64,000 bases of DNA, from assembly GCA_963666315.2 (NCBI GenBank), contig CAXXHG010000021.1, positions 64,001 through 128,000 on the forward strand. The letters are read 5' to 3'. This DNA comes from Candidatus Binatia bacterium (GTDB lineage Bacteria; Desulfobacterota; Binatia; Bin18). Made by a program: the position numbers and the translations under genes. How positions within the stretch are numbered: the first letter of the stretch is position 1; the number at the start of each line of letters is the position of its first letter. The notes under the pieces are model-generated. The model searched no databases, was not told the DNA's origin, and was given only the letters and a program-made list of their open reading frames with translations. Below, one piece after another: positions 1 to 64,000 of this stretch.

Positions 1-240
1 AAAAACAATACGGCAGTCAACTGATGCTAGCGACTCGGGCAGTCTCTGAGCGCACTCTTCTTCCCAGCGCTGCAGGATGTTGCGGCTCGTATTGCGTCTG
101 ATCCCCAAATTATAATACGTAATCGAGAAGCTCTTCGCCTGCGCTGCGGCGCACCGCCGACCGGCCCAGCCGAGGGCGGCCTCGTCGCCAGTGCCATTTA
201 CGAATGAGTCGCCGACAAAGCAGATGCGGATGTCTTGACT
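1..240 (-). CDS. GDSL/SGNH hydrolase, N-terminal part (runs off window start; no clear start codon)
   Basis: Manual translation SQDIRICFVGDSFVNGTGDEAALGWAGR...YNLGIRRNTS matches GDSL blocks I and II; not in the ORF track. Confidence 0.75.
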
Positions 241-253
241 CCCCCCAGACCCT

Positions 254-1120
254 TTATAAGCTCAGAATTTCCCGGTTTATAGCTGCTCGCACATGACATG
301 GGCTGCCGGCCATTTCTGAGATACGCAGGTCAGCGGCAACGCTGGCGAGCATAGCGGCTTCTGTTTGGTTGACCCCAGCTCGCTCAACTAAGAGACGGGA
401 AAGATCTTCTAATGCTCTCCGAGCGGCGATTTCGACTGTTTCTCCATCTCCCATAGTGAGGAGTTCATCTTTCGTAATAACGAGTGGACGCTGAAGCTGC
501 AATTTTGGTGCGATGCGACATCGCAGCGTTACCTCTGCTGCAATTTCAACAGCCGAAGCCGTTGCTTCTCCGTCGCCCATTCTGGCGTGGACATCTTCTA
601 TGGTGAGCATTCCACCCTCGACACTCACCGGCAGAAACACGGTTGAACCGGGGCCAAGCTGACTATTGCTGAGCTGGCCACCAAAGGCGCCGACGGCGTT
701 ACTGGGCAGTGCTTCGCCCGCAGGAGCGAGGCCGATTTTACTGACATTGGGAATAAACGGCAGGCTGATCGTGTCACTATAGCGAATGCGATTGCCCTCA
801 ATAGGAACAACCTTCTTGCAGAACTCGATTTGATCTTTGAGTAATCCATAGCCCGGAATCGCAACCACATAACCAAAGCCCTGAGTGGGACGGATGTCCA
901 AGACTTCGACCGCCAGCGTCTGACCAGGCTGAGCACCTTCGATACAAACCGGCCCTGTCATGACGCTGAGTTGCTCAACCGGCCACTTTGCCCCGTCGTT
1001 CCAATCTTTGAAACGATCATTGGTTTCCATCACAAATACTTCTCCCGGCTGCACTCGTGCAGCCGGCGGATGGGTGGCATCAAACGTTCGAACGATGTGG
1101 TCTTTACTGATCGTTTGCAT
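254..1120 (-). CDS. Acetamidase/formamidase family protein
   Basis: TGPVCIEGAQPGQTLAVEVLDI, LPVSVEGG, DVHARMGDGEA motifs; start set at MQTISK. Confidence 0.85.
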   Translation of the reverse strand: MQTISKDHIVRTFDATHPPAARVQPGEVFVMETNDRFKDWNDGAKWPVEQLSVMTGPVCIEGAQPGQTLAVEVLDIRPTQGFGYVVAIPGYGLLKDQIEFCKKVVPIEGNRIRYSDTISLPFIPNVSKIGLAPAGEALPSNAVGAFGGQLSNSQLGPGSTVFLPVSVEGGMLTIEDVHARMGDGEATASAVEIAAEVTLRCRIAPKLQLQRPLVITKDELLTMGDGETVEIAARRALEDLSRLLVERAGVNQTEAAMLASVAADLRISEMAGSPCHVRAAINREILSL

Positions 1121-1127
1121 GGGGTCT

Positions 1128-1451
1128 TTACTCCTTCGAGTGTTTGGCAGCTTGTAACGCCTCATCCTCTCGTTTTAAGCTACCGTCGATAACAAAAGGT
1201 CCGAACGGTAAGAGCGCGGCCACAAGGGTACGGCCGGCTTTTTTGAGATCCCAGCCGGCAGCGTCTTTTGCGTTGAGCAATACGCCGCAAAACCATATAA
1301 ACAGGACGCCATGAATCAGACCGACGACTCGCACGGCCAGGGGCTGTCCCCAGACATATTTAATGGGCATGGCGATGCCGAGGAGAACGAGAAACGATAT
1401 GCCTTCTAAACGGCCAACTAAGCGAAGTCGTCCGATGGGTGTGTGTGTCAT
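1128..1451 (-). CDS. DUF3817 small membrane protein
   Basis: LEGISFLVLLGIAMPIKY...HGVLF...ALLPFGPF pattern. Confidence 0.85.
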   Translation of the reverse strand: MTHTPIGRLRLVGRLEGISFLVLLGIAMPIKYVWGQPLAVRVVGLIHGVLFIWFCGVLLNAKDAAGWDLKKAGRTLVAALLPFGPFVIDGSLKREDEALQAAKHSKE

Positions 1452-1490
1452 AGTTGTTGTGTCGATTTCATGAGGTTCCCGAATCAAAGC

Positions 1491-1552
1491 GTAGGTCAGA
1501 TTAGCGTAGCGTAATCCGACACTCTATGCTCGGTGCGCAGGACGCACCCTAC
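1491..1552. repeat. GTAG-type REP doublet
   Basis: gtaggtcagattagcgtagcgtaatccgac...ggtgcgcaggacgcaccctac; near reverse-complement copy at 14065-14126. Confidence 0.7.
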
Positions 1553-2448
1553 TGTTCTTCCTGCTCTGTCTGCTCTTTTTGAACGAGCGCCTGATACATC
1601 TCCGGGCGCCGGTCAGGCATGAAATCCCACTTTGCTTTGAGTTCTGTAATAGTGCTTAGCTCGATTGTTGCGACAACCAGTTCATCGCCGTCGGTCCGGG
1701 CCTTGGCTAACACCTCGCCTTCAGGCGAGATGATTTCACTGCCACCAATATATTCTGCGCCGTCCTCAATCCCGGCCTTTCCTGCAGCCACAATAAAGAG
1801 TTGGTTTTCAATGGCCGCAGCCCGCAGCAGTACTTCCGCTGTTTCATGACCTTCCTCCCGAGGCCGGCCAAACGTGGGCGTATTGTACGGAATACAGATG
1901 AGTTCTGCGCCACCGAGGGCAAGGGCGCGATAGACTTCTGAAAAGCGTCGGTCGTAACAAATCAGCGTACCCAGCTGGACCTTATCCTGGGGCAGGGTTG
2001 TGACTGGAAAACCCAGATTCCCCTCGGTAAAATAGCGCTTCTCAAAAATATCGAGCCCTTCCCACCGCGGCTCAACCACGCCGGGAATATGGGCCTTGCG
2101 ATATTTCTGTACAATCGTCCCCTCCGGATTAATCAGCGCCGCCGTGTTGTACACGTTCCCATTCTCGCGTTCGGCATAGGGGAGAATCCAGTGCAGCCGG
2201 GCCTGACGTCCTGCTTCAAAAAGGGGTTGGGTGACAGGCGAAGGCAGACTGTCTTCCGGCAGATGCTGCCACGACTCGTGCACCCGCGTGGCGAAATACG
2301 GGGTAAGCGACAGCTCGGAAAATGTCAGCAGCTCGACGTTGCGCTGCCCGGCTTCTTCGAGCAGCGTAACCATGCGTGTAACGGTTTCCTCTTTTGTGTT
2401 GGAACTCGGACCGAGCTGGGCCGCCGCAACTGTGAGAGAACGCGTCAT
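1549..2448 (-). CDS. Carbon-nitrogen hydrolase, N-carbamoyl-amino-acid amidohydrolase-like
   Basis: Nitrilase triad E (FSELSL), K (YRKAHIPG), C (ICYDRRF); EKRYF and YNTP motifs typical of D-carbamoylases. Confidence 0.85.
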   Translation of the reverse strand: MTRSLTVAAAQLGPSSNTKEETVTRMVTLLEEAGQRNVELLTFSELSLTPYFATRVHESWQHLPEDSLPSPVTQPLFEAGRQARLHWILPYAERENGNVYNTAALINPEGTIVQKYRKAHIPGVVEPRWEGLDIFEKRYFTEGNLGFPVTTLPQDKVQLGTLICYDRRFSEVYRALALGGAELICIPYNTPTFGRPREEGHETAEVLLRAAAIENQLFIVAAGKAGIEDGAEYIGGSEIISPEGEVLAKARTDGDELVVATIELSTITELKAKWDFMPDRRPEMYQALVQKEQTEQEEQ

Positions 2449-2466
2449 AAGATTCCTCCGTTTGCT

Positions 2467-3069
2467 TTACTCGACATAGCCCATGGGTGATTTTGAAAAG
2501 TCCCAAGCTTTGATCTTTTTGGGGATAAGCTTTATCATCATCCGGTCCTCATTATCCTTGAAGAGCTGGCTGGCTTGCCCTTCAGGCTGGGAGAAAATCT
2601 CACCAAACGACTCCTCGGTGAAGCCGAGTGCACCGTCGCGCTGCGAGAGGCCATAGCGGCTGCCCAGCCAGCCCAGCATTTGCTCTGTCGTGTGTTCACC
2701 TTGCCAGGGGCCGGCTTCAATACGCATGGTTTTCCCTGGGCCGACCTCCGTCATTTCTGCATCGCCCTTAATGATTACGGCCTTGGCCAAATTGCAGCGC
2801 ATGCCCATCAGCGGACGGTCGTCCATGTCTATGACAGCTGAGCAGCGCGGATCTCGGTTGAGGTGTTTGAAAGCCAGCCGGTTTCGGGTCAGGGCGAGAT
2901 ACAGGCACTTTCCGTCCCAGTAATACCACAGCGGGGTGACGTGCGGATATCCATCTCGGGCAAGCGTGGCCAGCCGGACAATCCAGCGGCCGGACAGAAA
3001 ATCGTCGATCTCTTCGGTGTTCATCGCGACTTCAGGATGCCAGGCCAGCGCCCCGCTTACTTTTTTCAT
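2467..3069 (-). CDS. Pyridoxamine 5'-phosphate oxidase-like split-barrel flavin/F420 oxidoreductase
   Basis: RLATLARDGYPHVTPLWY...RDPRCS...PKKIKAWDFSK. Confidence 0.8.
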   Translation of the reverse strand: MKKVSGALAWHPEVAMNTEEIDDFLSGRWIVRLATLARDGYPHVTPLWYYWDGKCLYLALTRNRLAFKHLNRDPRCSAVIDMDDRPLMGMRCNLAKAVIIKGDAEMTEVGPGKTMRIEAGPWQGEHTTEQMLGWLGSRYGLSQRDGALGFTEESFGEIFSQPEGQASQLFKDNEDRMMIKLIPKKIKAWDFSKSPMGYVE

Positions 3070-3115
3070 GCATGCCTCCAGATTAGTAAAAAATAGAGTC
3101 TCTTTGCGCAAATCC

Positions 3116-3153
3116 CGTAGGGTCGGGTGAGCGGAGCGTAACCCGACCCTACG
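3116..3153. repeat. GTAG-type REP hairpin
   Basis: cgtagggtcgggt-gagcggagcgta-acccgaccctacg inverted repeat in intergenic space. Confidence 0.7.
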
Positions 3154-3159
3154 GACTGT

Positions 3160-4599
3160 CTACACAACCGGCCGCGATATCACATCACCCGACATATGCC
3201 GCTTGAGCCAGCGGCCATCCGTCGAACTCCCAACCAGTTTCTCATCCTCAACAATCACCTTGCCGCGCAGCATAGTCATGACTGGATAGCCCTTGCAGGC
3301 AAAGCCTTCCCAGATGCTGTAGTCAGAGTCCGCATGCAGATCATTAAGAGTGAGCGTCTTGTGCATATTGGGATCCATCAAGACGATATCGGCATCGCTG
3401 CCGGGCTGAATCGCGCCTTTCTGTGGATAGAGTCCGAGCAGTCTGGCTGCATTGGCCGAGGTGATATCGACAAATCTCTGCAGGGGCATATCGCGCTCTG
3501 CCACAAACTTGGTAAACGCGACCGGCATGCGGGTCTCAATACCATTGTGTCCGCCGCACACGGTCTCGATGACGTCACCCCACAGCTTGGGTCCTTTATG
3601 GGTGGTGTATTCATCCGTCGCCGTGGTTGCCAAGCGGCCGTCCATTAGGCCGGCGATAAGGGCGTCTCGGTCATCGGCGAATTTAATGGCCGGGTAGGTG
3701 TGGATCGCCGTCCCACCCGGTTTTTTATAATCCTCGCACGTGAATTCGAGATAATTATGCAGCGCCTCGCCGTACACCGGCTGTCCGTCGCTGCGCGCCT
3801 CGGCAATGGCGGCCACACCTTCTTTGGCCGTGGTATGAACGAAGTAAATGCCCGTACCCGTTTGCTTGGCCAGGCGGATAATATTGCGGAAGGCCAGATC
3901 CTCGGAGATATTATTGTGAACGAGGTGCAGATTATAACCTTGGTCCCGGTTTTCACGCTTGAGCTTTTCGGTCATATAGCGCACGATCTCATCTTCCTCA
4001 GCATGCACAGCCATGATCCCGCCGTGTTTGGCAACCTCGGCAAAAATCGCCCACAGGTGCCCATACGGGACGCGGATGGGATGAAATGTAGTGAAGATTT
4101 TAAAGCTGGCGATCCCTTCCTGTATGGCTTCACCGATCTCACTGATCGTCTCAGGGACGACCTCACCGGCCAGAATATAGTGAAACGTATAATCGGTGTA
4201 CGAATGGGTACGAAAGACCTCGCGCCGCTCCTCTATCACCGACATAATCGTTTTGGGCGCGGCCCCTTCCACAACCTCAAAACTCAGGTCCCCGGCGAAA
4301 TCAACGATAGTCGTGACGCCACCAAAGGCTGCCGCTCGGCTGGCGTCTTGGGGTGGCTGGGTCATGATATCCGGCTGGCCTGTCCACTCGCTTGGCACCG
4401 GAATTCCAATATGCGCATGCGGTTCAATGCCTCCGGGTATGACGATTTTACCGCTCGCGTCGATAACTCGGCCAGCTTCTGCGGCCAACGTTCCGGACCA
4501 GCCCATCGCGACAATTTTTTCCCCCTGAATACCAACATCCATCTCCCCAACTGCTTGCGGGGTGACGACCTGACCGCCCTTAATGACGAGATCGAGCAT
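3160..4599 (-). CDS. Dihydropyrimidinase / D-hydantoinase family cyclic amidohydrolase
   Basis: PGGIEPHAH, AAFGGVTTIVDF, SFKIF, HAEE, KGAIQPGSDADIV, DYSIWEG. Confidence 0.85.
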   Translation of the reverse strand: MLDLVIKGGQVVTPQAVGEMDVGIQGEKIVAMGWSGTLAAEAGRVIDASGKIVIPGGIEPHAHIGIPVPSEWTGQPDIMTQPPQDASRAAAFGGVTTIVDFAGDLSFEVVEGAAPKTIMSVIEERREVFRTHSYTDYTFHYILAGEVVPETISEIGEAIQEGIASFKIFTTFHPIRVPYGHLWAIFAEVAKHGGIMAVHAEEDEIVRYMTEKLKRENRDQGYNLHLVHNNISEDLAFRNIIRLAKQTGTGIYFVHTTAKEGVAAIAEARSDGQPVYGEALHNYLEFTCEDYKKPGGTAIHTYPAIKFADDRDALIAGLMDGRLATTATDEYTTHKGPKLWGDVIETVCGGHNGIETRMPVAFTKFVAERDMPLQRFVDITSANAARLLGLYPQKGAIQPGSDADIVLMDPNMHKTLTLNDLHADSDYSIWEGFACKGYPVMTMLRGKVIVEDEKLVGSSTDGRWLKRHMSGDVISRPVV

Positions 4600-4785
4600 G
4601 GTGTCCCTCCTTCTGAATGGATACGGTGTTATCGCAAAGTCTACGGCATGCGGTCAAGGCTAGCTCGGTGCCCTTGCCGTAACGGAATAATCCCTGGACC
4701 TAGAAAGATCCTGCAAAGGATCGTTGCCGCGGCCCTACGTGAGTCTGCACGGGCTGCAACCGTTTGGGCTGGAGTGTATCAGGTT

Positions 4786-5089
4786 TTAGGGTAATGGAAC
4801 CGGCAAGAGGCAATGATTAAGAGATCGTCCTTGACTGTATAAACAAGCCGGTGTTCCTGACTTCATGTTCGCCCCGTTCGATCCCTTCCACCGCCTCCAG
4901 CAACCGTGTGGCATTCTCGGGCGAGGACTAGAGATAATCTGTCTCATCCGAAACGCCTGAAAGGGTTTCAGCTTCCAGCTGATGCAATGCCTTGTCGATA
5001 AGCGCATCCACCTTTTCCCCCGTGCGCTGGGAAAGGTTTTGTAAAAGCGTCTTTTGCTCTGGCGTTAAGTCAAACGGTGAGGATTGCAT
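4786..5089 (-). pseudogene. Decayed YefM-YoeB (Txe) toxin-antitoxin locus
   Basis: MQSSPFDL...DETDYL*SSPENATRLLEAVEGIERG (YefM-like C-terminus, TAG at 4928-4930), followed only by the YoeB tail QEHRLVYTVKDDLLIIASCRFHY. Confidence 0.75.
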
Positions 5090-5176
5090 GATGATCTATC
5101 CTACTATGGGGCGCTGTCGCTGTCATGGGCTCAGTATACCAGCACTCACAAAAATCGGTCAGCGTTTTTTGGGGTG

Positions 5177-5725
5177 CTAAAAATAAGGTAAGAATAATGC
5201 AGATCTTTCTTCGTGAGTCAAGGCAGTCTGGAGCCGCACGAATTGGGTTTGGAGAGAGGGGTCATGAGGGAGGGCCTCGCGCAGTGCCTTCCGTTGCCGA
5301 CTCACCCAGCTATAATCCGCCCCGCCCAGCCGCTGACCGATCTCGCGTTGACTCGCCCCGGTAGACCGATACAGACACTTCATCACGAGGGCCTGCTCCA
5401 GTCCCCCGCCCCGCTGACACAGCTCGGCCTCCTCGCAGCCTAACTCGTGTGCCAGAACCGCCAGGGCCGCATCGAGCTCCCACGGTTGCTGTAAAGCCCG
5501 CCGGGCCGGTTGCTCGCGGGCGGCATCCGGCGCCGCGTGGACCTGGGGCCGGATGCGGGCGACAAACTCTTCCGTCCCCAGCACGACCTGGCCGCGCAGC
5601 TGAGCCCACGGACTCGGGAGCTGACTCCGCACCCCGTCCTCCATAAACCGGGCGTAGGCGCGCCGCCCCTGCGGCGTGTCGTCTCCAAAGCTGGCTAAGA
5701 CGAGGGCATGGGTGACCAGCGGGGG
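5177..5725 (-). pseudogene. C-terminal remnant of a RAYT/IS200-like transposase with DnaA-C-like HTH
   Basis: RRAYARF..G....SPWAQLRGQVVLGTEEFV and SQREIGQRLGGADYSWVS; the HUH domain is absent. Confidence 0.65.
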
Positions 5726-6021
5726 AGCGGCGCGCCGGTCGAGGTGCCCCACAAATGTACGAGGTCGAGACCGGCACGATCGAGAACAATTGCCAGGTCG
5801 TCGACCCAGCGGTCTAGTGGATAGCCGCCAGGCTAGGCGCGGTCGGACTGTCCGGCGCCGCGATAGTGCCAGTCTATGACTTGGAGCTGAGGCGTGAGTA
5901 ACGAGCGAATCTTGGCGAATTGATCGTGCAAGAGACCGAATCCACCCGTCACCACGAGTGGTTCACCTGTCCCGTTGACGTCGTACCATAGCTCAACGCC
6001 GTTATCGTTTGCATACGGCAT
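5726..6021 (-). pseudogene. Truncated alpha/beta hydrolase
   Basis: MPYANDNGVELWYDVNGTGEPLV...YRGAGQSDRA*PGGYPLDRWVDDL...VHLWGTSTGAPL; TAG at 5833-5835, then fused to the transposase remnant. Confidence 0.75.
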
Positions 6022-6115
6022 GCCCCGGGCCTCCTTTCAGCCAAGGGTTTCAATTTGACTCTTACAAGTATTTAGTGGGCAATGCTAATGATTATTTTCG
6101 GAGGAGGAAAAAGCT

Positions 6116-6466
6116 ATGGTCAAATTTGTCGGGTGTGTGCGCCGTAAAGCCGGCATGTCAACGGCTGAGTTTCAGGACTATTGGAAAAACAATCATGGCC
6201 CGCTGGTCAGGAGCGTGCCTGAGTTTTGGGGCTATGTCCGCAGATATGTGCAAGGCCACACTATCAGCGATCCTGTACCGGGCTTTCCGCCTTCAGATGA
6301 GGCTCCATTCGATGGCATAGCCGAGCTGTGGTTTGACAGCGTGGAGGACATAGGCAAAGCGTTTAGCCATCCACGCTATCTTGAAATCATTCGACCGGAT
6401 GAGGCAAAATTCGTCGATTTCGCAAACTCCAGAATCTTTCTCGTCGAAGATGTTGAGATATCTTGA
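6116..6466 (+). CDS. EthD domain protein
   Basis: RRKAGMSTAEFQDYW...HGPLV...FDGIAELWFDS...IRPDEAKF; GGAGG RBS. Confidence 0.9.
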   Translation: MVKFVGCVRRKAGMSTAEFQDYWKNNHGPLVRSVPEFWGYVRRYVQGHTISDPVPGFPPSDEAPFDGIAELWFDSVEDIGKAFSHPRYLEIIRPDEAKFVDFANSRIFLVEDVEIS

Positions 6467-6483
6467 CTAAGAAAGGGCCGACC

Positions 6484-7590
6484 ATGAACTTTGGCGTCAG
6501 TTTGCAGTCGCATATCCAGAACAGTTAGGAGCATACTGTATTGGCTGAACAAATGGGTTTCAGCAATGCGTGGTCCGTGGATACCCAGATGCTCGCCTCG
6601 GATGTGTATGCGTGTATGACTCTGGCTGCCGAGCATACGACTAAGATCCAGCTTGGCACAGCCGTAGCTGTCGCACTTACCCGTATTGCACCGGTCATTG
6701 CCCACTTGATTGCCACAGTGAATAAACTCGCCCCAGGCCGGGTCATCCTGGGGTTGGGCACCGGTCACACCGCCTGGCGGGCCATGGGCATGCCGCCCGT
6801 ACGTCTGGATACGTTCCGGCATACTATTGAAGTGTGTCGAAAATTGCTGCGTGGCGAAGCGGTCGAATATCTTGAACGCGGACGCCAGAGTCAGATTCGC
6901 TTTCTCGACCGTGAGCATGGCTATATTAACGTCCACGACCCGGTCCCGATCTATCTGGCCGCCTCGTATCCCACAGCACTCGCCTTGGCTGGAGAACTTG
7001 GTGATGGCTTGATTACGGTGAGTACACTTTCCCCTGATGCGCTCACGACGACGCTGGCGCAAGCGGCCAAAGGTAGACAGCCGGGGTCGGTTCAGAATCC
7101 AGACTGGCCGGTTGTGACCGTGGGTGTATCGTGCGTGCTGCGCCCGGGTGAAGGGCTGGATAGTCCCCGGGTGCTGAGCCGGGTAGGACCGCGGATCGCC
7201 GTGGGCTTGCACTATGCGTATGAGGTGGTCCGGCAGGGCAAAAATGCGCCTGCGTATTTTGAGCCGTTCTTAACCCCGCAATATCAAGCCTATCTAGACG
7301 AACGCTGGGATGAAATTCATGTTACCCACTCACGGTTTCTGCACCCAGGTGAAGAGCAGTTCATTACCCCCGATGCTATTCGGGCTATGAGCCTCACCGG
7401 AACGCGGGAGGACGTTGTCGAGCGGCTCAAGCAGTTAGAGGCGCAGGGCCTGACCCAAATGGTGATCTCACCCCCGTGGGGCTATGTTGAGGAAAGTATT
7501 GTTGACTTTGCGCAGGAGATCATTCCCCAGTATTTAAGTGGGTTTCTGTGTTGCTACGAGGAGGAGAAGTGGATGGTGTTGACGCGCTAG
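6484..7590 (+). pseudogene. LLM-class flavin-dependent oxidoreductase with an early in-frame stop
   Basis: MNFGVSLQSHIQNS*EHTVLAEQMGFSNAWSVDTQML; TAG at 6526-6528 is in frame with the 6541 ORF. Confidence 0.7.
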
Positions 7591-7657
7591 CCGTGGGCGT
7601 GTACCGGCTTACAGGGCGTCTAGCGCTTACCGCGCCTACCAAAAGGAGAGAAAGCAT

Positions 7658-8116
7658 ATGACAACTGCCGTCGCTGCTGAAACAACGTCGTACAACTTCG
7701 ATGATCGCAATATCCGGTGGCACGAATTGGGGGATTTCGATCATTTCGTTTTTGCCATGCTCGACGTCGATGTGCCAAAGAAGCTGGTCGATCTGATTCT
7801 CAAATTCGAGCCTAACGAGAAGATCTTTTTGCACCGTCACCTGGCACTCACGAACACACTGGTCGTCCAAGGCGAGCATCGTATGTATGAGCCGAATGGG
7901 GAACTCAAGGAGATTCGTCCCGTGGGCAGTTATACCTCCAGCCCTCCAGGTGACCCGCATCAAGAGGGTGGCGGCGATGAAGGCGCCATCGTCTTTTACA
8001 GCATTCGCGGGGAAGATGGCGTTTTATTCGAAGTGCTGGACGATGATCTGAAAGTCACCGCTACGCTTAGCATGCAGGACTTCATCGGCGCATTCGAAGA
8101 ACACAAGAAGGCCTAA
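7658..8116 (+). CDS. Cupin-fold (ChrR-like) protein
   Basis: KFEPNEKIFLHRH...VVQGEH...PHQEGGG. Confidence 0.7.
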   Translation: MTTAVAAETTSYNFDDRNIRWHELGDFDHFVFAMLDVDVPKKLVDLILKFEPNEKIFLHRHLALTNTLVVQGEHRMYEPNGELKEIRPVGSYTSSPPGDPHQEGGGDEGAIVFYSIRGEDGVLFEVLDDDLKVTATLSMQDFIGAFEEHKKA

Positions 8117-8141
8117 GCCTGCTTGCAACTTTTATAACGCA

Positions 8142-9122
8142 TTATCGATGCGCTTCGTCTAAAAGCGGCTTGAAAAAATCGGGCTGGGCGATCCAGTCGT
8201 CCTCGCTCGCCATCTCGTGAAAAAAGCTGGTATCGATCACGACTTCGTCGATACCGGCGTCCTTACACTCGTTGAGCTGCGGCAGCATCTCATCCGGGCT
8301 GCCGACCCAGTTTGGTTGCATCAGTTGGTCGCCTATTTTCTCAATGCTGGGCAGCGCCGGAGCGGCAAACACACGCTGGACGAGCGGCAGCGGGCCGCGA
8401 TCAAATTTCTCTTTTGCCATCTGGTTAATCTGCTGCATCCGTGTCACGGCAAGTTCTACTGTGTGACCGGCAGGATGCCAGGCGTCACACAACTCGGCCA
8501 CCCGCGGTAGCCCGGCATCACTCAGGAACCCGCCCAGAATCGGCACGGCCGGGTTCCCGTGTGCATCGCGCTGGACTGGTTTCGGGGAGGTTGAGCCGCG
8601 CGGAATGGTATAGAAAGGGCCGTCGTACTGGGTTGGATTTTGTTTCCAGGCTGCGCGCAGGGCTCGGATGAAGTCACTACACCGTGCGCCTAGTGCATCA
8701 AACGGCGTGTCCATGTGCGCATACTCTTCGCGCGCCCAGCCTATGCCGATGCCGAGATCGAACCGCCCGCCGGACAGGACGTCGATGGTTGCGATTTGTT
8801 TAGCAAGCGCGACGGGCCGATGGTAGCCAAAGACCAGGATGGAAGTCCCCAGGCGGATGTTGTGTGTTATGCCCGCAACATAGGCAAGTGACTCCAGTGG
8901 AGACAGCAGACTTTCATACGCCTCAGGCCACTGCACGAGTTTGTCCGGCCCAAGCACGGCTTGGTGGATAGGATGGCTCTGAATAGGTTGTTCTGGATAC
9001 AGTAAGTGATCTTGGACCCACAGCGAGTCGTAGCCTAATTGGTCGGCGCGGACGGCAAACTCATGCACCGCGCGCTGGCTGGCAAAAGCCGTGAGCTGCG
9101 GCATATTGAATCCGATTTTCAT
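8142..9122 (-). CDS. LLM-class F420-dependent oxidoreductase
   Basis: GYDSLWVQDH, LGTSILV, LAKQIATIDVLSGGRFDLGIGIGW..EEY. Confidence 0.9.
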   Translation of the reverse strand: MKIGFNMPQLTAFASQRAVHEFAVRADQLGYDSLWVQDHLLYPEQPIQSHPIHQAVLGPDKLVQWPEAYESLLSPLESLAYVAGITHNIRLGTSILVFGYHRPVALAKQIATIDVLSGGRFDLGIGIGWAREEYAHMDTPFDALGARCSDFIRALRAAWKQNPTQYDGPFYTIPRGSTSPKPVQRDAHGNPAVPILGGFLSDAGLPRVAELCDAWHPAGHTVELAVTRMQQINQMAKEKFDRGPLPLVQRVFAAPALPSIEKIGDQLMQPNWVGSPDEMLPQLNECKDAGIDEVVIDTSFFHEMASEDDWIAQPDFFKPLLDEAHR

Positions 9123-9133
9123 GCCTGTCTCCT

Positions 9134-9883
9134 TTATTGGGCAGTATAGCCGCCATCAATAACCAACTCGCTGCCAGTCACAAACGAGGCTTCGTCGCTG
9201 GCCAGATACAGGACTGCATAGGCAATATCCTGTGCTGTGGCTAAGCGTCCCAGCGGATGGGCCAGGGTGGCGGCTTGGCGCGCTTCGGGGTTGAGGACGT
9301 CCAGCATCTCGGTATCGACCCCGCCCGGATGGACAGAATTAATCCGAATCCGGTCTTTGGCGTATTCAATTGCCGCCGTTTTGGTCAGCAGCCGCACGGC
9401 ACCTTTTGTCCCGTGGTACGCAGTCGCCATACCGGCGCCTACGAGACCGGCGACCGAAGAGATATTAATGATCGATCCACCCCCGGCCTGACGCATGGCA
9501 GGCACGGCGTGTTTCATGCCCAGGAATACGCCCGTTTGGTTGATGGCAATGACACGGTTCCACAGATCGAGATTGGTGTCTTCCAAGCCTTCAGTCGGAA
9601 AGATGCCGGCATTATTGACCAGAATATCCAGTCTGCCGTAGGTCTGGACGGTCGTCTCAACTGCCTGCTGCCAGTCCGTCTCTTGGGTCACATCGAGTTT
9701 GACCCCGGTCGCCCGCCCAGCCTGGCTGTTCAGAGAGTCGACCACAGCCTGTTGCTGCTCAACCAGGATATCGCCTAAGACAACCTTTGCGCCTTCGGAC
9801 ATAAAAAGCCGGGCTTCGGTTGCTCCTTGTCCACGCGCCGCCCCGGAAATCAGAGCAACTTTTCTGTCAAGTCGTCCCGCCAT
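9134..9883 (-). CDS. Short-chain dehydrogenase/reductase (3-alpha,20-beta-HSD-like)
   Basis: SGAARGQG, NNAG, YHGTK, IRINSVHPG; start MAGRLD at 9883. Confidence 0.92.
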   Translation of the reverse strand: MAGRLDRKVALISGAARGQGATEARLFMSEGAKVVLGDILVEQQQAVVDSLNSQAGRATGVKLDVTQETDWQQAVETTVQTYGRLDILVNNAGIFPTEGLEDTNLDLWNRVIAINQTGVFLGMKHAVPAMRQAGGGSIINISSVAGLVGAGMATAYHGTKGAVRLLTKTAAIEYAKDRIRINSVHPGGVDTEMLDVLNPEARQAATLAHPLGRLATAQDIAYAVLYLASDEASFVTGSELVIDGGYTAQ

Positions 9884-9908
9884 GATCACATCTCCTTTTC
9901 CTAGCTTG

Positions 9909-11081
9909 TTATTTTGGACGCGACCCGCTTCGTTCCGTAGCGTATTCGTTGCTCGCTTTTTCAATCGCATGGGCGGTGGCTGCGGCGAACTTTCCGCCTG
10001 CGTCGAGGATACGGTCATAGGACGCTTGCGGTGCAGCTAGCTGACCTTTGAAATGTGGCATGACGTATTGGGCAATCAATTCGTACGAACGCAGCGTTCC
10101 CGCCGAATCCGCGAAATCGGCACCGATCGTTAGATAGGTCCCGAATCCGCCCGATTGCTCCTGGAGTCGTTCTATCTGGGCAATGGCCATCTCCGGGGTA
10201 CCGATCACGCCCGTACCGGCCGCATTCATTTCTTTGACAATCTCCTCGTAGGATGTCGGGCCTCCCTGGGCTATCGGCAGGACATGCGACAGATAGGTCA
10301 TGATAGACAGAAAACCGTAGCGACAATCTTCCAGCGCCTGCTCTTCAGTTTCGGCCACATACATCGGGCCGACCATGCGCCAGTTTTGGCGGTGGACGGA
10401 TTGACCGTGTTTTGCGGCTTGTTCTTCGGCAACTTCCCAGTGATCCGCCAGCATCTCAAAACCAAAAGGATTCGTCGCAGCAACCGACAGCAGACCCACA
10501 CCAAAGCGGCCAGCCAGTTTGGCGCCGGCTGGAGAGACTGATGCTGCGACAACGATATCGAAACATGGTTGGCTATACGGTCGTAACTGCAACACCCCTT
10601 CCTCAATGGTGAACCAATCGGTTTTACGTGTGACTGTTTCGCCTTGGAACAGGGCCAGCATGACTTCGAAGCTCTCTTCCATCATGCGGCGCTGCTCGTC
10701 GGGATGAATGCCGAGCATAAAGGCGTCCGAGGTGAGCTGACCTGGACCGGCACCGAACATCATCCGACCACGCGTGATGTGGTCGAGCATGACAATGCGA
10801 TCGGCCAGGATAAGCGGATGATGATACGGCAAAGAGTTTACGCCGGTGCCGAACTGAATGTGATCTGTCCGTTGCGATGCGACACCAATGAAGACTTCTG
10901 GCGAGGCGATGGTTTCGTAACCGGAAGAATGGTGTTCTCCAATCCAGGCTTCGTCAAAGCCCAAGCGGTCAAGATGCTCCATCAATGCGAGGTCGCGTTG
11001 CAGCGACAGGGTTGGGTTCTGCCCAACAGGATGCAGGGGGGGAAGAAAGATACCAAAGCGTAATGGCTGGTGTTTATTCAT
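9909..11081 (-). CDS. LLM-class flavin monooxygenase (limonene 1,2-monooxygenase-like)
   Basis: RFGIFLPPLHP.GQNPT, EAWIGEHHS, LDHITRGR.MFGAGPGQL.SDA. Confidence 0.88.
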   Translation of the reverse strand: MNKHQPLRFGIFLPPLHPVGQNPTLSLQRDLALMEHLDRLGFDEAWIGEHHSSGYETIASPEVFIGVASQRTDHIQFGTGVNSLPYHHPLILADRIVMLDHITRGRMMFGAGPGQLTSDAFMLGIHPDEQRRMMEESFEVMLALFQGETVTRKTDWFTIEEGVLQLRPYSQPCFDIVVAASVSPAGAKLAGRFGVGLLSVAATNPFGFEMLADHWEVAEEQAAKHGQSVHRQNWRMVGPMYVAETEEQALEDCRYGFLSIMTYLSHVLPIAQGGPTSYEEIVKEMNAAGTGVIGTPEMAIAQIERLQEQSGGFGTYLTIGADFADSAGTLRSYELIAQYVMPHFKGQLAAPQASYDRILDAGGKFAAATAHAIEKASNEYATERSGSRPK

Positions 11082-11234
11082 GCGGCTTTCGTATCGAGGC
11101 GAAGATCAGCGGTCAAGAGACACTGGGGTTGATCGCGCAGCAAAAGAGACACAAAAGAGGGAACAAATAACGGCCTCGCTCCAGCCGATCTCAGCATGTG
11201 TTTTATACCGGCCTGCTTGTGGACCTCTTGCCCA

Positions 11235-11525
11235 TCACCCTGCGCCTTCCACGACGATCATCTTGGCGTGTGAGGCGCTGTGGCGAATGCCTTTTGGCTC
11301 GCGGTATTCTTCGGAGTGATACCAGGCCTTTGCTTGTTCGACGCTCTCGAATTCGAGCACGACCACTCGGTTGGGTATCCAGTCGCCTTCCAAATTTTCC
11401 GCTTTCCCTCCACGTACGACAAACTTTCCGCCATAGGCTTCGACGGTCGCGGGCACAAGCTTGGTGTAGCCCTGGTAGGCCTGGGGATCGGTCACTTCAA
11501 CATCCACGATGATATAGGCAGACAC
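11235..11525 (-). CDS. DUF1330 protein
   Basis: YGGKFVVRGG...LEGDW.PNRVVVLEFESVEQAKAWYHSEEY. Confidence 0.92.
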   Translation of the reverse strand: MSAYIIVDVEVTDPQAYQGYTKLVPATVEAYGGKFVVRGGKAENLEGDWIPNRVVVLEFESVEQAKAWYHSEEYREPKGIRHSASHAKMIVVEGAG

Positions 11526-11533
11526 GGTTTCCT

Positions 11534-11566
11534 CCGTATTAATACACTCGTATCAACCGCGCGCAT
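11534..11566 (-). pseudogene. VapC (PIN) toxin stub, first 11 codons only
   Basis: ATG overlaps the antitoxin end and gives MRAVDTSVLIR, the PIN N-terminal DT motif; the DUF1330 RBS follows directly. Confidence 0.6.
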
Positions 11567-11816
11567 GCCGGCCTCGAATGTGCCGTTTGATTCCTTCTTT
11601 CAGCTCCCCAAGCGTCTTCCGCTTGGGAGGCCCTTTGGGGAACAGGGCTCGGTGCACGTCATCAGACGTAAACTTTCCCGCTTTTCGGACAAAGATCCTG
11701 TCGCCGTCTTGATCCCATTCGAGCACGGCACCGGGTCCTATCCCGAGCCTGCGACGGATCTCGGCAGGGACAGAGATTTGTCCTCGTGCGGTGAGCCGCG
11801 ATTGAGCTAAGGCCAT
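11553..11816 (-). CDS. AbrB/MazE/SpoVT-family antitoxin (VapB-like), orphan
   Basis: SRLTARGQISVPAEIRRRLGIGPGAVLEW. Confidence 0.88.
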   Translation of the reverse strand: MALAQSRLTARGQISVPAEIRRRLGIGPGAVLEWDQDGDRIFVRKAGKFTSDDVHRALFPKGPPKRKTLGELKEGIKRHIRGRHARG

Positions 11817-11941
11817 ACCTGCTATAGTGCCCGGACAAGGTATCTACGGCAAGGCAGCCTTGTAGGAGGGCAGTTGAACACTAGTTGACCTACCTTTTTC
11901 TATTGCTCTGAATCAGACCTCATGAGATTCGTACACACTTA

Positions 11942-12077
11942 CCGGCGATAAAGTCGCCAGGCTACAAAATAGCGCCCCATCAATGGGGCTAGCCGGCTTG
12001 AGCCGGCGTCGTTGAGGTGGGGGTGGGTTCATCTCAGAAAGTGTGACCCAGTAGCAATCTGTTGCGTTTCGATTTAG
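11942..12077. repeat. MITE/REP-like composite element, copy 1
   Basis: Shares atagcgccccatcaatggggctagccggcttgagccggcgtcgtt and similar flanks with 54558-54716. Confidence 0.8.
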
Positions 12078-12191
12078 CCCTAACAGGCCGAAGTTCTCGT
12101 CTCAACATTCGAGCCGCTTGTCGGCTAGGTGCGAAACCGTATCGGGCAAAGTCCACAAGCGTAGTCAGCCTGACCGAACAGGAGCAACGTT

Positions 12192-13937
12192 ATGGGCGAA
12201 TCGAGTCTTCGTATTGATAAAGATGTCCTAGTCCCAATGCGGGATGGGACGGCGTTGCGGGCGGATGTCTATCGCCCGGCTGCATCCGGCAAATACCCGG
12301 TCATCTTGCAGCGTACGCCGTATAATAAAAACCTGCTGGCGGGAGTGGTCTTGATGCTTGACGTAGTACGCACGGCGAGTGAGGGCTACGCCGTTGTTAT
12401 TCAAGACACACGCGGACGGTTTGCGTCCGACGGAGAGTTTTATACCTTTCGAGATGACATCTTGGATGGTTATGACACGGTGGAGTGGTGCGCGGTTCAG
12501 GCCTGGTCTGACGGCAACGTGGGCATGTATGGTGCCTCCTATGTTGGGGCGACCCAGTGGCTCGCGGCGATCAGTACCCCGCCGCATCTCAAAGCGATTT
12601 TTCCCCTCATCACTGCCTCGCACTATCACGAAGGCTGGACCTATCAGGGTGGGGCCTTTGCCCTGGGGTTTAACGCGAGTTGGACCATGGCCCGCCTCGC
12701 ACCCGATACGTATATGCGCTTGATGCAGACACAGCCTGAGGTGGGCGATCGTTTCAAGACGATGCTAGGCGAAATCGACGCACTGTCTCAGTGGTTTCAG
12801 CATTTGCCGCTTACGGATTTTCCATTCTTGGACGAGGCTGCTGCCTACTTCTCCGACTGGCTTGCCCATCCTGATGATGATGTTTACTGGGCACGCTGGA
12901 ATATCGAAGCCCAGCACAATGCCGTCATCGTGCCGGCCTGCAATGTGGGTGGCTGGCACGATATTTTTCTGGGCGGGACGCTGCGGAATTATCTCGGCAT
13001 GCGTGAAAATGGGGCGACCCAGGAAGCACGCCAAGGACAAAAGCTGCTGATCGGTCCCTGGTATCATACCCTGCCCCTCGGCAATGTGGTCGGAGAAGTA
13101 GACTATGGCTTTGTCAGTCATGCCATGGTGGCGGATCTGGATGGCCTGCACATCAAATGGTTTGATTACTGGCTCAAGGGTAAACAGAACGGTCTGTTAG
13201 AAGAGCCGCCGGTGCGCATTTTTGTTATGGGTGAGAACACCTGGCGGACGGAGAATGAATGGCCGCTCGCCCGGACTGCGTACACCACATATTATTTCCA
13301 CAGCAACGGCAATGCGAACAGCCTACGCGGCGATGGCGGATTGAGCCCTGAACCGCCGCGCAGTGAATCGGTGGATGTGTATGTCTCGGACCCACGCAAT
13401 CCCGTGCCGACCAGAGGCGGCGGGGTAACCGGCTGGCCGGCAGCTATGCCGGGCGGGGCGTTTGATCAACGCTCAGTTGAGGAACGGACTGACGTGCTCG
13501 TCTATACTACCCCGGTCTTAGAGCAGGATTTAGAAGTCACCGGCCCAGTCAGCGTGACCCTGTACGCGGCTACCAGTGCCGTAGATACGGACTTCACGGC
13601 CAAATTGGTGGACGTACAGCCGGAAGGATATGCACGTAATCTCACGGATAGTATTCTGCGCGGTCGCTACCGGAAATCGCGGGCAGAGGCGAAACTGCTG
13701 ACACCGGGAGACGTGTATGAATACGTCATAGATTTGTGGGCAACCAGTAATGTGTTCAAAGCGGGCCACCGGATCCGGATCGAGATTGCCAGCTCGAACT
13801 TCCCGCGCTTTGATCGTAACCCGCAGACGGGGGAGGGCGCCGCCGAGGCCAGCCGGCTTGAGCCAGCCTTACAGCACGTATTTCACGATGAGGCCCGGCC
13901 GTCACACATCGTGCTGCCTATTATTCCACGTTCGTAG
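12192..13937 (+). CDS. CocE/NonD family hydrolase
   Basis: VPMRDGTALRADVYRP, QDTRGRFASDG, GASYVG, IGPWYH, SSNFPRFDRN. Confidence 0.93.
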   Translation: MGESSLRIDKDVLVPMRDGTALRADVYRPAASGKYPVILQRTPYNKNLLAGVVLMLDVVRTASEGYAVVIQDTRGRFASDGEFYTFRDDILDGYDTVEWCAVQAWSDGNVGMYGASYVGATQWLAAISTPPHLKAIFPLITASHYHEGWTYQGGAFALGFNASWTMARLAPDTYMRLMQTQPEVGDRFKTMLGEIDALSQWFQHLPLTDFPFLDEAAAYFSDWLAHPDDDVYWARWNIEAQHNAVIVPACNVGGWHDIFLGGTLRNYLGMRENGATQEARQGQKLLIGPWYHTLPLGNVVGEVDYGFVSHAMVADLDGLHIKWFDYWLKGKQNGLLEEPPVRIFVMGENTWRTENEWPLARTAYTTYYFHSNGNANSLRGDGGLSPEPPRSESVDVYVSDPRNPVPTRGGGVTGWPAAMPGGAFDQRSVEERTDVLVYTTPVLEQDLEVTGPVSVTLYAATSAVDTDFTAKLVDVQPEGYARNLTDSILRGRYRKSRAEAKLLTPGDVYEYVIDLWATSNVFKAGHRIRIEIASSNFPRFDRNPQTGEGAAEASRLEPALQHVFHDEARPSHIVLPIIPRS

Positions 13938-13960
13938 GGGGCCAGTGTAGATTTGATGCA

Positions 13961-13991
13961 TGTCATTCTGAGCAGCTTTGCGACGAAGAAT
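13961..13991. repeat. tgtcattctgagc...gaagaat-type short palindromic repeat
   Basis: Related copy at 21795-21856. Confidence 0.5.
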
Positions 13992-14064
13992 TGCTTCCGC
14001 TAAATTTACTCTGAGTCAGCCGGCGCATATTGCGTTCAGCGAAGGGGAAAGACCAGCGCTTCCG

Positions 14065-14126
14065 GTAGGGTGCGCCCTGCGCACCGAGCTCGGGGTGTCA
14101 GATTACGCTACGCTAATCCGACTTAC
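14065..14126. repeat. GTAG-type REP doublet
   Basis: Near reverse complement of 1491-1552. Confidence 0.7.
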
Positions 14127-14137
14127 GGGATGGAAGT

Positions 14138-15553
14138 TTATGTCTTTGGCGCCTCGGTCGTTATGACAGGCTGTTGTAGATGCCAGTCGGTAGCCTGTTG
14201 GTAAGCATGCGCCGCACGCAAGACGCGGGCTTCTGCCCACTCCGGGGCTATGAGCTGCATGCCAACTGGTAGCCGATCATCGGTAAATCCACATGGTACG
14301 CTCAGCACGGGCACTTGGGCCAAGCTTAAGGGATAGGTGAAACGGGCAAGGAGTCGGGTCGTTTCTACTCCTTCGCTTTCTTCAATGATGGGAGCTGGAA
14401 TCCCGCAGGTTGGAGCTAAGAGAATATCGTAGCGCTCAAAGGTCTGCTTGATTTGTCGTTGCCATCGGCGCTGTACTTGCCGATTTCGCCCATATTGGCT
14501 GCCGCTTACCTGTGCTCCAATCCGCAGCCGAGTCAGGACGTCCGGCCCGAAATCTTCGGATCTTTCCGCAAGCCGTGCTTGATGAAAGGCGGCAGCATCA
14601 GCCAGGAGCATCTCACTTGTCCGTTCAACCGTGGCTGCCGCGTCGGGCAACTCCACTTCCTCGACGTGGGCGCCTAAATCTTCATACACTTGGGCGGCTT
14701 GATTGATGAGAGTGACGACAGCAGGCTGTGGTTCCTGCTGGAAGTGTCCGCCGAGCAGTCCTACGCGTAGGCCGCTTACGCCTGCGTGGAGCTGGGCCAG
14801 GTAATTGCCCACCGGCTTATCTACGCAGGAGAGATCCTCGGGGTCATAGCCCGCGAGCGCCTGTAGCATATGCGCAATATCTTCTGCCCGTCTGGCTAGC
14901 GGACCAACCGTGTCAAAGCTCCAACTGACCGGGATAACGCCCCGGTTGCTGACTCGACCCATCGTAGGCCGAAGACCGCATACGCCATTCAGCGCAGCTG
15001 GAATACGCACAGAGCCGCCGGTGTCTGTGCCTACAGTGGCCAGCGCCATATCGGCAGCGACTGCAGCGCCCGAGCCGCCGCTGGAGCCGCCTGGAATGCG
15101 GGCCGGATCCCAGGGATTTCTACACGGACCGTAGTGCGGATTGCGCGTAGTGCCGCCAATGGCCCATTCATGCATATTGAGCTTGCCCAGAATAATGGCG
15201 CCTGCCTGGCGTAGTCGAGACACAACCTCGGCGTCGGCCGCGGCAACGTGGTCCCTCAAGAACTTGTTTCCGCCTGTCATCCGAACGCCGGCGACTTCGC
15301 AGTTATCCTTTAGGGCAATGGGAATACCATGCAGCGGCCCAAGCGCGTCTCCTGTAGTCACGGCTCGTTCCGCAGCTTTGGCAGCAGCAAGAGCCTCGTC
15401 CGCCATGACTGTGAGGTAGACGTTCAAAGGAGGATTGATCGACTCGATGCGGTCGAGGTAGGACTCAACGAGTTCTACAGGCGAGAGCTGGTGTGCGCGG
15501 ACCAGATTGACTACATCAGTAATCCCCAGCTGCATAAAATTAGATGACGTCAC
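14138..15553 (-). CDS. Amidase signature (GatA-like) amidase
   Basis: GIPIALKDN, GGSSGGS, GTDTGGSVRIPA. Confidence 0.93.
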   Translation of the reverse strand: MTSSNFMQLGITDVVNLVRAHQLSPVELVESYLDRIESINPPLNVYLTVMADEALAAAKAAERAVTTGDALGPLHGIPIALKDNCEVAGVRMTGGNKFLRDHVAAADAEVVSRLRQAGAIILGKLNMHEWAIGGTTRNPHYGPCRNPWDPARIPGGSSGGSGAAVAADMALATVGTDTGGSVRIPAALNGVCGLRPTMGRVSNRGVIPVSWSFDTVGPLARRAEDIAHMLQALAGYDPEDLSCVDKPVGNYLAQLHAGVSGLRVGLLGGHFQQEPQPAVVTLINQAAQVYEDLGAHVEEVELPDAAATVERTSEMLLADAAAFHQARLAERSEDFGPDVLTRLRIGAQVSGSQYGRNRQVQRRWQRQIKQTFERYDILLAPTCGIPAPIIEESEGVETTRLLARFTYPLSLAQVPVLSVPCGFTDDRLPVGMQLIAPEWAEARVLRAAHAYQQATDWHLQQPVITTEAPKT

Positions 15554-15614
15554 AATAAAATACTTTGGGGCTCATCGGGAGCGACCGTATTCATGTTCTT
15601 TACTGGATCTGCTC

Positions 15615-16502
15615 CTAGCAGACCTGCGCATGTACGAACGCGATGATTTTCTCTAGCGCTTGTTCGGAGTTTGGCGAAGACGGATTTCTGATAATGAATC
15701 CCTCGGCTTCGCCCTCGAATAGCTCCAGCTCGACTTGGCCACCCGCCTTGCGGTACTGCTCGACAAAGCGGTCGAGGTCAGGACGCGGATGCGCTCGGTC
15801 GTTGGTGCCTTGCACGTAGAGCACGGGCGGCAGTTCGACCTGCTCGCCACGTTCCAGCGCGAGCACGGGGTTGCCTTCGGCCATGGCCTCTTCGGTTTTC
15901 CAGTACTTATCGTGTAGGGGCAGTACCAGGTCTATTAAATCGGGGTAGGGTTTGCCACCCGCTTTCACCTTCTTGGCGTAATGGTAACGTGCCAATGGAT
16001 CGATAACCGGCCAGCATAGGACCGCGCAGCGCAGACTGGCATCAACGTCCGGCGCTCCAGCAGGCAGTGGTAGCGCCGCATATCTAGGATCGGACGGTCG
16101 CATCCCAGCCAGCATGGCCTGATGCGCACCGCTCGAGCTGCCTAAAATGCCCACGAGGTCAGGACGACTACCAAACTCTGTTGCCTGGGTCTTGAACCAT
16201 CGGATCGCGTAATTAATGTCAGCCAGTGAGCCAGGATATGATGCCTCGGGCGGCACGCGGAAATCCAGCGCTGCGACTATCACACCACTTTCTGCCAGGG
16301 GTTCGTTGATGGCGACATCCATTAGGCGGTCGCCTAAACACCAGGCCCCGCCGTGCAGTTCGATGACGGCTGGAAACGGCCCTGGGCCGCGCGGCTTGAA
16401 CAAACGTGCCAGTAAGGGCTTGTTGCCGTGACGGATATATTCGACGTCTTCTACGTCGATGTCATACGTCTGAGATGCGTTGCGAGGTGCGTTGGCTGTC
16501 AT
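15615..16502 (-). CDS. Alpha/beta hydrolase (HSL-like esterase)
   Basis: HGGAW and GSSSGAH motifs. Confidence 0.85.
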   Translation of the reverse strand: MTANAPRNASQTYDIDVEDVEYIRHGNKPLLARLFKPRGPGPFPAVIELHGGAWCLGDRLMDVAINEPLAESGVIVAALDFRVPPEASYPGSLADINYAIRWFKTQATEFGSRPDLVGILGSSSGAHQAMLAGMRPSDPRYAALPLPAGAPDVDASLRCAVLCWPVIDPLARYHYAKKVKAGGKPYPDLIDLVLPLHDKYWKTEEAMAEGNPVLALERGEQVELPPVLYVQGTNDRAHPRPDLDRFVEQYRKAGGQVELELFEGEAEGFIIRNPSSPNSEQALEKIIAFVHAQVC

Positions 16503-16668
16503 GCTGCTGCTCCCTTTCTCGTACACGAGAGTGCGTACGGGGTAGTCTGTTCTTCGGCGAACAAAGTTTCTTCACTTGTCCTAACCGATTTGCCCTTTTG
16601 TTGAAAGGGAAACGTTAGCTACCATTCCTGCCTGAGTATGTGGTAAGTGATGAAGGAAAAGGAGGCGC

Positions 16669-18459
16669 ATGCATTCTATTTTGAGTCTGTTGCAGTTGCT
16701 GCGCGGAAGCCAAAAGAAAATGGTCCTGGCGGTCGCCTGTGGCCTGCTCTTTGCCGGCACCGGTCTGATTCCGCCGCTGCTCATCCGCCGGATTATTCAG
16801 TGGATCACCGAAGGAGGCGGAACGCTGCAAGCCTTGATCGGTATTTCCGGCTTCCTGCTGCTTGTCTATCTCGGGCGAGGGTTATTTCGGTATGGCTACG
16901 GCCGTTTTTCCCACGAGGTATCTTTTGATGTTCTGCACAGCCTCATGGTCCGGGTGTATACCCATCTGCAGAGTCTGCCCCACAGTTTTTTCCATACACA
17001 ACGGACCGGAGGGTTGATTGCTCGTTCGATCAATGACATTGAAGCCATCGAAGACTTTATCGCGCATGGGATTCCGGAAGCGGTTAACGCGTTTGTCCTG
17101 CCGACGGCCATGATCGCCGTCCTCTTCTATCTGAACTGGCAACTTGCCCTGGTCGCTCTGCTGCCTCTACCGCTGGCCAGTTGGATTGTCTTTCGCTCGA
17201 TTTCAAAAGTGCGAACCGAGTGGCGGCCAGTGCGGGAGCAACTCGCAAACCTGACTGCGCAGGTGCAGGATAACCTGTCCGGTGTCACCGTTATCAAGTC
17301 GTTTGTTCAGGAGCGGTCCCAAGCCGATGAGATCGAGACCCGCAGCCGGCGGCTGCGGGATACTATGCTGCGCGCCAGTACGCTGTCGTTCGTTCCCGTC
17401 GGCGTGATAGAAGTCACCAGCGGAATAGGCGTTGTGCTGATTGCGCTGGTGGGTGGCGCTATGGCTCTGGGTGGCAGTGTGAGCGCGGCTGATTTGTTTG
17501 TGTTCATTGTGTATCTGACCCAGATTTATCAACCCTTTTTACAGCTCGCCAATATTAACGACACGCTCCAGAAAGCGACCGTGAGTGCCGAGCGTGTTTT
17601 CGAACTGCTCGACCTCCAGCCTGATATTGTGAGCCCACCCGACGGCTTGCGGCCGACTCACATGACCTGGGACATTACGCTCCAAGATGTGACGTTTGCC
17701 TACCAGCCGGATCGGTCTGTCCTCTCCAACGTCAACATCAATATTGCAGCGGGTGATATGGTGGCGTTGGTTGGTGCGACCGGGGCAGGTAAAACCACTG
17801 TAACCAACCTCATCCCACGGTTTTACGATCCACAGCACGGAGCCATCCGGATTGGTGGGCATGATGTGCGTTCTTTAGATCTTGACTTTCTGCGCAGCAA
17901 TATTGCTGTGGTCCTGCAAGACGTCTTTCTTTTCCATGGGAGCGTGCGCCAGAATCTCCTCTTCGGCCGTCCGGACGCCTCGGAAGCAGAGATGCAAGCG
18001 GCGGCGCGCGCGGCCAACGCAGAAGAGTTTATCCTCGATCTGTCCGACGGCTATGACACCCTCGTTGGCGAACGCGGGGTTCGGCTGTCAGCGGGTCAAA
18101 AGCAACGCGTGTCCATTGCTCGGGCGCTACTCAAAGACGCCCCTATCTTGGTTCTCGATGAGGCGACTTCCTCAGTCGACACCGAAACCGAACATCTGAT
18201 CCAAGAAGCGATATCGCGACTTACGGCTGAGCGCACGACTGTGGCAATAGCCCATCGCCTCAGCACCATTCGTGACGCCGATCTGATCGTGGTCCTGGAT
18301 ACCGGGTCTATTGTGGAGCAGGGCACGCACGAGAGTCTGCTGGCTCACGACGGCCAGTATGCGCGGATGGTGCGTGCCCAGGACCTCTCTCGTGCGTGGC
18401 AGATCGGTCAGCTCGAAAATAGACCTGAGCCGGCTCTCGCCACTGGAAGTGATTATTGA
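16669..18459 (+). CDS. ABC exporter, fused permease/ATPase (MsbA-like)
   Basis: TM domain; Walker A GATGAGKT, LSAGQKQR, LDEATS, AHRLST. Confidence 0.93.
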   Translation: MHSILSLLQLLRGSQKKMVLAVACGLLFAGTGLIPPLLIRRIIQWITEGGGTLQALIGISGFLLLVYLGRGLFRYGYGRFSHEVSFDVLHSLMVRVYTHLQSLPHSFFHTQRTGGLIARSINDIEAIEDFIAHGIPEAVNAFVLPTAMIAVLFYLNWQLALVALLPLPLASWIVFRSISKVRTEWRPVREQLANLTAQVQDNLSGVTVIKSFVQERSQADEIETRSRRLRDTMLRASTLSFVPVGVIEVTSGIGVVLIALVGGAMALGGSVSAADLFVFIVYLTQIYQPFLQLANINDTLQKATVSAERVFELLDLQPDIVSPPDGLRPTHMTWDITLQDVTFAYQPDRSVLSNVNINIAAGDMVALVGATGAGKTTVTNLIPRFYDPQHGAIRIGGHDVRSLDLDFLRSNIAVVLQDVFLFHGSVRQNLLFGRPDASEAEMQAAARAANAEEFILDLSDGYDTLVGERGVRLSAGQKQRVSIARALLKDAPILVLDEATSSVDTETEHLIQEAISRLTAERTTVAIAHRLSTIRDADLIVVLDTGSIVEQGTHESLLAHDGQYARMVRAQDLSRAWQIGQLENRPEPALATGSDY

Positions 18460-18490
18460 GGCTACGACATTCGCAAGGAGGGAAGCAGCA

Positions 18491-20179
18491 ATGCCTTACG
18501 ATATACTGATCAAAAACGGCATGGTCGTCGATGGGAGTGGGGCAGCCGCTTTTCGTGCGGACTTGGCGCTGAGCGCGGGACGCATTGTCGAGATAGGCGC
18601 AGTCTCGGGCGGGGCCGCGCGCGTGATCGACGCCTCGGATCTCATCGTTGCACCGGGCTTTATCGATCCGCATACGCATTACGATGCGCAGATTTGCTGG
18701 GACCCGCTTGTCACCTGCTCGTCGTGGCACGGCGTGACGAGTGTGATCATGGGCAATTGCGGCGTCGGACTAGCGCCGTGCAAGCCGACAGAGCGTGACG
18801 TCGCGATGTCTAACGTCGTTCACGTTGAGGCGATTCCGTACGACGTCCTGGCGCAGGGCCTGCCGTGGGACTGGGAAAGCTTCCCGCAGTATATGGATGC
18901 GGCCGCCACGCGCGGGGTTGGTATCAACGTCGGATTTCTGGCCGCGCTGTCCCCGTTCCGCCAATTTGTGATGGGCAATGAGTCCATGGAGCGTGAGGCG
19001 ACGGCAATAGAAACTGAGCAGATCCGCTCTCTTTTGAGTGAGGCACTCGACGCGGGTGCGCTAGGCCTCTCCCTTACGGTATTGCCGCAGCATCTCGGCT
19101 ACAAGGCGCAACCACTTGCGTGTCGCTTGGCGAGTCACGATGAGCTACGCGCATACGCTAGGCTACTGAAAGAACGTGGCCAGGGCACGATTGAAGTAGC
19201 ATTGACCAAAAGGCCGAGCACGGTCTCTGAAAAAGAATATGAGCTGCTTGAGCTGCTGGTCTCAGAGAGCCAACGGCCAGTGACGTGGCTCAACCTGCGC
19301 GATCGCGACGATGCACCCGAGGCGTGGACTGATACGTTGGAACAGGTGGCTCCGTTGCTGGCACGAGGCAGCCGGCCGCAAGTGGCAGTCCGTCCGCTTG
19401 TCGTCGAGTTTAATTTGCGCAATCCGTTTCTGTTTGCCAGTATGCGTTCCACAAAACCGGTGTTCGGGGAAGCTGCGCCTGAGGAGCAGAAACGCACCTA
19501 TGCCGATGCGAAGTTCCGCCGCGCATTTGCCGCCGACCTGGAGCGCAGTACAGTCTTTCGCGACATCTGGGAGAATACTAAGGTGAAGGAGGCGACCAAC
19601 CCTGCGCTTAAGGAAGTCGAATGGCAGACTATCGCTGAAATTGCTGCGGAACGTGGCGTAGCGCCGCTCGACGCCTTCTTCGACCTGGCGCTCGAAGACG
19701 ATCTGGCGCTCGACTACATGCTGCCGCTACTCGACATTAACGAGGAGCGCGTAGCGAAGAAGTTCAGTGACCCGCGTACGCTGATCGGCATCTCCGACGG
19801 TGGCGCACACGTCGACATGCTGTGCAACGCAGGCTACCCGAGCTATCTGCTGGGCAGGTTCGTGCGCGAGAAGCAGGCGCTCACGCTTGAGTACGCGGTG
19901 CAACGGATCACTTCGGAACCGGCGCAATTTTTCGGCCTCGCTGATCGCGGTACGCTGTGGCCCGGACTGGCGGCGGACATCACCATTTTTGACATGAGTA
20001 CCGTCGGTTCGCCAGGGCGCCCGGAGATCCGCCACGATCTGCCGGGCGGTGGACGCCGATTGGTGACGCAGGCAGAGGGGATTCAGTACACAATCGTGAA
20101 CGGACAGATACTGTACGAAGGCCAGCGCCATACGGGAGTGCTGCCGGGGCAGGTGATTCGGGGTGGACAGCACGCGTAG
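18491..20179 (+). CDS. N-acyl-D-amino-acid deacylase family amidohydrolase
   Basis: APGFIDPHTHYDAQ, GNCGVG, SDGGAHV, DLPGGGRRL. Confidence 0.9.
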   Translation: MPYDILIKNGMVVDGSGAAAFRADLALSAGRIVEIGAVSGGAARVIDASDLIVAPGFIDPHTHYDAQICWDPLVTCSSWHGVTSVIMGNCGVGLAPCKPTERDVAMSNVVHVEAIPYDVLAQGLPWDWESFPQYMDAAATRGVGINVGFLAALSPFRQFVMGNESMEREATAIETEQIRSLLSEALDAGALGLSLTVLPQHLGYKAQPLACRLASHDELRAYARLLKERGQGTIEVALTKRPSTVSEKEYELLELLVSESQRPVTWLNLRDRDDAPEAWTDTLEQVAPLLARGSRPQVAVRPLVVEFNLRNPFLFASMRSTKPVFGEAAPEEQKRTYADAKFRRAFAADLERSTVFRDIWENTKVKEATNPALKEVEWQTIAEIAAERGVAPLDAFFDLALEDDLALDYMLPLLDINEERVAKKFSDPRTLIGISDGGAHVDMLCNAGYPSYLLGRFVREKQALTLEYAVQRITSEPAQFFGLADRGTLWPGLAADITIFDMSTVGSPGRPEIRHDLPGGGRRLVTQAEGIQYTIVNGQILYEGQRHTGVLPGQVIRGGQHA

Positions 20180-20192
20180 GGGAGAACCAACA

Positions 20193-21299
20193 ATGTCAAT
20201 ACAACAGGTGATTTCGGCCGACTCGCACATGGTGGAGCCGGGCGACCTGTGGGTCGAGCGGCTGGACCGCAAATATCGCGACGATGCGCCGCACGTCATT
20301 AAGAACGAGCAGGCCAGGGGCGCTCCCTACCTCTTTGTCGGCCCCGGCTTGCATCCACTTACCGTCGCCGGCGTGTTTGCCGCAGGGCGTAGCGGGGATG
20401 AACTGCGCGAGCACATGAAGCACGGCTATGAGGCAGCGCGGCCAAGCGGCTGGGATCCTGCAGAGCGCCTCAAGGATCAGGACCTGGATGGCGTTGTGGC
20501 CGAAGTGTTGTATTCCAGCCTGGGCATTGTCCTGCTCGGTATGCCGGACGTAGAACTGCAAAAAGCATGTCTGCGAGTCTACAACGACTGGCTGGCCGAG
20601 TTCTGCGCCCACGACCCCAGGCGCTTGGTGGGCATCGGCCTGTATACGCTCAACGCGCTGCCCGACGTCTCGGAGATTGAGCGCTGCGCCAAACTGGGGC
20701 TGAAGGGGGTGATGGTACTCGCGTCTGACACTATTGATCTACCGTACAGTGACGAGCGCTTTGATCCCCTGTGGCAGGTGTGTGCCGAGGCGGGACTGCC
20801 GATCTCGCTGCACAAGCCGTTGGTGTCTGGGATGCCGCGCACGGCGGCGATGCCCACCCCTGCGGATCTGCAGATTCATGTGATCCACGTCGTTGAGCAA
20901 TGCATAACCCGGATGGTGTACGGCGGCGTGTTCGAGCGATTTCCCGACCTGAAAGTTGTATCGGCGGAGAATGACGTGGGGTGGATGCCGAACTGGATAT
21001 ACCGTCTCGACCACGTCCATGCCAAGATCCCCGATTCCGGACAGCTGTCCCTCAAGCCGAGCGAATACGTACGACGTAACGTATGGGGCACGTTCCAGGA
21101 CGATCCGATCGGCCCGGCGACCTGGCAGTTCTTCGGTGAGCATAACTACATGTGGGCCTCAGACTTTCCGCATGCGGACTCAACATTTCCTAATTCGCTC
21201 AAGGTCATCGACGAACATTTCGCTGGTATCCCCGCCCAGGTTACCCGGAACATCGTCTTTGAGAACGCCAACCGGCTGTATAATGTCGGTTTCGATTAA
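20193..21299 (+). CDS. Amidohydrolase_2 family protein
   Basis: ISADSHMVEP, YNDWLAEFC, GVFERFPDLK, WASDFPH. Confidence 0.9.
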   Translation: MSIQQVISADSHMVEPGDLWVERLDRKYRDDAPHVIKNEQARGAPYLFVGPGLHPLTVAGVFAAGRSGDELREHMKHGYEAARPSGWDPAERLKDQDLDGVVAEVLYSSLGIVLLGMPDVELQKACLRVYNDWLAEFCAHDPRRLVGIGLYTLNALPDVSEIERCAKLGLKGVMVLASDTIDLPYSDERFDPLWQVCAEAGLPISLHKPLVSGMPRTAAMPTPADLQIHVIHVVEQCITRMVYGGVFERFPDLKVVSAENDVGWMPNWIYRLDHVHAKIPDSGQLSLKPSEYVRRNVWGTFQDDPIGPATWQFFGEHNYMWASDFPHADSTFPNSLKVIDEHFAGIPAQVTRNIVFENANRLYNVGFD

Positions 21300-21325
21300 A
21301 ATCAACATGAAAAGGAGGATGTTTT

Positions 21326-21784
21326 ATGGACATGGCTGAACTCGAAAAACGGATGACTCGGATTGAAGATATTGAAGCCATCAAACAATTGAAGGCAACC
21401 TACTGCGATATTTGTGACGAGGACCATAACCCGGACAGAATCACGACGATTTTTGTTGAAGACGGTATCTGGGAGGGCGCTGGCTTCGGGAAAGCCCAAG
21501 GCCATGCGGCCATTCGCGAGCTATTCCAAGGCTTCCAGAAACTGATCAGCTTCTCCCAGCACCAAGTGCTGAATCCGATCATCAAAATCGATGGCGATCG
21601 AGCCACGGGCATCTGGTACTTCTTTGGTCCGTTTACTTTCTACAAGAACAACCAGGCCAAGTGGCTGGCCGCCCGCTACGAAGACGACTACGTCAAAGTG
21701 AACGGCGAATGGAAGATCCAACATCTACGCGCACGGGGGCGTATGACCACGGACTACGAAAAAAGCTGGGCTGACAAAGATTGA
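21326..21784 (+). CDS. SnoaL/NTF2-like protein (BaiE/LinA-like)
   Basis: EDIEAIKQLKATYC, ATGIWY, YEDDYVKVNGEWKI. Confidence 0.85.
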   Translation: MDMAELEKRMTRIEDIEAIKQLKATYCDICDEDHNPDRITTIFVEDGIWEGAGFGKAQGHAAIRELFQGFQKLISFSQHQVLNPIIKIDGDRATGIWYFFGPFTFYKNNQAKWLAARYEDDYVKVNGEWKIQHLRARGRMTTDYEKSWADKD

Positions 21785-21794
21785 GGCGGGGAGC

Positions 21795-21856
21795 TGTCAT
21801 TCTGAGCCGGCGCGCTTCGACTGTGCTCAGGACAGGCTCCGCAGAGGCGAAGAATC
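21795..21856. repeat. Palindromic intergenic repeat between convergent genes
   Basis: tgtcattctgagc...cttcgactgtgctcaggacagg...gcgaagaatc; related to 13961 and 60605. Confidence 0.5.
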
Positions 21857-21860
21857 CGTA

Positions 21861-22679
21861 TCAAGCCAGCGCACGCAGAAATTTAAGTAGCGCGCTCTGA
21901 CACTCCTCCGGCTTATCTACGTAGATCTCATGTCCGGGTCCTTCCACAATGGTAATTCGCGCGTTGGGAATCTCCTTGCGCATCATGAGCTGGTCGGTCA
22001 ACGGGGTAATAGGGCTGCGCGCAGGTGCGAGGATGAGGGTCGGTACACTAATTTGCGACAGGAGAGGCGCGGTGTCCGCACCATCTAACGTGCGAGTAAT
22101 GCCTCGCAAGACATGGGTTGGGGTCTTAGCCCATTCATTCAGCACCCACTCGATGTGGGCGGGATTCTTGCCGCTAATGACTTTTTGCTCGATTAGCACT
22201 TGTCCCCATCCCTTGGATCCGCCTGTGGCCAGGGCATTCTGCACGTCTCCATGCTGACCGGACAGAGCTTTTTCGGCTGGTGCGCGAATGGCAGTCGGGG
22301 AATTGCAAATCGTCAGGCTCTTGAGCCGTTCCGGCCAGCGCGTCGCAAACACGACACCCAGGATGCCGCCGATCGATTCTCCCAGGTAATGCACCTGCTG
22401 AAGGCCAACGGCGTCCATAAAGTCGTGCATATCCGTAACCAGCTCGTCTATTGACCAGGTGTGGTTCGGGCCGGGGTCGGCAGACTGACCATGCCCGCGC
22501 ATATCGCGGCGTATGACCTGGTAGTATGGCGCCAGGGCGGGCACCCAGTGATACCAGAACTTGGTACTTCGCCCGACGCCATGTTGGAGCCACACGGTCT
22601 CTTTTTCGGTCAGCCAGGGATCAGTGAAGTCGTCGACTTCGTAGTACATCTCACAATTATTGGCAGTGACTGTTGGCAT
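21861..22679 (-). CDS. Alpha/beta hydrolase
   Basis: DMRGHGQS, GESIGG, GPGHEI. Confidence 0.88.
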   Translation of the reverse strand: MPTVTANNCEMYYEVDDFTDPWLTEKETVWLQHGVGRSTKFWYHWVPALAPYYQVIRRDMRGHGQSADPGPNHTWSIDELVTDMHDFMDAVGLQQVHYLGESIGGILGVVFATRWPERLKSLTICNSPTAIRAPAEKALSGQHGDVQNALATGGSKGWGQVLIEQKVISGKNPAHIEWVLNEWAKTPTHVLRGITRTLDGADTAPLLSQISVPTLILAPARSPITPLTDQLMMRKEIPNARITIVEGPGHEIYVDKPEECQSALLKFLRALA

Positions 22680-22803
22680 GCTATGCTCCTTCGACTAGGC
22701 TGTTTCCCGCTAGCTAACACAGTCTCGCCGTGTCAGTCTATCTAGACACTTGAGTTCTTCGCTGCAGTGTGGTCGGCTGGTGCGTCACCGAAAGGAAGCA
22801 AGC

Positions 22804-23688
22804 ATGTTCAAGATAGGCAAGTTGTTTCATCTCACGCACGTGGTGGACGATCTCGAAGCCGTCGACAAATGGTACGACGACGTGTTTTCAGTCACGCGCT
22901 TCTATAACGGGTATGAGGAACTGGCCGGGCGCAATGCCTCGCTCATCGCGATCGGGGATGTCATCATGGAACCGATGATGCCTGCCCGCGTAGAGCCCCT
23001 CAAGAATCAGTCGGTGAAGAAATTCCACGACCGCTTTGGGCAGCATTTCCACTCCATCGCCTGGTACGTGGATGATGTTGAGGCCATCTCCGCCCGGCTC
23101 GACGAAGAGGGCCTCCGGCTGTATAACATTCTCGGCAAAGCAGTGACGCCGCCATACAAGACGGCTGCCATTTGGACGCATCCGAAACAGACCCACGGCC
23201 AGCTGGAGTTCGCCTTGTCCGGCGACTATATAGCCGACCCGCGCCTGGAATCGGATTGGTCCAACGAGCCTTGGCGCCAACACCCGCTCGGCATTGAGCG
23301 TGCTTCGCATATCGGCGTAGTCGTCAGGGACCTGTCAGCGGCGAAGCGGCTGTATTGCGAGACCCTTGGCGCTAGGCTGATCCACGAGGAGCAAACCGAG
23401 GGCCGCAAGCAGAGTGCCTTTGTCGCCGTTGGTGAAGATACGGTCGTGGAACTGATCCAGCCTGTGTCTCCGACTAGCTCCGAAGGCCGTGAGCTGGAGC
23501 AAAACGGCGAGGGCATCTATTCCCTCATATTCAAGACCACAGACCTTGGCCAGGCACAGGATTTTCTGACATCCAAGCAGCATCAGCCGGAACCGGATGG
23601 CGCGGATACGATCATCCTGGGAAAGGACCAGGCGTTTGGGATGGTGGTGGGATTTACCCAGCGTAGACTCCCCAACGATGTGCGCTGA
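22804..23688 (+). CDS. Two-domain VOC/glyoxalase family protein
   Basis: FHLTHVVDDL...HFHSIAWYVDD; second domain HIGVVVRDL...VELIQP...GEGIYS. Confidence 0.8.
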   Translation: MFKIGKLFHLTHVVDDLEAVDKWYDDVFSVTRFYNGYEELAGRNASLIAIGDVIMEPMMPARVEPLKNQSVKKFHDRFGQHFHSIAWYVDDVEAISARLDEEGLRLYNILGKAVTPPYKTAAIWTHPKQTHGQLEFALSGDYIADPRLESDWSNEPWRQHPLGIERASHIGVVVRDLSAAKRLYCETLGARLIHEEQTEGRKQSAFVAVGEDTVVELIQPVSPTSSEGRELEQNGEGIYSLIFKTTDLGQAQDFLTSKQHQPEPDGADTIILGKDQAFGMVVGFTQRRLPNDVR

Positions 23689-23716
23689 ATCTGAATGATG
23701 GAGGACGGTTTGGTCG

Positions 23717-23980
23717 TCAATCGTCCCACATATTTTCGTAGCGTTGACGTCGTTCATGCCACGTGGGCTGCAGCTCTAACCGACGCTGGTTGGTCTGCCG
23801 CTGCCTCTCGTTATTGCGCTGTTCCATCTGCATGGGCCGCTGCTGGCGTTCGATAACATGCTGCTGGCGTTCCTGCTGCCTCCGGGGTGAGGAATCGTCT
23901 CGGTAGTCAGGTGTATCTCCCGCAAACACGGGTGCGGTCAGGAGCCCCGCCATCAGAAAACACAGCCCTCTGCGTAACAT
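23717..23980 (-). CDS. Small secreted Gln/Arg-rich hypothetical protein
   Basis: Signal-like MLRRGLCFLMAGLLTAPVFA followed by a QR-rich tail. Confidence 0.45.
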   Translation of the reverse strand: MLRRGLCFLMAGLLTAPVFAGDTPDYRDDSSPRRQQERQQHVIERQQRPMQMEQRNNERQRQTNQRRLELQPTWHERRQRYENMWDD

Positions 23981-24128
23981 TCGTATCAACCAGATCAACC
24001 TGCGTATCGGCCCGAGACTCCTAGGCATAACGCCCCAGCCGCTCTTATCCTGCTTGTGTGTTGTTGGTCCTTTTTCACACGCTGAGAGAGCTGCGAGGGC
24101 AGTTTCGGCATGCTTCCGCTCCGTACGA

Positions 24129-24341
24129 TCAGTAGTAACGTAGCGAGTTAGACAACCAAAATGTCTGCGCGGTCTGGACCTGGACCTTCGCGGCGCGGTT
24201 CTGCCAGTGTTGGGCGCACTGATAATCGCCGCGTCGGGCACAGGCGGCACTGGCCTGGAGGGCGCGGTTCTGGGCCGTGGCGGTGCAGCCTCCGAGGCTG
24301 AACATAAGAAGCAGAAGAAGGGTGCTGAAAATAGTGTGCAT
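24129..24341 (-). CDS. Small putative lipoprotein
   Basis: Hydrophobic stretch ending in lipobox-like LGGC. Confidence 0.5.
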   Translation of the reverse strand: MHTIFSTLLLLLMFSLGGCTATAQNRALQASAACARRGDYQCAQHWQNRAAKVQVQTAQTFWLSNSLRYY

Positions 24342-24640
24342 TGTTGTTCATCGGCCTTTAAGCGGGACAAGCTAGTCGACGTGGTTATCTTCGCCATGCG
24401 AAATCTACTGCGATATGGATTTTTTGAATAGCCTATAGCGCTGCCGGAGGGGCGTGAGCAAGCCAGGAGGCGATGCGATAGTACCGTCTCCTGCCGATCA
24501 TTTTCTAGCCGCTACTGCCTTGATCTAGCGGTTGACTCTCATAACCCTGGACCAACATCTTGTCCGAGCAAAGTGGCTCTCGATACGTTCTGCTTAAAGG
24601 TCGATTTCACATCACTAAGTCCTGTAGCCTTTCATGAGTC

Positions 24641-24670
24641 GCAGGTTGGGTTAGCGTGGCGTAACCCAAC
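24641..24670. repeat. REP-like hairpin
   Basis: gttgggtta-gcgtggcg-taacccaac, same family as 1491, 3116 and 29101. Confidence 0.6.
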
Positions 24671-24684
24671 AATAAACTCCGGAG

Positions 24685-25911
24685 TCACTCACCTATCGCA
24701 GCCACGCCATCACGGACAAGCGTTTTGATTTCCTCTGCATCGTAACCGAGATCCTGGAGTACTTCATGAGTATGTGCGCCGAGCTGAGGCGCAGCCACCG
24801 GAGTCTGCTTTTCGCCCTCTGATGAAAAAATAGGGCTGCTGATGGTTGTGAGCTTGCCGTGACCGGAGTCATTATCTGGATAGTCTACAAAAGCGCCTGC
24901 CGCGCGCATCTGCGGATCCTGTACGACCTCTTCTAGCTTCGGCATGGGCGCCCATTTGATGTCAGACTGCTTGAACAGCGCTCGCCAGTCGTCCAGATCT
25001 CGCGATTCGAACTGACCTTGTAGAATCGCGAATAATGCCTCGGCATTTTCCGTCCTGGCCTCGTTGGTCGCGAAAAGCGGACTGGTTGCCAACTCCGGCT
25101 GGCTGAGCGTTCGACACAGATTGGGGAATTCTACATCGGGGTCAAGCAGGATGACCAGGAAGGCTTTGCCGTCGCGGCTCAAATAGCCTGCCGCAAGCGG
25201 GTTGGCCGGAGTTCCTCCCTCCCCACGCTGCGGAAACTCGGCCTTACAGAATTGAGCTTGCAGGTCACACGCGTTCGCCCACGCACCGCTGGCTATGAGC
25301 GACGTCCCGACCTTGGAGCCGCGTCCGATGCGTTCACGCCGATACAGCCCAAGCATAATCGCGCCGAAGAGCGACACTGACGTAGGATGATCGCCCATGC
25401 CCGGCCGTGGTCCTCCGGGGCTGCCGTCAGTCCCTACGACGCCCATCATCAATCCCGATCGCGCCCAGTATGCGAGCGCATCAAATGTCGGCGCGTTGGC
25501 GTCCTCGCCTGTGTCTCCGTATCCGGTCAGATGGGCATAGATGAGGCGCTCGTTCTCCGGGCGCAGATCATCCCACGTTAACTGGAATTTTTCGAGCAAC
25601 GAGTGCTGATAGTTAGTGACAAAAACGTCGGCTGTCTTGACCAGACGAATCAGCACCTCCCGGCCTTGGGGCGAACTCAGGTCGAGCGCCACACTCTTTT
25701 TATTTCGACTGGTCAGGATCCAGCCCCAGTTGACGTCTGCCTTGGCAAACCCCGGCAGATCCGACAAGGTCCGGTAGAGATCTCCGCCTTGCGGGCGCTC
25801 GATCTTGAACACGTCCGCACCAAAATCCGACAGAATAGTCGCCGACGCGGGCCCGGCGACATAGGTTCCACAGTCAATGACGCGCAGCCCAGAGAGAATT
25901 CCATTTGGCAC
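24685..25911 (-). CDS. CaiB/BaiF family III CoA-transferase
   Basis: AGPASATILSDFGADVFKIE, RNKKSVALDL, GMGDHP. Confidence 0.92.
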   Translation of the reverse strand: MPNGILSGLRVIDCGTYVAGPASATILSDFGADVFKIERPQGGDLYRTLSDLPGFAKADVNWGWILTSRNKKSVALDLSSPQGREVLIRLVKTADVFVTNYQHSLLEKFQLTWDDLRPENERLIYAHLTGYGDTGEDANAPTFDALAYWARSGLMMGVVGTDGSPGGPRPGMGDHPTSVSLFGAIMLGLYRRERIGRGSKVGTSLIASGAWANACDLQAQFCKAEFPQRGEGGTPANPLAAGYLSRDGKAFLVILLDPDVEFPNLCRTLSQPELATSPLFATNEARTENAEALFAILQGQFESRDLDDWRALFKQSDIKWAPMPKLEEVVQDPQMRAAGAFVDYPDNDSGHGKLTTISSPIFSSEGEKQTPVAAPQLGAHTHEVLQDLGYDAEEIKTLVRDGVAAIGE

Positions 25912-25937
25912 AACAGTCCTCCAGTTGTGTTTCGTTT

Positions 25938-27131
25938 TTAGCCTGATACGACTCCGGCAGCCTGCAGTTCGGCCAGTTGTTCCGCGGAGACGCCGAACTC
26001 TTTCAAGACCGCCTCGGTATGCTCACCCAGCGCAGGCGCGGGCAGGCGCAGCTCGGCGGGTGTTCCTTCAAATCGGACCGGCGGGCGGGGCATGCGGGTG
26101 CGTCCGACATGCGGGTGCTCAGATTCAACAATCAGTTTATTGGCCATGACTTGCTCGTTGTGCATGACCTCTTCTCGACGCAGTGTCGGCGCGCAGGGGA
26201 CTTGTTCGGCATCTAAGCGCGCAATCCAGTCAGCTGAGGTGCGCGTTTTGAGGACTTCGGCCATCATTTCGAGTCGCAGCCCGGCATGTTTCATACGGCT
26301 TGCCGGCGTTTGAAAGCGTACGTCCTCCAGCCACTCAGGCCGTTCCAGGGCGCGGACTAGGCCTTCCCATTCTTTGTTCGACATGGCGCCCGTGGTGATA
26401 TAGCCATCCGTGGTCTCAAAGATGAGATCCCGCACGTGAGTCGGACGTATGTTAGACGCCGACGGGTCTTGCTGCCCTTCGCGGACCATGGTGAGGGCGG
26501 ACATTCCTTCCGGCCAGACAAAAGACACTACCGCATCCAACATGGCCAGTCGTACGTGCTGACCCTTGCCGGTGCGCTCGCGTGCGAGTAATGCAGCGGT
26601 AATAGCCTGGGCCGCAGTAAGCGACGTGACCTTATCCGGAATGACTAAGCGCATCATATGCGGCCGCCCGGACTCTTGATCGCGTTGAATATCAGTCAAG
26701 CCCGACAGGGCTTGAATCACCGGGTCATACACGCGTTTGTGAGCATACGGACCCGACTCCCCAAATCCGCTAATCGAGACATAGATGAGATTCGGTCGAA
26801 TGCTGCGTAGGTCCTTTTCTGCTATCCCCATCCGCTCTACGGTTCCAGGCCGAAAATTCTGTGCGAACACATCAGCCTCGGCAACCAGCCGTTTGAGGAG
26901 TGCGACACCTCGCGGCTCTTTGAGGTTGATGGCCACAGAGCGTTTGTTGCGGTTAATCATGAGAAAGGTCGGCGGGAGGCCGTTACTGCCAAAGGAACGG
27001 GTAAGATCTCCTGTCGGGGGTTCGACTTTGATGACGTCTGCGCCTTGATCTCCTAAGATCATGGTCGCCATGGGGCCAGACAGCATTTGGGTCACATCGA
27101 TCACGCGGTAGCCGGCAAGCGGTCCAGACAT
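25938..27131 (-). CDS. CaiB/BaiF family III CoA-transferase
   Basis: SGPMATMILGDQGADVIKVEP, NRNKRS, QNFRPG, IPDKVT. Confidence 0.92.
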   Translation of the reverse strand: MSGPLAGYRVIDVTQMLSGPMATMILGDQGADVIKVEPPTGDLTRSFGSNGLPPTFLMINRNKRSVAINLKEPRGVALLKRLVAEADVFAQNFRPGTVERMGIAEKDLRSIRPNLIYVSISGFGESGPYAHKRVYDPVIQALSGLTDIQRDQESGRPHMMRLVIPDKVTSLTAAQAITAALLARERTGKGQHVRLAMLDAVVSFVWPEGMSALTMVREGQQDPSASNIRPTHVRDLIFETTDGYITTGAMSNKEWEGLVRALERPEWLEDVRFQTPASRMKHAGLRLEMMAEVLKTRTSADWIARLDAEQVPCAPTLRREEVMHNEQVMANKLIVESEHPHVGRTRMPRPPVRFEGTPAELRLPAPALGEHTEAVLKEFGVSAEQLAELQAAGVVSG

Positions 27132-27341
27132 GAGGGTCTCCTTTCGCGCCTATCCTATGTGAAGATATTCGCCTATACGAGGTCGTCTGGCAAATCGTTT
27201 CACAATAAGGGTTTCTCAATTGCCGTGCGATCAGTTTAGTGGCACCATGCGGCGAGACGCTCCACCACCTCTCGTGGGTCGTGATGAATAGTGCTGAACA
27301 TGGGTGAACTTGAGTGAACTAGAAGCCCAAAAGGAGCAGGC

Positions 27342-28403
27342 ATGAAATTCGGACTCATATTGGTCCCCCAAGTACGCGACGGACAACCTGAGCCCTTTGA
27401 TAAGCTTATCGAACAGATCGAGTACGCTGAGGAGCTTGGCTATCATGCTGTGTGGCTGACTGAACATCACTTCAGCCAATATGGGCGTGCATCGGTGCCG
27501 GTGCTCGCTGCCCAGGCTATTGCGCGTACTTCCCGCATCCGTGTTAGCACGGCGGTGGTCGTATTGCCTTTCAATAATCCGATCCGGGTGGCCGAAGACT
27601 GGGCGACGCTCGACCATATTTCTAAAGGCCGCGTTGACGTTGGCATCGGGCGAGGGAATCAACCCGCGGAGTTTTTAGGTTTCGACGTACCGATGAATGA
27701 AGCCGAACAACGTTTCACGGAGGCGCTTGAAATCCTGCGCTTGGCCTGGACTCAAGAGCGGTTTTCGTATGACGGCGAATTTTGGCATATTCCTGAGATT
27801 TCGGTTGTGCCGAAACCCTATACGCAACCGCATCCCCCCCTGTGGCAAGCGGCGCTCAGCGACTACACCGTGAAAAAGGTGATTGATCGAGGCATCAATG
27901 GTCTCATTGGTCCATACTTATGTCCGTACGACGTGCTGAAAGAACAGTATTTTGATGTCTGGCATCGCGCAGTGGCGGAAGCGGGTCGAACGGATTTACA
28001 GATATGTCATAACGAGTTCGTCTACGTAGGTGAGAGCGATGCACAGGTCAAGGCCGATATCGAAGAATCCGTCATGTGGTATATCCGCACGGCGGCCAAG
28101 ATCTGGGGCGAGCGCAATCGGGACAAGGTGGCGGAACAATATGCCAACTACACCGATATCTTGGAGTATCTTGATGTCGTGCCCTTTAGTGAGGTGTACG
28201 ATCAGCTCGGCATGTTTGGTACCCCGGATAGCGTGGCCGAGAAGATACGCTGGATGCGGGATGAAGGCGGTGTTGACTACATTATGAACTTTATGTGGTT
28301 TGGCGGGTTCGATCAGGACAAGGCGCTGCGCAATATGGAATTATTTGCCAAAGAAGTGATGCCCCGATTCAAAGAACCACAGGGTGCGGAAAGTGTTGCG
28401 TAG
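27342..28403 (+). CDS. LLM-class flavin-dependent oxidoreductase
   Basis: VWLTEHHFS, AEDWATLDHISKGRVDVGIGRG, PKPYTQPHPP. Confidence 0.92.
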   Translation: MKFGLILVPQVRDGQPEPFDKLIEQIEYAEELGYHAVWLTEHHFSQYGRASVPVLAAQAIARTSRIRVSTAVVVLPFNNPIRVAEDWATLDHISKGRVDVGIGRGNQPAEFLGFDVPMNEAEQRFTEALEILRLAWTQERFSYDGEFWHIPEISVVPKPYTQPHPPLWQAALSDYTVKKVIDRGINGLIGPYLCPYDVLKEQYFDVWHRAVAEAGRTDLQICHNEFVYVGESDAQVKADIEESVMWYIRTAAKIWGERNRDKVAEQYANYTDILEYLDVVPFSEVYDQLGMFGTPDSVAEKIRWMRDEGGVDYIMNFMWFGGFDQDKALRNMELFAKEVMPRFKEPQGAESVA

Positions 28404-28430
28404 CGAAGATCGCATAAGTGACCGCTCGCC

Positions 28431-29090
28431 ATGAGCAAACGCCCGCTCTTCGAAGAAAGCATCCTCCCGTATCGGGTCAGCCCGCAGCTGGTGGTACGGC
28501 TGATTGAGCTGCGGCACGTACAGCCCGATCTTTCCCGCTGCTCGTACTGTGGGGCCAACGACTATTGGCATCTCGCTTGGCCAGCCAGCTTGGCGTTGTC
28601 GCAACACCTGGCCTCAACCCAGTCTGCCGAATGGTGGCAGGGGAAGCGGGCATTGGTCATTGGCTGTGGGGTGGGGCTCGAAAGCGTTGTGCTCGCCTCA
28701 CTCGGTGCCAACGTGACTGCCCTCGACCACGTCCCGGAGTCCCTGCGACTCGTGCAGCGCAATTGTGAACTCAATGAAGTCCCCCGCGTCCAGGAACGGT
28801 GTTGGTGCTGGTTGGATGCGAACAGCAGGCAACAGGTTGACCAGTATGATGTGCTTGTGGGGGCTGATGTGTTGTACGAATCAGCCGACGGTGTCTGGAT
28901 CCATGAGTTGCTGACTACATTGTTGAAGCCTGGCGGGCTCGCCTTCTTTGGCGATCCGCAGCGAGAAGGCGTCGAAACGTTTTTAGAACAGCTTGCAGCC
29001 TCTCACTTTCACGTCCAGGTCCATCACCGCGAGATGGAATGGATGGCTGGACGTGAAGAGGTCGATATTTATCAGATTAAGTTGGGATAG
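28431..29090 (+). CDS. Class I SAM methyltransferase (METTL21/Methyltransf_16-like)
   Basis: YWHLAWPASLAL, VIGCGVGL, VGADVLYE, FGDPQR. Confidence 0.8.
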   Translation: MSKRPLFEESILPYRVSPQLVVRLIELRHVQPDLSRCSYCGANDYWHLAWPASLALSQHLASTQSAEWWQGKRALVIGCGVGLESVVLASLGANVTALDHVPESLRLVQRNCELNEVPRVQERCWCWLDANSRQQVDQYDVLVGADVLYESADGVWIHELLTTLLKPGGLAFFGDPQREGVETFLEQLAASHFHVQVHHREMEWMAGREEVDIYQIKLG

Positions 29091-29100
29091 GGTAAATCCC

Positions 29101-29130
29101 GTAGGGCGGATGAGCGTAGCGTAAGCCGAC
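29101..29130. repeat. GTAG-type REP
   Basis: aaatccc-gtagggcggatgagcgtagcgtaagccgac; same 5' flank as the 3116 copy. Confidence 0.6.
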
Positions 29131-29150
29131 ACCACAGGGCTGACAGACGC

Positions 29151-29864
29151 CTACGCGAAAATCTCGTCGAAGAAGGCGCGCATGGCTTTCCACGAGCGCT
29201 CGTCCGATTGCTTGTTATAGCGAATGCCCTGTATAGAACCGTCGGCCTCTGGATTGGTAAAGCTATGCACGGTGTTGCCGTAGCTAATGACCTGCCAGTT
29301 AGCGCCAGCTTTAGTCATCTCTGCCTCAAAGGCATTGACCTGCTCGACGGGCACAAAGGGATCGTCCGCGCCGTGGCAGACTAGGATCTTTGCTTGCACC
29401 TTCCCTGACTCTGCGGGACGCTCCGTTTCCAGGGCCCCGTGAAATGAGACCACGCCTTTGAGCGGTGCGCCGTCTCGTGCCATTTCGAGAGAACAGGTCC
29501 CACCCATACAATAGCCTATGACGGCGAGGCGGTCCGTATCAACCTGCGGCAGTGCAGCCAGCGTATCGAGCCCCGCGCGTATGCGTTGGCGGAATTTGGT
29601 CGTATCCGCGCGTATGGCTCCGGCGTGTTTGATGGCTTCCTCGAGGTCGCTGACCTCAAGGCCGTTACCGTACGGATCGCCAGCCAGTGCAGCATAGCCG
29701 AGCGAGGCTAGTCTCAGAGCACGATCCTTGGCCTGCTTGCCCAATCCAAATGCCTCGGGCATCACCAAAATGCCCGGTCGCTTATGGTCGCTCTGATCGT
29801 CTAACGCCACAAACCCCTTTAGGGTCACATCACCATCTTTGTATTCAAGACTTTCTGCCTTCAT
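29151..29864 (-). CDS. Dienelactone hydrolase family protein
   Basis: PEAFG, GYCMGG, HGADDP, HSFTNP. Confidence 0.92.
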   Translation of the reverse strand: MKAESLEYKDGDVTLKGFVALDDQSDHKRPGILVMPEAFGLGKQAKDRALRLASLGYAALAGDPYGNGLEVSDLEEAIKHAGAIRADTTKFRQRIRAGLDTLAALPQVDTDRLAVIGYCMGGTCSLEMARDGAPLKGVVSFHGALETERPAESGKVQAKILVCHGADDPFVPVEQVNAFEAEMTKAGANWQVISYGNTVHSFTNPEADGSIQGIRYNKQSDERSWKAMRAFFDEIFA

Positions 29865-29949
29865 GTTACTGCTCCTTTCGCTAGAGGCTTGCGAGCCACA
29901 CTGCCATTTTTTGTATCGATTGTAAAATTGCGCGCAATTTGCAAGTTCT

Positions 29950-30122
29950 GTAGGGTAGGTGGAAGCGGCGCATCACCCGCCGAATTAATCCTGTCAGACC
30001 TCGACGTCTCTTTCTCATTGAAAAACAAGCAGGACTGTAACATCTTTGGTTGAAAGGACTCAAGATTCGTAGCAGTGGTAATAGCGGAGTCCCCGGATTC
30101 CACTCCGTTTCATCCAGGCTAC
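29950..30122. repeat. Pair of degenerate inverted GTAG REPs
   Basis: gtagggtaggtg...cacccgcc at 29950 and ccggattccactccgtttcatccaggctac ending at 30122. Confidence 0.4.
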
Positions 30123-30221
30123 AGGGAGACTTTGATCAAATCGTAGAATCGACAAACGGCTGGTACTGCCGCATGAAGGCTAGGCGCTGATCCATAAGCA
30201 AAAGATCCTGACGGAGGCGAA

Positions 30222-30440
30222 ATGGATAAAAGAGTAATCCCCACGAGCGCCCAGGAATACGTTGCTACTCTTCTCCAAAACAAAGTGGCCGAACCGTTGA
30301 GCGAGGATGCACTCAAAGAACTTGCCAGGCTGTATTCACTATTGACTGAAGGGCTAAATGCGCTCGACGCGTTTGACCTCAGTCGCGTTGAGCCCGCTGT
30401 GGGCTTTGTCATGGCGGAGGCAGACCGGAATGAAGGCTGA
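30222..30440 (+). CDS. Small GatC/AtzG-like amidase partner protein (putative)
   Basis: 72 aa, helical, ends LDAFDLSRVEPAVGF; GGAGG RBS; overlaps the amidase start by 11 bp. Confidence 0.55.
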   Translation: MDKRVIPTSAQEYVATLLQNKVAEPLSEDALKELARLYSLLTEGLNALDAFDLSRVEPAVGFVMAEADRNEG

Positions 30441-31857
30441 AGAACTGGCCTTTACGAGCATTGCCGAGCTAGCTCCTCTCATTCAGCGTAAAGAGGTCTC
30501 ACCCGTAGATGTCACACGCGTCCACCTGGACCGTATTGAACGCTTGAACGGCCAATTTCTTGCCTACCTTACCGTCCTGAAAGATGAAGCACTGGCAGCG
30601 GCGCGCAACGCGGAACACGCAATTATGCGTGGGCAGTATCGTGGTCCGCTGCACGGTATTCCCATAGCGCTCAAAGACCTTTTTGCAGTGAAGGGCGTGC
30701 GTTTGACGTGCGGCTCGAAGATTCTAGCCGATCATGTCGCAGACAAAGACGCCACCGTCGTTACCCGACTCAAACAAGCCGGGGCGATGCTGCTGGGAAA
30801 ACTCAATATGCACGAGTTCGCCTGGGGCGGCACGTCACTCAATCCCCACTACGGTACCCCAAAGAACCCGTGGGACCTGACTCGTCTTCCGGGCGGATCA
30901 AGCGGTGGGTCTGCCGTGGCCACGGCTGCGGGACTGGCCATGGGGACGCTGGGGACAGATACGGGAGGCTCAGTCCGTATTCCTGCTTCGCTCAGCGGCA
31001 TCGTTGGTCTAAAGCCTACCTATGGACGCGTCAGTCGGTTCGGTGTCTATCCGCTGAGCTCTTCTTGCGATCACGTTGGGCCGCTGGCTCGTACTGTCGC
31101 TGATGCGGCCGTGCTCCTGCAAGCCATAGCCGGTCCTGACCCCAAAGACTCGTCAGCCAGTCATGTAACAGTGCCAGATTATACGTCGGCTTTGAAAGAG
31201 GACGTTCGTGGACTGCGCCTTGGGGTCCCACAAGAGTATTTTTTTGAAGATGTCGAACCCGCAGTGCGGGATGGGGTGTATGCCGCTATACAACATTTGT
31301 CTTCCCTTGGCGCTGTAGTTGAAGAGGTCTCGATCCCAAGCATACAGCACGTTATCGCCAGCTCCACGGCTATCATTGCTGCGGAAGCGTACGAGGTCCA
31401 TGCTCAGACCCTGAAAACCCGTAGCCAAGACTACGGCTCTGATGTGCGGACGCGTCTTCTGCTCGGAGCCTGCATCCAGGCGTCGCAGTATCTCAAGGCC
31501 CAACGCTTTCGGACGCTCCTGCGTCAGGAGATGCTCGACATTCTCGGTCGGGTCGATGCGCTCGTTACGCCAACGACCTTGATCGCGGCAAGTAAGATAG
31601 ACGAACCCATAATCCATATTGGCGACAAGGAATTTGTGGTTGCCGCCCATATCGCTCGGGCAACACGGCCTTTCAATATGACTGGTCTACCGACCATTTC
31701 GGTGCCGTGTGGATTTACGCCTGATGGTCTACCGATCGGCCTTCAAATTATCGGTCGGCCGTTTGAGGAAACAACGGTCTTGCATGTCGCGTACGCCTAC
31801 GAGCAGAGCACGCCGTGGCATGAACGACATCCAACTAGTCACAAAGAGTTCTTATAG
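30430..31857 (+). CDS. Amidase signature amidase
   Basis: GIPIALKDL, GGSSGGS, GTDTGGSVRIPA; start MKAEELAF. Confidence 0.92.
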   Translation: MKAEELAFTSIAELAPLIQRKEVSPVDVTRVHLDRIERLNGQFLAYLTVLKDEALAAARNAEHAIMRGQYRGPLHGIPIALKDLFAVKGVRLTCGSKILADHVADKDATVVTRLKQAGAMLLGKLNMHEFAWGGTSLNPHYGTPKNPWDLTRLPGGSSGGSAVATAAGLAMGTLGTDTGGSVRIPASLSGIVGLKPTYGRVSRFGVYPLSSSCDHVGPLARTVADAAVLLQAIAGPDPKDSSASHVTVPDYTSALKEDVRGLRLGVPQEYFFEDVEPAVRDGVYAAIQHLSSLGAVVEEVSIPSIQHVIASSTAIIAAEAYEVHAQTLKTRSQDYGSDVRTRLLLGACIQASQYLKAQRFRTLLRQEMLDILGRVDALVTPTTLIAASKIDEPIIHIGDKEFVVAAHIARATRPFNMTGLPTISVPCGFTPDGLPIGLQIIGRPFEETTVLHVAYAYEQSTPWHERHPTSHKEFL

Positions 31858-33065
31858 ATCACCCCGTCTTTCATGACCAGGCACGGCCCGCCCGCCTCGG
31901 GCTGCAGGACGTTGACATCTTCAAGCGGATTTCCGTCAAAAACAACCAGGTCCGCGTCTGCCCCTGGAGCGACCGTGCCCAATTTTCCTTGCTGGTTCAG
32001 GATCTCGGCATTCACTGCAGTCGCTGAGTGGAGGATGTCAAAGGGACTGAGCACCTCACGTCGGATCAGGAACTCGCGGCATTGCTGGGCGTGTAAGACG
32101 CCCAGCAGATCGGTTCCGAAACCTAGCTTAATCCCGGCGGCTTTGCACAGCTCAATAGAGGTGAGCCCAGCGGTCTGGATTTCTTTGAGCTTAGCAATAT
32201 TGCTCGCAGGTAGGCCCAACTCCTGCCCCATTTCACCCAGGGTTTCATACGTGACAAGGGTTGGGACGACATACGCTCCCCGCTGGGCGACTAATTCTGC
32301 CGTTGGTTGGTCAATCAGATTGGCATGCTCGATGGATCGCACCCCAAGCTTCACTACGCGGGCAATGGCCTCCGCAGTATACGCGTGCGCCATGACATAG
32401 GTGCGCCGCGAGGCAGCTTCTTCGACCGCCGCGCGGATCTCCTCGTCCGAATATTGCAGCATCCACACCGGATCGGTTGGTGACGAGAGACCGCCTGTTG
32501 CCATGATTTTGATCGGATGCGCCCCTTTACGCAGCTCTTCTCGGGCTGCTTTGCGAACGGCGTCCACCCCGTCGACTACCTGCGATAGGCTGCCCTGAAA
32601 TCCACACCCGCAGGGCTCAAAATGCTTGACCGGACGTGTGTCCCCATGGCCGCCGGTTTGGCTCAAGGCGCGGCCTGAGAAAAATATGCGCGCCCCCTTG
32701 ATCAGGCCCTGCTCAACCGCGGCGGCCAGTCCGAAATCCGCGCCAGCCGCGTCACGTACGGTGGTAAAGCCGCGTTGCAGCGCACTTTCTAAAAGCGTCC
32801 GGGCGTGTTGACTCAGAAGGGACATCGGCCAATCGTCTAGGCTGGCGAGATTGACCTGGGCGGCATAGGCATGGAAATGGGCGTCGATCAGACCGGGCAT
32901 AAGAAAACGGCCGCCCAGGTTTATTTCTTGGGCATTTGCGGTCTTGAGCGGACGATCGGAGATCTCCTTGATCTCCGGATCTTCGATATATACATCCGCC
33001 CCTTCTAGAAGCTCGGGACTGTGGCCATCGAAGATGACACAATCGTGTAGGACTATCGTGCTCAT
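31839..33065 (-). CDS. Metal-dependent amidohydrolase (Xaa-Pro dipeptidase-like)
   Basis: MPGLIDAHFH, GFTTVRDAAG, IKIMATGG, AHAY, SIEH, FGTDL. Confidence 0.9.
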   Translation of the reverse strand: MSTIVLHDCVIFDGHSPELLEGADVYIEDPEIKEISDRPLKTANAQEINLGGRFLMPGLIDAHFHAYAAQVNLASLDDWPMSLLSQHARTLLESALQRGFTTVRDAAGADFGLAAAVEQGLIKGARIFFSGRALSQTGGHGDTRPVKHFEPCGCGFQGSLSQVVDGVDAVRKAAREELRKGAHPIKIMATGGLSSPTDPVWMLQYSDEEIRAAVEEAASRRTYVMAHAYTAEAIARVVKLGVRSIEHANLIDQPTAELVAQRGAYVVPTLVTYETLGEMGQELGLPASNIAKLKEIQTAGLTSIELCKAAGIKLGFGTDLLGVLHAQQCREFLIRREVLSPFDILHSATAVNAEILNQQGKLGTVAPGADADLVVFDGNPLEDVNVLQPEAGGPCLVMKDGVIYKNSL

Positions 33066-33201
33066 GTCCGCCTCCTTCGCTTTTCCTCACCCTCCTACAA
33101 TGTTTTATTATGCATTGGAATGGTTATGGGTTGCGCTTGATACGTATTCCACACGACGGCTATCCAAAAACGCTGTCTGGCACTCTTCGGAGAAAAACCC
33201 A

Positions 33202-33310
33202 AATGAAAATGGAACCGTTCAAAGATCCGAGCCATCTATTGGAGGTCGAACGCTTGGTCTACCATGCCCAGCGACCAGGATTTCGTATCGCCGAGCTGCA
33301 GCTTTCATCG
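33202..33310 (+). pseudogene. N-terminal remnant of a cupin-domain protein
   Basis: KDPSHLLEVERLVYHAQRPGFRIAELQLS; similarity is lost after this point. Confidence 0.4.
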
Positions 33311-33389
33311 CCGTACCACTCGTCCTATTCCACCTGTGAAAGAACAGGGGAGTCGAGCGCCTGGCTTTCGTTTGCTGCGGATAAGCGGG

Positions 33390-34115
33390 TCCTTCCCTTC
33401 GTTCGGCCCAAAGGGAGACGCACTGAGTTTCACACAAGACTTTCGCACGATTGCCCGCATGCGGATTGATGGCTCAGACCGTCTGGAGGTCTTCTCGCCT
33501 GCGTTCGCTCCGGCCTGGTATCCGCAAGGCAATACCATCGCCTTTACGAGAGGCCGAGTCTTTGCTGCCAGCAACACAGATAACGAAATCTATCTCACCG
33601 CCCCTGATGGTTCATATGTCCGCAATGTCACCCAGCATCCAGCAAACGATGCCCTGCCAAGCTGGTCCCCCGATAGCCAGCGGCTCGGTTTTCGCTCAAC
33701 CCGCGACGGGAACAAAGAGCTGTACATCATAGGGAAGGATGGGACAGGCTTGACTCGCCTGACCTCCTCACCAGGCACCGATACGTTTCCCCACTGGTCT
33801 CCTGGAGGCAACCGGATCGTCTTTACCAGCAACCGCAGCAGCGACTTTGAGATCTATACGATCCGGCCTGATGGCAGCGACCTCAGACAACTCACCCACT
33901 CACCAGGTCTGGACATGCATCCGCTCTGGTCACCTGATGGCCAGTAGATTTGTTTTGCCAGCGCCTGAGGCGGTTTTAAAGATGAACAGCCGCTCACTGG
34001 CAATCCACAGCCATACGGAGATCTCTACCTCATGCGGTCTGACGGCTCGGCGGTCCAGCCGCTCACCGACGATCAATTTGAAGACGGTACCCCCGGCTGG
34101 GCGCCCCTGCCGTAG
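33390..34115 (+). pseudogene. TolB-like PD40/WD40 beta-propeller remnant
   Basis: Repeated PxWSPDG...F.S.R.G..EIY motifs; in-frame TAG 33945-33947 and TGA 33966-33968; N-terminus missing. Confidence 0.8.
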
Positions 34116-34485
34116 GGGGATGCCGGCAACGATAAGGGGGAAAGTAGGCCACTTGAAAGTGAAAGGGAAGTGATTCTCAAAACTTACCACTCCTGAAGTA
34201 ACAGTAAGTGAGAGATGAAGGGAAGGCGGTTGCGGCCGGCTCGCTGTCTGGTCCGCGATCTCGCTCGGCAGTTGGAACAATCCCGTATTTCTTGCCACTT
34301 ATGGGCAACAACCATAGCGAGGTGTATCTGTTTTAGTGGGTATCGTGTACCGTCCCGTCTCGCGATGCGGCCCAATTCCTGGCGAATCGTTGCCGTCGCC
34401 CAGAGGCGCGTGCCTGAGCACTACTTGTCCACCTGCGCAGCTGGGCATACCGTAAAGCTGGAATCCGACAAAGGAGGCTGGATCC

Positions 34486-35280
34486 ATGCTCACGCAGGAC
34501 CGATATCAGACGATTCTCATCGAGAAGGGTACGAGTGGCGTCGCGGTCGCGACCCTCAACCGCCCCGAGAAGCTGAACGCCATCAATGCAAGGATGCATA
34601 CCGAGCTGACCACGCTGACCCTCGACGCCGACGCCGACCCGGACGTGAAGGTTCTGCTCGTCACGGGGGCAGGGCGCGCATTTTGCGCCGGGGGTGACTT
34701 CAGCGGTCAGCAGGGGTCTCCCGTCACTGGCGGCGGACAGACGATGCGCGAAGCGCGACAGATCGTCGACAATCTTCTGGATTGCTCGAAGCCCGTCATT
34801 AGCGCGGTCAACGGCTATGCCATGGGACTCGGGGCGAACTTTGCGCTTCTGGCCGATATCGTGGTGGCGGCCCGTGGCGCGACGTTTGCCGATACCCACG
34901 TCCGCATGGGTATTGGTGCCGGTGACGGCGGGCAGGTGATCTGGCCGCTGCTCATGGGTGTGAATCGCGCCAAGTATTTCCTGATGACGGGCGATCGCCT
35001 TCCTGCAGAAGAGGCGGAACGCTTGGGGCTGGTCAATTTCGTCGTCGACGATGAGGAGCTCATGCCGAAGGCCATGGAAATTGCGGAGCGACTCGCCAGC
35101 GGACCGGCCCGCGCGATCTCGGCATCCAAGGTGCCCATCAACAAATACATCAAGATGGTCTCGAATCTGGTGCTCCCACTGTCTCTCAGCCTCGAAGGGG
35201 CAACTATGGGGACCGGAGACGCCCGCGAGGCGGCACAGGCTTTCAGAGAGAAGCGCGAGTCGAAGTTCACAGGAAGTTAG
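34486..35280 (+). CDS. Enoyl-CoA hydratase/isomerase
   Basis: LNRPEKLNA, AFCAGGD, SAVNGYAMGLG, AGDGG. Confidence 0.92.
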   Translation: MLTQDRYQTILIEKGTSGVAVATLNRPEKLNAINARMHTELTTLTLDADADPDVKVLLVTGAGRAFCAGGDFSGQQGSPVTGGGQTMREARQIVDNLLDCSKPVISAVNGYAMGLGANFALLADIVVAARGATFADTHVRMGIGAGDGGQVIWPLLMGVNRAKYFLMTGDRLPAEEAERLGLVNFVVDDEELMPKAMEIAERLASGPARAISASKVPINKYIKMVSNLVLPLSLSLEGATMGTGDAREAAQAFREKRESKFTGS

Positions 35281-36137
35281 TGAACCGCCCTTCCTTGAAA
35301 TTGTGGAAGAAAGGCGGCGTACGTATCGAGCAGCGGCATAACGGTGTCTGCCGACTCAGGCGGCAGGAAAAAAATAGCTCGTTCGACTCCCATGTCCTGA
35401 TACTGCTGCAAAACGGTTGCATCATCCGGGGCCATAAAGATCGAAACAGACAGGTCGTCTACCCGCCGACCAGCTTGCTCGGCCTGACTGCGGAGCTTGT
35501 GTATCGCTCCCGGCAAGTCTTGCACTGTCGCGCCAACCGGCAGCCAGCCGTCGCAATAATTAATTACGCGGTGCAGTCCGGCGGAGAAGAGAGTGCCCAG
35601 AAGAATAGGCGGGTAGGGCTGCTGGATGGGCTTCGGGTAGGCCCAGATCGGGTCAAAGTCCACGAACTCACCATGATACTCAGCTTCATCCTGAGTCCAA
35701 ATCACTTTCATGGCTTCAATTTTTTCACGCAGAATCTTCCAGCGCTGATGAAACGGAACACCATGATTTTCCATCTCCTCGGCATTCCAGCCACCTCCAA
35801 TACCAAATAAAAAACGGCCATTGCACAGTTGATCGAAAGACGCGACCTCTTTGGCCAACATGATAGGGTCACGTTGTACAGCGAGACAAACACCACTGCC
35901 GAGTTTAATCGTCTTTGTGGCTGCCGCTGCGAGAGTGAGGGCAATAAAAAGATCGTGCGTATGCGCATACTCCTGAGGCAGTTCACCGCCCGTGGGCACA
36001 GGCGAACGTCGACTCGTAGGAATATGGCTATGTTCGGGAAACCAGAGTGACTCAAAACCGCGCTCTTCACACGCCAGGGCTAAGTCATTAGGCCGCATAG
36101 AGTAATCGGTCGGAGACATGGTGACACCGAGTTTCAT
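35277..36137 (-). CDS. LLM-class F420-dependent oxidoreductase (Rv2161c-like)
   Basis: ESLWFPEHSHIP, LAKEVAS, GIGGGWNAEEMENHG. Confidence 0.92.
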   Translation of the reverse strand: MKLGVTMSPTDYSMRPNDLALACEERGFESLWFPEHSHIPTSRRSPVPTGGELPQEYAHTHDLFIALTLAAAATKTIKLGSGVCLAVQRDPIMLAKEVASFDQLCNGRFLFGIGGGWNAEEMENHGVPFHQRWKILREKIEAMKVIWTQDEAEYHGEFVDFDPIWAYPKPIQQPYPPILLGTLFSAGLHRVINYCDGWLPVGATVQDLPGAIHKLRSQAEQAGRRVDDLSVSIFMAPDDATVLQQYQDMGVERAIFFLPPESADTVMPLLDTYAAFLPQFQGRAVH

Positions 36138-36296
36138 ACCTACATCCTTAGTGGGCCAGATTATCCTGCTAAAGGGTAGAGATTGTCAAATGCTGTAGCA
36201 TTTGCAACAACCGTGAGAACCTAATTGACACGGCTCTCTGAATGGCTGACTCTTTTTTCAGAGGTTGGATTTTACTCCGGGAAAAGAGGGCTTCGC

Positions 36297-37211
36297 ATGA
36301 CAGCGCGTCACACACTCGTCGTCACAGTTTGCGGACTAGGCCTGCTCATTGGTGCCGGTGCACTGGGCCAGCATTTTGCTTCTGAAACACCAGGTGAGCC
36401 TGGGAATGAGCAGGCTAGTCAGATGCTGCTCTCTCCCTCTCCTACAGCTTCTGCCTTGTCTCAACCGCTACCAGGAAAGCCCGTCGAGTCGGCTGCCGCT
36501 GCGCCATCTTCTGAGCAGACCTCCTTGCAAACACGCCGTCTAGAGGAACGCTTAGCCGCTCTCACCGATTAAGTGGCTATTTTGACACAAACCGTCTCTC
36601 GTCTGGACCGAGCAGCGACACAACGGGCACAACGTCCTTCCCGCCAGGTCGATGCTGCGAGGTTGACTGCCGCCGGGTTCGACCCCGCAACTGCTGCGAC
36701 TCTCGTCAAACAGCTGAATCAGTCTGCCTTGGATAAAATGTATTTGCGCGACCAAGCGATGCGAGAAGGGTGGCTGGGTACGGAAAATTATCAGGATGGC
36801 GCGCTGAACTACAGCAGGAGGCTGAGGCTCTGTGGGCTGAGCTTGATGAGCGTGACCATGACCGCCTCCTGTATGCCACGGGTAAATCCAACCGTGTCAC
36901 TGTGGAATCCGTGATCGGTGAGTCCGCGGCTGCGTGGGGGGCGGCTTCAGGCCGGAGACCGTATTCTGCGCTATGCAGGCGGGCGGGTGTACGGATGGTC
37001 AGACCTGTGCCAGGCCAGCTCAGCGGGTGAGGCCGGTGCTCTGGTACCCATCCAAATTGAACGTGATGGCCGCATCCTCGACTTGTCGATTGAGCGTGGT
37101 CCTTTAGGTATACGGCTGGGTGTCGAGTCGGTTCATCCTGAGGCGGGTTTTGAGTCGCCCCAGTGCGTGCATTTCAAGAGGAAGCGGAAGGCCAAACTTA
37201 GCCTGACGTGA
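36297..37211 (+). pseudogene. Membrane-anchored PDZ-domain protein, disrupted
   Basis: TAA at 36570-36572 plus frameshifts near 36795 and 36935; PDZ segment LQAGDRILRYAGGRV...IERDG...GPLGIRL. Confidence 0.7.
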
Positions 37212-37686
37212 TAAGCGGCTCGGCTGACACAATGATGCCGTTATTATCGGCATACACAAACTCGCCCGGACGAAAGGTGACTCCTCCGAAAGTGACGGAG
37301 ACATCCCGGTCGCCAACGCCGCGTTTCTTTGTTCGTACGGGGATGACGCCGAGCGCTTGTACTCCAAGATCCAATGCTCGGATGGCATCCACATCACGGA
37401 TGCAGCCAAAGATAATACACCCCTCCCAGCCGTTCCGGAGTGCAGTGGCCGCAATCATATCGCCGAGTAAAGCACAGCGCATGGAGCCGCCCCCGTTCAC
37501 AACCAATACTTTCCCTAGACCCGGCTTCCCGGCGGTTTCTTTCACCAGGGAATTATCTTCATGACACTTGACGGTCACAATCTCGCCGCCGAAGCAGACC
37601 TTGCCGCCGTAATTCGTAAACAGCGGTTCAACAATACGGACGAGATCCGGGTGCGCGTCACACAGATCTGTGGTCAGGAATTGCAT
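37198..37686 (-). CDS. rraA: RraA / HMG aldolase family protein
   Basis: [43 protein letters not shown]. Confidence 0.9.
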
Positions 37687-37764
37687 AGGGATCGGCTTCT
37701 CGCAATCCTCCGCCGCTTAGAGCACAAGCAGTTGTATGTGTATAGGGTGCTGACTCGGAGAAAC

Positions 37765-37800
37765 CGCTCACCCGTGCCGTTCACGCGGCACGGGTGAGCG
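37765..37800 (-). terminator. Rho-independent terminator of the cupin gene
   Basis: 15-bp perfect stem cgctcacccgtgccg/cggcacgggtgagcg followed by gtttct on the minus strand. Confidence 0.65.
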
Positions 37801-37834
37801 TGAAGAGACTTGGTAAAGCCCCATACAAACTGTT

Positions 37835-38341
37835 TCAGGCGGCTTTTCTGCGACTCCCACGGGTTTTGGCTGTGGCTCTCTTTTTCGCGGCCCGCTTCGC
37901 CTTGGCCTTGGCCCGCTTCTTCTTCGCCTCATCTACCATCAACTGAATGGCCCGCCAGTCCAGCACATGGGCAATATTGCCATTCTCGTCGTGGAAGCCG
38001 ACCGGGCCGTAGACGTTGGCCAGATAGACCGTATCAACCGGATGTGAGGTCGCTTCATGCACGGCGCCTGCTGGTTCGTAGACCCAATCTCCAGCTCGGG
38101 CGGACCCGCCCCGATAGTCAAAGCCGCCAGAGATGACGTAAAAATCGGCCGGGCCTAAATGCGTATGGGGCGGGTTCACTTGCCCCTTTTTGGCTCTGAT
38201 GAGGGCACTCCAAGCGCCCGTCTCTTTACTGATCCGCAGCACTTTAAATTCATTCCCATCCCCACTTTGGATCCATGGCTTTTTGTCCGTACGGATCAAA
38301 GCCGAATCCAGTGGATCAAATACCTGCTTGGCTGTAGCCAT
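37835..38341 (-). CDS. ChrR/2,4'-dihydroxyacetophenone dioxygenase-like cupin with Lys/Ala/Arg-rich tail
   Basis: PPHTHLGP...YEPAGAVHE; C-terminal AKKKRAKAKAKRAAKK. Confidence 0.8.
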   Translation of the reverse strand: MATAKQVFDPLDSALIRTDKKPWIQSGDGNEFKVLRISKETGAWSALIRAKKGQVNPPHTHLGPADFYVISGGFDYRGGSARAGDWVYEPAGAVHEATSHPVDTVYLANVYGPVGFHDENGNIAHVLDWRAIQLMVDEAKKKRAKAKAKRAAKKRATAKTRGSRRKAA

Positions 38342-38517
38342 TGTGTGTTCCTCCCTTAGCGTTCAATTAGCCCGGCATTCTAGAGGGGTAGGGTGAGAGC
38401 GCGCAAGGGGTACGAGGCCGACACGACTCCTGATTTGTCTGCCGGAGTGCCAGAGTGCTGGAGTGGCCGAGTGAATGTATCAATGTGTCTTGGCTGCTGC
38501 CCTCACTCCGTGTCATC

Positions 38518-39141
38518 TCAGACGCTGTCGCATATCGTCTGTATGCGCGCTTGAACATCTTTGCCCACCAGCTGTGCGCTGCCCGCTGCGGTCACATACA
38601 CCTGCGAAGGCCCGTGCGATGCTCGCCCCGGCATAAAAATGGAAATGAGGTAGAGCTGCTTGCCTGACTCTGGCAATGCTTCCTTTGATTTGCCTCCCTG
38701 CGTAGCATGGAGCATGCGTAAATGCTGAAGATGCTCGCCGAGGCTACGCTGAGCGCTGCGGGCCTCAGCCTCTAAGAGCGCGCAAGCGGCTCTATTATTG
38801 GGCCGATTCCTTCCCAGCGAGACGACAAGGGGGGGCGACGTCCGGCTCGCTTTAGAGCTGGCATAGCGTGCTGCGTAGACAACCACCCTATCCGCACTGG
38901 CTGGGTCGCCACTCTTTTTGAGGTCGTTAATCAGACCCGCTATTTCATCCGCCATATCTGACAGCTCATTGCGAGTGTGGGTCAGTTGGATCAGGACAGG
39001 GACAGCCTCGTTGATCAAAAATGTGATGTGACCCCGTCCGAGATAGCCAAGCACGGCGCCGCCCAGCATAAGCATGGCCGACCAAAGAAAACGACTTCGC
39101 TTTTTCGGTTGGGCCAGGGGAAAGACTTGCTGTTCACTCAT
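38518..39141 (-). CDS. Hypothetical protein with N-terminal TM anchor
   Basis: 207-aa ORF with a hydrophobic segment at about residues 19-35; no family recognised. Confidence 0.55.
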   Translation of the reverse strand: MSEQQVFPLAQPKKRSRFLWSAMLMLGGAVLGYLGRGHITFLINEAVPVLIQLTHTRNELSDMADEIAGLINDLKKSGDPASADRVVVYAARYASSKASRTSPPLVVSLGRNRPNNRAACALLEAEARSAQRSLGEHLQHLRMLHATQGGKSKEALPESGKQLYLISIFMPGRASHGPSQVYVTAAGSAQLVGKDVQARIQTICDSV

Positions 39142-39404
39142 GCGGTCTTGCTGCGGTCTGCGCCATGCGTGTCACAAGAGTCACTCGGCGGCGAGCCGGA
39201 TGACCCTTACTCTCTCTTTAGCTTGCACGTTTATACAAATTCTTTCAACAATGCATTGGCTTTGCCCGGGCAGCCGTGTCTTCAATGTGTGACAAGAGCG
39301 GAGCGACGCAAGGCAGAATCATCTCCGGAGCGTCTTTACTCAGTGAGCCAATCCAGCATAAGTTTACAGGGATCAGTTTGTCTGCTGACGAGGGGGGCGA
39401 GATA

Positions 39405-40532
39405 ATGCAGAACCGTTTTGTCATCATCGGGGCAGGGATGGCTGGTGCATCGGTCGGCTACTGGTTGTCTCAGCATGCGGACGTCCTGGTACTGGAGCGT
39501 GAGAGCCAGCCGGGCTATCACACGACCGGCCGCTCAGCGGCGATGTTCATTGAAACCTACGGCCCACCGTTGGTCCGGGCGCTTACCGTGGGTAGCCGAC
39601 CATTCTACGAAGCTCCACCTCCGGGTTTCACTGAACAGCCTATCCTCACCCGGCGTGGTGTACTCCAAATCGGCGACCAAGCGCACCAAGCTCTGCTCGA
39701 TAAATGCTATGCTATTGCTCGCGACGTGGGTTCCGAGGTGTATCGCCTGTCGCCATCCGAAGCCCTGGCTCACGTGCCGGTGTTACGCGCCGAGCGCTTA
39801 GCCGGGGCAATTTACGAACCGGATCCAACTGACATCGACGTGCATGCGTTACACCAGGGGTTTCTGAAAGGCATCAAGCAGCATGGCGGCGAGATCATGA
39901 CATCGGCAGAAGTCACGGAGCTCGCCCACAAGAACGGAGTCTGGCAGATTGCAACAACTGCGGGCGTCTTCACGGCCGCGACGCTCATCAATGCCGCCGG
40001 TGCTTGGTGTGACGAGACTGCCAAGCTGGCCGGTATCCCGCCGGTCGGACTCGTGCCCAAACGCCGCAGCGCGTTCATATTCGCCCCACCCGAGAACGTG
40101 GACGAGATAGCCCAGTGGCCGGTGGTTGTGGCAGTCGACGAGTTGTTCTATTTCAAGCCAGAGGCAGGCATGCTGCTGGGCTCGCCGGCTAACGCCGACC
40201 CGATGGTGCCGCATGACGTCCGGCCCGAGGAAATCGATATTGCAACCGGGATATTTCGGATTGAAGAAGCCACCAGCATGACGATCCGCCGACCGACTCG
40301 AACCTGGGCGGGCTTACGCTCCTTTGTTCCTGACGGGGAGTTGGTTGGCGGGTTTGATACAGCGGCACCGAGGTTCTTTTGGCTGGCCGGCCAGGGTGGC
40401 TATGGCATCCAGACCGCAGGGGCTATGGGCCAGGCGTGCGGTGCCATACTCCTCGGCCAGCCCATGCCCGAGCCTCTTGCCGCGCTGGGGATCTCGGCCG
40501 AACGGCTGTCCCCGCAACGATTGCGTGGCTGA
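39405..40532 (+). CDS. FAD-dependent oxidoreductase (D-amino acid/D-arginine dehydrogenase-like)
   Basis: IIGAGMAGAS, GYHTTGRSAA, NAAGAW, WAGLRSF, GQGGYGIQT. Confidence 0.9.
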   Translation: MQNRFVIIGAGMAGASVGYWLSQHADVLVLERESQPGYHTTGRSAAMFIETYGPPLVRALTVGSRPFYEAPPPGFTEQPILTRRGVLQIGDQAHQALLDKCYAIARDVGSEVYRLSPSEALAHVPVLRAERLAGAIYEPDPTDIDVHALHQGFLKGIKQHGGEIMTSAEVTELAHKNGVWQIATTAGVFTAATLINAAGAWCDETAKLAGIPPVGLVPKRRSAFIFAPPENVDEIAQWPVVVAVDELFYFKPEAGMLLGSPANADPMVPHDVRPEEIDIATGIFRIEEATSMTIRRPTRTWAGLRSFVPDGELVGGFDTAAPRFFWLAGQGGYGIQTAGAMGQACGAILLGQPMPEPLAALGISAERLSPQRLRG

Positions 40533-40662
40533 CATTTGTCAGCGGACACCCGAAAAGATTGACATGTGAGTTGTTGCCACCGTATAGCATACCTCATCTA
40601 TCGCTTCCCACGGATCGATTTGAGCATTTGATCAAGAAATTCAAACCGAAATGGAAAAGGAC

Positions 40663-41485
40663 ATGAGCTACTACGACCTCGGCGCATTGAAACGAAGCAT
40701 CACCACCCATTCTCCGGAGGCCCAGTTATGGTTCGATCGGGGGCTTAACTGGTTAACCACCAGGAGGCGATTGAATGCTTTGCAAAGGCGATTGAAAACG
40801 ATCCAACGTGCGCCATGGCGTATTGGGGTGTCGCCTATGCCCCTGGTCCTAATTATAACCTACCATGGGATCTCTACGATCTCTACGATCCGGCTGGCAA
40901 GGCGCAGGCGTTTGGCGCGGTTTACGACGCGACGCAGTTGGCGCTGTCACATGCTCATAGCGCAACGGCGCTTGAGCAGGATTTAATCCGTGCATTGCCT
41001 GTGCGCTATCCACAGCGCAACCCGATCGAAGACCAATCAGGCTGGAATGACGATTTCGCCGACACCATGCGCAGTGTGTACGAGGCGTATCCGGACGACC
41101 CCGACGTGTGCACGATCTTTGTCGAAGCGATCATGAACCGAACCCCGTGGCGGATGTGGGACCTAAAAAGCGGCGGCATTGCACCAGGCGCCGGTACGGC
41201 CGAGGCTGTAGAGGTGTTGGAGAAGGCGTGTGCTAACATTCCGGCATCTTGGGACCATCCAGGCCTGCTACATCTTTACGTCCATCTGATGGAGATGTCC
41301 CCGTTCCCACAGAAAGCGTTGCGTGCGGCGGACCAATTACGCGAATTGGTTCCGGATGCCGGGCATCTCATTCACATGGCGACGCATATCGACGTGCTCT
41401 GCGGTCAGTATCATGATGTGGCGGTGTATAACGAGAAGGCAACCATCGCCGACCGGAAATACCTTGAGCGCGCAGGCGCCCGGAA
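40663..41485 (+). pseudogene. TPR-containing protein, frameshifted and 3'-truncated
   Basis: YDLG...EAQLWFDRGLNW | NHQEAIECF...AMAYWGVAYA.GPNYN...HPGLLHLYVHLME...HLIHMATHID; frameshift near 40755. Confidence 0.75.
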
Positions 41486-41655
41486 CAGCAGGGCTGGCTC
41501 GCTTCGCTCGTTCACGTCAACTCCCGGCCCGGTAATCCTGGACGTTAGATGGCTTTGATTCATACCAAGGACTGTAAGCCACGTTGACTTATCAAAATTG
41601 GCTCAATCACCACTAGACAACGTCCAGCTAGACTGGAGTGTGACATGCAGCCGCC

Positions 41656-42405
41656 TCAGCCTGGCAGTACGCATTCCTGATACACCCCCCGGGCGCCCAT
41701 CTCGCACTCAACCCCCACCACCGGCGGACGGGCGTAGTGCCAGCGTAGTCCGTAATGACTCCCGCTCGCCACAGCTGGTAACAACACTGTTTCAAGCAAG
41801 GGATGAATATTGTGAACGGTATACAGCTCGACGGCCGTGACATCCGTCCAGGCGACTGTCAGCTGCTGTAAGCGGGCTTCCAGAGTTTGGAGGATATACT
41901 GTATTTTTTGGCTGAGACCCTGGACAGACACATCCCCGTGGCTCACGATTTCAGACCCTTTTTCAGACCGCCGGATTTCGGCAGCCCCAGACAGGAGAAA
42001 CGTGGGGCGGTCGTGGTCCGTAGGAACAGTGTAGGAAAACCCGTACACTGACGGTTCAGCCACGGGCTGCACAGCAAGGGCGACATTGGTCCGCGCTGTA
42101 GGGTTGAGACCGTCCACGAGGATGTTCCAGTCTACAAGTCGCTTGGTATACGGCGCATTAAACTCAGTAAACCCCTGGGCGGAGAGCGGCTGCGGGATGC
42201 GCAACTCCAGCCCACACAGTGCCTGAATAGGCCGCGCGAAATGTTGGAGGTGACGCGCAATCAAATCATAGCCTTTTTCTAGGGCAGGCAGCGGATGAAA
42301 GGTGGCATGCACAATCTCGTAGCCGGGCAGGGCGCGACATCCCGCAGAAAAAGGGCCAGCACTTTTGATGAATGTGTAATTGCCGCTGGGCTGCTCGATG
42401 ATCAT
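41656..42405 (-). CDS. 2-amino-5-chloromuconate deaminase (CnbZ)-like protein
   Basis: GNYTFI...PFSAG, LCGLELRIP, GFTEFN, NPTARTNV, ARPPVVGVE. Confidence 0.7.
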   Translation of the reverse strand: MIIEQPSGNYTFIKSAGPFSAGCRALPGYEIVHATFHPLPALEKGYDLIARHLQHFARPIQALCGLELRIPQPLSAQGFTEFNAPYTKRLVDWNILVDGLNPTARTNVALAVQPVAEPSVYGFSYTVPTDHDRPTFLLSGAAEIRRSEKGSEIVSHGDVSVQGLSQKIQYILQTLEARLQQLTVAWTDVTAVELYTVHNIHPLLETVLLPAVASGSHYGLRWHYARPPVVGVECEMGARGVYQECVLPG

Positions 42406-42415
42406 GGGGGCTCCT

Positions 42416-43576
42416 TCACACAGCCCCGAAGACCTGCTCGACCGCATCCCGGATGGGCTGAAAAACATCACCTGGGGTGTTGGTCATCCGGTTGTGACAA
42501 ATGGCGACCGCCAGGCGGGCATCCGGGTCGGCCCAGGCAATCGCTCCCCCTGCGCCCGGATGGAAGATCGTGCGGGGATTGTGACCAGCCAGACGGAACG
42601 GATAGCGAGGATCTTTCACTCCACCGAGCCACAGTCCTGCGGTCCCCATGCGGATCGGCAAACCGAGGACAGTGTCCGGCTTATCAGTATCCGGGCGCGG
42701 AGTGCTGAAAGTGTTGACCCGCTCTTCGGACAATAAGCGTACGCCGTTTAGCTCACCGCCGTTGGCCAGCATTGCGAATAGCCGGGCTGAGCTGCGCGCG
42801 TTCATGATACCGTGCGCGCCTGGGATACACCCGCCCCGCATATCAGAACGTCCAAAGACCTCCTCGGTCGCGCCGACCTGAGGCGGCATAGCTAGGAGTA
42901 TCGGCGCGTCTGCCGGCAGTGGGAGTGGAGCGGCGTTCTTGAGCCGGGCGACGCGTGGTTCTACTTCTTCAGGAATACCAATCCAGAGATCGGTGATCCC
43001 CAGCGGGGCACAGATTTCTTCCTGTACAAAGGTGCCATACGGCCGCTGTTTGGGATCGGTCAGGCGCACACACTCGGCAATCACCCAGCCGAAGGTGTAA
43101 CACATGTATCCATTCTCGGTTCCGGGCTCAAAAGCGGGCTTCATGCGTGCTAATTGATCGACCATCCAGCCGTAGTCACTCATGAGCTCCGGCGTGACGC
43201 CCTCGGGCATGAAGGGAATACCCAAACGGTGGCTCAATGCGTCCCGGATGGTGGCTTTGTCCTTGCCGTGCGAGGCGAACTCGGGCCAGTAGTGAGCGAT
43301 AGGCGCATCATACTCGATCAGGCCACGCTCGGCTTGGAGATGCAGCGCGGTTGCCGTGGTCGCCTTGATCACGGAGAAGGAGGGGAAGAGAGTGTCAGCA
43401 TCAACCTCTCGCCCGGTGGTTTCATCGGCAATGCCGCTCCAGACGTCTACGACTTGTTCGCCATCAAGATAGACGGCGACCTGTATGCCCAGCTCGCCGT
43501 TCTCACGGATCGTGGTTTCAATGGCTTTTTGAAAAATGTTATTCGCTTCTGGTTTGTTTTCTGCTGTCGCTGCCAT
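42416..43576 (-). CDS. Serine hydrolase, beta-lactamase-like esterase
   Basis: SxxK (FSVIK), IAHYWPEF, LSHRLG, HPGAGG. Confidence 0.9.
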   Translation of the reverse strand: MAATAENKPEANNIFQKAIETTIRENGELGIQVAVYLDGEQVVDVWSGIADETTGREVDADTLFPSFSVIKATTATALHLQAERGLIEYDAPIAHYWPEFASHGKDKATIRDALSHRLGIPFMPEGVTPELMSDYGWMVDQLARMKPAFEPGTENGYMCYTFGWVIAECVRLTDPKQRPYGTFVQEEICAPLGITDLWIGIPEEVEPRVARLKNAAPLPLPADAPILLAMPPQVGATEEVFGRSDMRGGCIPGAHGIMNARSSARLFAMLANGGELNGVRLLSEERVNTFSTPRPDTDKPDTVLGLPIRMGTAGLWLGGVKDPRYPFRLAGHNPRTIFHPGAGGAIAWADPDARLAVAICHNRMTNTPGDVFQPIRDAVEQVFGAV

Positions 43577-43737
43577 AGATTATTCCCCCCTTTTCTCTGA
43601 CTTACGCGCCTTGCTGCCGTTTTGACTGCCTCTGGCTGTTATCCTCTTTTCTGGAAGAGGGAGTCAATAGTGCCGGAGCGCCTTTTTGGCAAGGAGAAAC
43701 GTGCATCGCTATCCGTTTGCGCGCTCTTTGCTATTGG

Positions 43738-43757
43738 CATCAGATCCGATACATGAA
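43738..43757 (+). repeat. att core, left copy: CATCAGATCCGATACATGAA
   Basis: Identical to 49256-49275. Confidence 0.9.
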
Positions 43758-43925
43758 TACAACCTGTGAGATTCCAATAACTTAGCGGGGTGTGGTGTGC
43801 AGAATGCCGCAAAGCGGCGCACAATCCGCAACCTATCCGTAACTAACTCTCTGTGATGTTCTTCCGTTCATAGCCGTTTTCGATGTAGATAAACCGCCAC
43901 CACCGAGCGCTGCTTCATCGCGGAC

Positions 43926-43962
43926 GTTTCAATCCTCACTGGCCCGGTAAGGCCGGTGCTAT
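43926..43962 (-). CRISPR. Solitary CRISPR-like repeat (type I-C-like), no array
   Basis: Minus strand ATAGCACCGGCCTTACCGGGCCAGTGAGGATTGAAAC: 37 nt, CACCGGCC/GGCCAGTG stem, canonical GGATTGAAAC 3' end; no second copy found. Confidence 0.7.
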
Positions 43963-44178
43963 AGCCCATGTTCCAAACCATTAATCCGGCTAGGGTTTTT
44001 ATCTCGTTTGCGCGGACGTAAGAAAAATGGGCTAAAATCCAAACGTCCATCCTGTCTCTTGCGGCCTTGGTGGGCATCTCACCGGGACGCACCCCCTGGT
44101 ATGTATTAACGCAGCGAGTGAGCATCTGAGGGATATTTGCTCATCGAGAAACCGCCTAACTTCTGCTAGGAAGGACCC

Positions 44179-44871
44179 GTGAAATACATCCCGACCATCA
44201 TCACGGTAGTGTTGCTGTTGTGGCCGTTGCCGGTATCTCCCAGTGAGGTAGGCATTGAATGGGACATCCTGAATGAGGAAGCGCAGCAGCTGTATGATAA
44301 GGGCCAATATGGCCGTGCCGTCATAGTTGCCAAAAAGGCCCTTGAAGTAGCAGAGAAAAACGTCGGCCCACACCATCCCGCTGTGGCGACGAGCCTGAAC
44401 AACCTGGCTGAGCTCTACCGAACCCAAGGCCACTACGCGCTGGCCGAGCCGCTCTATAAGCGTGCGCTGGCGATATACGAGCAGGCGCTGGGGCCAGACC
44501 ATCCCCATGTGGCTGCGAGCCTGAACAACCTGGCTGAGGTCTACCGAACCCAAGGCCACTACGCGCTGGCCGAGCCGCTCTATAAGCGGGCGCTGGCGAT
44601 AGTCGAGAAGGCGCTGGGGCCAGACCATCCTAATGTGGCTGCGGGCCTGAACAACCTGGCCTTGCTCTACTCCACCCAAGGCCACTACGCGCAGGGCGAG
44701 CCGCTCTATAAGCGGGCGCTGGCGATAGGGGAGAAGGCGCTGGGGCCGGCCCATCCCGCTGTGGCGACGAGCCTGAAAAACCTGGCCTTCCTTTATCCAG
44801 CCATGAAACGGGATCGGGAAGCCGCAATACTGGAGCAGCGGGCGGCTCGTATACAAGCGATTCAACGATGA
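44179..44871 (+). CDS. Secreted tetratricopeptide repeat protein (kinesin-light-chain-type TPR)
   Basis: Signal peptide; 42-aa repeats GPDHP.VA.SLNNLAE.Y..QG.YA.AEPLYKRALAI, seen as 126-bp near-identical DNA repeats. Confidence 0.92.
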   Translation: MKYIPTIITVVLLLWPLPVSPSEVGIEWDILNEEAQQLYDKGQYGRAVIVAKKALEVAEKNVGPHHPAVATSLNNLAELYRTQGHYALAEPLYKRALAIYEQALGPDHPHVAASLNNLAEVYRTQGHYALAEPLYKRALAIVEKALGPDHPNVAAGLNNLALLYSTQGHYAQGEPLYKRALAIGEKALGPAHPAVATSLKNLAFLYPAMKRDREAAILEQRAARIQAIQR

Positions 44872-44928
44872 CCTCTGTCACTGCTGGATGCACCAGGGAA
44901 TAGTTGGTGAGCATCGACACTCTCGAAA

Positions 44929-45775
44929 TTACGGGAACTCGAAGATCAGTACGTCCGCGTAGAATATATTGAAGGGCTCCAAGAAGTTCAGAGTGGTTAT
45001 GTTACCCCCAATGTCAACAGTCGTCTGTTTTGTCAGGCCAGACAAAACCGTATCGCACACACCGTCTAGCGTGTTGCGGTCGAACCAGTCAAACGAGGAC
45101 GAACTGAATTGAACGCCTCCTTGGACGAAATCGAGACGTCCACTACAGGCGAAGAACCCGTCAGACGTGAGGGGTGTAATATCGATAACGAGTGTCTCGC
45201 CGTCACAGGGATTGGTGACAACCCACGTTGCTTGTTCAGCAACGGAACCCAATACGCCAGAGTCGTCGTCAACTGTCGCTGTTTTCGTGACACACAGGCC
45301 ACTCGGAGCAGGCGGATTTGCTTGCGTATACCCTGTCGCTATAAATCCCTGCGCCCCCTGAGACCACTGGACTGTGACGTCCTGTCCGTTGCTGAGCGTC
45401 ACCACCCCAGTCCCAGACACGCCAGTCAGGAATTCCACACCCGAAGTCACAACCTGAAACGTCACCGTGGCAATCTTGACGCCATCCCGAAAAAACTCTG
45501 CGGTATGTGACCCTTGCCCGAGTAGGTTGTAGTTGAAAATGGAGACGATACCATTGTTTGGATCGGTGCAGGGCGTATCGAGTCGTTCCGATCCATAGGA
45601 CAGTTCTATGATGCTTCCACCATCAAACTGCACGGTGTACACGCCCGGTATGCAGTCCCAAGCGGATATGACAAAGATCCCGCTCATCACCCTGTCCTGC
45701 TCCTGGAATACCGACGGTGAGGGTGTGCACGGGAGCAGCAATTAGGCACAGTAGAATCAATAGTACCGCGCGCAC
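44929..45775 (-). CDS. Secreted beta-rich protein, paralog A (frameshift just after the signal peptide)
   Basis: RBS plus GTG at 45775 gives MRAVLLILLCLIAAP...IPGAGQ; frame changes near 45692 into MSGIFVISAWDC...NNGIVSIFNYNLLGQGSHT. Confidence 0.65.
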
Positions 45776-46065
45776 AGTGATCCCCTTCTGGTTTTGTATC
45801 TCTGTTAGTCTCGTTCAGCGGCCGGTGGCCATGAGCACCGTTGCGAACAGACTAAGACTCGGCCCTCCCGAGTGTCAACGGGTGTCTCCGGCGGTCCGTT
45901 TGCCCGTTGTGAAAATTCGCGGGACTTTCACGGGGATTCGGAGAGAACTGGGCGTACTATCCGGGACCGTAGAGGCGCTTTTCATGCCGAAAAGTCTAAA
46001 AAAGCCACATTTTCCAGCTGCCTAAAGGGCTCTACATAGCGCGAGCACTCTAGTTGAAGATATCC

Positions 46066-46105
46066 TCTCGTGGTGTGGTGACCATATGGTCACCACACCA
46101 CGAGA
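46066..46105. repeat. Perfect 40-bp palindrome with no loop
   Basis: TCTCGTGGTGTGGTGACCAT|ATGGTCACCACACCACGAGA. Confidence 0.95.
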
Positions 46106-46262
46106 CGTGAAAACATGTCCGCTCTGCGCAGAGACGATCAAAGCGGCCGCTCTGAAGTGTCGCTACTGTGGCTCTGACTTGGCGAAAGCTTCGGAGTTAA
46201 CGCCAAGTCAGATTGCTGGAGAGGATTGGGGAACGCAGCGCACGTTGCTTCGGTGGGAGTGA
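46086..46262 (+). CDS. Small zinc-ribbon (UPF0547-like) protein, 58 aa
   Basis: MVTTPRDVKTCPLCAETIKAAALKCRYCGSDL...; below the ORF-track cutoff. Confidence 0.6.
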   Translation: MVTTPRDVKTCPLCAETIKAAALKCRYCGSDLAKASELTPSQIAGEDWGTQRTLLRWE

Positions 46263-46438
46263 GAAGGTCAGCAATTCCCTATGACCCAGTGCTACATGCT
46301 TACCTTTCTGTGTGCAGGGGGAGAAGACGCACAACCGCCCGGTGCCGGTAACTCGTTACTCACTCCGTGACGCATCTACCATCGCGTCCAGTACATCCCG
46401 GACCGGGTCAGGGCCCGGCTCGTCCAGGGAAACTGCAC

Positions 46439-47322
46439 TTATGCCGCCTCCACGGATCCGGAGTACCCGATAAAACAAGGAAGAGACAATCCGGCGCAGG
46501 ATCCACTGACCCGATCCGCCAGTATGAGAAAGACCAGGGATCCGTCCAGAAAATTACCAGCAAAACCAGCTATCAACGCGTACGTACACGATTCCGCCGT
46601 GCTCACAGAAGCCTCGCCGACGAGAACAAAGTCTCCATTCATTTCGAGATCGCCGGTGAAGGTGGACGAGCCGCTCAGGACGGTAAGTGCACTGCCGTTC
46701 TGGGACACGGAAAGTGTTCCACCGAGCTGGGTGGGCAGATCGGGGGGTACCTCAATAAAGTTACAGTCTTCGGTCAGGAACGAGAGCGACATTGCCCAGG
46801 TGCCAGCGACATTTGGAAACCCCGGGTCCGGGGTTGGAATCACCGGGCCCGGGGTTGCCTCTGTCACGACAAATGCTTGGAGTGATTGCCTCCACGTCAG
46901 CGCTGCTGTCGATCCATCCGACAGGGTGGATGTCCCTGACCCGGTCATGCCGGTTTTGAATTCCCCGAGCCAAAGTGGACAACCTGAAAGGTGACGGATG
47001 CAAAACTCGCGGCTCCATCAAAGGCTTGGAAGGTATGAGTACCTTGCGAGAGCCGATTAAAATTGTACTGGGCAATCCAGCCGTTGTTGGTGTCATTGCA
47101 GACACTCTCCGTATCCGGACGATCAATGAGACCGGCGAGAGGGAAAGCTGCCCCTCCGTCGATCCGCCCACTCAATGCCCCTTGGGCACATTTCCACCCG
47201 GCGAAAAAATAAATCCCGCTCATCTCTTCGTTGGCGCCCGGCACTTCAATGACACTCGCTGTCGCTGTGCCCATCCACATCAGCGCACCGATGATTCCAC
47301 ATAGTACTCGCGTTTGCATCAT
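46439..47322 (-). CDS. Secreted beta-rich protein, paralog B (frameshift in a G-run near 46965)
   Basis: Signal peptide; MSGIYFFAGWKC...NNGWIAQYNFNRLSQGTHT...VTFQVV | EFKTGMTGSGTSTLSDG...WRQSLQAF. Confidence 0.7.
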
Positions 47323-47553
47323 GCCCCCCTTAAACGCCGTACGAGAATCTCTTACGTGGGTAAATGATTTCACAGGAACGTTCCGCTTCTGGCCCAGGTC
47401 AGTATACACACAGACTTTGGCAGAAACCAACGGAAAGAGCGGAATAAGCCCCCCTATATTCGCTTATTTCGCTGTGGAAGGCGCAATATCACCGAGTGAT
47501 GCCACTCGTCGTACTGCGGAACCCCATTCTTCTTGGCCGGGTTAGAGGCGGGG

Positions 47554-47796
47554 CTACGAGGTGGACGAGCGCCTCTTCTCCTCGCGGTATCGTTTCACGC
47601 GGTTTTTCCGGCGCTTGACGGCATGCCGTTGGTAATCCGCTCGGGCGCTGCAGGCAGGGCGACAATAGCGCTTCTGCCGGACCCCCTCGAACGTTTCGCC
47701 GCAGACCGGGCAAACCTTTTTCACGATGACGATTTTTTTCGTATAACTCCGGGGCTGAATCACCCGCTCAATCACTCTAATTTGTTCCTCTGCCAT
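47554..47796 (-). CDS. Small basic Cys4 zinc-finger protein, divergent from the integrase
   Basis: CPVCGETF...RYCRPAC plus Arg/Lys-rich tail; GGAGG RBS. Confidence 0.65.
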   Translation of the reverse strand: MAEEQIRVIERVIQPRSYTKKIVIVKKVCPVCGETFEGVRQKRYCRPACSARADYQRHAVKRRKNRVKRYREEKRRSSTS

Positions 47797-48042
47797 TTCG
47801 CCGCGTCCTCCGCAGTGAAGATAGATTCTGTTCGCCCTAATGTCAACGTATTTATTAAAATATCCTCGACATTATCGTTCAGGTAATTTATAATGATCTT
47901 GTACTATACAGACGAGAACACACCCGTGCAGAAACCACACCGAGATAGGACACGCGGAAGGTGAGATGCCGCCCAGCGAATAGATTTTTATACGTAGCCC
48001 GTGGCTGAAGCGGCTAATGTGACGAAAGTCAGGAGGTAAACT

Positions 48043-49212
48043 TTGGCAGTAAAAGTTCGCAAACGGAAAGAGCTGTGGTGGGTTTACATTGACCACAACA
48101 ACAAACGCAAGGCCAAGTGCATCGGCCCCAGTAAACGGGCGGCTGACCAAGTGGCGGAGAAGATTCGGGCGAAGCTGGCACTGGGGCAGTTCTCGCTTGC
48201 TGAAGAAGACGCGAAACAGGCAGTCAGCTTCGCTAACTATTACGACCGCTGGCTCAATACCTACGTCGCAGGTTCTGCCAAGCCCAGCACGATGGTGGCG
48301 TATGAATGTGTCGGGCGGTTGTATTTACTTCCGGCGTTTGGCGATCGGCTGTTGCGCGATATTGCGCCGAAGGATGTCCGTGCCTTTGCGTACGGTTTGG
48401 TGGCCACGCAACTGAAGCGCAATACGATCATGAGTATCCTGATCCCGCTCAGCAGCATATTTCGGTTCGCCGTGAAAGACGAGCTGTTGCTCCGTAATCC
48501 GGCCGGCGGCATTGCAGGTGAGATTGGCAGTGCAAAGCAATCCGACCAGCGCCCGGCTGACTTTCTCACCAAGGAGGAACTCGGAGCCCTGCTGCGCTGC
48601 TGCCAAGAGTATTTACCGGTTCGGTATCCCTTCATCTCCCTCTTGGCCAAGAGTGGCTTGCGTATTGGGGAAGCCCTGGCGCTGGAATGGGTCGATATCG
48701 ACTTCGACGGGCGTTTTATCCACGTCAGCAAGACCGCAGACAGGGGTCGGATCGGTAGCCCGAAAAATGGCAAATCACGGCGCGTCGATATGAGCCAGGG
48801 CCTCGCTGACACATTGAAGCGGCTTCGTGTGACGCAAGGCAAACGTGCGCTAGAAAGTGGGGTACCGGCACCCCGGTTGCTCTTCCCAACGAGATCGGGC
48901 CGACTAATGGATCGGACAAACGTCTACCGCTGTATCTGGGGCCCACTCTTGAGGAAGGCGGGATTTCGGCAGATCCATGTCCATGATCTCAGGCATACGT
49001 TCGCAAGCCTGTTGATCCAGAACGGTGAATCCCTAGCCTACGTGAAAGAGCAGATGGGCCATAGCTCGATCAAGATGACGGTGGACACCTACGGGCACCT
49101 CGTACCGGGTGGCAACAAAGCGGCTGTGGACAAGCTGGATGGGCTGGAAGAGGCAACCATCCGCAACCCAGCCGCAACCGGCGGCTGTGAGCGAAAATAC
49201 GAAGCTGGCTAA
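48043..49212 (+). CDS. Site-specific tyrosine integrase
   Basis: Catalytic R (GLRIGEA), K (PKNG), HxxR (HDLRH), H (MGHS), Y (DTYGH) all intact; AGGAGG RBS and TTG start. Confidence 0.95.
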   Translation: MAVKVRKRKELWWVYIDHNNKRKAKCIGPSKRAADQVAEKIRAKLALGQFSLAEEDAKQAVSFANYYDRWLNTYVAGSAKPSTMVAYECVGRLYLLPAFGDRLLRDIAPKDVRAFAYGLVATQLKRNTIMSILIPLSSIFRFAVKDELLLRNPAGGIAGEIGSAKQSDQRPADFLTKEELGALLRCCQEYLPVRYPFISLLAKSGLRIGEALALEWVDIDFDGRFIHVSKTADRGRIGSPKNGKSRRVDMSQGLADTLKRLRVTQGKRALESGVPAPRLLFPTRSGRLMDRTNVYRCIWGPLLRKAGFRQIHVHDLRHTFASLLIQNGESLAYVKEQMGHSSIKMTVDTYGHLVPGGNKAAVDKLDGLEEATIRNPAATGGCERKYEAG

Positions 49213-49255
49213 GTTACTGAAAGAATTCGGATATTCGAGAATGATCGACACATTA

Positions 49256-49275
49256 CATCAGATCCGATACATGAA
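49256..49275 (+). repeat. att core, right copy: CATCAGATCCGATACATGAA
   Basis: Identical to 43738-43757. Confidence 0.9.
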
Positions 49276-49304
49276 GGGCAATCGACACGAAAACTGGCGG
49301 ACAC

Positions 49305-51290
49305 ATGACACAACAGGTACCCACACCATCGCTGACGGAAAAGGATCAACCGCTCTGGACCCCGACGCCGGAATTAGCCCGGCAGACGCAGCTGGCCGAG
49401 TTCATGCGCCGCGTTGGCCAGCAGGACTTTCCCGACTATCACTCTCTGTGGGAATGGTCGGTTAAAAATCCGGGCGCATTCTGGTCTGCCGTCTGGGATT
49501 TTTGTGGTGTTATTGGGGAGAAGGGTGGCGTTTTGCTGCACGACGGCAGCAAAATGCCGGGAGCGCAATTTTTCCCGCAGGCCCGTCTGAACTACGCCGA
49601 AAACCTGCTCCGACGCCGTGATAGCCAGACTGCTTTGATTTTCCACCCTGAGACCGGGGCGGAGCGGAGTGTGAGTTTTGCCGAACTGTATGACCGTGTC
49701 AGCCGCTGGGCACACGCGCTGAAAGGCGCCGGGGTGCAAGAAGGCGACCGCGTTGCGGGTTATATGCCAAACATGCCGGAGACGATCATCGCCATGCTCG
49801 CAGCGTCCAGCATCGGGGCGGTCTGGTCCTCGGCCTCGCCGGATTTTGGGGTACAGGGAGTGCTAGATCGATTCGGACAGATCGAGCCGACCGTTCTTAT
49901 TGGGGTTGATGCGTATTTCTACAACGGCAAAAAGGTCGACTGCCTGTCCAAAGTCCGCGGCGTTCAGCGCCAACTGACAGGCCTGAAAAAAACGGTCATT
50001 GTCCCCTTTGTGTCGGACAGTCCCGATCTGAGAGGTCTGACAGATACTGTGAGCCAGGACGATTTCATTGCGCCGTGTGCGGCTGAGGAGATCGCCTTCA
50101 CCCGCCTGCCTTTCAATCATCCGTTGTTCATCATGTTTTCCTCCGGCACCACGGGTGCCCCAAAATGTATTGTCCACGGCCAGGGTGGGACGCTGATCCA
50201 GCATCTCAAGGAACACCGCCTGCACTGCGATATTCGTCCTGCTGACCGGGTGTTCTATTTCACGACGTGTGGCTGGATGATGTGGAACTGGCTGGTTTCG
50301 GCCCTGGCGAGTGAAGCCACGCTGCTACTATACGACGGCTCGCCCTTCTACCCCGACGGACATGTGTTGTGGGAGTTTACCGGTGCGCACCACTGCACCC
50401 TCTTTGGCACGAGTGCGAAATATATTGACGCGCTCAAGATAAACGGCCTGCGTCCCGGCGACACACATGATGTGAGTGCACTGAGAACTATCACTTCCAC
50501 CGGCTCACCGTTGGTGCATGAGAGTTTCGATTTTGTGTACGATGCGATCAAGCGCGATGTGCATTTGGCCTCGATCGCCGGCGGGACGGATCTCATATCC
50601 TGCTTTATGTTGGGCAACCCGGTCTCTCCGGTCTGGCGCGGGGAAATCCAAGAGGCTGGACTGGGCATGGCGTTGGCTGTGTTTGGCGAGGACGGGCTAC
50701 CCATCCCGGCCGGCGCAGGGGCGGGTGAGCTTGTCTGTACCCAGCCGTTCCCGAGTATGCCGGTGGGTTTCTGGAATGATCCCGACGGAAGCAAATACCA
50801 CAATGCCTATTTCGATCGCTTTGAGTCTGTGTGGTGCCATGGTGACTGGATTGAGCGTACGGTCCATAACGGGATCATCATCCACGGTCGCTCTGATGCG
50901 ACACTCAACCCGGGCGGCGTACGCATCGGCACGTCCGAAATCTACCGTCAGGTGGAGCAGGTCGAAGGCGTGGTCGAGAGCCTGGCGGTTGGACAGGACT
51001 GGAAGGCCGACGTGCGGGTGATCCTGTTCGTTACGCTGAAGGACGGCCTGGAGTTGACGCAGGCGCTGGAGAAAGACATCAAAACGCGCATCCGCTCTGG
51101 CGCTTCCCCCCGCCATGTCCCGGCCAAGATCATGCAGGTCGCGGACATCCCGCGTACCAAGAGCGGTAAAATCTCCGAACTCGCCGTCCGCGACGTGCTC
51201 CTCGGCCGACCGGTCAAGAACCTGACCTCGCTCGCCAACCCGGCGGCGCTGGAGCTGTTCAAGGATATTCAGCTCCTACAGGAAGATTGA
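49305..51290 (+). CDS. Acetoacetate--CoA ligase
   Basis: [56 protein letters not shown]. Confidence 0.93.
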
Positions 51291-51314
51291 TCCGAGTAGT
51301 CGTATGAGGGCAGT

Positions 51315-51410
51315 ATGGACACCCCTACGATTGTCACCGATGGGCTGTCGGAGTCGGATATGTACAAGCACGTGGTTGGGAATGCTGCGCAGCTGTATGA
51401 ACTCAACTAA
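51315..51410 (+). pseudogene. C-terminal remnant of an amidohydrolase_2 gene
   Basis: DGLSESDMYKHVVGNAAQLYELN* resembles the family C-terminus (compare IVFENANRLYNV at 21299). Confidence 0.4.
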
Positions 51411-51425
51411 CCTAGACTTTCTAAC

Positions 51426-51456
51426 CGCCCTGCTTCGTTGCAGGGCGGGCCTTTTC
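51426..51456 (+). terminator. Probable terminator hairpin
   Basis: cgccctgc-ttcgtt-gcagggcg followed by ggcctttt. Confidence 0.55.
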
Positions 51457-51497
51457 TGCTGAGTAGGAAGTGAGAGAGCGGCGGTGTAATGCGCGCT

Positions 51498-51884
51498 TTA
51501 CTTCAGACCTTCCCCACTGGGGTCGTCGATGATGAGGAGCCATGTCCCGTCGGGTTGCTTGCGGACGACCTCGACGCTATGGAGCGGCGTCGTGACCGGC
51601 TTCCCATCCGGGCCTGGACTGGTACTGCTGCCTTTCACCCGCGTGACCGCAACAGACCCATCAGCACTTGGGATCGCCGTGACCGCCTCGACGTTAAACG
51701 TTGCCTTGGCGGCGATATAGCCCTGCATCACCTCGCGGATCGCAGCCTGGCCGGTGACCACCTGGTCGGCCGACACCACAAACGTGGCATTCGGCTCGTA
51801 TAGGGCTACCGCCGCGTCGAGGTCTTCCTTTCCCAGCGCTTCGAGCAAAAGCAGATCACACTCTTCGGGTTTCTGTGCTGGCAT
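51498..51884 (-). CDS. SnoaL-like / DUF4440 (YybH-type) protein
   Basis: DLDAAVALYEPNA, EVVRKQPDGTWLLIIDDP. Confidence 0.88.
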   Translation of the reverse strand: MPAQKPEECDLLLLEALGKEDLDAAVALYEPNATFVVSADQVVTGQAAIREVMQGYIAAKATFNVEAVTAIPSADGSVAVTRVKGSSTSPGPDGKPVTTPLHSVEVVRKQPDGTWLLIIDDPSGEGLK

Positions 51885-52111
51885 ATCTGTCCCCTCCTTG
51901 GTTTCGAGTCAATATCGCATCCTGTTCACACAACGCAGTTCCTGCGTCTCCTCACCTCATCGCCATCCGTACTCCGCAACCCTGCGGTAGTCAAGTGAAA
52001 GAACGGGGCGAGACTAGCACGACCAGGAGAGCACTTGGCGAGCACTCCCTGGAACTTGATACGTTCACTTCACTAGTGGTAGGACGTTGAGCAAAAGGAG
52101 GTCGTGAACCT

Positions 52112-52930
52112 ATGATGGACTACAGCGAGTACGAGTATCTGAAGATCGAGGTCGCCGAACGGGTGGCCACAGTGACCATCAACCGGCCCGACCAGCTGAA
52201 TGCCGTTCACGCAGCGCTGCACCACGAGTTCGAGCAAATCTGGCTGGACCTGGCGCAGGATCGCGACGTCAACGCAATCTTGCTGACAGGTGCAGGCAAA
52301 GCGTTTTCTGTGGGCGGCGACCTGACCAGCCGCGAAAAGCCGACCAAGAGCAAGGGCCGCGGCGGGCGACGGATCGTGATGGCCGATGGCCGCCGGGTGA
52401 TCGAGAACCTGCTCGATGTCGAACAACCGATCGTCGCAGCGATGAATGGTGACGCGCTCGGGTTCGCGGCCAACGTCGCCTTGCTGTGTGATGTGACCGT
52501 GGTGGCTGAAACCGCGAAGCTGGCCGATACCCATGTCTCCATAGGTGCTGTTGCTGGGGACGGCGGGGCCGTGATCTGGCCGCTGCTGATCGGTCCTAAC
52601 CGGGCAAAAGAATTACTGATGCTGGGCGATTCCCTCACGGGCGCGGAGGCGGCCCAAATCGGCCTCGTCAACCATGCTGTGCCCCAGGAGGAGGTGCTGC
52701 CGAAGGCGCGCGAACTCGTGCAGCGGTTGGCGGATGGGCCGACGTGGGCGATCCGGTGGAGCAAGCTGGCGGTGAACAAGTGGCTGAAACAGCAGGCCAA
52801 CTTGATCATGGATGCCGGCCTGGCCTACGAAGCGCTGACGCTCACGACGCAGGATCATAAAGAGGCGCTGAAGGCGCTGCGTGAGGAGCGCGAGCCGAAC
52901 TTCATCCGCGGTCGTTCTGCCCCATCTTAG
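52112..52930 (+). CDS. Enoyl-CoA hydratase/isomerase (paralog of 34486)
   Basis: INRPDQLNA, AFSVGGD, DTHV.IGAVAGDGG. Confidence 0.92.
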   Translation: MMDYSEYEYLKIEVAERVATVTINRPDQLNAVHAALHHEFEQIWLDLAQDRDVNAILLTGAGKAFSVGGDLTSREKPTKSKGRGGRRIVMADGRRVIENLLDVEQPIVAAMNGDALGFAANVALLCDVTVVAETAKLADTHVSIGAVAGDGGAVIWPLLIGPNRAKELLMLGDSLTGAEAAQIGLVNHAVPQEEVLPKARELVQRLADGPTWAIRWSKLAVNKWLKQQANLIMDAGLAYEALTLTTQDHKEALKALREEREPNFIRGRSAPS

Positions 52931-53450
52931 AACGCGTCTCATTCGACGGTGTCCCACTACTGTCCACCGCCTTCACCCGAAACTCATCCGTATTCGTCGC
53001 GCTCCCATCATGTGTGTACTTAAGCGTCGACGTCGTCGAATTGACCGGCGTGATGAGGGTCGTCCCATTGCTCGGTGGCGCCACCACCACAAACCCAATC
53101 GGGTCCGTGCCTGGCGGCGTATTGTCCTCATCACTGGCCACCAGCGTGACCGTCACCATATCCCCCCGGGCCACGTTGACACTTTGATCGGACGGCGCGA
53201 CCGGACTCGCCGTCGGCGGCGCCGGCGTCCCATGCGGCGGTAGCGGAATGGTGAACACCAGGTTCTCCGCAGTCATATCCCCTGTATTATTGATCGTCAC
53301 CGTGTAACGGAGCGTATCCCCCTCACTCACTACCCCATCGCCATCCGCGTCGATGAACAGCGTCACCACCGGGTTCGGCGCCGCCCACACGCCCACACTG
53401 AACAGCAGCAGGGGCAACAGTAGCAGACGGGGAAACGTGCTTAGGGACAT
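52927..53450 (-). pseudogene. N-terminal fragment of a large secreted DUF11/Ig-like repeat protein
   Basis: Signal peptide, DADGDGVVSEGDTLRYTVTINNTG (DUF11-like), PVAPSDQSVNV...PSNG (Big_9-like); ends against the convergent crotonase. Confidence 0.6.
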
Positions 53451-53454
53451 GTCT

Positions 53455-54510
<1,056 letters not shown>

Positions 54511-54557
54511 TGACAATCGGTGTTTTCACCCAGGGACGTTCCTCTGCTCACTTGCGC

Positions 54558-54716
54558 CCGGCGATAAAGTTGCCGGGCTACAAGATAGCGCCCCATCAAT
54601 GGGGCTAGCCGGCTTGAGCCGGCGTCGTTATGTAGCCCGGACACTTCATGTCCGGGCGGAGATGGGTTCATTTTAGAAAGTAGGTTCCTGTACCAATCTC
54701 TTGCATTTCGATTTAG
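54558..54716. repeat. MITE/REP-like composite element, copy 2
   Basis: Similar to 11942-12077, with an extra hairpin gcccggaca-cttca-tgtccgggc. Confidence 0.8.
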
Positions 54717-54754
54717 TCGCGCTTGATCTTCGGGCTGTTCTTTCCGCTATTGCC

Positions 54755-57136
54755 CTACGCAAATAATCCATCCCCAATCGCAGCGGCCACTTCCGTTTCG
54801 GACATGCCTAACAGCTCGGCATAGACCTCAAAATTGTGCTCACCAAAAAAAGGAGCGGGACGGTACGGCTCCAGCGGCGTATGGCTGAAGAGCGCGGGAA
54901 AACGATCAATCTGGTGGCGGTTGAGCAGAGGGTGTTCTAATTCGGTGAGCCACTGACGTGCCGCGAGTTGCTCGTCGCTCTCGGCCAAGTCTTGGGCGGT
55001 CTGGACTTTCCCCGCCGAGACGCCGGCTGTTTGGAGCTGTTGCATGGCGTGCTGCGCATTCTGACCGGCCGCCCAGACTCGCAGTTTTTCATCAACAACT
55101 GTTCGGTGTTGCCGTCGGCCTGCGACCGTCGTCAGGCGGCCGTTGGTCGCAAGCTGGGGGGTGCCTATGGCATTGCACAGGCGACGCCACTCTTCATCGT
55201 TGTGGACAGTAATGGCGAGCCATTCGTTATTGAGACAGGCATAGACATCATTGGGAACGAGGTCGACAAAGGCGTCCTGATTCCCCTGCGGCTGCGCCTC
55301 ACGACCGTTACTCAGAAAATCCATAAAAGCAGCACCCAGGGCATACGCACCGACCTCCAGTTGGGACAGATCAATGCGCTGACCTGTTCCGATTCGTTGG
55401 CGTGCTTCCAACGCTTCCAGAACTGCCAGCGCGCCGGCGAGCCCGCTGAGGTGGTCCGTCAGGGCCAGGCCGGTGCCGATGTCTTTACGCCCGGGTGGAT
55501 TGGTCAGATACGTGAGGCCACACAGGGCGTGGATGGTCGGGGCAAAGGTGACGAAGTCGCGCCACGGTCCGTCCTGTCCAGCTCCGGCCATGCTGAGATA
55601 GATGATCTGATCATTCCAGGTGTTGGCCGCTTCATATCCGATTCCCCAACGGTCGAGAACACCGGCGCTAAAGTTTTCAATAACAACATCCGCCCGTTCG
55701 ACCAGACGGCGAAAGATATCGAGTGCTTGTGGATGTTTCATATCCAGGTTGATGCTGCGCTTGCCGCGATTCCACATTACGAAATACGGGTTGCCGTTGC
55801 TGTTTGCGCCCTGTGAGCGCTGCTCGGTCTGGACCTTAATGACGTCTGCACCTAGATCAGCCAGAACACGTGTGGCATACGGGCCGGCCAAGACCCAACT
55901 AAAGTCGAGCACGCGTATGCCTGCGAGAGGTTTTTGATAAGTTGGAGAAGTTTTGGCAGCTCTAGCAGTTTGGGATTGACTCGCTCCGGCGTCCTTACGC
56001 GCCCAGCGCTGAAGGATCGTACTGACGGAGTCTGCGGCTGCCGGCGGCTGTGGCGCTGGGGCTGGAGTCTTGGACGGACGAAACAATGGTCCCGGAACCT
56101 GTACGTGCGAGCCGCTCCAGTCAACACTGCGAAAGAATCCGCGGGCTTGGAGCTGTGGACTGAGTGAGGCTTCGGTAATCGTCTGGACCTCGCCAAAAGG
56201 GAGATGGCGTTCTTGGGCAGTCAGAAAAAATTCGTGGGCGTCTTTTGTCGCTGCCCAGGCGCGTAACAGCTTCATGATGTGTGGGATCTTGGGCAGGAAT
56301 TTGACCAGGTCGGAGAAGTCTATCTCTCTGAGGTCTCCGACCATCCCGTCGGCTTCCATCCAGTCGAGCAGGGCCATGGTGTTGATCGCTGGAGTGATCA
56401 TGGCGTGGCCAGAGGCACAGGCTGCGACCTCAAACGCCCCGCTCCAGTGTACGGACCCTTGTCGTCCCCCGAACGGAATAGGCAGGAGGTTTTGAAAAAA
56501 CCAGAACATCAGTACGTGTTCGGTACAGCTGATGACCGACTGATGCAAAGACAGATCGATGTGTTGACCTTGTCCCGTCTGCCGCGCCGCGTACACCCCG
56601 GCCAAGCCACAGAGAGCGGCATAAAATCCGCCGATATTAAAAGACTGCCGCCCCCACGTGTTGAGCGGCGCATCAGGAGTACCATTGACCGACAGCATGC
56701 CTCCCAGGGCTGAGGCAACCAGATCGCTGGTCTGCCAGTTCGCGCGCGGGCCTTGCCGACCAAAAGGGGTGAGCGATACCTGAACGAGACGTGGATTAAG
56801 GGCGTGCAGATCTGGAAAATCGAGACCGAGTTGCGCCAACCGTCCGGGTGGCTCAGTTTCAATAAAGAGGTCTGCGTGCGCGGCGAGGTGTCGCAATTGG
56901 CTTTGGCCGGCCGTTGTACCAAGGTCGATTTCGAGGCGCTGTTTCCCGCCGTCATACCACCAGTCGAGCAGCCCGCCACGCTCCGCGGCGGCTCCTTTCA
57001 TTGTTGCCCCCGGTGATCCACGACCTACCTGGACCACATCAGCGCCGGCCTCAACCGGAAGCTTAGAGGCAAAACGTCCAGTGTCATCTGTCAGGTCGAT
57101 CACCCGTAGATCTTGTAACGCCGCGCCGTTAGCCAT
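54755..57136 (-). CDS. Double-domain CaiB/BaiF CoA-transferase
   Basis: Two tandem family III domains; the second has AGPYATRVLADLGADVIKV, NRGKRS, ENFSAG, LTDHL. Confidence 0.9.
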   Translation of the reverse strand: MANGAALQDLRVIDLTDDTGRFASKLPVEAGADVVQVGRGSPGATMKGAAAERGGLLDWWYDGGKQRLEIDLGTTAGQSQLRHLAAHADLFIETEPPGRLAQLGLDFPDLHALNPRLVQVSLTPFGRQGPRANWQTSDLVASALGGMLSVNGTPDAPLNTWGRQSFNIGGFYAALCGLAGVYAARQTGQGQHIDLSLHQSVISCTEHVLMFWFFQNLLPIPFGGRQGSVHWSGAFEVAACASGHAMITPAINTMALLDWMEADGMVGDLREIDFSDLVKFLPKIPHIMKLLRAWAATKDAHEFFLTAQERHLPFGEVQTITEASLSPQLQARGFFRSVDWSGSHVQVPGPLFRPSKTPAPAPQPPAAADSVSTILQRWARKDAGASQSQTARAAKTSPTYQKPLAGIRVLDFSWVLAGPYATRVLADLGADVIKVQTEQRSQGANSNGNPYFVMWNRGKRSINLDMKHPQALDIFRRLVERADVVIENFSAGVLDRWGIGYEAANTWNDQIIYLSMAGAGQDGPWRDFVTFAPTIHALCGLTYLTNPPGRKDIGTGLALTDHLSGLAGALAVLEALEARQRIGTGQRIDLSQLEVGAYALGAAFMDFLSNGREAQPQGNQDAFVDLVPNDVYACLNNEWLAITVHNDEEWRRLCNAIGTPQLATNGRLTTVAGRRQHRTVVDEKLRVWAAGQNAQHAMQQLQTAGVSAGKVQTAQDLAESDEQLAARQWLTELEHPLLNRHQIDRFPALFSHTPLEPYRPAPFFGEHNFEVYAELLGMSETEVAAAIGDGLFA

Positions 57137-57504
57137 GGTGGGTCTCCTCCCAGTTCCGACGTTGGGATGCAATCAGAACAACCACAAGGTAAAAGGGGCA
57201 GCGGGGCAGCGTCAAGACACAGCCAGACAGCACCCCAAAGGCATCGGCCAAGCTTTCGGGATAGAGTTACGGGTGAAAGTTCCCGAGGAGGTCCTGACGA
57301 TTACGGAGTGCCCTCAGCTACGTAACAGAAAACAGGGCGGGGGTGGACGCCTAATGCCGCAGCGATTTCTGGAGCACTGAGTCCGTGTTTGCCTATCGGC
57401 ATTGTCTTTTACCTATCACTCTGAGACTCCTTGGCGGAGTGGCCCTCCGACCAGAGGTCAGCGGCTGGGACGGTTTCCTGATAAGTGCGAGACATGCCAT
57501 ACCT

Positions 57505-58548
57505 TCACTCTGTAGCCAAAGCCTCGATGGTATATCGGATGCCGTCTCGTGCAGCGGCATCCGGTAAATAATTTGTGAAAGTCGGATGAATCGGGTAGAC
57601 AATGGGCAACGTCACTCCGGCGGCTCGGTACTGGGCGATCTTGTGGTGACATTGCTCAGCTGAGCCATAGACGGCAAACGCGTCGACCATCTCATCATCA
57701 ACGAGTGCGGCTGCGCCATCCATATCGCCGCGCGCAGCGCGCGTGCGCATTTGAGCGACTGTCTCCTCATACCCTCGTCTCTCGAAGTAGCGGGCATACA
57801 GGACATAGGCGGTGACGTGAATGGCCGTAACATATTGCATGGCGCGTTTTGCCATCTTTTGATCCGTGCTCACGCAACACGGGAGATAAAACCCAATATC
57901 AATGGAAGCAGGATCACGGCCCGCGCGTTTTGCGCCACGTCGGACAGCGGCGAGGACATCTGGAACCATATCGAGTGGGACAAAGATGGGGAGCACGCCG
58001 TCTGCAATCTCACCTGCCAGGTCCAGCGTCTTTTCTGACAGCGCTCCGAAATAAAAGGGAATGGTATCGCGATATGGATGGAGCAACGGCTCGTAGTTAG
58101 TGATTTGGAAAATCTTGCCTGCGTAATTTACGAGCTTTCCTTCTGCGGCACCGTGCAGAATGGCACGAACGACCTCAGTTGTTTCACGCAGCCGGCGTAG
58201 CGGTCGGTCAAAGGGGAAGGGACGACCTGGTTCCGGATTATCCCGAGCCTGATGAATCTCGGGATGTCCAATCCCTAAGCCTAATCGGAATCGGCCTTCT
58301 GAGATGGTATCAACAGTAGCTGCCGCTGTAGCAATAGTTGTGGGGTTGCGGGTAAAGACAGTAGCCACGCCTGTGGCCAGAATAATGTTGGTAGTCTCAC
58401 GCGCACAGGCAGACAGTACGCTAAAGGCATCGGCGAAGCTTTCGATTAAGTAGGCAGACTCATAGCCTTTTTCGTCTGCAAGGCTGACGCAGTCAATCAA
58501 CTCATTGACCGACATCCCGCCCCAAAAGCCAGCGCCAATGCGCTCCAT
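57505..58548 (-). CDS. LLM-class (Mer-like, F420-type) oxidoreductase
   Basis: LATGVATVFTRNP, ISEGRFRLGLG, LAGEIADG. Confidence 0.88.
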   Translation of the reverse strand: MERIGAGFWGGMSVNELIDCVSLADEKGYESAYLIESFADAFSVLSACARETTNIILATGVATVFTRNPTTIATAAATVDTISEGRFRLGLGIGHPEIHQARDNPEPGRPFPFDRPLRRLRETTEVVRAILHGAAEGKLVNYAGKIFQITNYEPLLHPYRDTIPFYFGALSEKTLDLAGEIADGVLPIFVPLDMVPDVLAAVRRGAKRAGRDPASIDIGFYLPCCVSTDQKMAKRAMQYVTAIHVTAYVLYARYFERRGYEETVAQMRTRAARGDMDGAAALVDDEMVDAFAVYGSAEQCHHKIAQYRAAGVTLPIVYPIHPTFTNYLPDAAARDGIRYTIEALATE

Positions 58549-58618
58549 GTGTGTCTTTCTCGTTATGCTGCTATTAGCGCCCTACGGCGACTGTGGAGTA
58601 AGTAAGCGAACGGCGTAT

Positions 58619-58992
58619 TTATCCTAAACGTGCTGTCTCAGCGGCGACGTGTCCTGCAAGGGTTGTCACAAATGTTTTGAGGTCGGTCATCGCCGAGAGC
58701 CCTATAAAGTTGCCCGTTTCTACTGAACTTCGGGAGGACGTAATGACTGAGGCTGCCGTATAAAGTTGCTCTTTGACTAGCTTCTGGCACAGCACGTCGT
58801 ACCGCTTCTGATATGACGCGTCTTTGAACTCATCGAATACCGGGAAGTGAGGTGCCTTATCTTTGCCCGGTGCCCGGGACTTGGGGACATCCTCAACGAG
58901 AATCAGCTAGCCAACGAAGGGGCGCGGTTGCGCGCCGAAAGCGCCTTCCTGATACGCTGTCCAGAAATCATGACCGGTGCCCACAGCTTCGA
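58619..58992 (-). pseudogene. 3' half of a PaeR7I/XhoI-family type II restriction endonuclease
   Basis: [33 protein letters not shown]...[31 protein letters not shown]...[13 protein letters not shown]; TAG at 58907-58909; not in the ORF track. Confidence 0.8.
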
Positions 58993-59114
58993 AACGGATC
59001 AATCACACCTGATATTAAACAAATAGTTTATTATTGGTCAAGTAGACACTCTTGCTTGACAAACTTTCCCGTCCGGCAGGATAATTCAGGACCAGCCAAA
59101 AGGGAGGGAATAGC

Positions 59115-60557
59115 ATGACCAACGATCTTGCAAAAATGGACGCAACGGCTCAGGCGGAACTGGTTCGCACAGGAGAGGCAAGTCCGCGTGAATTAGTCGA
59201 TGCCGCAATCGAGCGGGTGGAAAAGCTTAATCCCCAACTCAACGCCGTCATTCGTCCGCGGTATGAAAAAGCGCGTGCCGAAGCGGACTCTCCGCATTTA
59301 CCAGACGGTCCGTTGAAAGGCGTTCCCTTTCTGCTCAAAGATCTTTTCTGTGTGTATGCAGGGGATGAAACCCATAGCGGGTGCAAGGCGCTTAAAGAAG
59401 CGCATTACACAGCCAAGGTTGATACCTATCTGGCTGTGAAGTTTCGTGAGGCCGGGCTGATTACTATTGGCCAAACCAACACGCCGGAATTTGGCCTGGC
59501 GACAACGACCGAACCCGAAGCCTATGGTCCGACGTGTAATCCCTGGCATACCAATCATTCGACGGGTGGATCGAGTGGTGGCAGTGCCGCAGCGGTTGCG
59601 GCGCGTATGGTGCCGGTGGCACATGCCAATGACGGGGGCGGTTCCATTCGGATTCCAGCCAGTGAGTGTGGCTTGGTCGGACTGAAACCTAGCCGCGGTC
59701 GTTTGTCGCTGGGACCGAACTATGGTGAAGGCTGGGCCGGATGTATTGCCGAGGGCGTGGTGTCTCTGTCTGTTCGAGATTCGGCAACGATACTCGATGC
59801 GACCGCAGGCAGTATGCCCGGCGATCCCTATACCGCGCCTGCCTGTGAAGGCTCGTTTTCCGATGCCGCTCGCCGTGATCCAGGCAAGCTGAGAATCGGG
59901 CTGATGACCAAGCGTCCGGGCAATCAAGATCCGCTCCATCCGGAATGTGTGACCGCCGCGGAAAACACGGGGAAGTTGCTCGCATCCTTAGGCCACCATG
60001 TGGACATAGCCTATCCAGAAGCGCTGGACGAAAAGTGGGGTGCCGCCTTCAGCACTGTCGTGCTGGCGCACTCTGCGCGCACGGCAGAGGACGTTGCCGA
60101 CGCTGTAGGTCGCGAAGTCGGACCAGACGATTTCGAACGCTACACCTGGCATCTCATGAATCGCGGTCGTGCGATCAAAGTAACCGAGTACATTGCGTGT
60201 TTGGAATGGCTTGAACGCTGGGAACGGCGTATGGCCGCGTGGTGGGCGAACGGATTTGACCTGCTCCTCACTTCGACTCTTGGTGCGCCTCCTCCGCTCT
60301 TAGGTCAGTTGTGCAGCGCGGCCGCTGATCCGGACGAGGTCTATCGACGGGTGCTTGATTTGGTGCCTTACACTCCAGCGGGGAATGTGACCGGCCAGCC
60401 GGGTATCTCGCTGCCTCTACACTGGAGCGACGAAGGCCTGCCAGTTGGCGTGCACCTCATGTCCGCGTATGGACGCGAAGACGTGTTGCTGGGTGTGGCG
60501 GCCGAGCTTGAACAGGCACAGCCTTGGATCGGTAAGGTCCCGGCGGTGTGTGCCTAG
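59115..60557 (+). CDS. Amidase signature amidase (NylA-like subgroup)
   Basis: [34 protein letters not shown]. Confidence 0.92.
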
Positions 60558-60604
60558 TGCCGCGTCTACCTTAAAACTGTGCGTTGTCTTGTCGCCGTTC
60601 TCCC

Positions 60605-60682
60605 CTTCGACAAGCTCAGTGCGACCGGGAAGAGGCAATGTAGAACGGAACCGTTCGTGCTGAGCCTGTCGAAGCATGAACG
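60605..60682. repeat. Inverted repeat cttcgacaagctcag...ctgagcctgtcgaag
   Basis: Intergenic between convergent genes; related to 21795. Confidence 0.55.
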
Positions 60683-60760
60683 TGCGGGGACGCACTATTT
60701 TAGGCTAGATGCGCTACCAGCCTCTTCACGAAGATTGACTCTCGGTGGTTCTAGAGGATT

Positions 60761-63653
60761 TCAACCTGCTCGGAATGCGGCGCAGCTGGCGCAGGAGCCG
60801 GCGGGAGGGGCGGGGGGAGCCGTAGCCTCAGGCAGGAGGCGCTCTAGCGTTTTAAAGAAGATTTCAGCCTTGAGGGGTTTTGAGATGTAGTCGTCCATCC
60901 CGGCAGTAAGACAGCGTTCTTTGTCGCCCGTCATTGCGTGCGCCGTCATAGCGATGATTGGAATATGTGTCTGCGTCGTCCGTTCCTTGAGACGAATGGC
61001 AGCCGTGGCCGCAAGACCATCCATCTCCGGCATCTGTACATCCATTAACACCAAATCAAAGGGGTGTTGCTCCCAGGCCGCCAGCGCTTCCCGACCAGTC
61101 ATAGCCACCCTGACCGTATGGCCCCACTTTTCCAACAATCGTACGGCCAATTTCTGGTTGACGGCGTTGTCCTCTGCCAACAAGGTGCGCAGGGCGCGTT
61201 GATTCTTCCGGCGGCGCGGTTTGCCGTCCGCCTGTTCTCGTCTGCCGGTGTCAGTACGGAGTGCGTGCAAGATGGCTTGGAGTAGTTCGGCAGGATTGAT
61301 CGGCTTGATCACCTGAATCGTAATTCCTAGTTCCTGGCAACGGGTCCGCTCACCTCGCTGGTCGACTGAGGTCAGCATCGTGATGGTCGTCCCCACCGGT
61401 GCTTGTGTCTGCCGAAGCTGCTGCACTACTGCAAATCCATCCCTCCCGGGCATCTGGGCATCGGTGAGAATCAACGGGAACGGCTGCCCCGCTTCCTGGG
61501 CCTGGCGTATCAGCACGAGGGCTTCTTGGGCGCTGTCAGCGACCACAGGCTGCATCTGCCGGGTCTGGAGCAGATCGATGAGCATACGTCGGCTGGTCGC
61601 ATTGTCATCGACGACGAGCATCTTCATTCCTCGTAGTGTTTGGGGTGGCACCGGTGGGCCTTTGGTTGAGACCGGCCCTTTTGTCAGCCGCACCCTAAAA
61701 TGAAATGTTGACCCTTTGCCCACTGTACTTTCTAGTCCGAGTTGGCCGCCCATCAATTCTACCAATTGCCGCGATATGGTCAGACCGAGACCGGTGCCCC
61801 CATATTTTCGAGTGGTCGAAGTGTCGGCCTGAGAGAAAGGGGCAAAAATAGTGTCTTGTTTGTCAGGCGCAATGCCGACACCGGTATCTTGCACTGTAAT
61901 CTGTAACAGAGACACGTTCGGGTTCTCGACGCTCGTCCCGGTACTCCTGGCCTCGACGACTATTTCCCCCTGTTTGGTAAACTTGATGGCATTGCCCACC
62001 AAGTTTACGAGGACCTGCCGCAGCCGGATAGGATCTCCTCTCAGCCTGTCTGGGACCTCGGGCCGCACGTCAACGAGCAGTTCGAGCCCTTTCTCGTGGG
62101 TCCGTAGCGCCAGAGTTTTCATGGTTTCGTGGATAGTCTCGCGCAGACTGAAATCGACCTGTTCCAAGTCGAGCTTATGCGCTTCTATCTTGGAGAAATC
62201 TAAGATATCGTTGATTACCGACAAGAGCACCTCGGCCGAACTCCCGCTTGTCTGCGCATAGTCGCGCTGCTCGGCGGCCAGCTCCGTTTCCAACAACAGC
62301 TGGACCATGCCCATCACCCCATTCATCGGGGTTCTGAGTTCGTGACTCATATTGGCCAAAAATGACGATTTGGCACGGTTTGCCGCTTCGGCCACTTCTT
62401 TGGCTTGCCGCAACGCCTCTTCCGCCCGGGCACGCTCAATCGCCAGTGCCGCTTCGTTGCCCAGCAGTTGAAGAAATTGAATTTCTCTTTCGGTGCTGTC
62501 TCTCTTGATGCTATAGCTCACCGCAAACATGCCTACGGCTTCATCCCCACTTATCAGAGGAACGACCCAGATAGTCTTTATGAATGCATATTCTTTCTGC
62601 AGACGTGGGCTGACCAGAGGACTGTGGGCCAGGTCCGTTATCACGACGGGTTGCTTGGTCTGAAAGGCCTGGACAGCCGGAGCGGCCTCCTCCTGAGAAA
62701 AGCCTGCGCTATTTGCTCCGTAAGCGGCGACCCCTCTCAGCGCACTCTTCTCAGCGTCGACGAGCATGACGAATCCATGGTCGGCACCCAACAGATCCTG
62801 GGCACACCCAAAAAGATGATCGATAATGGTGCGAACATCGGAGGCACGAGCCAGGTTATGAGAGAGTTGGTGGAGGGCTTGGTGTTCCTGCTGCTGCCGG
62901 CGTTCCTGAGTGACATCGCGGGCAATGTTCATCACCCCGATTGGAGTCGGCCCCTCAAAGAATGCAAACGCATTGAGCGAGATCACCTTCTTCCCCTGCG
63001 GCGTAACAATTTCCAGCTCGTAGGGACCGTAGCTGCCGTCTCGGATAACCTGCTCCACCCGCTCCAGCGACTGGGTAAACTTACCAGGCAGAAGGATCTC
63101 AGTTGTCTGACCGATGATTTCTTCCTTATGAGAGAGACAGTATTTCGGCGAGCTTGTGGTTGACGGCGATAAAGCGGGCTTGGCGATTCATGAGAAAGAT
63201 CCCGTCGTTCGCATTCTCAAAGAGTTGCTCATAGCGGATCCGCTGGTCCTCTAAAGCCTCTTCAATGACGGTGGTGAGCAGCGTGTACGTTTCCTATTTA
63301 TAGCCGCGTACGCTTAAGGATAACTTCCTACCGTCGCCGTGGCGCTGGTAGTCGGGAAGCGTCGCTGTAAAGGGAGTCTCTTCCTGTTGTAAGCGGTCAT
63401 ACAAGGCATGCAGTCCATGATTTTCCAAGGCCGTATAGAATGTGGTGCGATAGTGCTTGCCGATGAGGTCTTCGGAGTTCAGGTGAGAATTTTTGCACTG
63501 ACTCGGGTTGACAGAGACAATGATTCCTTCTGCATCGATGACAAAGACTCCGAACGGAGCCGCCTCAAACATGGCGGAGAGGGTGTGTGGCAATTGTTGC
63601 ACTGGTGATGCTTCGGGCAGTCCCTACTGAAGCAGGACGATGTCTTTTCTCAT
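60761..63653 (-). pseudogene. Hybrid sensor histidine kinase (PAS-PAS-GAF-HisKA-HATPase-REC-REC), disrupted in the PAS region
   Basis: [29 protein letters not shown] and two receivers; upstream PAS coding is broken by TAG at 63294-63296 and a frameshift near 63130. Confidence 0.8.
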
Positions 63654-63729
63654 CGATTGTCATCACTCCTTATCGGTTGTTAGTCCTGGGTGTTTAAGAA
63701 GAGTCCAGGTGAAGCAGAGAATTGGGAAC

Positions 63730-64000
63730 TCATACTAGGCGTTTCGGTGATTGGATTTGGATATCCGCTCGCCGCTCGCCATACCAGAATTCCAACCCCT
63801 CCCGCCGTCGGAGGGCTTTTGGCCCTGTTCGAGCCAGATGGCCGATCAATCGAAAGGTCTCTCGTAGCGAGTATACGCGTAGCTTGCGGCCCGAGGTAAT
63901 GACCGATTCGCGCAGGATGACGAACTGCCCGCGTTTTCGTAGGGCCAGACTCAGAAAGACTTCTTCGGCAGCATAGCGAGACTCATCAAAGCCCCCGACG
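63730..64000 (-). CDS. Glycosyltransferase family 2, C-terminal part (runs off window end)
   Basis: VGGFDESRYAAEEVFLS...VITSGRKL...EGLEFWYGERR. Confidence 0.75.
   Translation of the reverse strand, partial: VGGFDESRYAAEEVFLSLALRKRGQFVILRESVITSGRKLRVYSLRETFRLIGHLARTGPKALRRREGLEFWYGERRADIQIQSPKRLV

Follow-up and report, generated by a model that had tools for sequence, protein, structure and literature searches.

In an uncultured marine bacterium (Candidatus Binatia), a 5.5-kb segment that separates a serine hydrolase gene from an acetoacetate-CoA ligase gene raises two questions: is it a mobile element inserted at a site other than a tRNA gene, and could its excision control the neighboring ligase? 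We find that the segment is a genuine integrase-inserted mobile island of an ordinary type, stripped down and carrying a few unusual passengers, which adds one member to a known class.

A Perfect Direct Repeat Bounds the Element

We analyzed a window of 64,000 nucleotides, that is, the whole stretch of DNA under study, from the assembly G000, a metagenome bin of 47 contigs that is 92% complete and has a depth of ~2 in the run covering it best. Several small indels, besides a possible one described below, occur in this assembly. The segment is flanked on the left by a chromosomal gene for a serine hydrolase with a β-lactamase fold (42416..43576, minus strand; PF00144, E 2.2e-65), which lies outside the element and shows ~81% DNA identity in 12 genus relatives, and on the right by the chromosomal acetoacetate-CoA ligase gene (49305..51290, plus strand; NF002937, 952 bits for a cut-off of 639). 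A repeat search places at its ends two copies of a 20-bp direct repeat, CATCAGATCCGATACATGAA, as found at the ends of tyrosine-integrase integrative elements. These attL (43738..43757) and attR (49256..49275) cores are 100% identical and 5518 nt apart from start to start. No further copy of the 20-mer is present in the 4,986,022 bases of G000 even when up to two mismatches are allowed, the reversed pattern, used as a control, giving 0 matches; the chance expectation for a 20-mer pair at most 7 kb apart is ~2e-5 by our own arithmetic. The right core ends at 49275, leaving 29 nt before the ligase ATG at 49305. All the features that the original prediction had listed from this DNA, namely a perfect 20-bp direct repeat, an intact integrase, two pairs of motifs and a right core 29 bp before the ligase ATG, lie where it had placed them, and the repeat is unique in the 4.99-Mb genome.

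The same prediction, of a discrete integrase-borne element with a non-tRNA att site, entails that in relatives lacking the element the flanks should meet at one core, and such an empty site was found. In a seawater metagenome (run X3), a contig from a relative (record 24; 1320 nt, depth 8.9) runs from the hydrolase flank through one core into the ligase flank and skips the element exactly, support that consists of one contig from one run at ~92% identity to the window. This contig matches 43305-43589 and 43714-43757, continues with 8 other letters and then matches from 49284 onward, the skip of 5526 nt being equal to 5518 + 8 nt.

The site is occupied in three other sources, the sister species G009 and runs X1 and X2, and the junctions are recovered in independent assemblies (both attL and attR in G009, records 17 and 23 of X2, and record 1 of X1). 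G009 and two metagenome contigs have the exact attR core at the corresponding position, and a scan of metagenome contigs for the exact core returned occupied sites only (2/2). G000 and G009, the flanks of which are ~94-95% identical, carry the element at the same site, and it may therefore be vertically inherited and now immobile. The attL core of G009 differs from its own attR core at 2/20 positions, and its interior diverges from the window directly after the left arm, with cargo unlike that of G000. No excised circle or attP junction, recognizable as a joint going back across the ends, was seen in the contigs of four runs, contigs being a form of data that drops rare forms.

The Integrase Is Intact and Under Selective Constraint

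The int gene (48043..49212, plus strand) encodes a 389-aa tyrosine integrase, as assigned by Pfam, NCBIfam, PHROGs and structure alignment. Its uninterrupted ORF matches Phage_integrase (PF00589, E 2.3e-27), a SAM-like N-domain and the integrase family phrog_1 (E 6e-72). When aligned to the solved structures 3nkh and 6en0, the protein keeps the R, HxxR, H and Y motifs, in the catalytic stretches GLRIGE, HDLRHTF, GHS and TYGH. Comparison with G009 gives a dN of 0.015, a dS of 0.091 and an omega of 0.16, and the integrase is selectively constrained. Its dS is about half of that of the flanking genes in the same comparison (0.173 for the hydrolase and 0.193 for the ligase), which, together with the differing interior of G009, fits an exchange or a re-insertion that postdates the separation of the species. 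In the metagenome variant L031, the integrase is truncated at window position 48506 and adjoins the ligase.

The Arms Are Conserved in Related Elements That Have Different Cores

Inside the cores lie two arms, both on the plus strand. The inner left arm, of P′ type (43758..43843), contains TAACTTAGC at 43778-43786 and the tandem ATCCGCAACCTATCCGTAAC at 43824-43843; the inner right arm, of P type (49159..49216), contains ATCCGCAACCCAGCCGCAAC at 49159-49178, which falls within the 3′ end of int, and GCTAAGTTA at 49208-49216. The 64-kb window contains two copies of the repeated unit ATCCGCAAC, both on the plus strand (43824 and 49159), a count that is not significant by itself (two or more copies in 20/100 shuffles). 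TAACTTAGC also occurs twice, in inverted orientation, at 43778 (plus) and 49208 (minus), and two or more copies arose in 1/100 shuffles. The importance of both motifs comes not from these counts but from their being kept in the arms of related elements. The left arm can be aligned with those of C39, C32, C19, G009, L088 and L044 (C denotes contigs of G000 and L loci of the integrase family); it is 97.7% identical to that of G009, and the block ATCCGCA.CCTATCCG.AAC is nearly invariant across the alignment. As for the right arm, the pattern GCAACCATCCGCAACCCAGnCGCAACC ... GCTAAGT is kept in G009, C39, C38, L037, L038, L040 and L044, and ATCCGCAAC lies at most 90 nt from the end of int in 34/80 family loci. 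The motifs, which had been called arm-like on sight, are thus conserved in paralogous and orthologous elements despite different cores, as arm repeats of an integrative element would be. The family consensus of the TAACTTAGC-type motif appears to resemble the IHF consensus, and IHF-like serves only as a label.

The Nearest Relatives Occupy Non-tRNA Sites

In a survey of the integrase family limited to the 74 loci where int is followed by 250 nt or more, a tRNA gene lies within 200 nt in 60, always on the opposite strand, and the elements C32, C19 and L088 share the arms described above, which there adjoin a tRNA 3′ fragment. For the window element and those closest to it (L037, L038, L040 and C39), the site is not a tRNA gene. 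Insertion next to a gene end, as in L038, L037 and L040, is usual for this sub-clade, and relatives of the integrase adjoin genes as unrelated as those for an aminotransferase, mfd and TENA. On C39, the paralogous element, which has homologous arms and a separate 19-bp repeat with copies 13.3 kb apart, interrupts an ORF among the first ~16 codons. Those family members that are closest are plain islands made of int and cargo; four predicted proviruses have integrases of the same family (39-42% identity).

Divergent from int, we find the Zn-finger gene zn80 (47554..47796, minus strand), which encodes an 80-aa basic protein with a CxxC-x12-CxxxC motif and is a candidate regulator or directionality factor. 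Homologs upstream of and divergent from int are confined to the closest family loci, L037 and L038, that is, to 2/60 loci having enough upstream sequence, and 297 library proteins match zn80 at E≤0.001. No curated family covers it, and no structural match was found for its AF2 model (pLDDT 84). The control region between the two genes (47797..48042) contains back-to-back promoter-like sites, at 47866-47894 (plus) toward int and at 47846-47818 (minus) toward zn80, with 11/12 and 10/12 consensus matches; the total of such sites equals the chance expectation, so that the case for these two is a positional one only.

Searches of the element ORFs against Pfam, NCBIfam and PHROGs revealed no Xis, AlpA or HTH_17 excisionase families and no relaxase, mobilisation or type IV secretion families, and the HTH_17 genes of C39 and C27 left no tblastn trace in the element. 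The claim that replication, conjugation and capsid genes are absent was upheld, with no such families in nine ORFs searched against Pfam or in eight searched against NCBIfam and PHROGs. A replication module and an AlpA-type regulator are likewise absent, but present in the paralogous islands C27, C39 and C37. Among the backbone genes of these larger same-genome islands are HTH_17, Prim-Pol/D5 and a weak small-terminase match in C27, and HTH_17, AAA_25 and RadC in C39. The original description of the element as minimal and possibly helper-dependent fits its lack of the HTH_17, AAA_25 and primase modules.

Known systems resemble the element in part. It shares with islands and prophages at tRNA genes the integrase family (PHROG 1/PF00589), attL/attR repeats, arm repeats and an int gene at one end reading outward, but it sits at a non-tRNA site, is only 5.5 kb long and has no excisionase-type HTH. 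CIMEs are not known to have an integrase of their own, whereas the element has an intact one; unlike IMEs, which carry mobilisation genes or oriT, it has no relaxase in Pfam, NCBIfam or PHROGs searches. It is otherwise like the minimal non-autonomous integrated elements covered by the IME and CIME concepts (PMC5704250) in having att sites and little else, with transfer that would depend on other elements. Islands with dusA-specific integrases integrate at the 5′ end or upstream of a protein gene (PMC4482086), which is also the case here, where insertion is at a protein-gene start region rather than a tRNA gene and the C39 paralog is inside an ORF start. In contrast to those islands, the target genes are others and the insertion falls 29 nt before the ORF rather than within it.

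Cargo Includes a Solitary CRISPR-Type Repeat

Next to the left arm, a short stretch (43844..43897) that is 96% identical to C37:23928-23981 was read by eye as a gene fragment and is therefore probably a remnant. A gene for a 230-aa TPR protein with a hydrophobic N terminus follows (44179..44871, plus strand; TPR_12, E 2.7e-62; TPR_10, E 9e-50), which has paralogs with 74-77% identity on islands C24 and C27. The gene at 44929..45741 (minus strand) encodes a putative secreted β-rich protein of a lineage-specific family defined by paralogy, with at least 10 paralogous matches in G000. This protein has no family in Pfam, NCBIfam or PHROGs, and the Atlas gives weak Big_7-like leads (at most 0.84). 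By eye, a signal-peptide-like start lies just upstream of this gene in another frame. A second member of the family, again recognized by paralogy, is split over two frames (46439..47430, minus strand; ORFs 46945-47430 and 46439-46948). Contigs of X19 and X2 have 2 nt fewer at 46966, which by our own frame arithmetic would fuse the two ORFs, and the split may stem from an indel in the assembly; the gene fragment at the left and this split gene could also mean decay. Between the two secreted-protein genes are a 47-nt multi-copy motif (TGTTGTGAAAATTCGCGGGACTTTCACGG...; 45901..45947, plus strand), found at eight sites in G000 with 91-95% identity and at high contig depth in metagenome runs, and a gene for a 58-aa Zn-ribbon protein (46086..46262, plus strand; UPF0547, PF10571, E 5.5e-8) that matches PHROG families of unknown function. 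The start of this gene overlaps a perfect 40-bp palindrome found by repeat search (46066..46105), in place of which the homologous copies on C19 show ATGGTGACCAT twice in tandem.

The passengers also include a solitary type I-C-like CRISPR-type repeat (43926..43962, minus strand) consisting of a hairpin and a 3′ ...GGATTGAAAC tail, which matches Rfam CRISPR-DR9 with 28.4 bits, under the gathering score of 45 (E 0.0035). It is present as a single copy in G000 at up to eight substitutions, and a periodicity scan found no CRISPR array in this genome. Near-identical repeats (two to three mismatches) form two-repeat mini-arrays in G015, G042 and G073, and that of G073 adjoins Cas7 (366 bits) and Cas5d genes. 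The repeat thus matches a genuine CRISPR repeat in sequence and is solitary in the sense used for RNA anti-CRISPRs (Racr). It overlaps an 85-aa ORF with no homologs and no family match in Pfam, NCBIfam or PHROGs, and on the minus strand the ~340 nt that precede it contain no promoter-like site according to a consensus scan. No Cas1, RAMP, Cas6, Cas7 (PF05107) or Cas5d was found in the 92%-complete G000; PF05107 occurs in 4/27 other genus members. Solitary repeat units or Racr are reported to occur on mobile elements, with ~90% of hosts carrying CRISPR-Cas (PMC10651486). Here too, a single CRISPR-type repeat is found on a mobile element, distant from any array or cas genes, with its hairpin fold retained and with Cas7 and Cas5d genes adjoining the same repeat type in the same bacterial class. 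However, the host assembly is without cas genes or arrays, no promoter-like site lies directly upstream, and the repeat has one stem mismatch to that of G015 and overlaps an ORF.

A Probable Integrative Island and the Alternatives

These findings make it very probable that the segment, 5518 bp long, is an integrative island put in place site-specifically by its own tyrosine integrase. The integrase would have recombined the attP of the element with a chromosomal attB, located in the divergent intergenic region between the serine hydrolase and acetoacetate-CoA ligase genes, at a shared 20-bp core. Probable binding sites of the integrase are the tandem ATCCGCAAC-type arm repeats to both sides of the core, while the inverted TAACTTAGC and GCTAAGTTA motifs probably serve an accessory protein for bending or directionality. 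The element would be a reduced member of a mostly tRNA-targeting integrase family, of a sub-clade that appears to have moved to non-tRNA gene-end sites and to travel with zn80 divergent from int. It would have kept only int, zn80, the arms and a cargo of TPR, two secreted and Zn-ribbon proteins and the solitary CRISPR repeat. Since there are no excisionase-type HTH, replication, transfer or packaging genes, excision would probably need zn80 or a factor of a related island in the same cell, and cell-to-cell transfer another vehicle. The binding assignments, the role of zn80, present mobility and helper dependence are inferences.

We consider it unlikely, if worth weighing, that the island is instead a fixed relic that integrated once in the ancestor of G000 and G009 and lost its excisionase and backbone, int being kept by chance or for another role. 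In its favor are occupation of the same site in two species, the lack of HTH_17/Xis-type and replication genes, the gene fragment and split cargo gene, the two changes in the attL core of G009 and the L031 integrase truncated at 48506. However, the G000 repeats are perfect and the integrase has an omega of 0.16; its dS is about half of that of the flanks, G000 and G009 differ in cargo, and an error of assembly, an indel, may account for the split ORF.

Less probable still is the reading of the segment as a phage satellite, or as a minimal island mobilised with outside help, that a helper phage or helper element would package or transfer. The element has no primase, AlpA-type, packaging or capsid-related gene, no helper was identified, and the closest family members are likewise plain int and cargo islands, although C27 and C39 in the same genome have satellite-like backbones, the four predicted proviruses use same-family integrases (39-42% identity), and the minimalist marine satellites PICMI are of similar size.

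The proposal that excision acts as a switch, reversibly restoring the native upstream region of the ligase and turning the gene on or altering its control, fared poorly, and we regard it as very unlikely. Known excisable elements of this kind, the skin element in sigK, the Listeria comK prophage and the heterocyst nifD element, disrupt a coding sequence and undergo programmed excision. Our element is like them in bearing an integrase and in being placed so that excision restores the native arrangement: its core is only 29 nt before the ligase ATG, and its insertion replaces the native upstream region, the hydrolase-ligase intergenic region being continuous in the X3 contig. In a consensus scan, the stretch from the int stop to the ligase ATG gave no promoter- or terminator-like site, so read-through from int into the ligase may occur. 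In contrast to those elements, however, the coding sequence of the ligase is uninterrupted and evolves under purifying selection in the two element-carrying lineages (omega 0.12 vs G009), and the gene thus apparently functions with the element in place; on this sequence comparison, the omega argues against silencing. Moreover, no excised form was seen in contigs, the element has no gene linked to ketone-body metabolism, and relatives of the integrase lie beside unrelated genes, which makes the gene-end position a family habit and not a ligase-specific one.

Finally, misassembly of the metagenome bin, scarcely credible even for 47 contigs at a depth of ~2 with several small indels and with a multi-copy module and a perfect palindrome inside the element, is contradicted for the junctions, since both recur in G009, two metagenome contigs, X1 and X2 and the empty site skips exactly the element, but the order of interior segments could still be wrong.

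Returning to the integrative island, we put forward tentatively, as a rather doubtful idea, that the sub-clade comprising the element, L037, L038 and perhaps C39 has shifted from tRNA to gene-end sites, that the treble-clef-like Zn-finger protein zn80 replaces the usual AlpA/HTH_17-type excisionase and that the solitary repeat is an RNA anti-CRISPR. If this is true, zn80 would be a directionality or regulatory factor not described before, and an RNA anti-CRISPR would be carried by a minimal island that is neither phage nor plasmid.

A well-delimited integrative island at a non-tRNA site

The island that had been predicted between the hydrolase and ligase genes is bounded by two perfect copies of the 20-mer CATCAGATCCGATACATGAA, at 43738-43757 (attL core) and 49256-49275 (attR core), and this pair is unique, with no third copy in the 4.99-Mb source assembly when up to two mismatches are allowed. 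No tRNA or tmRNA gene was found within the 64-kb window. To the left lies a gene for a beta-lactamase-fold hydrolase (42416-43576, minus strand), and to the right one for an acetoacetate-CoA ligase (49305-51290, plus strand; scoring 952 bits where the cut-off is 639), whose ATG is 29 nt beyond the end of the right core.

Gene content was determined by scanning the ORFs between the repeats against Pfam, NCBIfam and PHROGs. The tyrosine integrase (int; 48043-49212, plus strand) is indeed intact, since its 389-aa ORF matches PF00589 and phrog_1 (E 6e-72) and preserves the catalytic motifs when aligned to the solved integrases 3nkh and 6en0. Divergent from it is a gene (zn80; 47554-47796, minus strand) for an 80-aa basic protein with a CxxC...CxxxC pattern. 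The cargo consists of a 58-aa Zn-ribbon protein, a 230-aa TPR protein and two putative secreted proteins of a lineage-specific family, one of which is split into two frames; Atlas matches to the secreted-type protein score at most 0.84. None of the three scans detected a replication, transfer, packaging or excisionase family among these ORFs, in agreement with the original prediction that replication, conjugation and capsid genes are lacking. We conclude that the island is real and has clear limits, that its insertion was integrase-mediated at a site other than a tRNA gene, and that the element itself is ordinary.

Two further sequence features lie within the element. A perfect 40-bp palindrome with zero spacer (46066-46105) sits at the start of the Zn-ribbon ORF, where homologous copies on contig C19 carry a tandem ATGGTGACCAT pair; it may be either a true inverted duplication or a fold-back made in assembly. 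Apart from CRISPR-DR9, the sole Rfam match over 43000-50000 was a meaningless miRNA match on this palindrome. In addition, a motif of about 47 nt (TGTTGTGAAAATTCGCGGGACTTTCACGGGGATTCGG...) occurs at eight sites, with downstream sequence differing between them (window 45901-45947; C19:41505-41551; C19:49402-49448; C27:49118-49164; C24:113307-113353; C46:113326-113371; C14:76383-76428; C14:58744-58781), and is followed in three copies by a conserved, hairpin-rich stretch of about 70 nt. It could be a promoter or operator, the start of a small RNA or the end of a repeat element.

A single-core empty site in a relative

In the sister species (G009), both junctions are occupied and the flanks are 94-95% identical to the window. 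Searching 41 genomes with ligase-flank DNA yielded matches in the source genome, G009, G010 and G036 only, and the hydrolase flank matched 22 of 28 genus genomes, the core being reached in G009 alone; since it is occupied there, the reference genomes provide no empty site. G010 is uninformative because its contigs end on both sides. So are 12 more distant genus members (L019-L030; compared over window 43577-43667), because synteny is already broken beside the hydrolase, whose neighbor in all of them is an ortholog of C11:8006-9262 of the source genome and not the ligase. In addition, searching by DNA located the ligase in only 3 of 40 other genomes. The adjacency of hydrolase and ligase must therefore itself be of recent origin or else mark where a variable region ends.

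Scanning metagenome contigs for exact copies of the core yielded two contigs, with the right junction occupied in both. One is that of G009; in the other, of 2338 nt (L031), the integrase is cut off at window position 48506 and preceded by 531 nt of unrelated sequence, an example of element decay or replacement in a related population.

We then compared assembled contigs from four public metagenome runs (X1, X2, X3 and X19) with window 43300-49700. A 1320-nt contig from the seawater run X3 (record 24, depth 8.9), which shows 24 differences from the window over 285 nt across the hydrolase end, contains 43714-43757 including the entire core, then eight other letters in place of 49276-49283, and resumes at 49284. 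The skip of 5526 nt equals the 5518-nt element plus the eight substituted letters, hence this is a single-core empty site. The expectation that relatives lacking the element join both flanks through one core therefore holds, in one contig. As for the occupied form, attL is spanned by contigs from X2 and X1, and a 4320-nt contig from X2 runs from int through attR into the ligase. Contigs from X19, probably the source sample and hence not independent, tile the element at a depth of about 2 with both junctions present. The circle (attP) joint was found in none of the contigs of the four runs, although contigs cannot show rare forms. In the four runs, summed contig depth at 43728-44155 and 44370-44797 exceeds the depth elsewhere in the element by a factor of 10-100, owing to other, more abundant organisms that contribute contigs with CRISPR repeats, arms of related elements and TPR repeats.

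A reduced element from a family that mostly targets tRNA genes

We surveyed 80 loci with homologous integrases (34-96% identity), which, judging by record titles, are mostly from Binatia, Nitrospirota and Acidobacteriota. At 74 loci the sequence extends 250 nt or more past the integrase, and in 60 of these a tRNA lies no further than 200 nt away, encoded in every case on the other strand (Met 17, His 12, Arg 11, Thr 8, Lys 5, Leu 5, Ala 2). The other 14 include the G009 copy, one locus with a tRNA at 462 nt and four in which tRNA fragments were recognized by eye (L042, L076, L110 and L113). The three closest relatives (L037, L038 and L040; 51-55% identity) are truly without a tRNA and are plain integrase-plus-cargo islands adjoining gene ends, beside mfd, an aminotransferase gene (starting 33 nt after int) and TENA. 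Integrases of the same family, 39-42% identical, also occur in four predicted proviruses in IMG/VR. The element is a reduced member of this family.

Related pieces of the element are found on other contigs of the source genome. One copy is on C39, where an integrase 62% identical to that of the window is associated with a 19-bp direct repeat, CACCCGATTGTCCAGATGT (C39:70852-70870 and 84179-84197, 13.3 kb apart), and the inner arms of the two elements can be aligned. Left arms have CAATAACTTAGCGG and ATCCGCAACCTATCCGCAAC in common, and right arms share GCAACCATCCGCAACCCAGnCGCAACC, inside the 3' end of the integrase gene, and GCTAAGT. On C32, on C19 and at locus L088, this left arm is preceded by the 3' fragment of a tRNA, which by our reading of its anticodon loop would be tRNA-Thr(CGT). 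Within the window, each arm motif is restricted to its two arm positions. The tandem arm-like motif ATCCGCAAC and the inverted motif TAACTTAGC noticed originally are thus real conserved features, since they are shared by the arms of related elements whereas the cores differ. A pattern CnnCnGAT at the left edge of all cores, which could represent half of a core-binding site or else be a trace left by the anticodon arm of the tRNA, amounts to five common positions in a short free alignment and is too weak to claim.

Larger paralogous islands of the source genome carry backbone genes: HTH_17, AAA_25 and RadC on C39; HTH_17, a Prim-Pol/D5 primase-helicase and a weak small-terminase match on C27; AAA_25 and DUF3854 on C37. 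Neither these genes nor remnants of them were found in the window element. The 13.3-kb C39 island (C39:70852-84197, L123) also encodes a SET-domain protein, a class IV aminotransferase, LRAT and a member of the secreted-protein family, and its att repeat falls within the initial ~16 codons of an ORF (MMKGLATITPHPIVQM...) without an assigned family; a VOC-like name given to this ORF by eye was dropped, Pfam finding no family in either frame. The C27 island (C27:48500-63000, L126) has a satellite-like backbone with PriCT and an integrase, and its cargo comprises TPR, Sel1 and subtilase genes.

Age of the insertion and its effect on the ligase

Between the source genome and G009, the integrase shows a dN of 0.015, a dS of 0.091 and an omega of 0.16, compared with 0.018, 0.173 and 0.10 for the hydrolase and 0.023, 0.193 and 0.12 for the ligase. 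The integrase is thus under purifying selection, and its synonymous divergence is about half that of the flanks. The G009 interior parts from the window sequence straight after the left arm, at 43843. Together with the halved divergence, this fits an element that was exchanged, or inserted anew into the same attB, once the two species had separated; it does not prove that the element still moves. The two G009 cores differ at 2 of 20 positions, with 16 identical bases left.

The element does cut the ligase off from its native upstream region, and it had been proposed that excision, by reconnecting the two, could act as a switch. We consider this highly improbable: both lineages that carry the element have an intact ligase under constraint, the contigs of the four runs show no excised form, and the insertions of relatives adjoin unrelated genes. 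Neither a promoter-like nor a terminator-like site was found between the integrase stop and the ligase ATG, so that transcription of the ligase by read-through from int is plausible. Straight after the ligase start codon, both G009 (L012) and an X2 contig have an 18-nt in-frame duplication (MTQQTQLTQQ...) relative to window 49297-49305.

A candidate regulator and a solitary CRISPR repeat

The zn80 gene is common to the window element, L037 and L038, where it lies upstream of int and divergent from it; a motif search up to 3 kb upstream of int found a zn80-type ORF in only these two of the 60 loci with enough sequence. Library relatives number 297 at E<=0.001 and 13 at E<=1e-10. Aligning 42 of the 150 relatives listed, chosen as small and single-stretch, gave the consensus CPxCG..F.G....YCS..C..KA.Y.RHA followed by a basic helix. 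No curated family reached the Pfam cut-off; zf-MYND came nearest, matching 15 of 43 members with an E of 0.001 at best. AlphaFold gives a confident model (pLDDT 84), for which Foldseek found no match in the PDB at E<=0.001 and the wide VIA comparison peaked at Z 3.2, with nothing at Z>=5. The top two promoter-like sites of the region are back to back between zn80 and int; such sites are as numerous as chance predicts, and only their placement is suggestive. By inference, zn80 is our leading candidate for a regulatory protein or directionality factor.

A solitary CRISPR repeat lies at 43926-43962 (minus strand), detected as CRISPR-DR9 with 28.4 bits, under the gathering score of 45 (Rfam, E-value mode). 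It is single in the source genome with up to eight substitutions allowed, and this assembly (92% complete) has no array by periodicity scan and no Cas1, RAMP, Cas6, Cas7 (PF05107) or Cas5d. Among 401 class genomes, copies with up to three mismatches occur only in the source genome, G015, G042 and G073, and in the reference Binatia genomes the 37-nt repeat forms only singletons or two-repeat mini-arrays (locations compared: window 43926-43962, minus strand; L035:1429-1537; L033; L156:18291-18400; L158:14410). G015 and G042 each have one mini-array, with an identical spacer of about 36 nt, just upstream of a GYD-domain gene; that the spacer is conserved between species points to a regulatory unit resembling a crRNA and away from adaptive memory. 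In G073, which also has a separate solitary copy, the mini-array directly adjoins Cas7 (366 bits) and Cas5d genes, and the same Cas7 family is found in 4 of 27 other genus members. Contigs from X19 and X2 contain joints that go back to the repeat unit with 35-37 letters between, that is, repeat-spacer-repeat. Given the mini-arrays, and the Cas genes beside that of G073, the repeat is a true CRISPR repeat of type I (I-C-like) belonging to this class, with a tail like that of type I-C repeats. Its hairpin is kept, with one stem mismatch, and none of the other family element copies among 152 loci carries it. In being solitary and carried by a mobile element it resembles SRU/Racr by the criteria of PMC10651486, but it differs from them in having neither a cognate host system nor an adjacent promoter-like site. 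We regard it as a candidate RNA anti-CRISPR or a recombination scar, and consider a function unlikely. Both zn80 and the repeat are cheap, testable leads.

Assembly quality and wider meaning

Many genes of the source bin are broken by single small indels (split loci: window 46439-47430; C39:82987-84113; C38:108369-109495; C43:155891-156909; L123:13566-14032). Relative to the window, contigs from X19 and X2 have indels of 1-2 nt at positions 46445, 46447 and 46966; at the last of these they lack 2 nt, and by frame arithmetic the two ORFs of the second secreted-protein gene would fuse. The signal-peptide region of the first is split (by eye), as is the ORF at the C39 att site, and the three closest integrase paralogs each give two tblastn pieces in different frames. 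These indels are probably assembly errors at low depth, and with several genes so split, "pseudogene" calls are unsafe.

A keyword literature search turned up, in its top listings, no description of mobile elements of Candidatus Binatia, which is not proof of absence. The element alters no general principle; with it, this uncultured lineage gains a mobile element whose limits are clear and have been verified by comparison with an empty site. Its family forms a natural integrase series, in which near-identical arms are combined with a core of one of three kinds (one from the tRNA anticodon arm, the other two distinct and non-tRNA), and which is useful for studies of shifts in target specificity or for integrase prospecting.

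What the first reader, a model, noticed from the sequence alone, without database searches (positions are those of the whole stretch)
43860..44110. Solitary CRISPR repeat with leader-like flank inside the mobile element: candidate RNA anti-CRISPR or mini-guide
Seen: one 37-nt repeat (43926-43962, minus strand, ends GGATTGAAAC, 8-bp stem with one mismatch) about 170 bp inside the left att. Its 5' side has A/T tracts and a tttgcgcggac motif resembling type I-C leaders. No second repeat and no cas gene occur in the window. Known: solitary repeat units on mobile elements can act as RNA anti-CRISPRs (Racrs) by sequestering Cas proteins, and MGE mini-arrays can borrow host Cascade. Inference: this small non-phage element may use a leader-repeat RNA to blunt or redirect host type I immunity, with GTCCGCGATGAAGCAGCGCTCGGTGGTGGCGGTTT as a possible spacer. 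It could also be a relic of a deleted array.
Basis: partly seen in the sequence, partly recalled or inferred. Interest (0 to 1): 0.75.

Follow-up and report, generated by a model that had tools for sequence, protein, structure and literature searches.

The report
Lone CRISPR leader-repeat on integrase island
A small mobile island in this bacterial genome carries a genuine but isolated piece of a type I-C CRISPR array (part of the leader plus one repeat), most likely a captured passenger fragment, although a role as an RNA decoy against CRISPR immunity cannot be excluded.

Summary
Window 43926-43962 (-) is a real type I-C CRISPR repeat: a full-length match to Rfam CRISPR-DR9 and 33/37 identical to array repeats of the same genus. 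The 78 nt upstream of it (43963-44040, -) are homologous to the repeat-proximal leader of those arrays. The unit lies 169 bp inside a 5.5-kb tyrosine-integrase island bounded by perfect 20-bp direct repeats. A related organism in a public run has the empty site.

The functional reading is not supported:
- No second repeat, even a degenerate one.
- No protospacer for the flank.
- No type I-C cas gene or Cas1 in the 92%-complete host assembly.
- No promoter or RNA evidence.
- The nearest homologous island has other DNA at this position.
- The leader lacks the conserved distal motif, and each hairpin carries one pair-breaking change.

Against a long decay, 21 of 23 invariant proximal leader positions are kept.

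Best reading (about 0.5): a recently captured, currently idle CRISPR fragment in a mosaic island. A Racr-like decoy or spacer-less mini-array, active only in I-C-positive hosts, stays possible (about 0.3).

In passing: the same repeat is scattered singly in most cas-less genomes of the genus, often directly before gene starts.

The parts
43738..43757 (.). attL: left copy of the perfect 20-nt direct repeat CATCAGATCCGATACATGAA
   Evidence: family D8, 100% identity, spacing 5518.
43758..43843 (.). Conserved island end (arm-type region), shared with paralogous islands and with the G009 island
   Evidence: C39 84%, C32 78%, C19 74%. G009 is conserved up to 43843 and then diverges. G020:C264 77%.
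43844..43897 (.). 54-nt module also found at own-genome C37:23928-23981 (96%) in an unrelated context
43891..43925 (-). Spacer-like 35 nt directly 3' of the repeat; no protospacer and no downstream repeat. Its last 7 nt overlap the 54-nt module
43926..43962 (-). Solitary type I-C CRISPR repeat, 33/37 identical to the genus array repeat, with a C8.A23 stem mismatch
43963..44040 (-). Repeat-proximal 78 nt of a type I-C leader. It holds the motif at 43993-44016 and a weakened leader hairpin at about 43972-43994. The conserved distal leader motif is missing
44044..44178 (.). 135-nt non-coding module upstream of the TPR gene, shared with G020:C145 (89%, other flanks) and with G009 from 44098
44179..44871 (+). 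TPR_12 repeat protein (230 aa), island cargo
   Evidence: TPR_12, E 2.7e-62.
46086..46262 (+). Small zinc-ribbon protein (58 aa). Its start overlaps the second arm (46086-46105) of a perfect 20+20-nt palindrome (46066-46105)
   Evidence: I1; UPF0547, E 5.5e-8.
48043..49212 (+). Tyrosine integrase (389 aa)
   Evidence: Phage_integrase, E 2.3e-27; SAM-like N-terminal domain.
49256..49275 (.). attR: right copy of the 20-nt direct repeat. The empty-site contig of a relative resumes exactly at 49256
   Evidence: table 5: run X2 joins 43649 to 49256 with 68 letters between.

Best explanation
The feature is a fragment of about 143 nt (about 43898-44040) from the leader-proximal end of a type I-C CRISPR array: 78 nt of leader, the first repeat and a short 3' flank. 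It sits as one module among several short shuffled non-coding modules at the cargo edge of a 5.5-kb tyrosine-integrase island. It was most likely picked up by recombination while the island, or one of its modules, lived in an I-C-bearing relative, and was then carried into this genome. This genome has no I-C Cas proteins, so here it is an idle passenger. Without Cas5c the repeat cannot be processed. Without Cascade there is nothing to sequester or guide. Without Cas1-Cas2-Cas4 nothing can be inserted at the leader-repeat junction. Shown: the identity of the fragment, its solitary state, the island and its empty site, and the lack of cas genes in the assembly. Inferred: capture by recombination and present inactivity.
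For: The repeat and leader are homologous to real I-C arrays. tblastn with seven G002 Cas proteins found nothing in the host, and no Cas1 (PF01867) was found; my k-mer scan for arrays found only two tandem repeats that are not CRISPR. There is no second repeat and no protospacer. The leader is cut off: the distal motif AACGAnTTTCTCGTT, nearly invariant in the 9 other leaders aligned, is absent, and 8 of the 10 lost invariant columns lie there. Each structured element has one pair-breaking change: the repeat at C8.A23, and the covarying leader hairpin (by my reading of alignment A1 the window row supplies unpaired cells). The nearest island, in G009 (95% DNA identity over the integrase gene and right flank; same insertion site), diverges exactly at 43843/43844 for at least 214 nt, and its other contig starts at the equivalent of 44098. 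G020 shares 44044-44178 with different flanks, so the CRISPR piece is a separable module. None of 80 loci around homologous integrases has such a repeat. Of the 13 places that matched the leader motif in 10 of 56 genomes of the order, three look like chance matches, and all the rest except ours stand before arrays of 3 or more repeats, one of them of another repeat type. So this is a one-off, not a conserved design. Decay of I-C loci is seen in the genus: G019 keeps cas2, the leader and 3 repeats, while its Cas8c is missing and cas1 is missing from beside cas2.
Against: The fragment is well kept for junk. It retains 21 of 23 columns that are invariant in the proximal leader of 8 array leaders, although its overall identity to those leaders is only 39-48 of 78-79 compared positions. 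Three of its four repeat differences lie at positions that also vary among real repeats. That pattern fits a recent capture, but it equally fits maintained function. The assembly is 92% complete, so a cas locus could have been missed. Contigs with similar repeats flanking spacers exist in the same public runs (table 5c), so I-C-bearing neighbours are at hand. Expression was not tested with any usable data.
Confidence: 0.5

Rival explanations
1. Racr-like RNA decoy. The island transcribes the solitary repeat. In hosts that have type I-C, Cas5c and Cascade subunits bind this spacer-less, 3'-handle-less RNA and form dead-end complexes. That would protect the island on entry. In the present cas-less host it is silent baggage.
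For: It is a solitary, intergenic repeat on a mobile element, and it keeps the 11-nt 5'-handle part AGGATTGAAAC and a foldable hairpin. A type I-C Racr (RacrIC1) has been validated experimentally (PMC10651486, passages read). I-C systems with nearly the same repeat occur in 4 of 27 other genomes of the genus. The invariant proximal leader positions are kept.
Against: The host has no cognate Cas, whereas about 90% of SRU-bearing prophages sit in CRISPR-positive hosts and 83% of those match the subtype. No promoter or terminator was predicted around it. The stem carries a C.A mismatch at a position that is a standard pair in all 9 other sequences of the alignment (by my reading of A1 the window row supplies the one unpaired cell). 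It is absent at the equivalent spot of the nearest island. No acr-like or aca-like neighbour was recognised. None of 269 spacers from relatives' I-C arrays matches the island, so no I-C pressure on it is shown.
Confidence: 0.22
2. Spacer-less, acquisition-competent mini-array (a 'blank' array or adaptation decoy). A leader-repeat junction carried by the island can receive spacers from a host Cas1-Cas2-Cas4. It would either seed an island-borne array for competition between elements or divert new spacers away from the host array.
For: The leader-repeat junction and 21 of 23 invariant proximal leader columns are retained. Virus-borne mini-arrays with host-like leaders are known, and were proposed to take up spacers through host adaptation proteins (PMC6858448, passages read).
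Against: It holds zero spacers. The conserved distal leader motif is missing. There is no Cas1 in the host. No sibling copy with one or two spacers was found: the viral and metagenome scans gave 0 matches for this repeat variant and for the leader motif.
Confidence: 0.08
3. A cis-acting module unrelated to Cas proteins: a hairpin or promoter element reused by the island, as the dispersed copies of the same repeat in the genus seem to be reused as 5' untranslated regions.
For: In 17 of the 28 loci examined from genus genomes (two of the 28 are from the own genome), an ORF of at least 70 aa starts 0-24 nt after the repeat. These fall into 6 site families: GYD, FtsJ-like, hydantoinase A, luciferase-like, a signal-peptide protein, and one doubtful ORF. 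The minus-strand transcript direction points out of the island towards the beta-lactamase-family gene 42416-43576.
Against: No ORF of at least 70 aa starts within 80 nt after our repeat. The next gene start is 350 nt away, across attL. No promoter was predicted. Ours alone carries a leader, which the dispersed copies lack.
Confidence: 0.1
4. Mini-guide or regulatory crRNA-like RNA. The 35 nt after the repeat act as a (pseudo)spacer that directs a borrowed Cascade to a competitor element or to a promoter.
For: The position of the flank directly after a repeat. crRNA-like regulators and viral copies of them are described (abstracts only seen in the listing: 10.1101/2024.10.29.618823 and 10.1101/2024.12.27.630466).
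Against: There is no downstream repeat or pseudo-repeat. The best match in the own genome is 23/35 and lacks a TTC motif (the I-C PAM, recalled). Nothing better was found in the array-bearing loci searched, the G002 cas locus among them. There are 0 matches at up to 3 mismatches in 54 other family genomes, none in the phage collection, and only repeat-part matches in plasmids.
Confidence: 0.03

Closest known systems
Solitary repeat units (SRUs) / RNA anti-CRISPRs (Racrs), including RacrIC1 (Camara-Wilpert et al. 2023, PMC10651486)
   Same: A single CRISPR repeat, without other repeats or cas genes, in an intergenic stretch of a mobile element. It is of subtype I-C, for which a Racr has been shown to work.
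   Different: It is carried by a small integrase island, not a virus or plasmid. It is preceded by a true leader fragment (the word 'leader' does not occur in that paper). The host assembly lacks the cognate system. No promoter, no expression and no neighbouring acr gene are shown. The stem carries a mismatch.
Virus-borne mini-CRISPR arrays with host-like leaders (Medvedeva et al. 2019, PMC6858448)
   Same: A leader homologous to cellular array leaders, carried by a mobile element that has no cas genes.
   Different: Those arrays have 1-2 spacers between repeats, and their spacers target related viruses. Here there is one repeat, no spacer and no target. In that study the stand-alone repeats had no recognisable leader, so this combination is not described there.
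Orphan or decaying CRISPR arrays after cas loss (for example G019 in this genus: cas2 + leader + 3 repeats)
   Same: A leader plus a few repeats without effector genes, with a few degenerate positions.
   Different: Ours is not at a former cas locus (no cas remnant within 1.5 kb). It lies inside a bounded mobile island, and its leader is truncated.
crRNA-like regulatory RNAs (CreA / crlRNA mini-arrays)
   Same: CRISPR-repeat-derived non-coding units outside normal arrays.
   Different: Those have two (pseudo)repeats around a pseudo-spacer partly complementary to a promoter, and they usually lie beside cas genes. None of this is found here.

Membership tests
Type I-C CRISPR repeat (Rfam CRISPR-DR9 kind) | Sequence and hairpin match to the repeat family | tested here: met
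   Full-length match 1-37/37, E 3e-4, but 28.4 bits is below the gathering score of 45. It is 33/37 identical to repeats of real arrays in G002, G014 and G019. The hairpin folds at -11.7 kcal/mol.
Type I-C CRISPR repeat (Rfam CRISPR-DR9 kind) | The cognate arrays belong to a type I-C cas operon | tested here: met
   The G002 array follows cas3, cas5c, cas8c (Csd1, 633 bits), cas7c (Csd2), cas4, cas1c and cas2.
CRISPR array | Two or more repeats separated by spacers | tested here: not met
   One copy in the window and in the genome. No degenerate second copy within the 166 nt downstream.
CRISPR array | A leader next to the first repeat | tested here: met
   78 nt are homologous to array leaders, including the motif at 43993-44016. 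The distal motif is missing.
Racr / SRU on a mobile element | Solitary repeat, intergenic, on a mobile genetic element | tested here: met
   The island has an integrase, 20-bp direct repeats and an empty site in a relative. The only ORF over the repeat is an 85-aa frame without family hits.
Racr / SRU on a mobile element | The host carries a CRISPR-Cas system of the matching subtype | tested here: not met
   No I-C Cas homologues and no Cas1 in the 92%-complete assembly. In the genus, 4 of 27 other genomes have Cas8c.
Racr / SRU on a mobile element | Expressed as a small RNA from its own promoter | tested here: inconclusive
   No sigma-70-like promoter or terminator was found by the simple scan. 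The only RNA run laid consists of contigs and does not cover the unit.
Racr / SRU on a mobile element | Binds Cas proteins and inhibits interference | not testable with these tools
   This needs an interference assay with cognate I-C Cas proteins.
MGE-borne mini-CRISPR array | One or two spacers that match related mobile elements | tested here: not met
   There is no spacer bounded by repeats, and the 35-nt flank has no match.
crRNA-like regulatory RNA (CreA / crlRNA) | Pseudo-repeats around a pseudo-spacer partly complementary to a promoter, beside cas genes | tested here: not met
   No second pseudo-repeat. No seed-plus-PAM match in the own genome or in the G002 cas locus. No cas genes nearby.
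Tyrosine-recombinase integrative island | Integrase next to one end, flanking direct repeats, and an unoccupied site in relatives | tested here: met
   the X2 contig joins 43649 to 49256.

The most novel reading that the evidence does not exclude
A small integrase island carries a spacer-less 'leader plus one repeat' unit as a portable CRISPR interface. In type I-C hosts it would be transcribed and would titrate Cas5c/Cascade (a leader-driven Racr). It might also offer Cas1-Cas2-Cas4 a decoy or seed site for integration. The retention of 21 of 23 invariant leader positions would then reflect selection rather than youth. Together with the many single I-C repeats kept in front of genes in cas-less relatives, this would mean that in this lineage CRISPR repeats have a life outside arrays.
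Probability: 0.2. Interest if true: 0.65.

Novelty: new member of a known kind. Interest (0 to 1): 0.33.

Why it matters
If the unit is only a passenger, it is a clean example of how pieces of CRISPR arrays travel on small islands into genomes that have no CRISPR-Cas. Such pieces could seed new arrays or confuse array-based host assignment in metagenomes. If it is active, it would extend RNA anti-CRISPRs from phages and plasmids to minimal integrative islands. It would also show a leader-containing form that has not been described in the two papers I read passages of. The wider pattern seen in passing may be the more rewarding lead: single I-C repeats conserved directly before gene starts in most cas-less genomes of the genus.

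Tried and rejected
Protospacer hunt. The 35-nt flank was searched against four sets.
- Own genome, seed plus full length: best 23/35, no PAM.
- 55 family genomes at up to 3 mismatches: only the window's own copy.
- Phage collection: no match.
- Plasmid collection: only weak matches of the repeat part to Thermus and Deinococcus arrays.

Other copies elsewhere. The degenerate repeat pattern gave 0 matches in viral contigs. The exact repeat variant and the leader motif each gave 0 in metagenome contigs.

Conservation in homologous islands. Of 80 integrase loci from genome contigs, only one is close (L058, 96% aa identity, a 3.5-kb contig). None of the 80 has the repeat at up to 12 mismatches.

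Targeting of the island by relatives. I extracted 269 unique spacers from I-C arrays of G002, G007, G008, G014, G019, G032, G035, G036 and G037. None matches the island. The only good hit in the own genome is a tRNA-like sequence.

Expression. The RNA run X20 gave only TPR-repeat pieces from other organisms, and no cover of the unit. This shows nothing either way.

Protein reading. The 85-aa ORF 43868-44125 (-) across the unit has no Pfam or PHROG hit and was dropped.

Second own-genome copies. C18:35703 (7 mismatches) and a truncated copy at C19:41579 were looked at. Their neighbours gave no mobile-element or cas signal.

The whole leader-repeat RNA folds no better than shuffles (z -0.57).

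Supplementary files of the Racr paper, which list the SRUs, were not opened; they might hold leader-bearing SRUs that I could not see.

Full report
**What is there**

Window 43926-43962 on the minus strand reads ATAGCACCGGCCTTACCGGGCCAGTGAGGATTGAAAC. It occurs once in the window (no match in 100 shuffles) and once in the 4.99-Mb, 47-contig assembly.

Rfam's CRISPR-DR9 model matches it end to end (1-37/37) at 28.4 bits, E 3e-4. This is below the family's gathering score of 45. Scored over the whole genome, E is 5.8e-4.

Far stronger evidence comes from relatives. Arrays in same-genus genomes G002, G014 and G019 repeat GAAGCACCGGCCTTAACGGGCCGGTGAGGATTGAAAC, and G007 has a close variant. Ours differs at four positions:
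- Positions 1 and 2, which also vary among real repeats.
- Position 16, in the loop.
- Position 23, where G to A turns the C8-G23 stem pair into C.A.

The hairpin still folds, but at -11.7 instead of -17.9 kcal/mol.

**The array type**

In G002 the array lies directly after cas3, cas5c, cas8c/Csd1 (633 bits), cas7c/Csd2, cas4, cas1c and cas2.

**The leader**

The sequence 5' of our repeat (minus strand, 43963-44040) aligns with the repeat-proximal leader of the arrays of G002, G007, G014 and G019. It also aligns with arrays of other genera of the family and order: G035, G078 and G037. The shared core is TCCGCGCAAACGAG-NN-AAAAACCC, at window 43993-44016. It is followed by a hairpin that covaries among the array leaders:
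- 94% of cells are paired.
- 7 of 15 pairs carry changes on both sides.
- The covariation score is 0.39 against 0.17 in shuffles, and 0.007-0.13 when the partners are slid.

Of 31 columns invariant among eight array leaders, ours keeps 21. Eight of the ten losses lie in the distal part, where a near-invariant palindromic motif (AACGAnTTTCTCGTT) stands in all nine other leaders and is simply absent from ours. In the proximal part, 21 of 23 invariant columns are kept.

Overall identity of our leader piece to any sampled leader is only 39-48 of 78-79 positions. That is as low as comparisons between genera. The donor array is therefore not among the genomes searched.

**The island**

A perfect 20-nt direct repeat (CATCAGATCCGATACATGAA) lies at 43738-43757 and 49256-49275. 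A tyrosine integrase gene (48043-49212, +) ends 44 nt inside the right copy.

In public run X2, a contig of a roughly 92%-identical relative joins 43649 to 49256 with 68 other letters between. This is an unoccupied site, and its right edge is exactly the start of attR. Contigs identical to the window across attL, the repeat and the leader exist in runs X1 and X3 (table 8), so the junctions are not an assembly artefact. These runs may include the source sample.

Besides the integrase, the island encodes:
- A TPR_12 protein.
- A 58-aa zinc-ribbon protein whose start overlaps a perfect 40-nt palindrome.
- Several ORFs without family hits.

It is not a phage, and no acr- or aca-like gene was recognised.

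**A mosaic edge**

The left end of the island is built from short modules that recur elsewhere with other neighbours.
- 43758-43843, the arm-type end, recurs in own contigs C39, C32 and C19, in G009 and in G020.
- 43844-43897 recurs at own C37, 96% identical.
- 44044-44178 recurs in G020:C145 at 89% with different flanks, and in G009 from the equivalent of 44098.

The CRISPR-derived piece fills the gap, about 43898-44040.

The nearest island, in G009, has an integrase gene and right flank about 95% identical in DNA, and the same insertion site. It follows ours up to 43843 and then continues with at least 214 nt of unrelated sequence to its contig end. Its next contig starts at the equivalent of 44098. 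At this position the closest relative therefore carries other DNA. Whether a leader-repeat lies further inside its assembly gap is unknown.

**Tests of the functional readings**

1. Cognate Cas.
   - tblastn with the seven G002 Cas proteins finds nothing in the host genome.
   - The Cas1 profile finds nothing either.
   - My k-mer scan for arrays found only two tandem repeats that are not CRISPR.
   - The assembly is 92% complete, so absence is likely but not proven.
   - In the genus, Cas8c is found in 4 of 27 other genomes.
2. Mini-guide.
   - There is no second repeat. The best 37-mer downstream has 21 mismatches, the mode of shuffles.
   - The 35-nt flank has no protospacer in the own genome (best 23/35) or the array-bearing loci searched, the G002 cas locus among them.
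   - It has none in the 54 other family genomes at up to 3 mismatches.
   - It has none in the phage or plasmid collections.
3. Expression.
   - The simple scan predicts no promoter or terminator in 43500-44300.
   - The one RNA run laid does not cover the unit.
4. Recurrence.
   - None of 80 loci around homologous integrases has the repeat.
   - The leader motif matched 13 places in 10 of 56 genomes of the order. Three look like chance matches.
   - The others, except ours, stand before arrays of three or more repeats, one of them of another repeat type.
   - The viral and metagenome scans returned nothing.
5. Pressure. None of 269 spacers taken from relatives' I-C arrays matches the island.

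**Weighing**

Several things argue for a captured fragment that does nothing in this host:
- It is alone.
- Its leader is truncated.
- It carries one disruptive change in each of its two conserved hairpins.
- No Cas partner is present.
- It has no counterpart in the nearest island.
- It sits in a patchwork of shuffled modules.

Its good preservation at invariant leader positions argues that the capture is recent or that something keeps it. I cannot tell these apart. I put about 0.5 on the passenger reading and about 0.3 on a CRISPR-related role that shows only in I-C-positive hosts: 0.22 for a Racr-like decoy and 0.08 for a blank array. I put 0.1 on a Cas-independent cis role, and very little on a guide.

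**Comparison with what is known**

Solitary repeat units on viruses and plasmids are established as RNA anti-CRISPRs, including a type I-C one. About 90% of SRU-bearing prophages sit in CRISPR-positive hosts, and of those 83% match the subtype (PMC10651486, passages read). That is unlike our host.

Virus-borne mini-arrays with host-like leaders are known, while the stand-alone repeats in that study had no recognisable leader (PMC6858448, passages read). A review repeats both points (PMC11656645, passages read).

A leader fragment joined to a single repeat on a bacterial integrase island is thus a new example with an unusual make-up. It is not a new kind of system. I made two literature searches. 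I did not find this combination described, but the supplements that list SRUs were not opened.

**Seen on the way**

The same I-C repeat is scattered singly or in pairs through 20 of the 24 genus genomes searched. I left out G002, G007 and G014, which have arrays. Of the 24, only G018 has Cas8c.

In 17 of the 28 loci examined, an ORF of at least 70 aa starts 0-24 nt after the repeat in crRNA sense. The sites recur across species:
- A two-repeat unit with a conserved 33-35-nt spacer-like insert lies before a GYD-domain gene. This counts for eight loci; G006 carries the unit too, but its GYD gene starts about 50 nt further on.
- A single repeat abuts the GTG start of an FtsJ-like methyltransferase gene in three loci.
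- Single repeats also lie before a hydantoinase A gene (two loci), a signal-peptide protein (two loci) and a luciferase-like monooxygenase (one locus).
- The last of the 17 is a doubtful ORF in the own genome.

Type I-E-like arrays end right at the GYD unit in G011, G025 and G026. The own genome lacks the repeat at the three orthologous sites I could check and has no close GYD homologue.

This looks like old CRISPR repeats kept, or reused, as 5' untranslated elements. It deserves its own study.

Noticed in passing
Loci L035, L038, L039, L040, L042, L046, L050, L053, L055 (genus genomes G017, G018, G026, G023, G025, G011, G006, G005, G015): A two-repeat type I-C unit with a conserved 33-35-nt spacer-like insert lies just before a GYD-domain gene in nine species, eight of them without Cas8c. 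The repeat's TTGAAA, then 18 nt, then a conserved TACAAT/TATAAT, looks like a promoter, so the second repeat would be the 5' UTR. In G011, G025 and G026 a long type I-E-like array ends right at this unit.
   Followed up: partly
Loci L014, L041, L051 (FtsJ-like gene); L036, L054 (hydantoinase A); L010, L043 (signal-peptide protein); L037 (luciferase-like monooxygenase): Single I-C repeats end 0-17 nt before the start codon of chromosomal genes at orthologous sites in two or three species each. The repeat's GAGGA sits where a ribosome-binding site would be. L051 keeps the hairpin through two G.U wobbles, which fits selection on the RNA in crRNA sense. The own genome lacks the repeat at three of these sites.
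   Followed up: partly
Alignment A1 (leaders of I-C arrays of G002, G007, G014, G019, G035, G078, G037, and of the G027 array, which has another repeat type): The I-C leaders of this order share a distal palindromic motif AACGAnTTTCTCGTT, a proximal motif CGCGCAAACGAG-NN-AAAAACC, and a 7-bp hairpin with compensatory changes 10-30 nt before the first repeat. This may be a recognition structure for adaptation or transcription.
   Followed up: partly
L145 (G019:C1:2947218-2950241) and L143 (G027:C1:2025551-2028574): G019 keeps cas2, a leader and a 3-repeat array, but no Cas8c, and cas1 is not found beside cas2: a decaying I-C locus. G027 has an I-C-type leader in front of an array of a different repeat (...CATTGAAGC).
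   Followed up: partly
window 45902-46109, and own-genome C19:41349-41551, C19:49246-49448, C14, C24, C27, C46: A non-coding element of about 208 nt that ends in a perfect 40-nt palindrome (46066-46105) is repeated in the genome. Its first 47 nt occur in at least six more places. In C19 one copy lies 28 nt from a truncated I-C repeat and near a tRNA 3' fragment.
   Followed up: partly
window 44099-44157 (+), inside module 44044-44178: A conserved hairpin-bearing non-coding module lies upstream of the TPR gene. It has a weak Rfam Chlorobi-1 match (14 bits, E 0.62, not significant). It is shared at 89% with G020 in a different context.
   Followed up: no
window 44337-44786: The TPR gene holds three tandem 126-nt units (79-85% identical). 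In the public runs many contigs of other organisms pile up here, which inflates depth.
   Followed up: no
L160 (G036 array) against own-genome C29:29328-29359 and C26:50-81: One spacer of a relative's I-C array matches tRNA-like sequences in the own genome (30/32 and 29/32). It probably derives from an element that carries a tRNA 3' fragment.
   Followed up: partly
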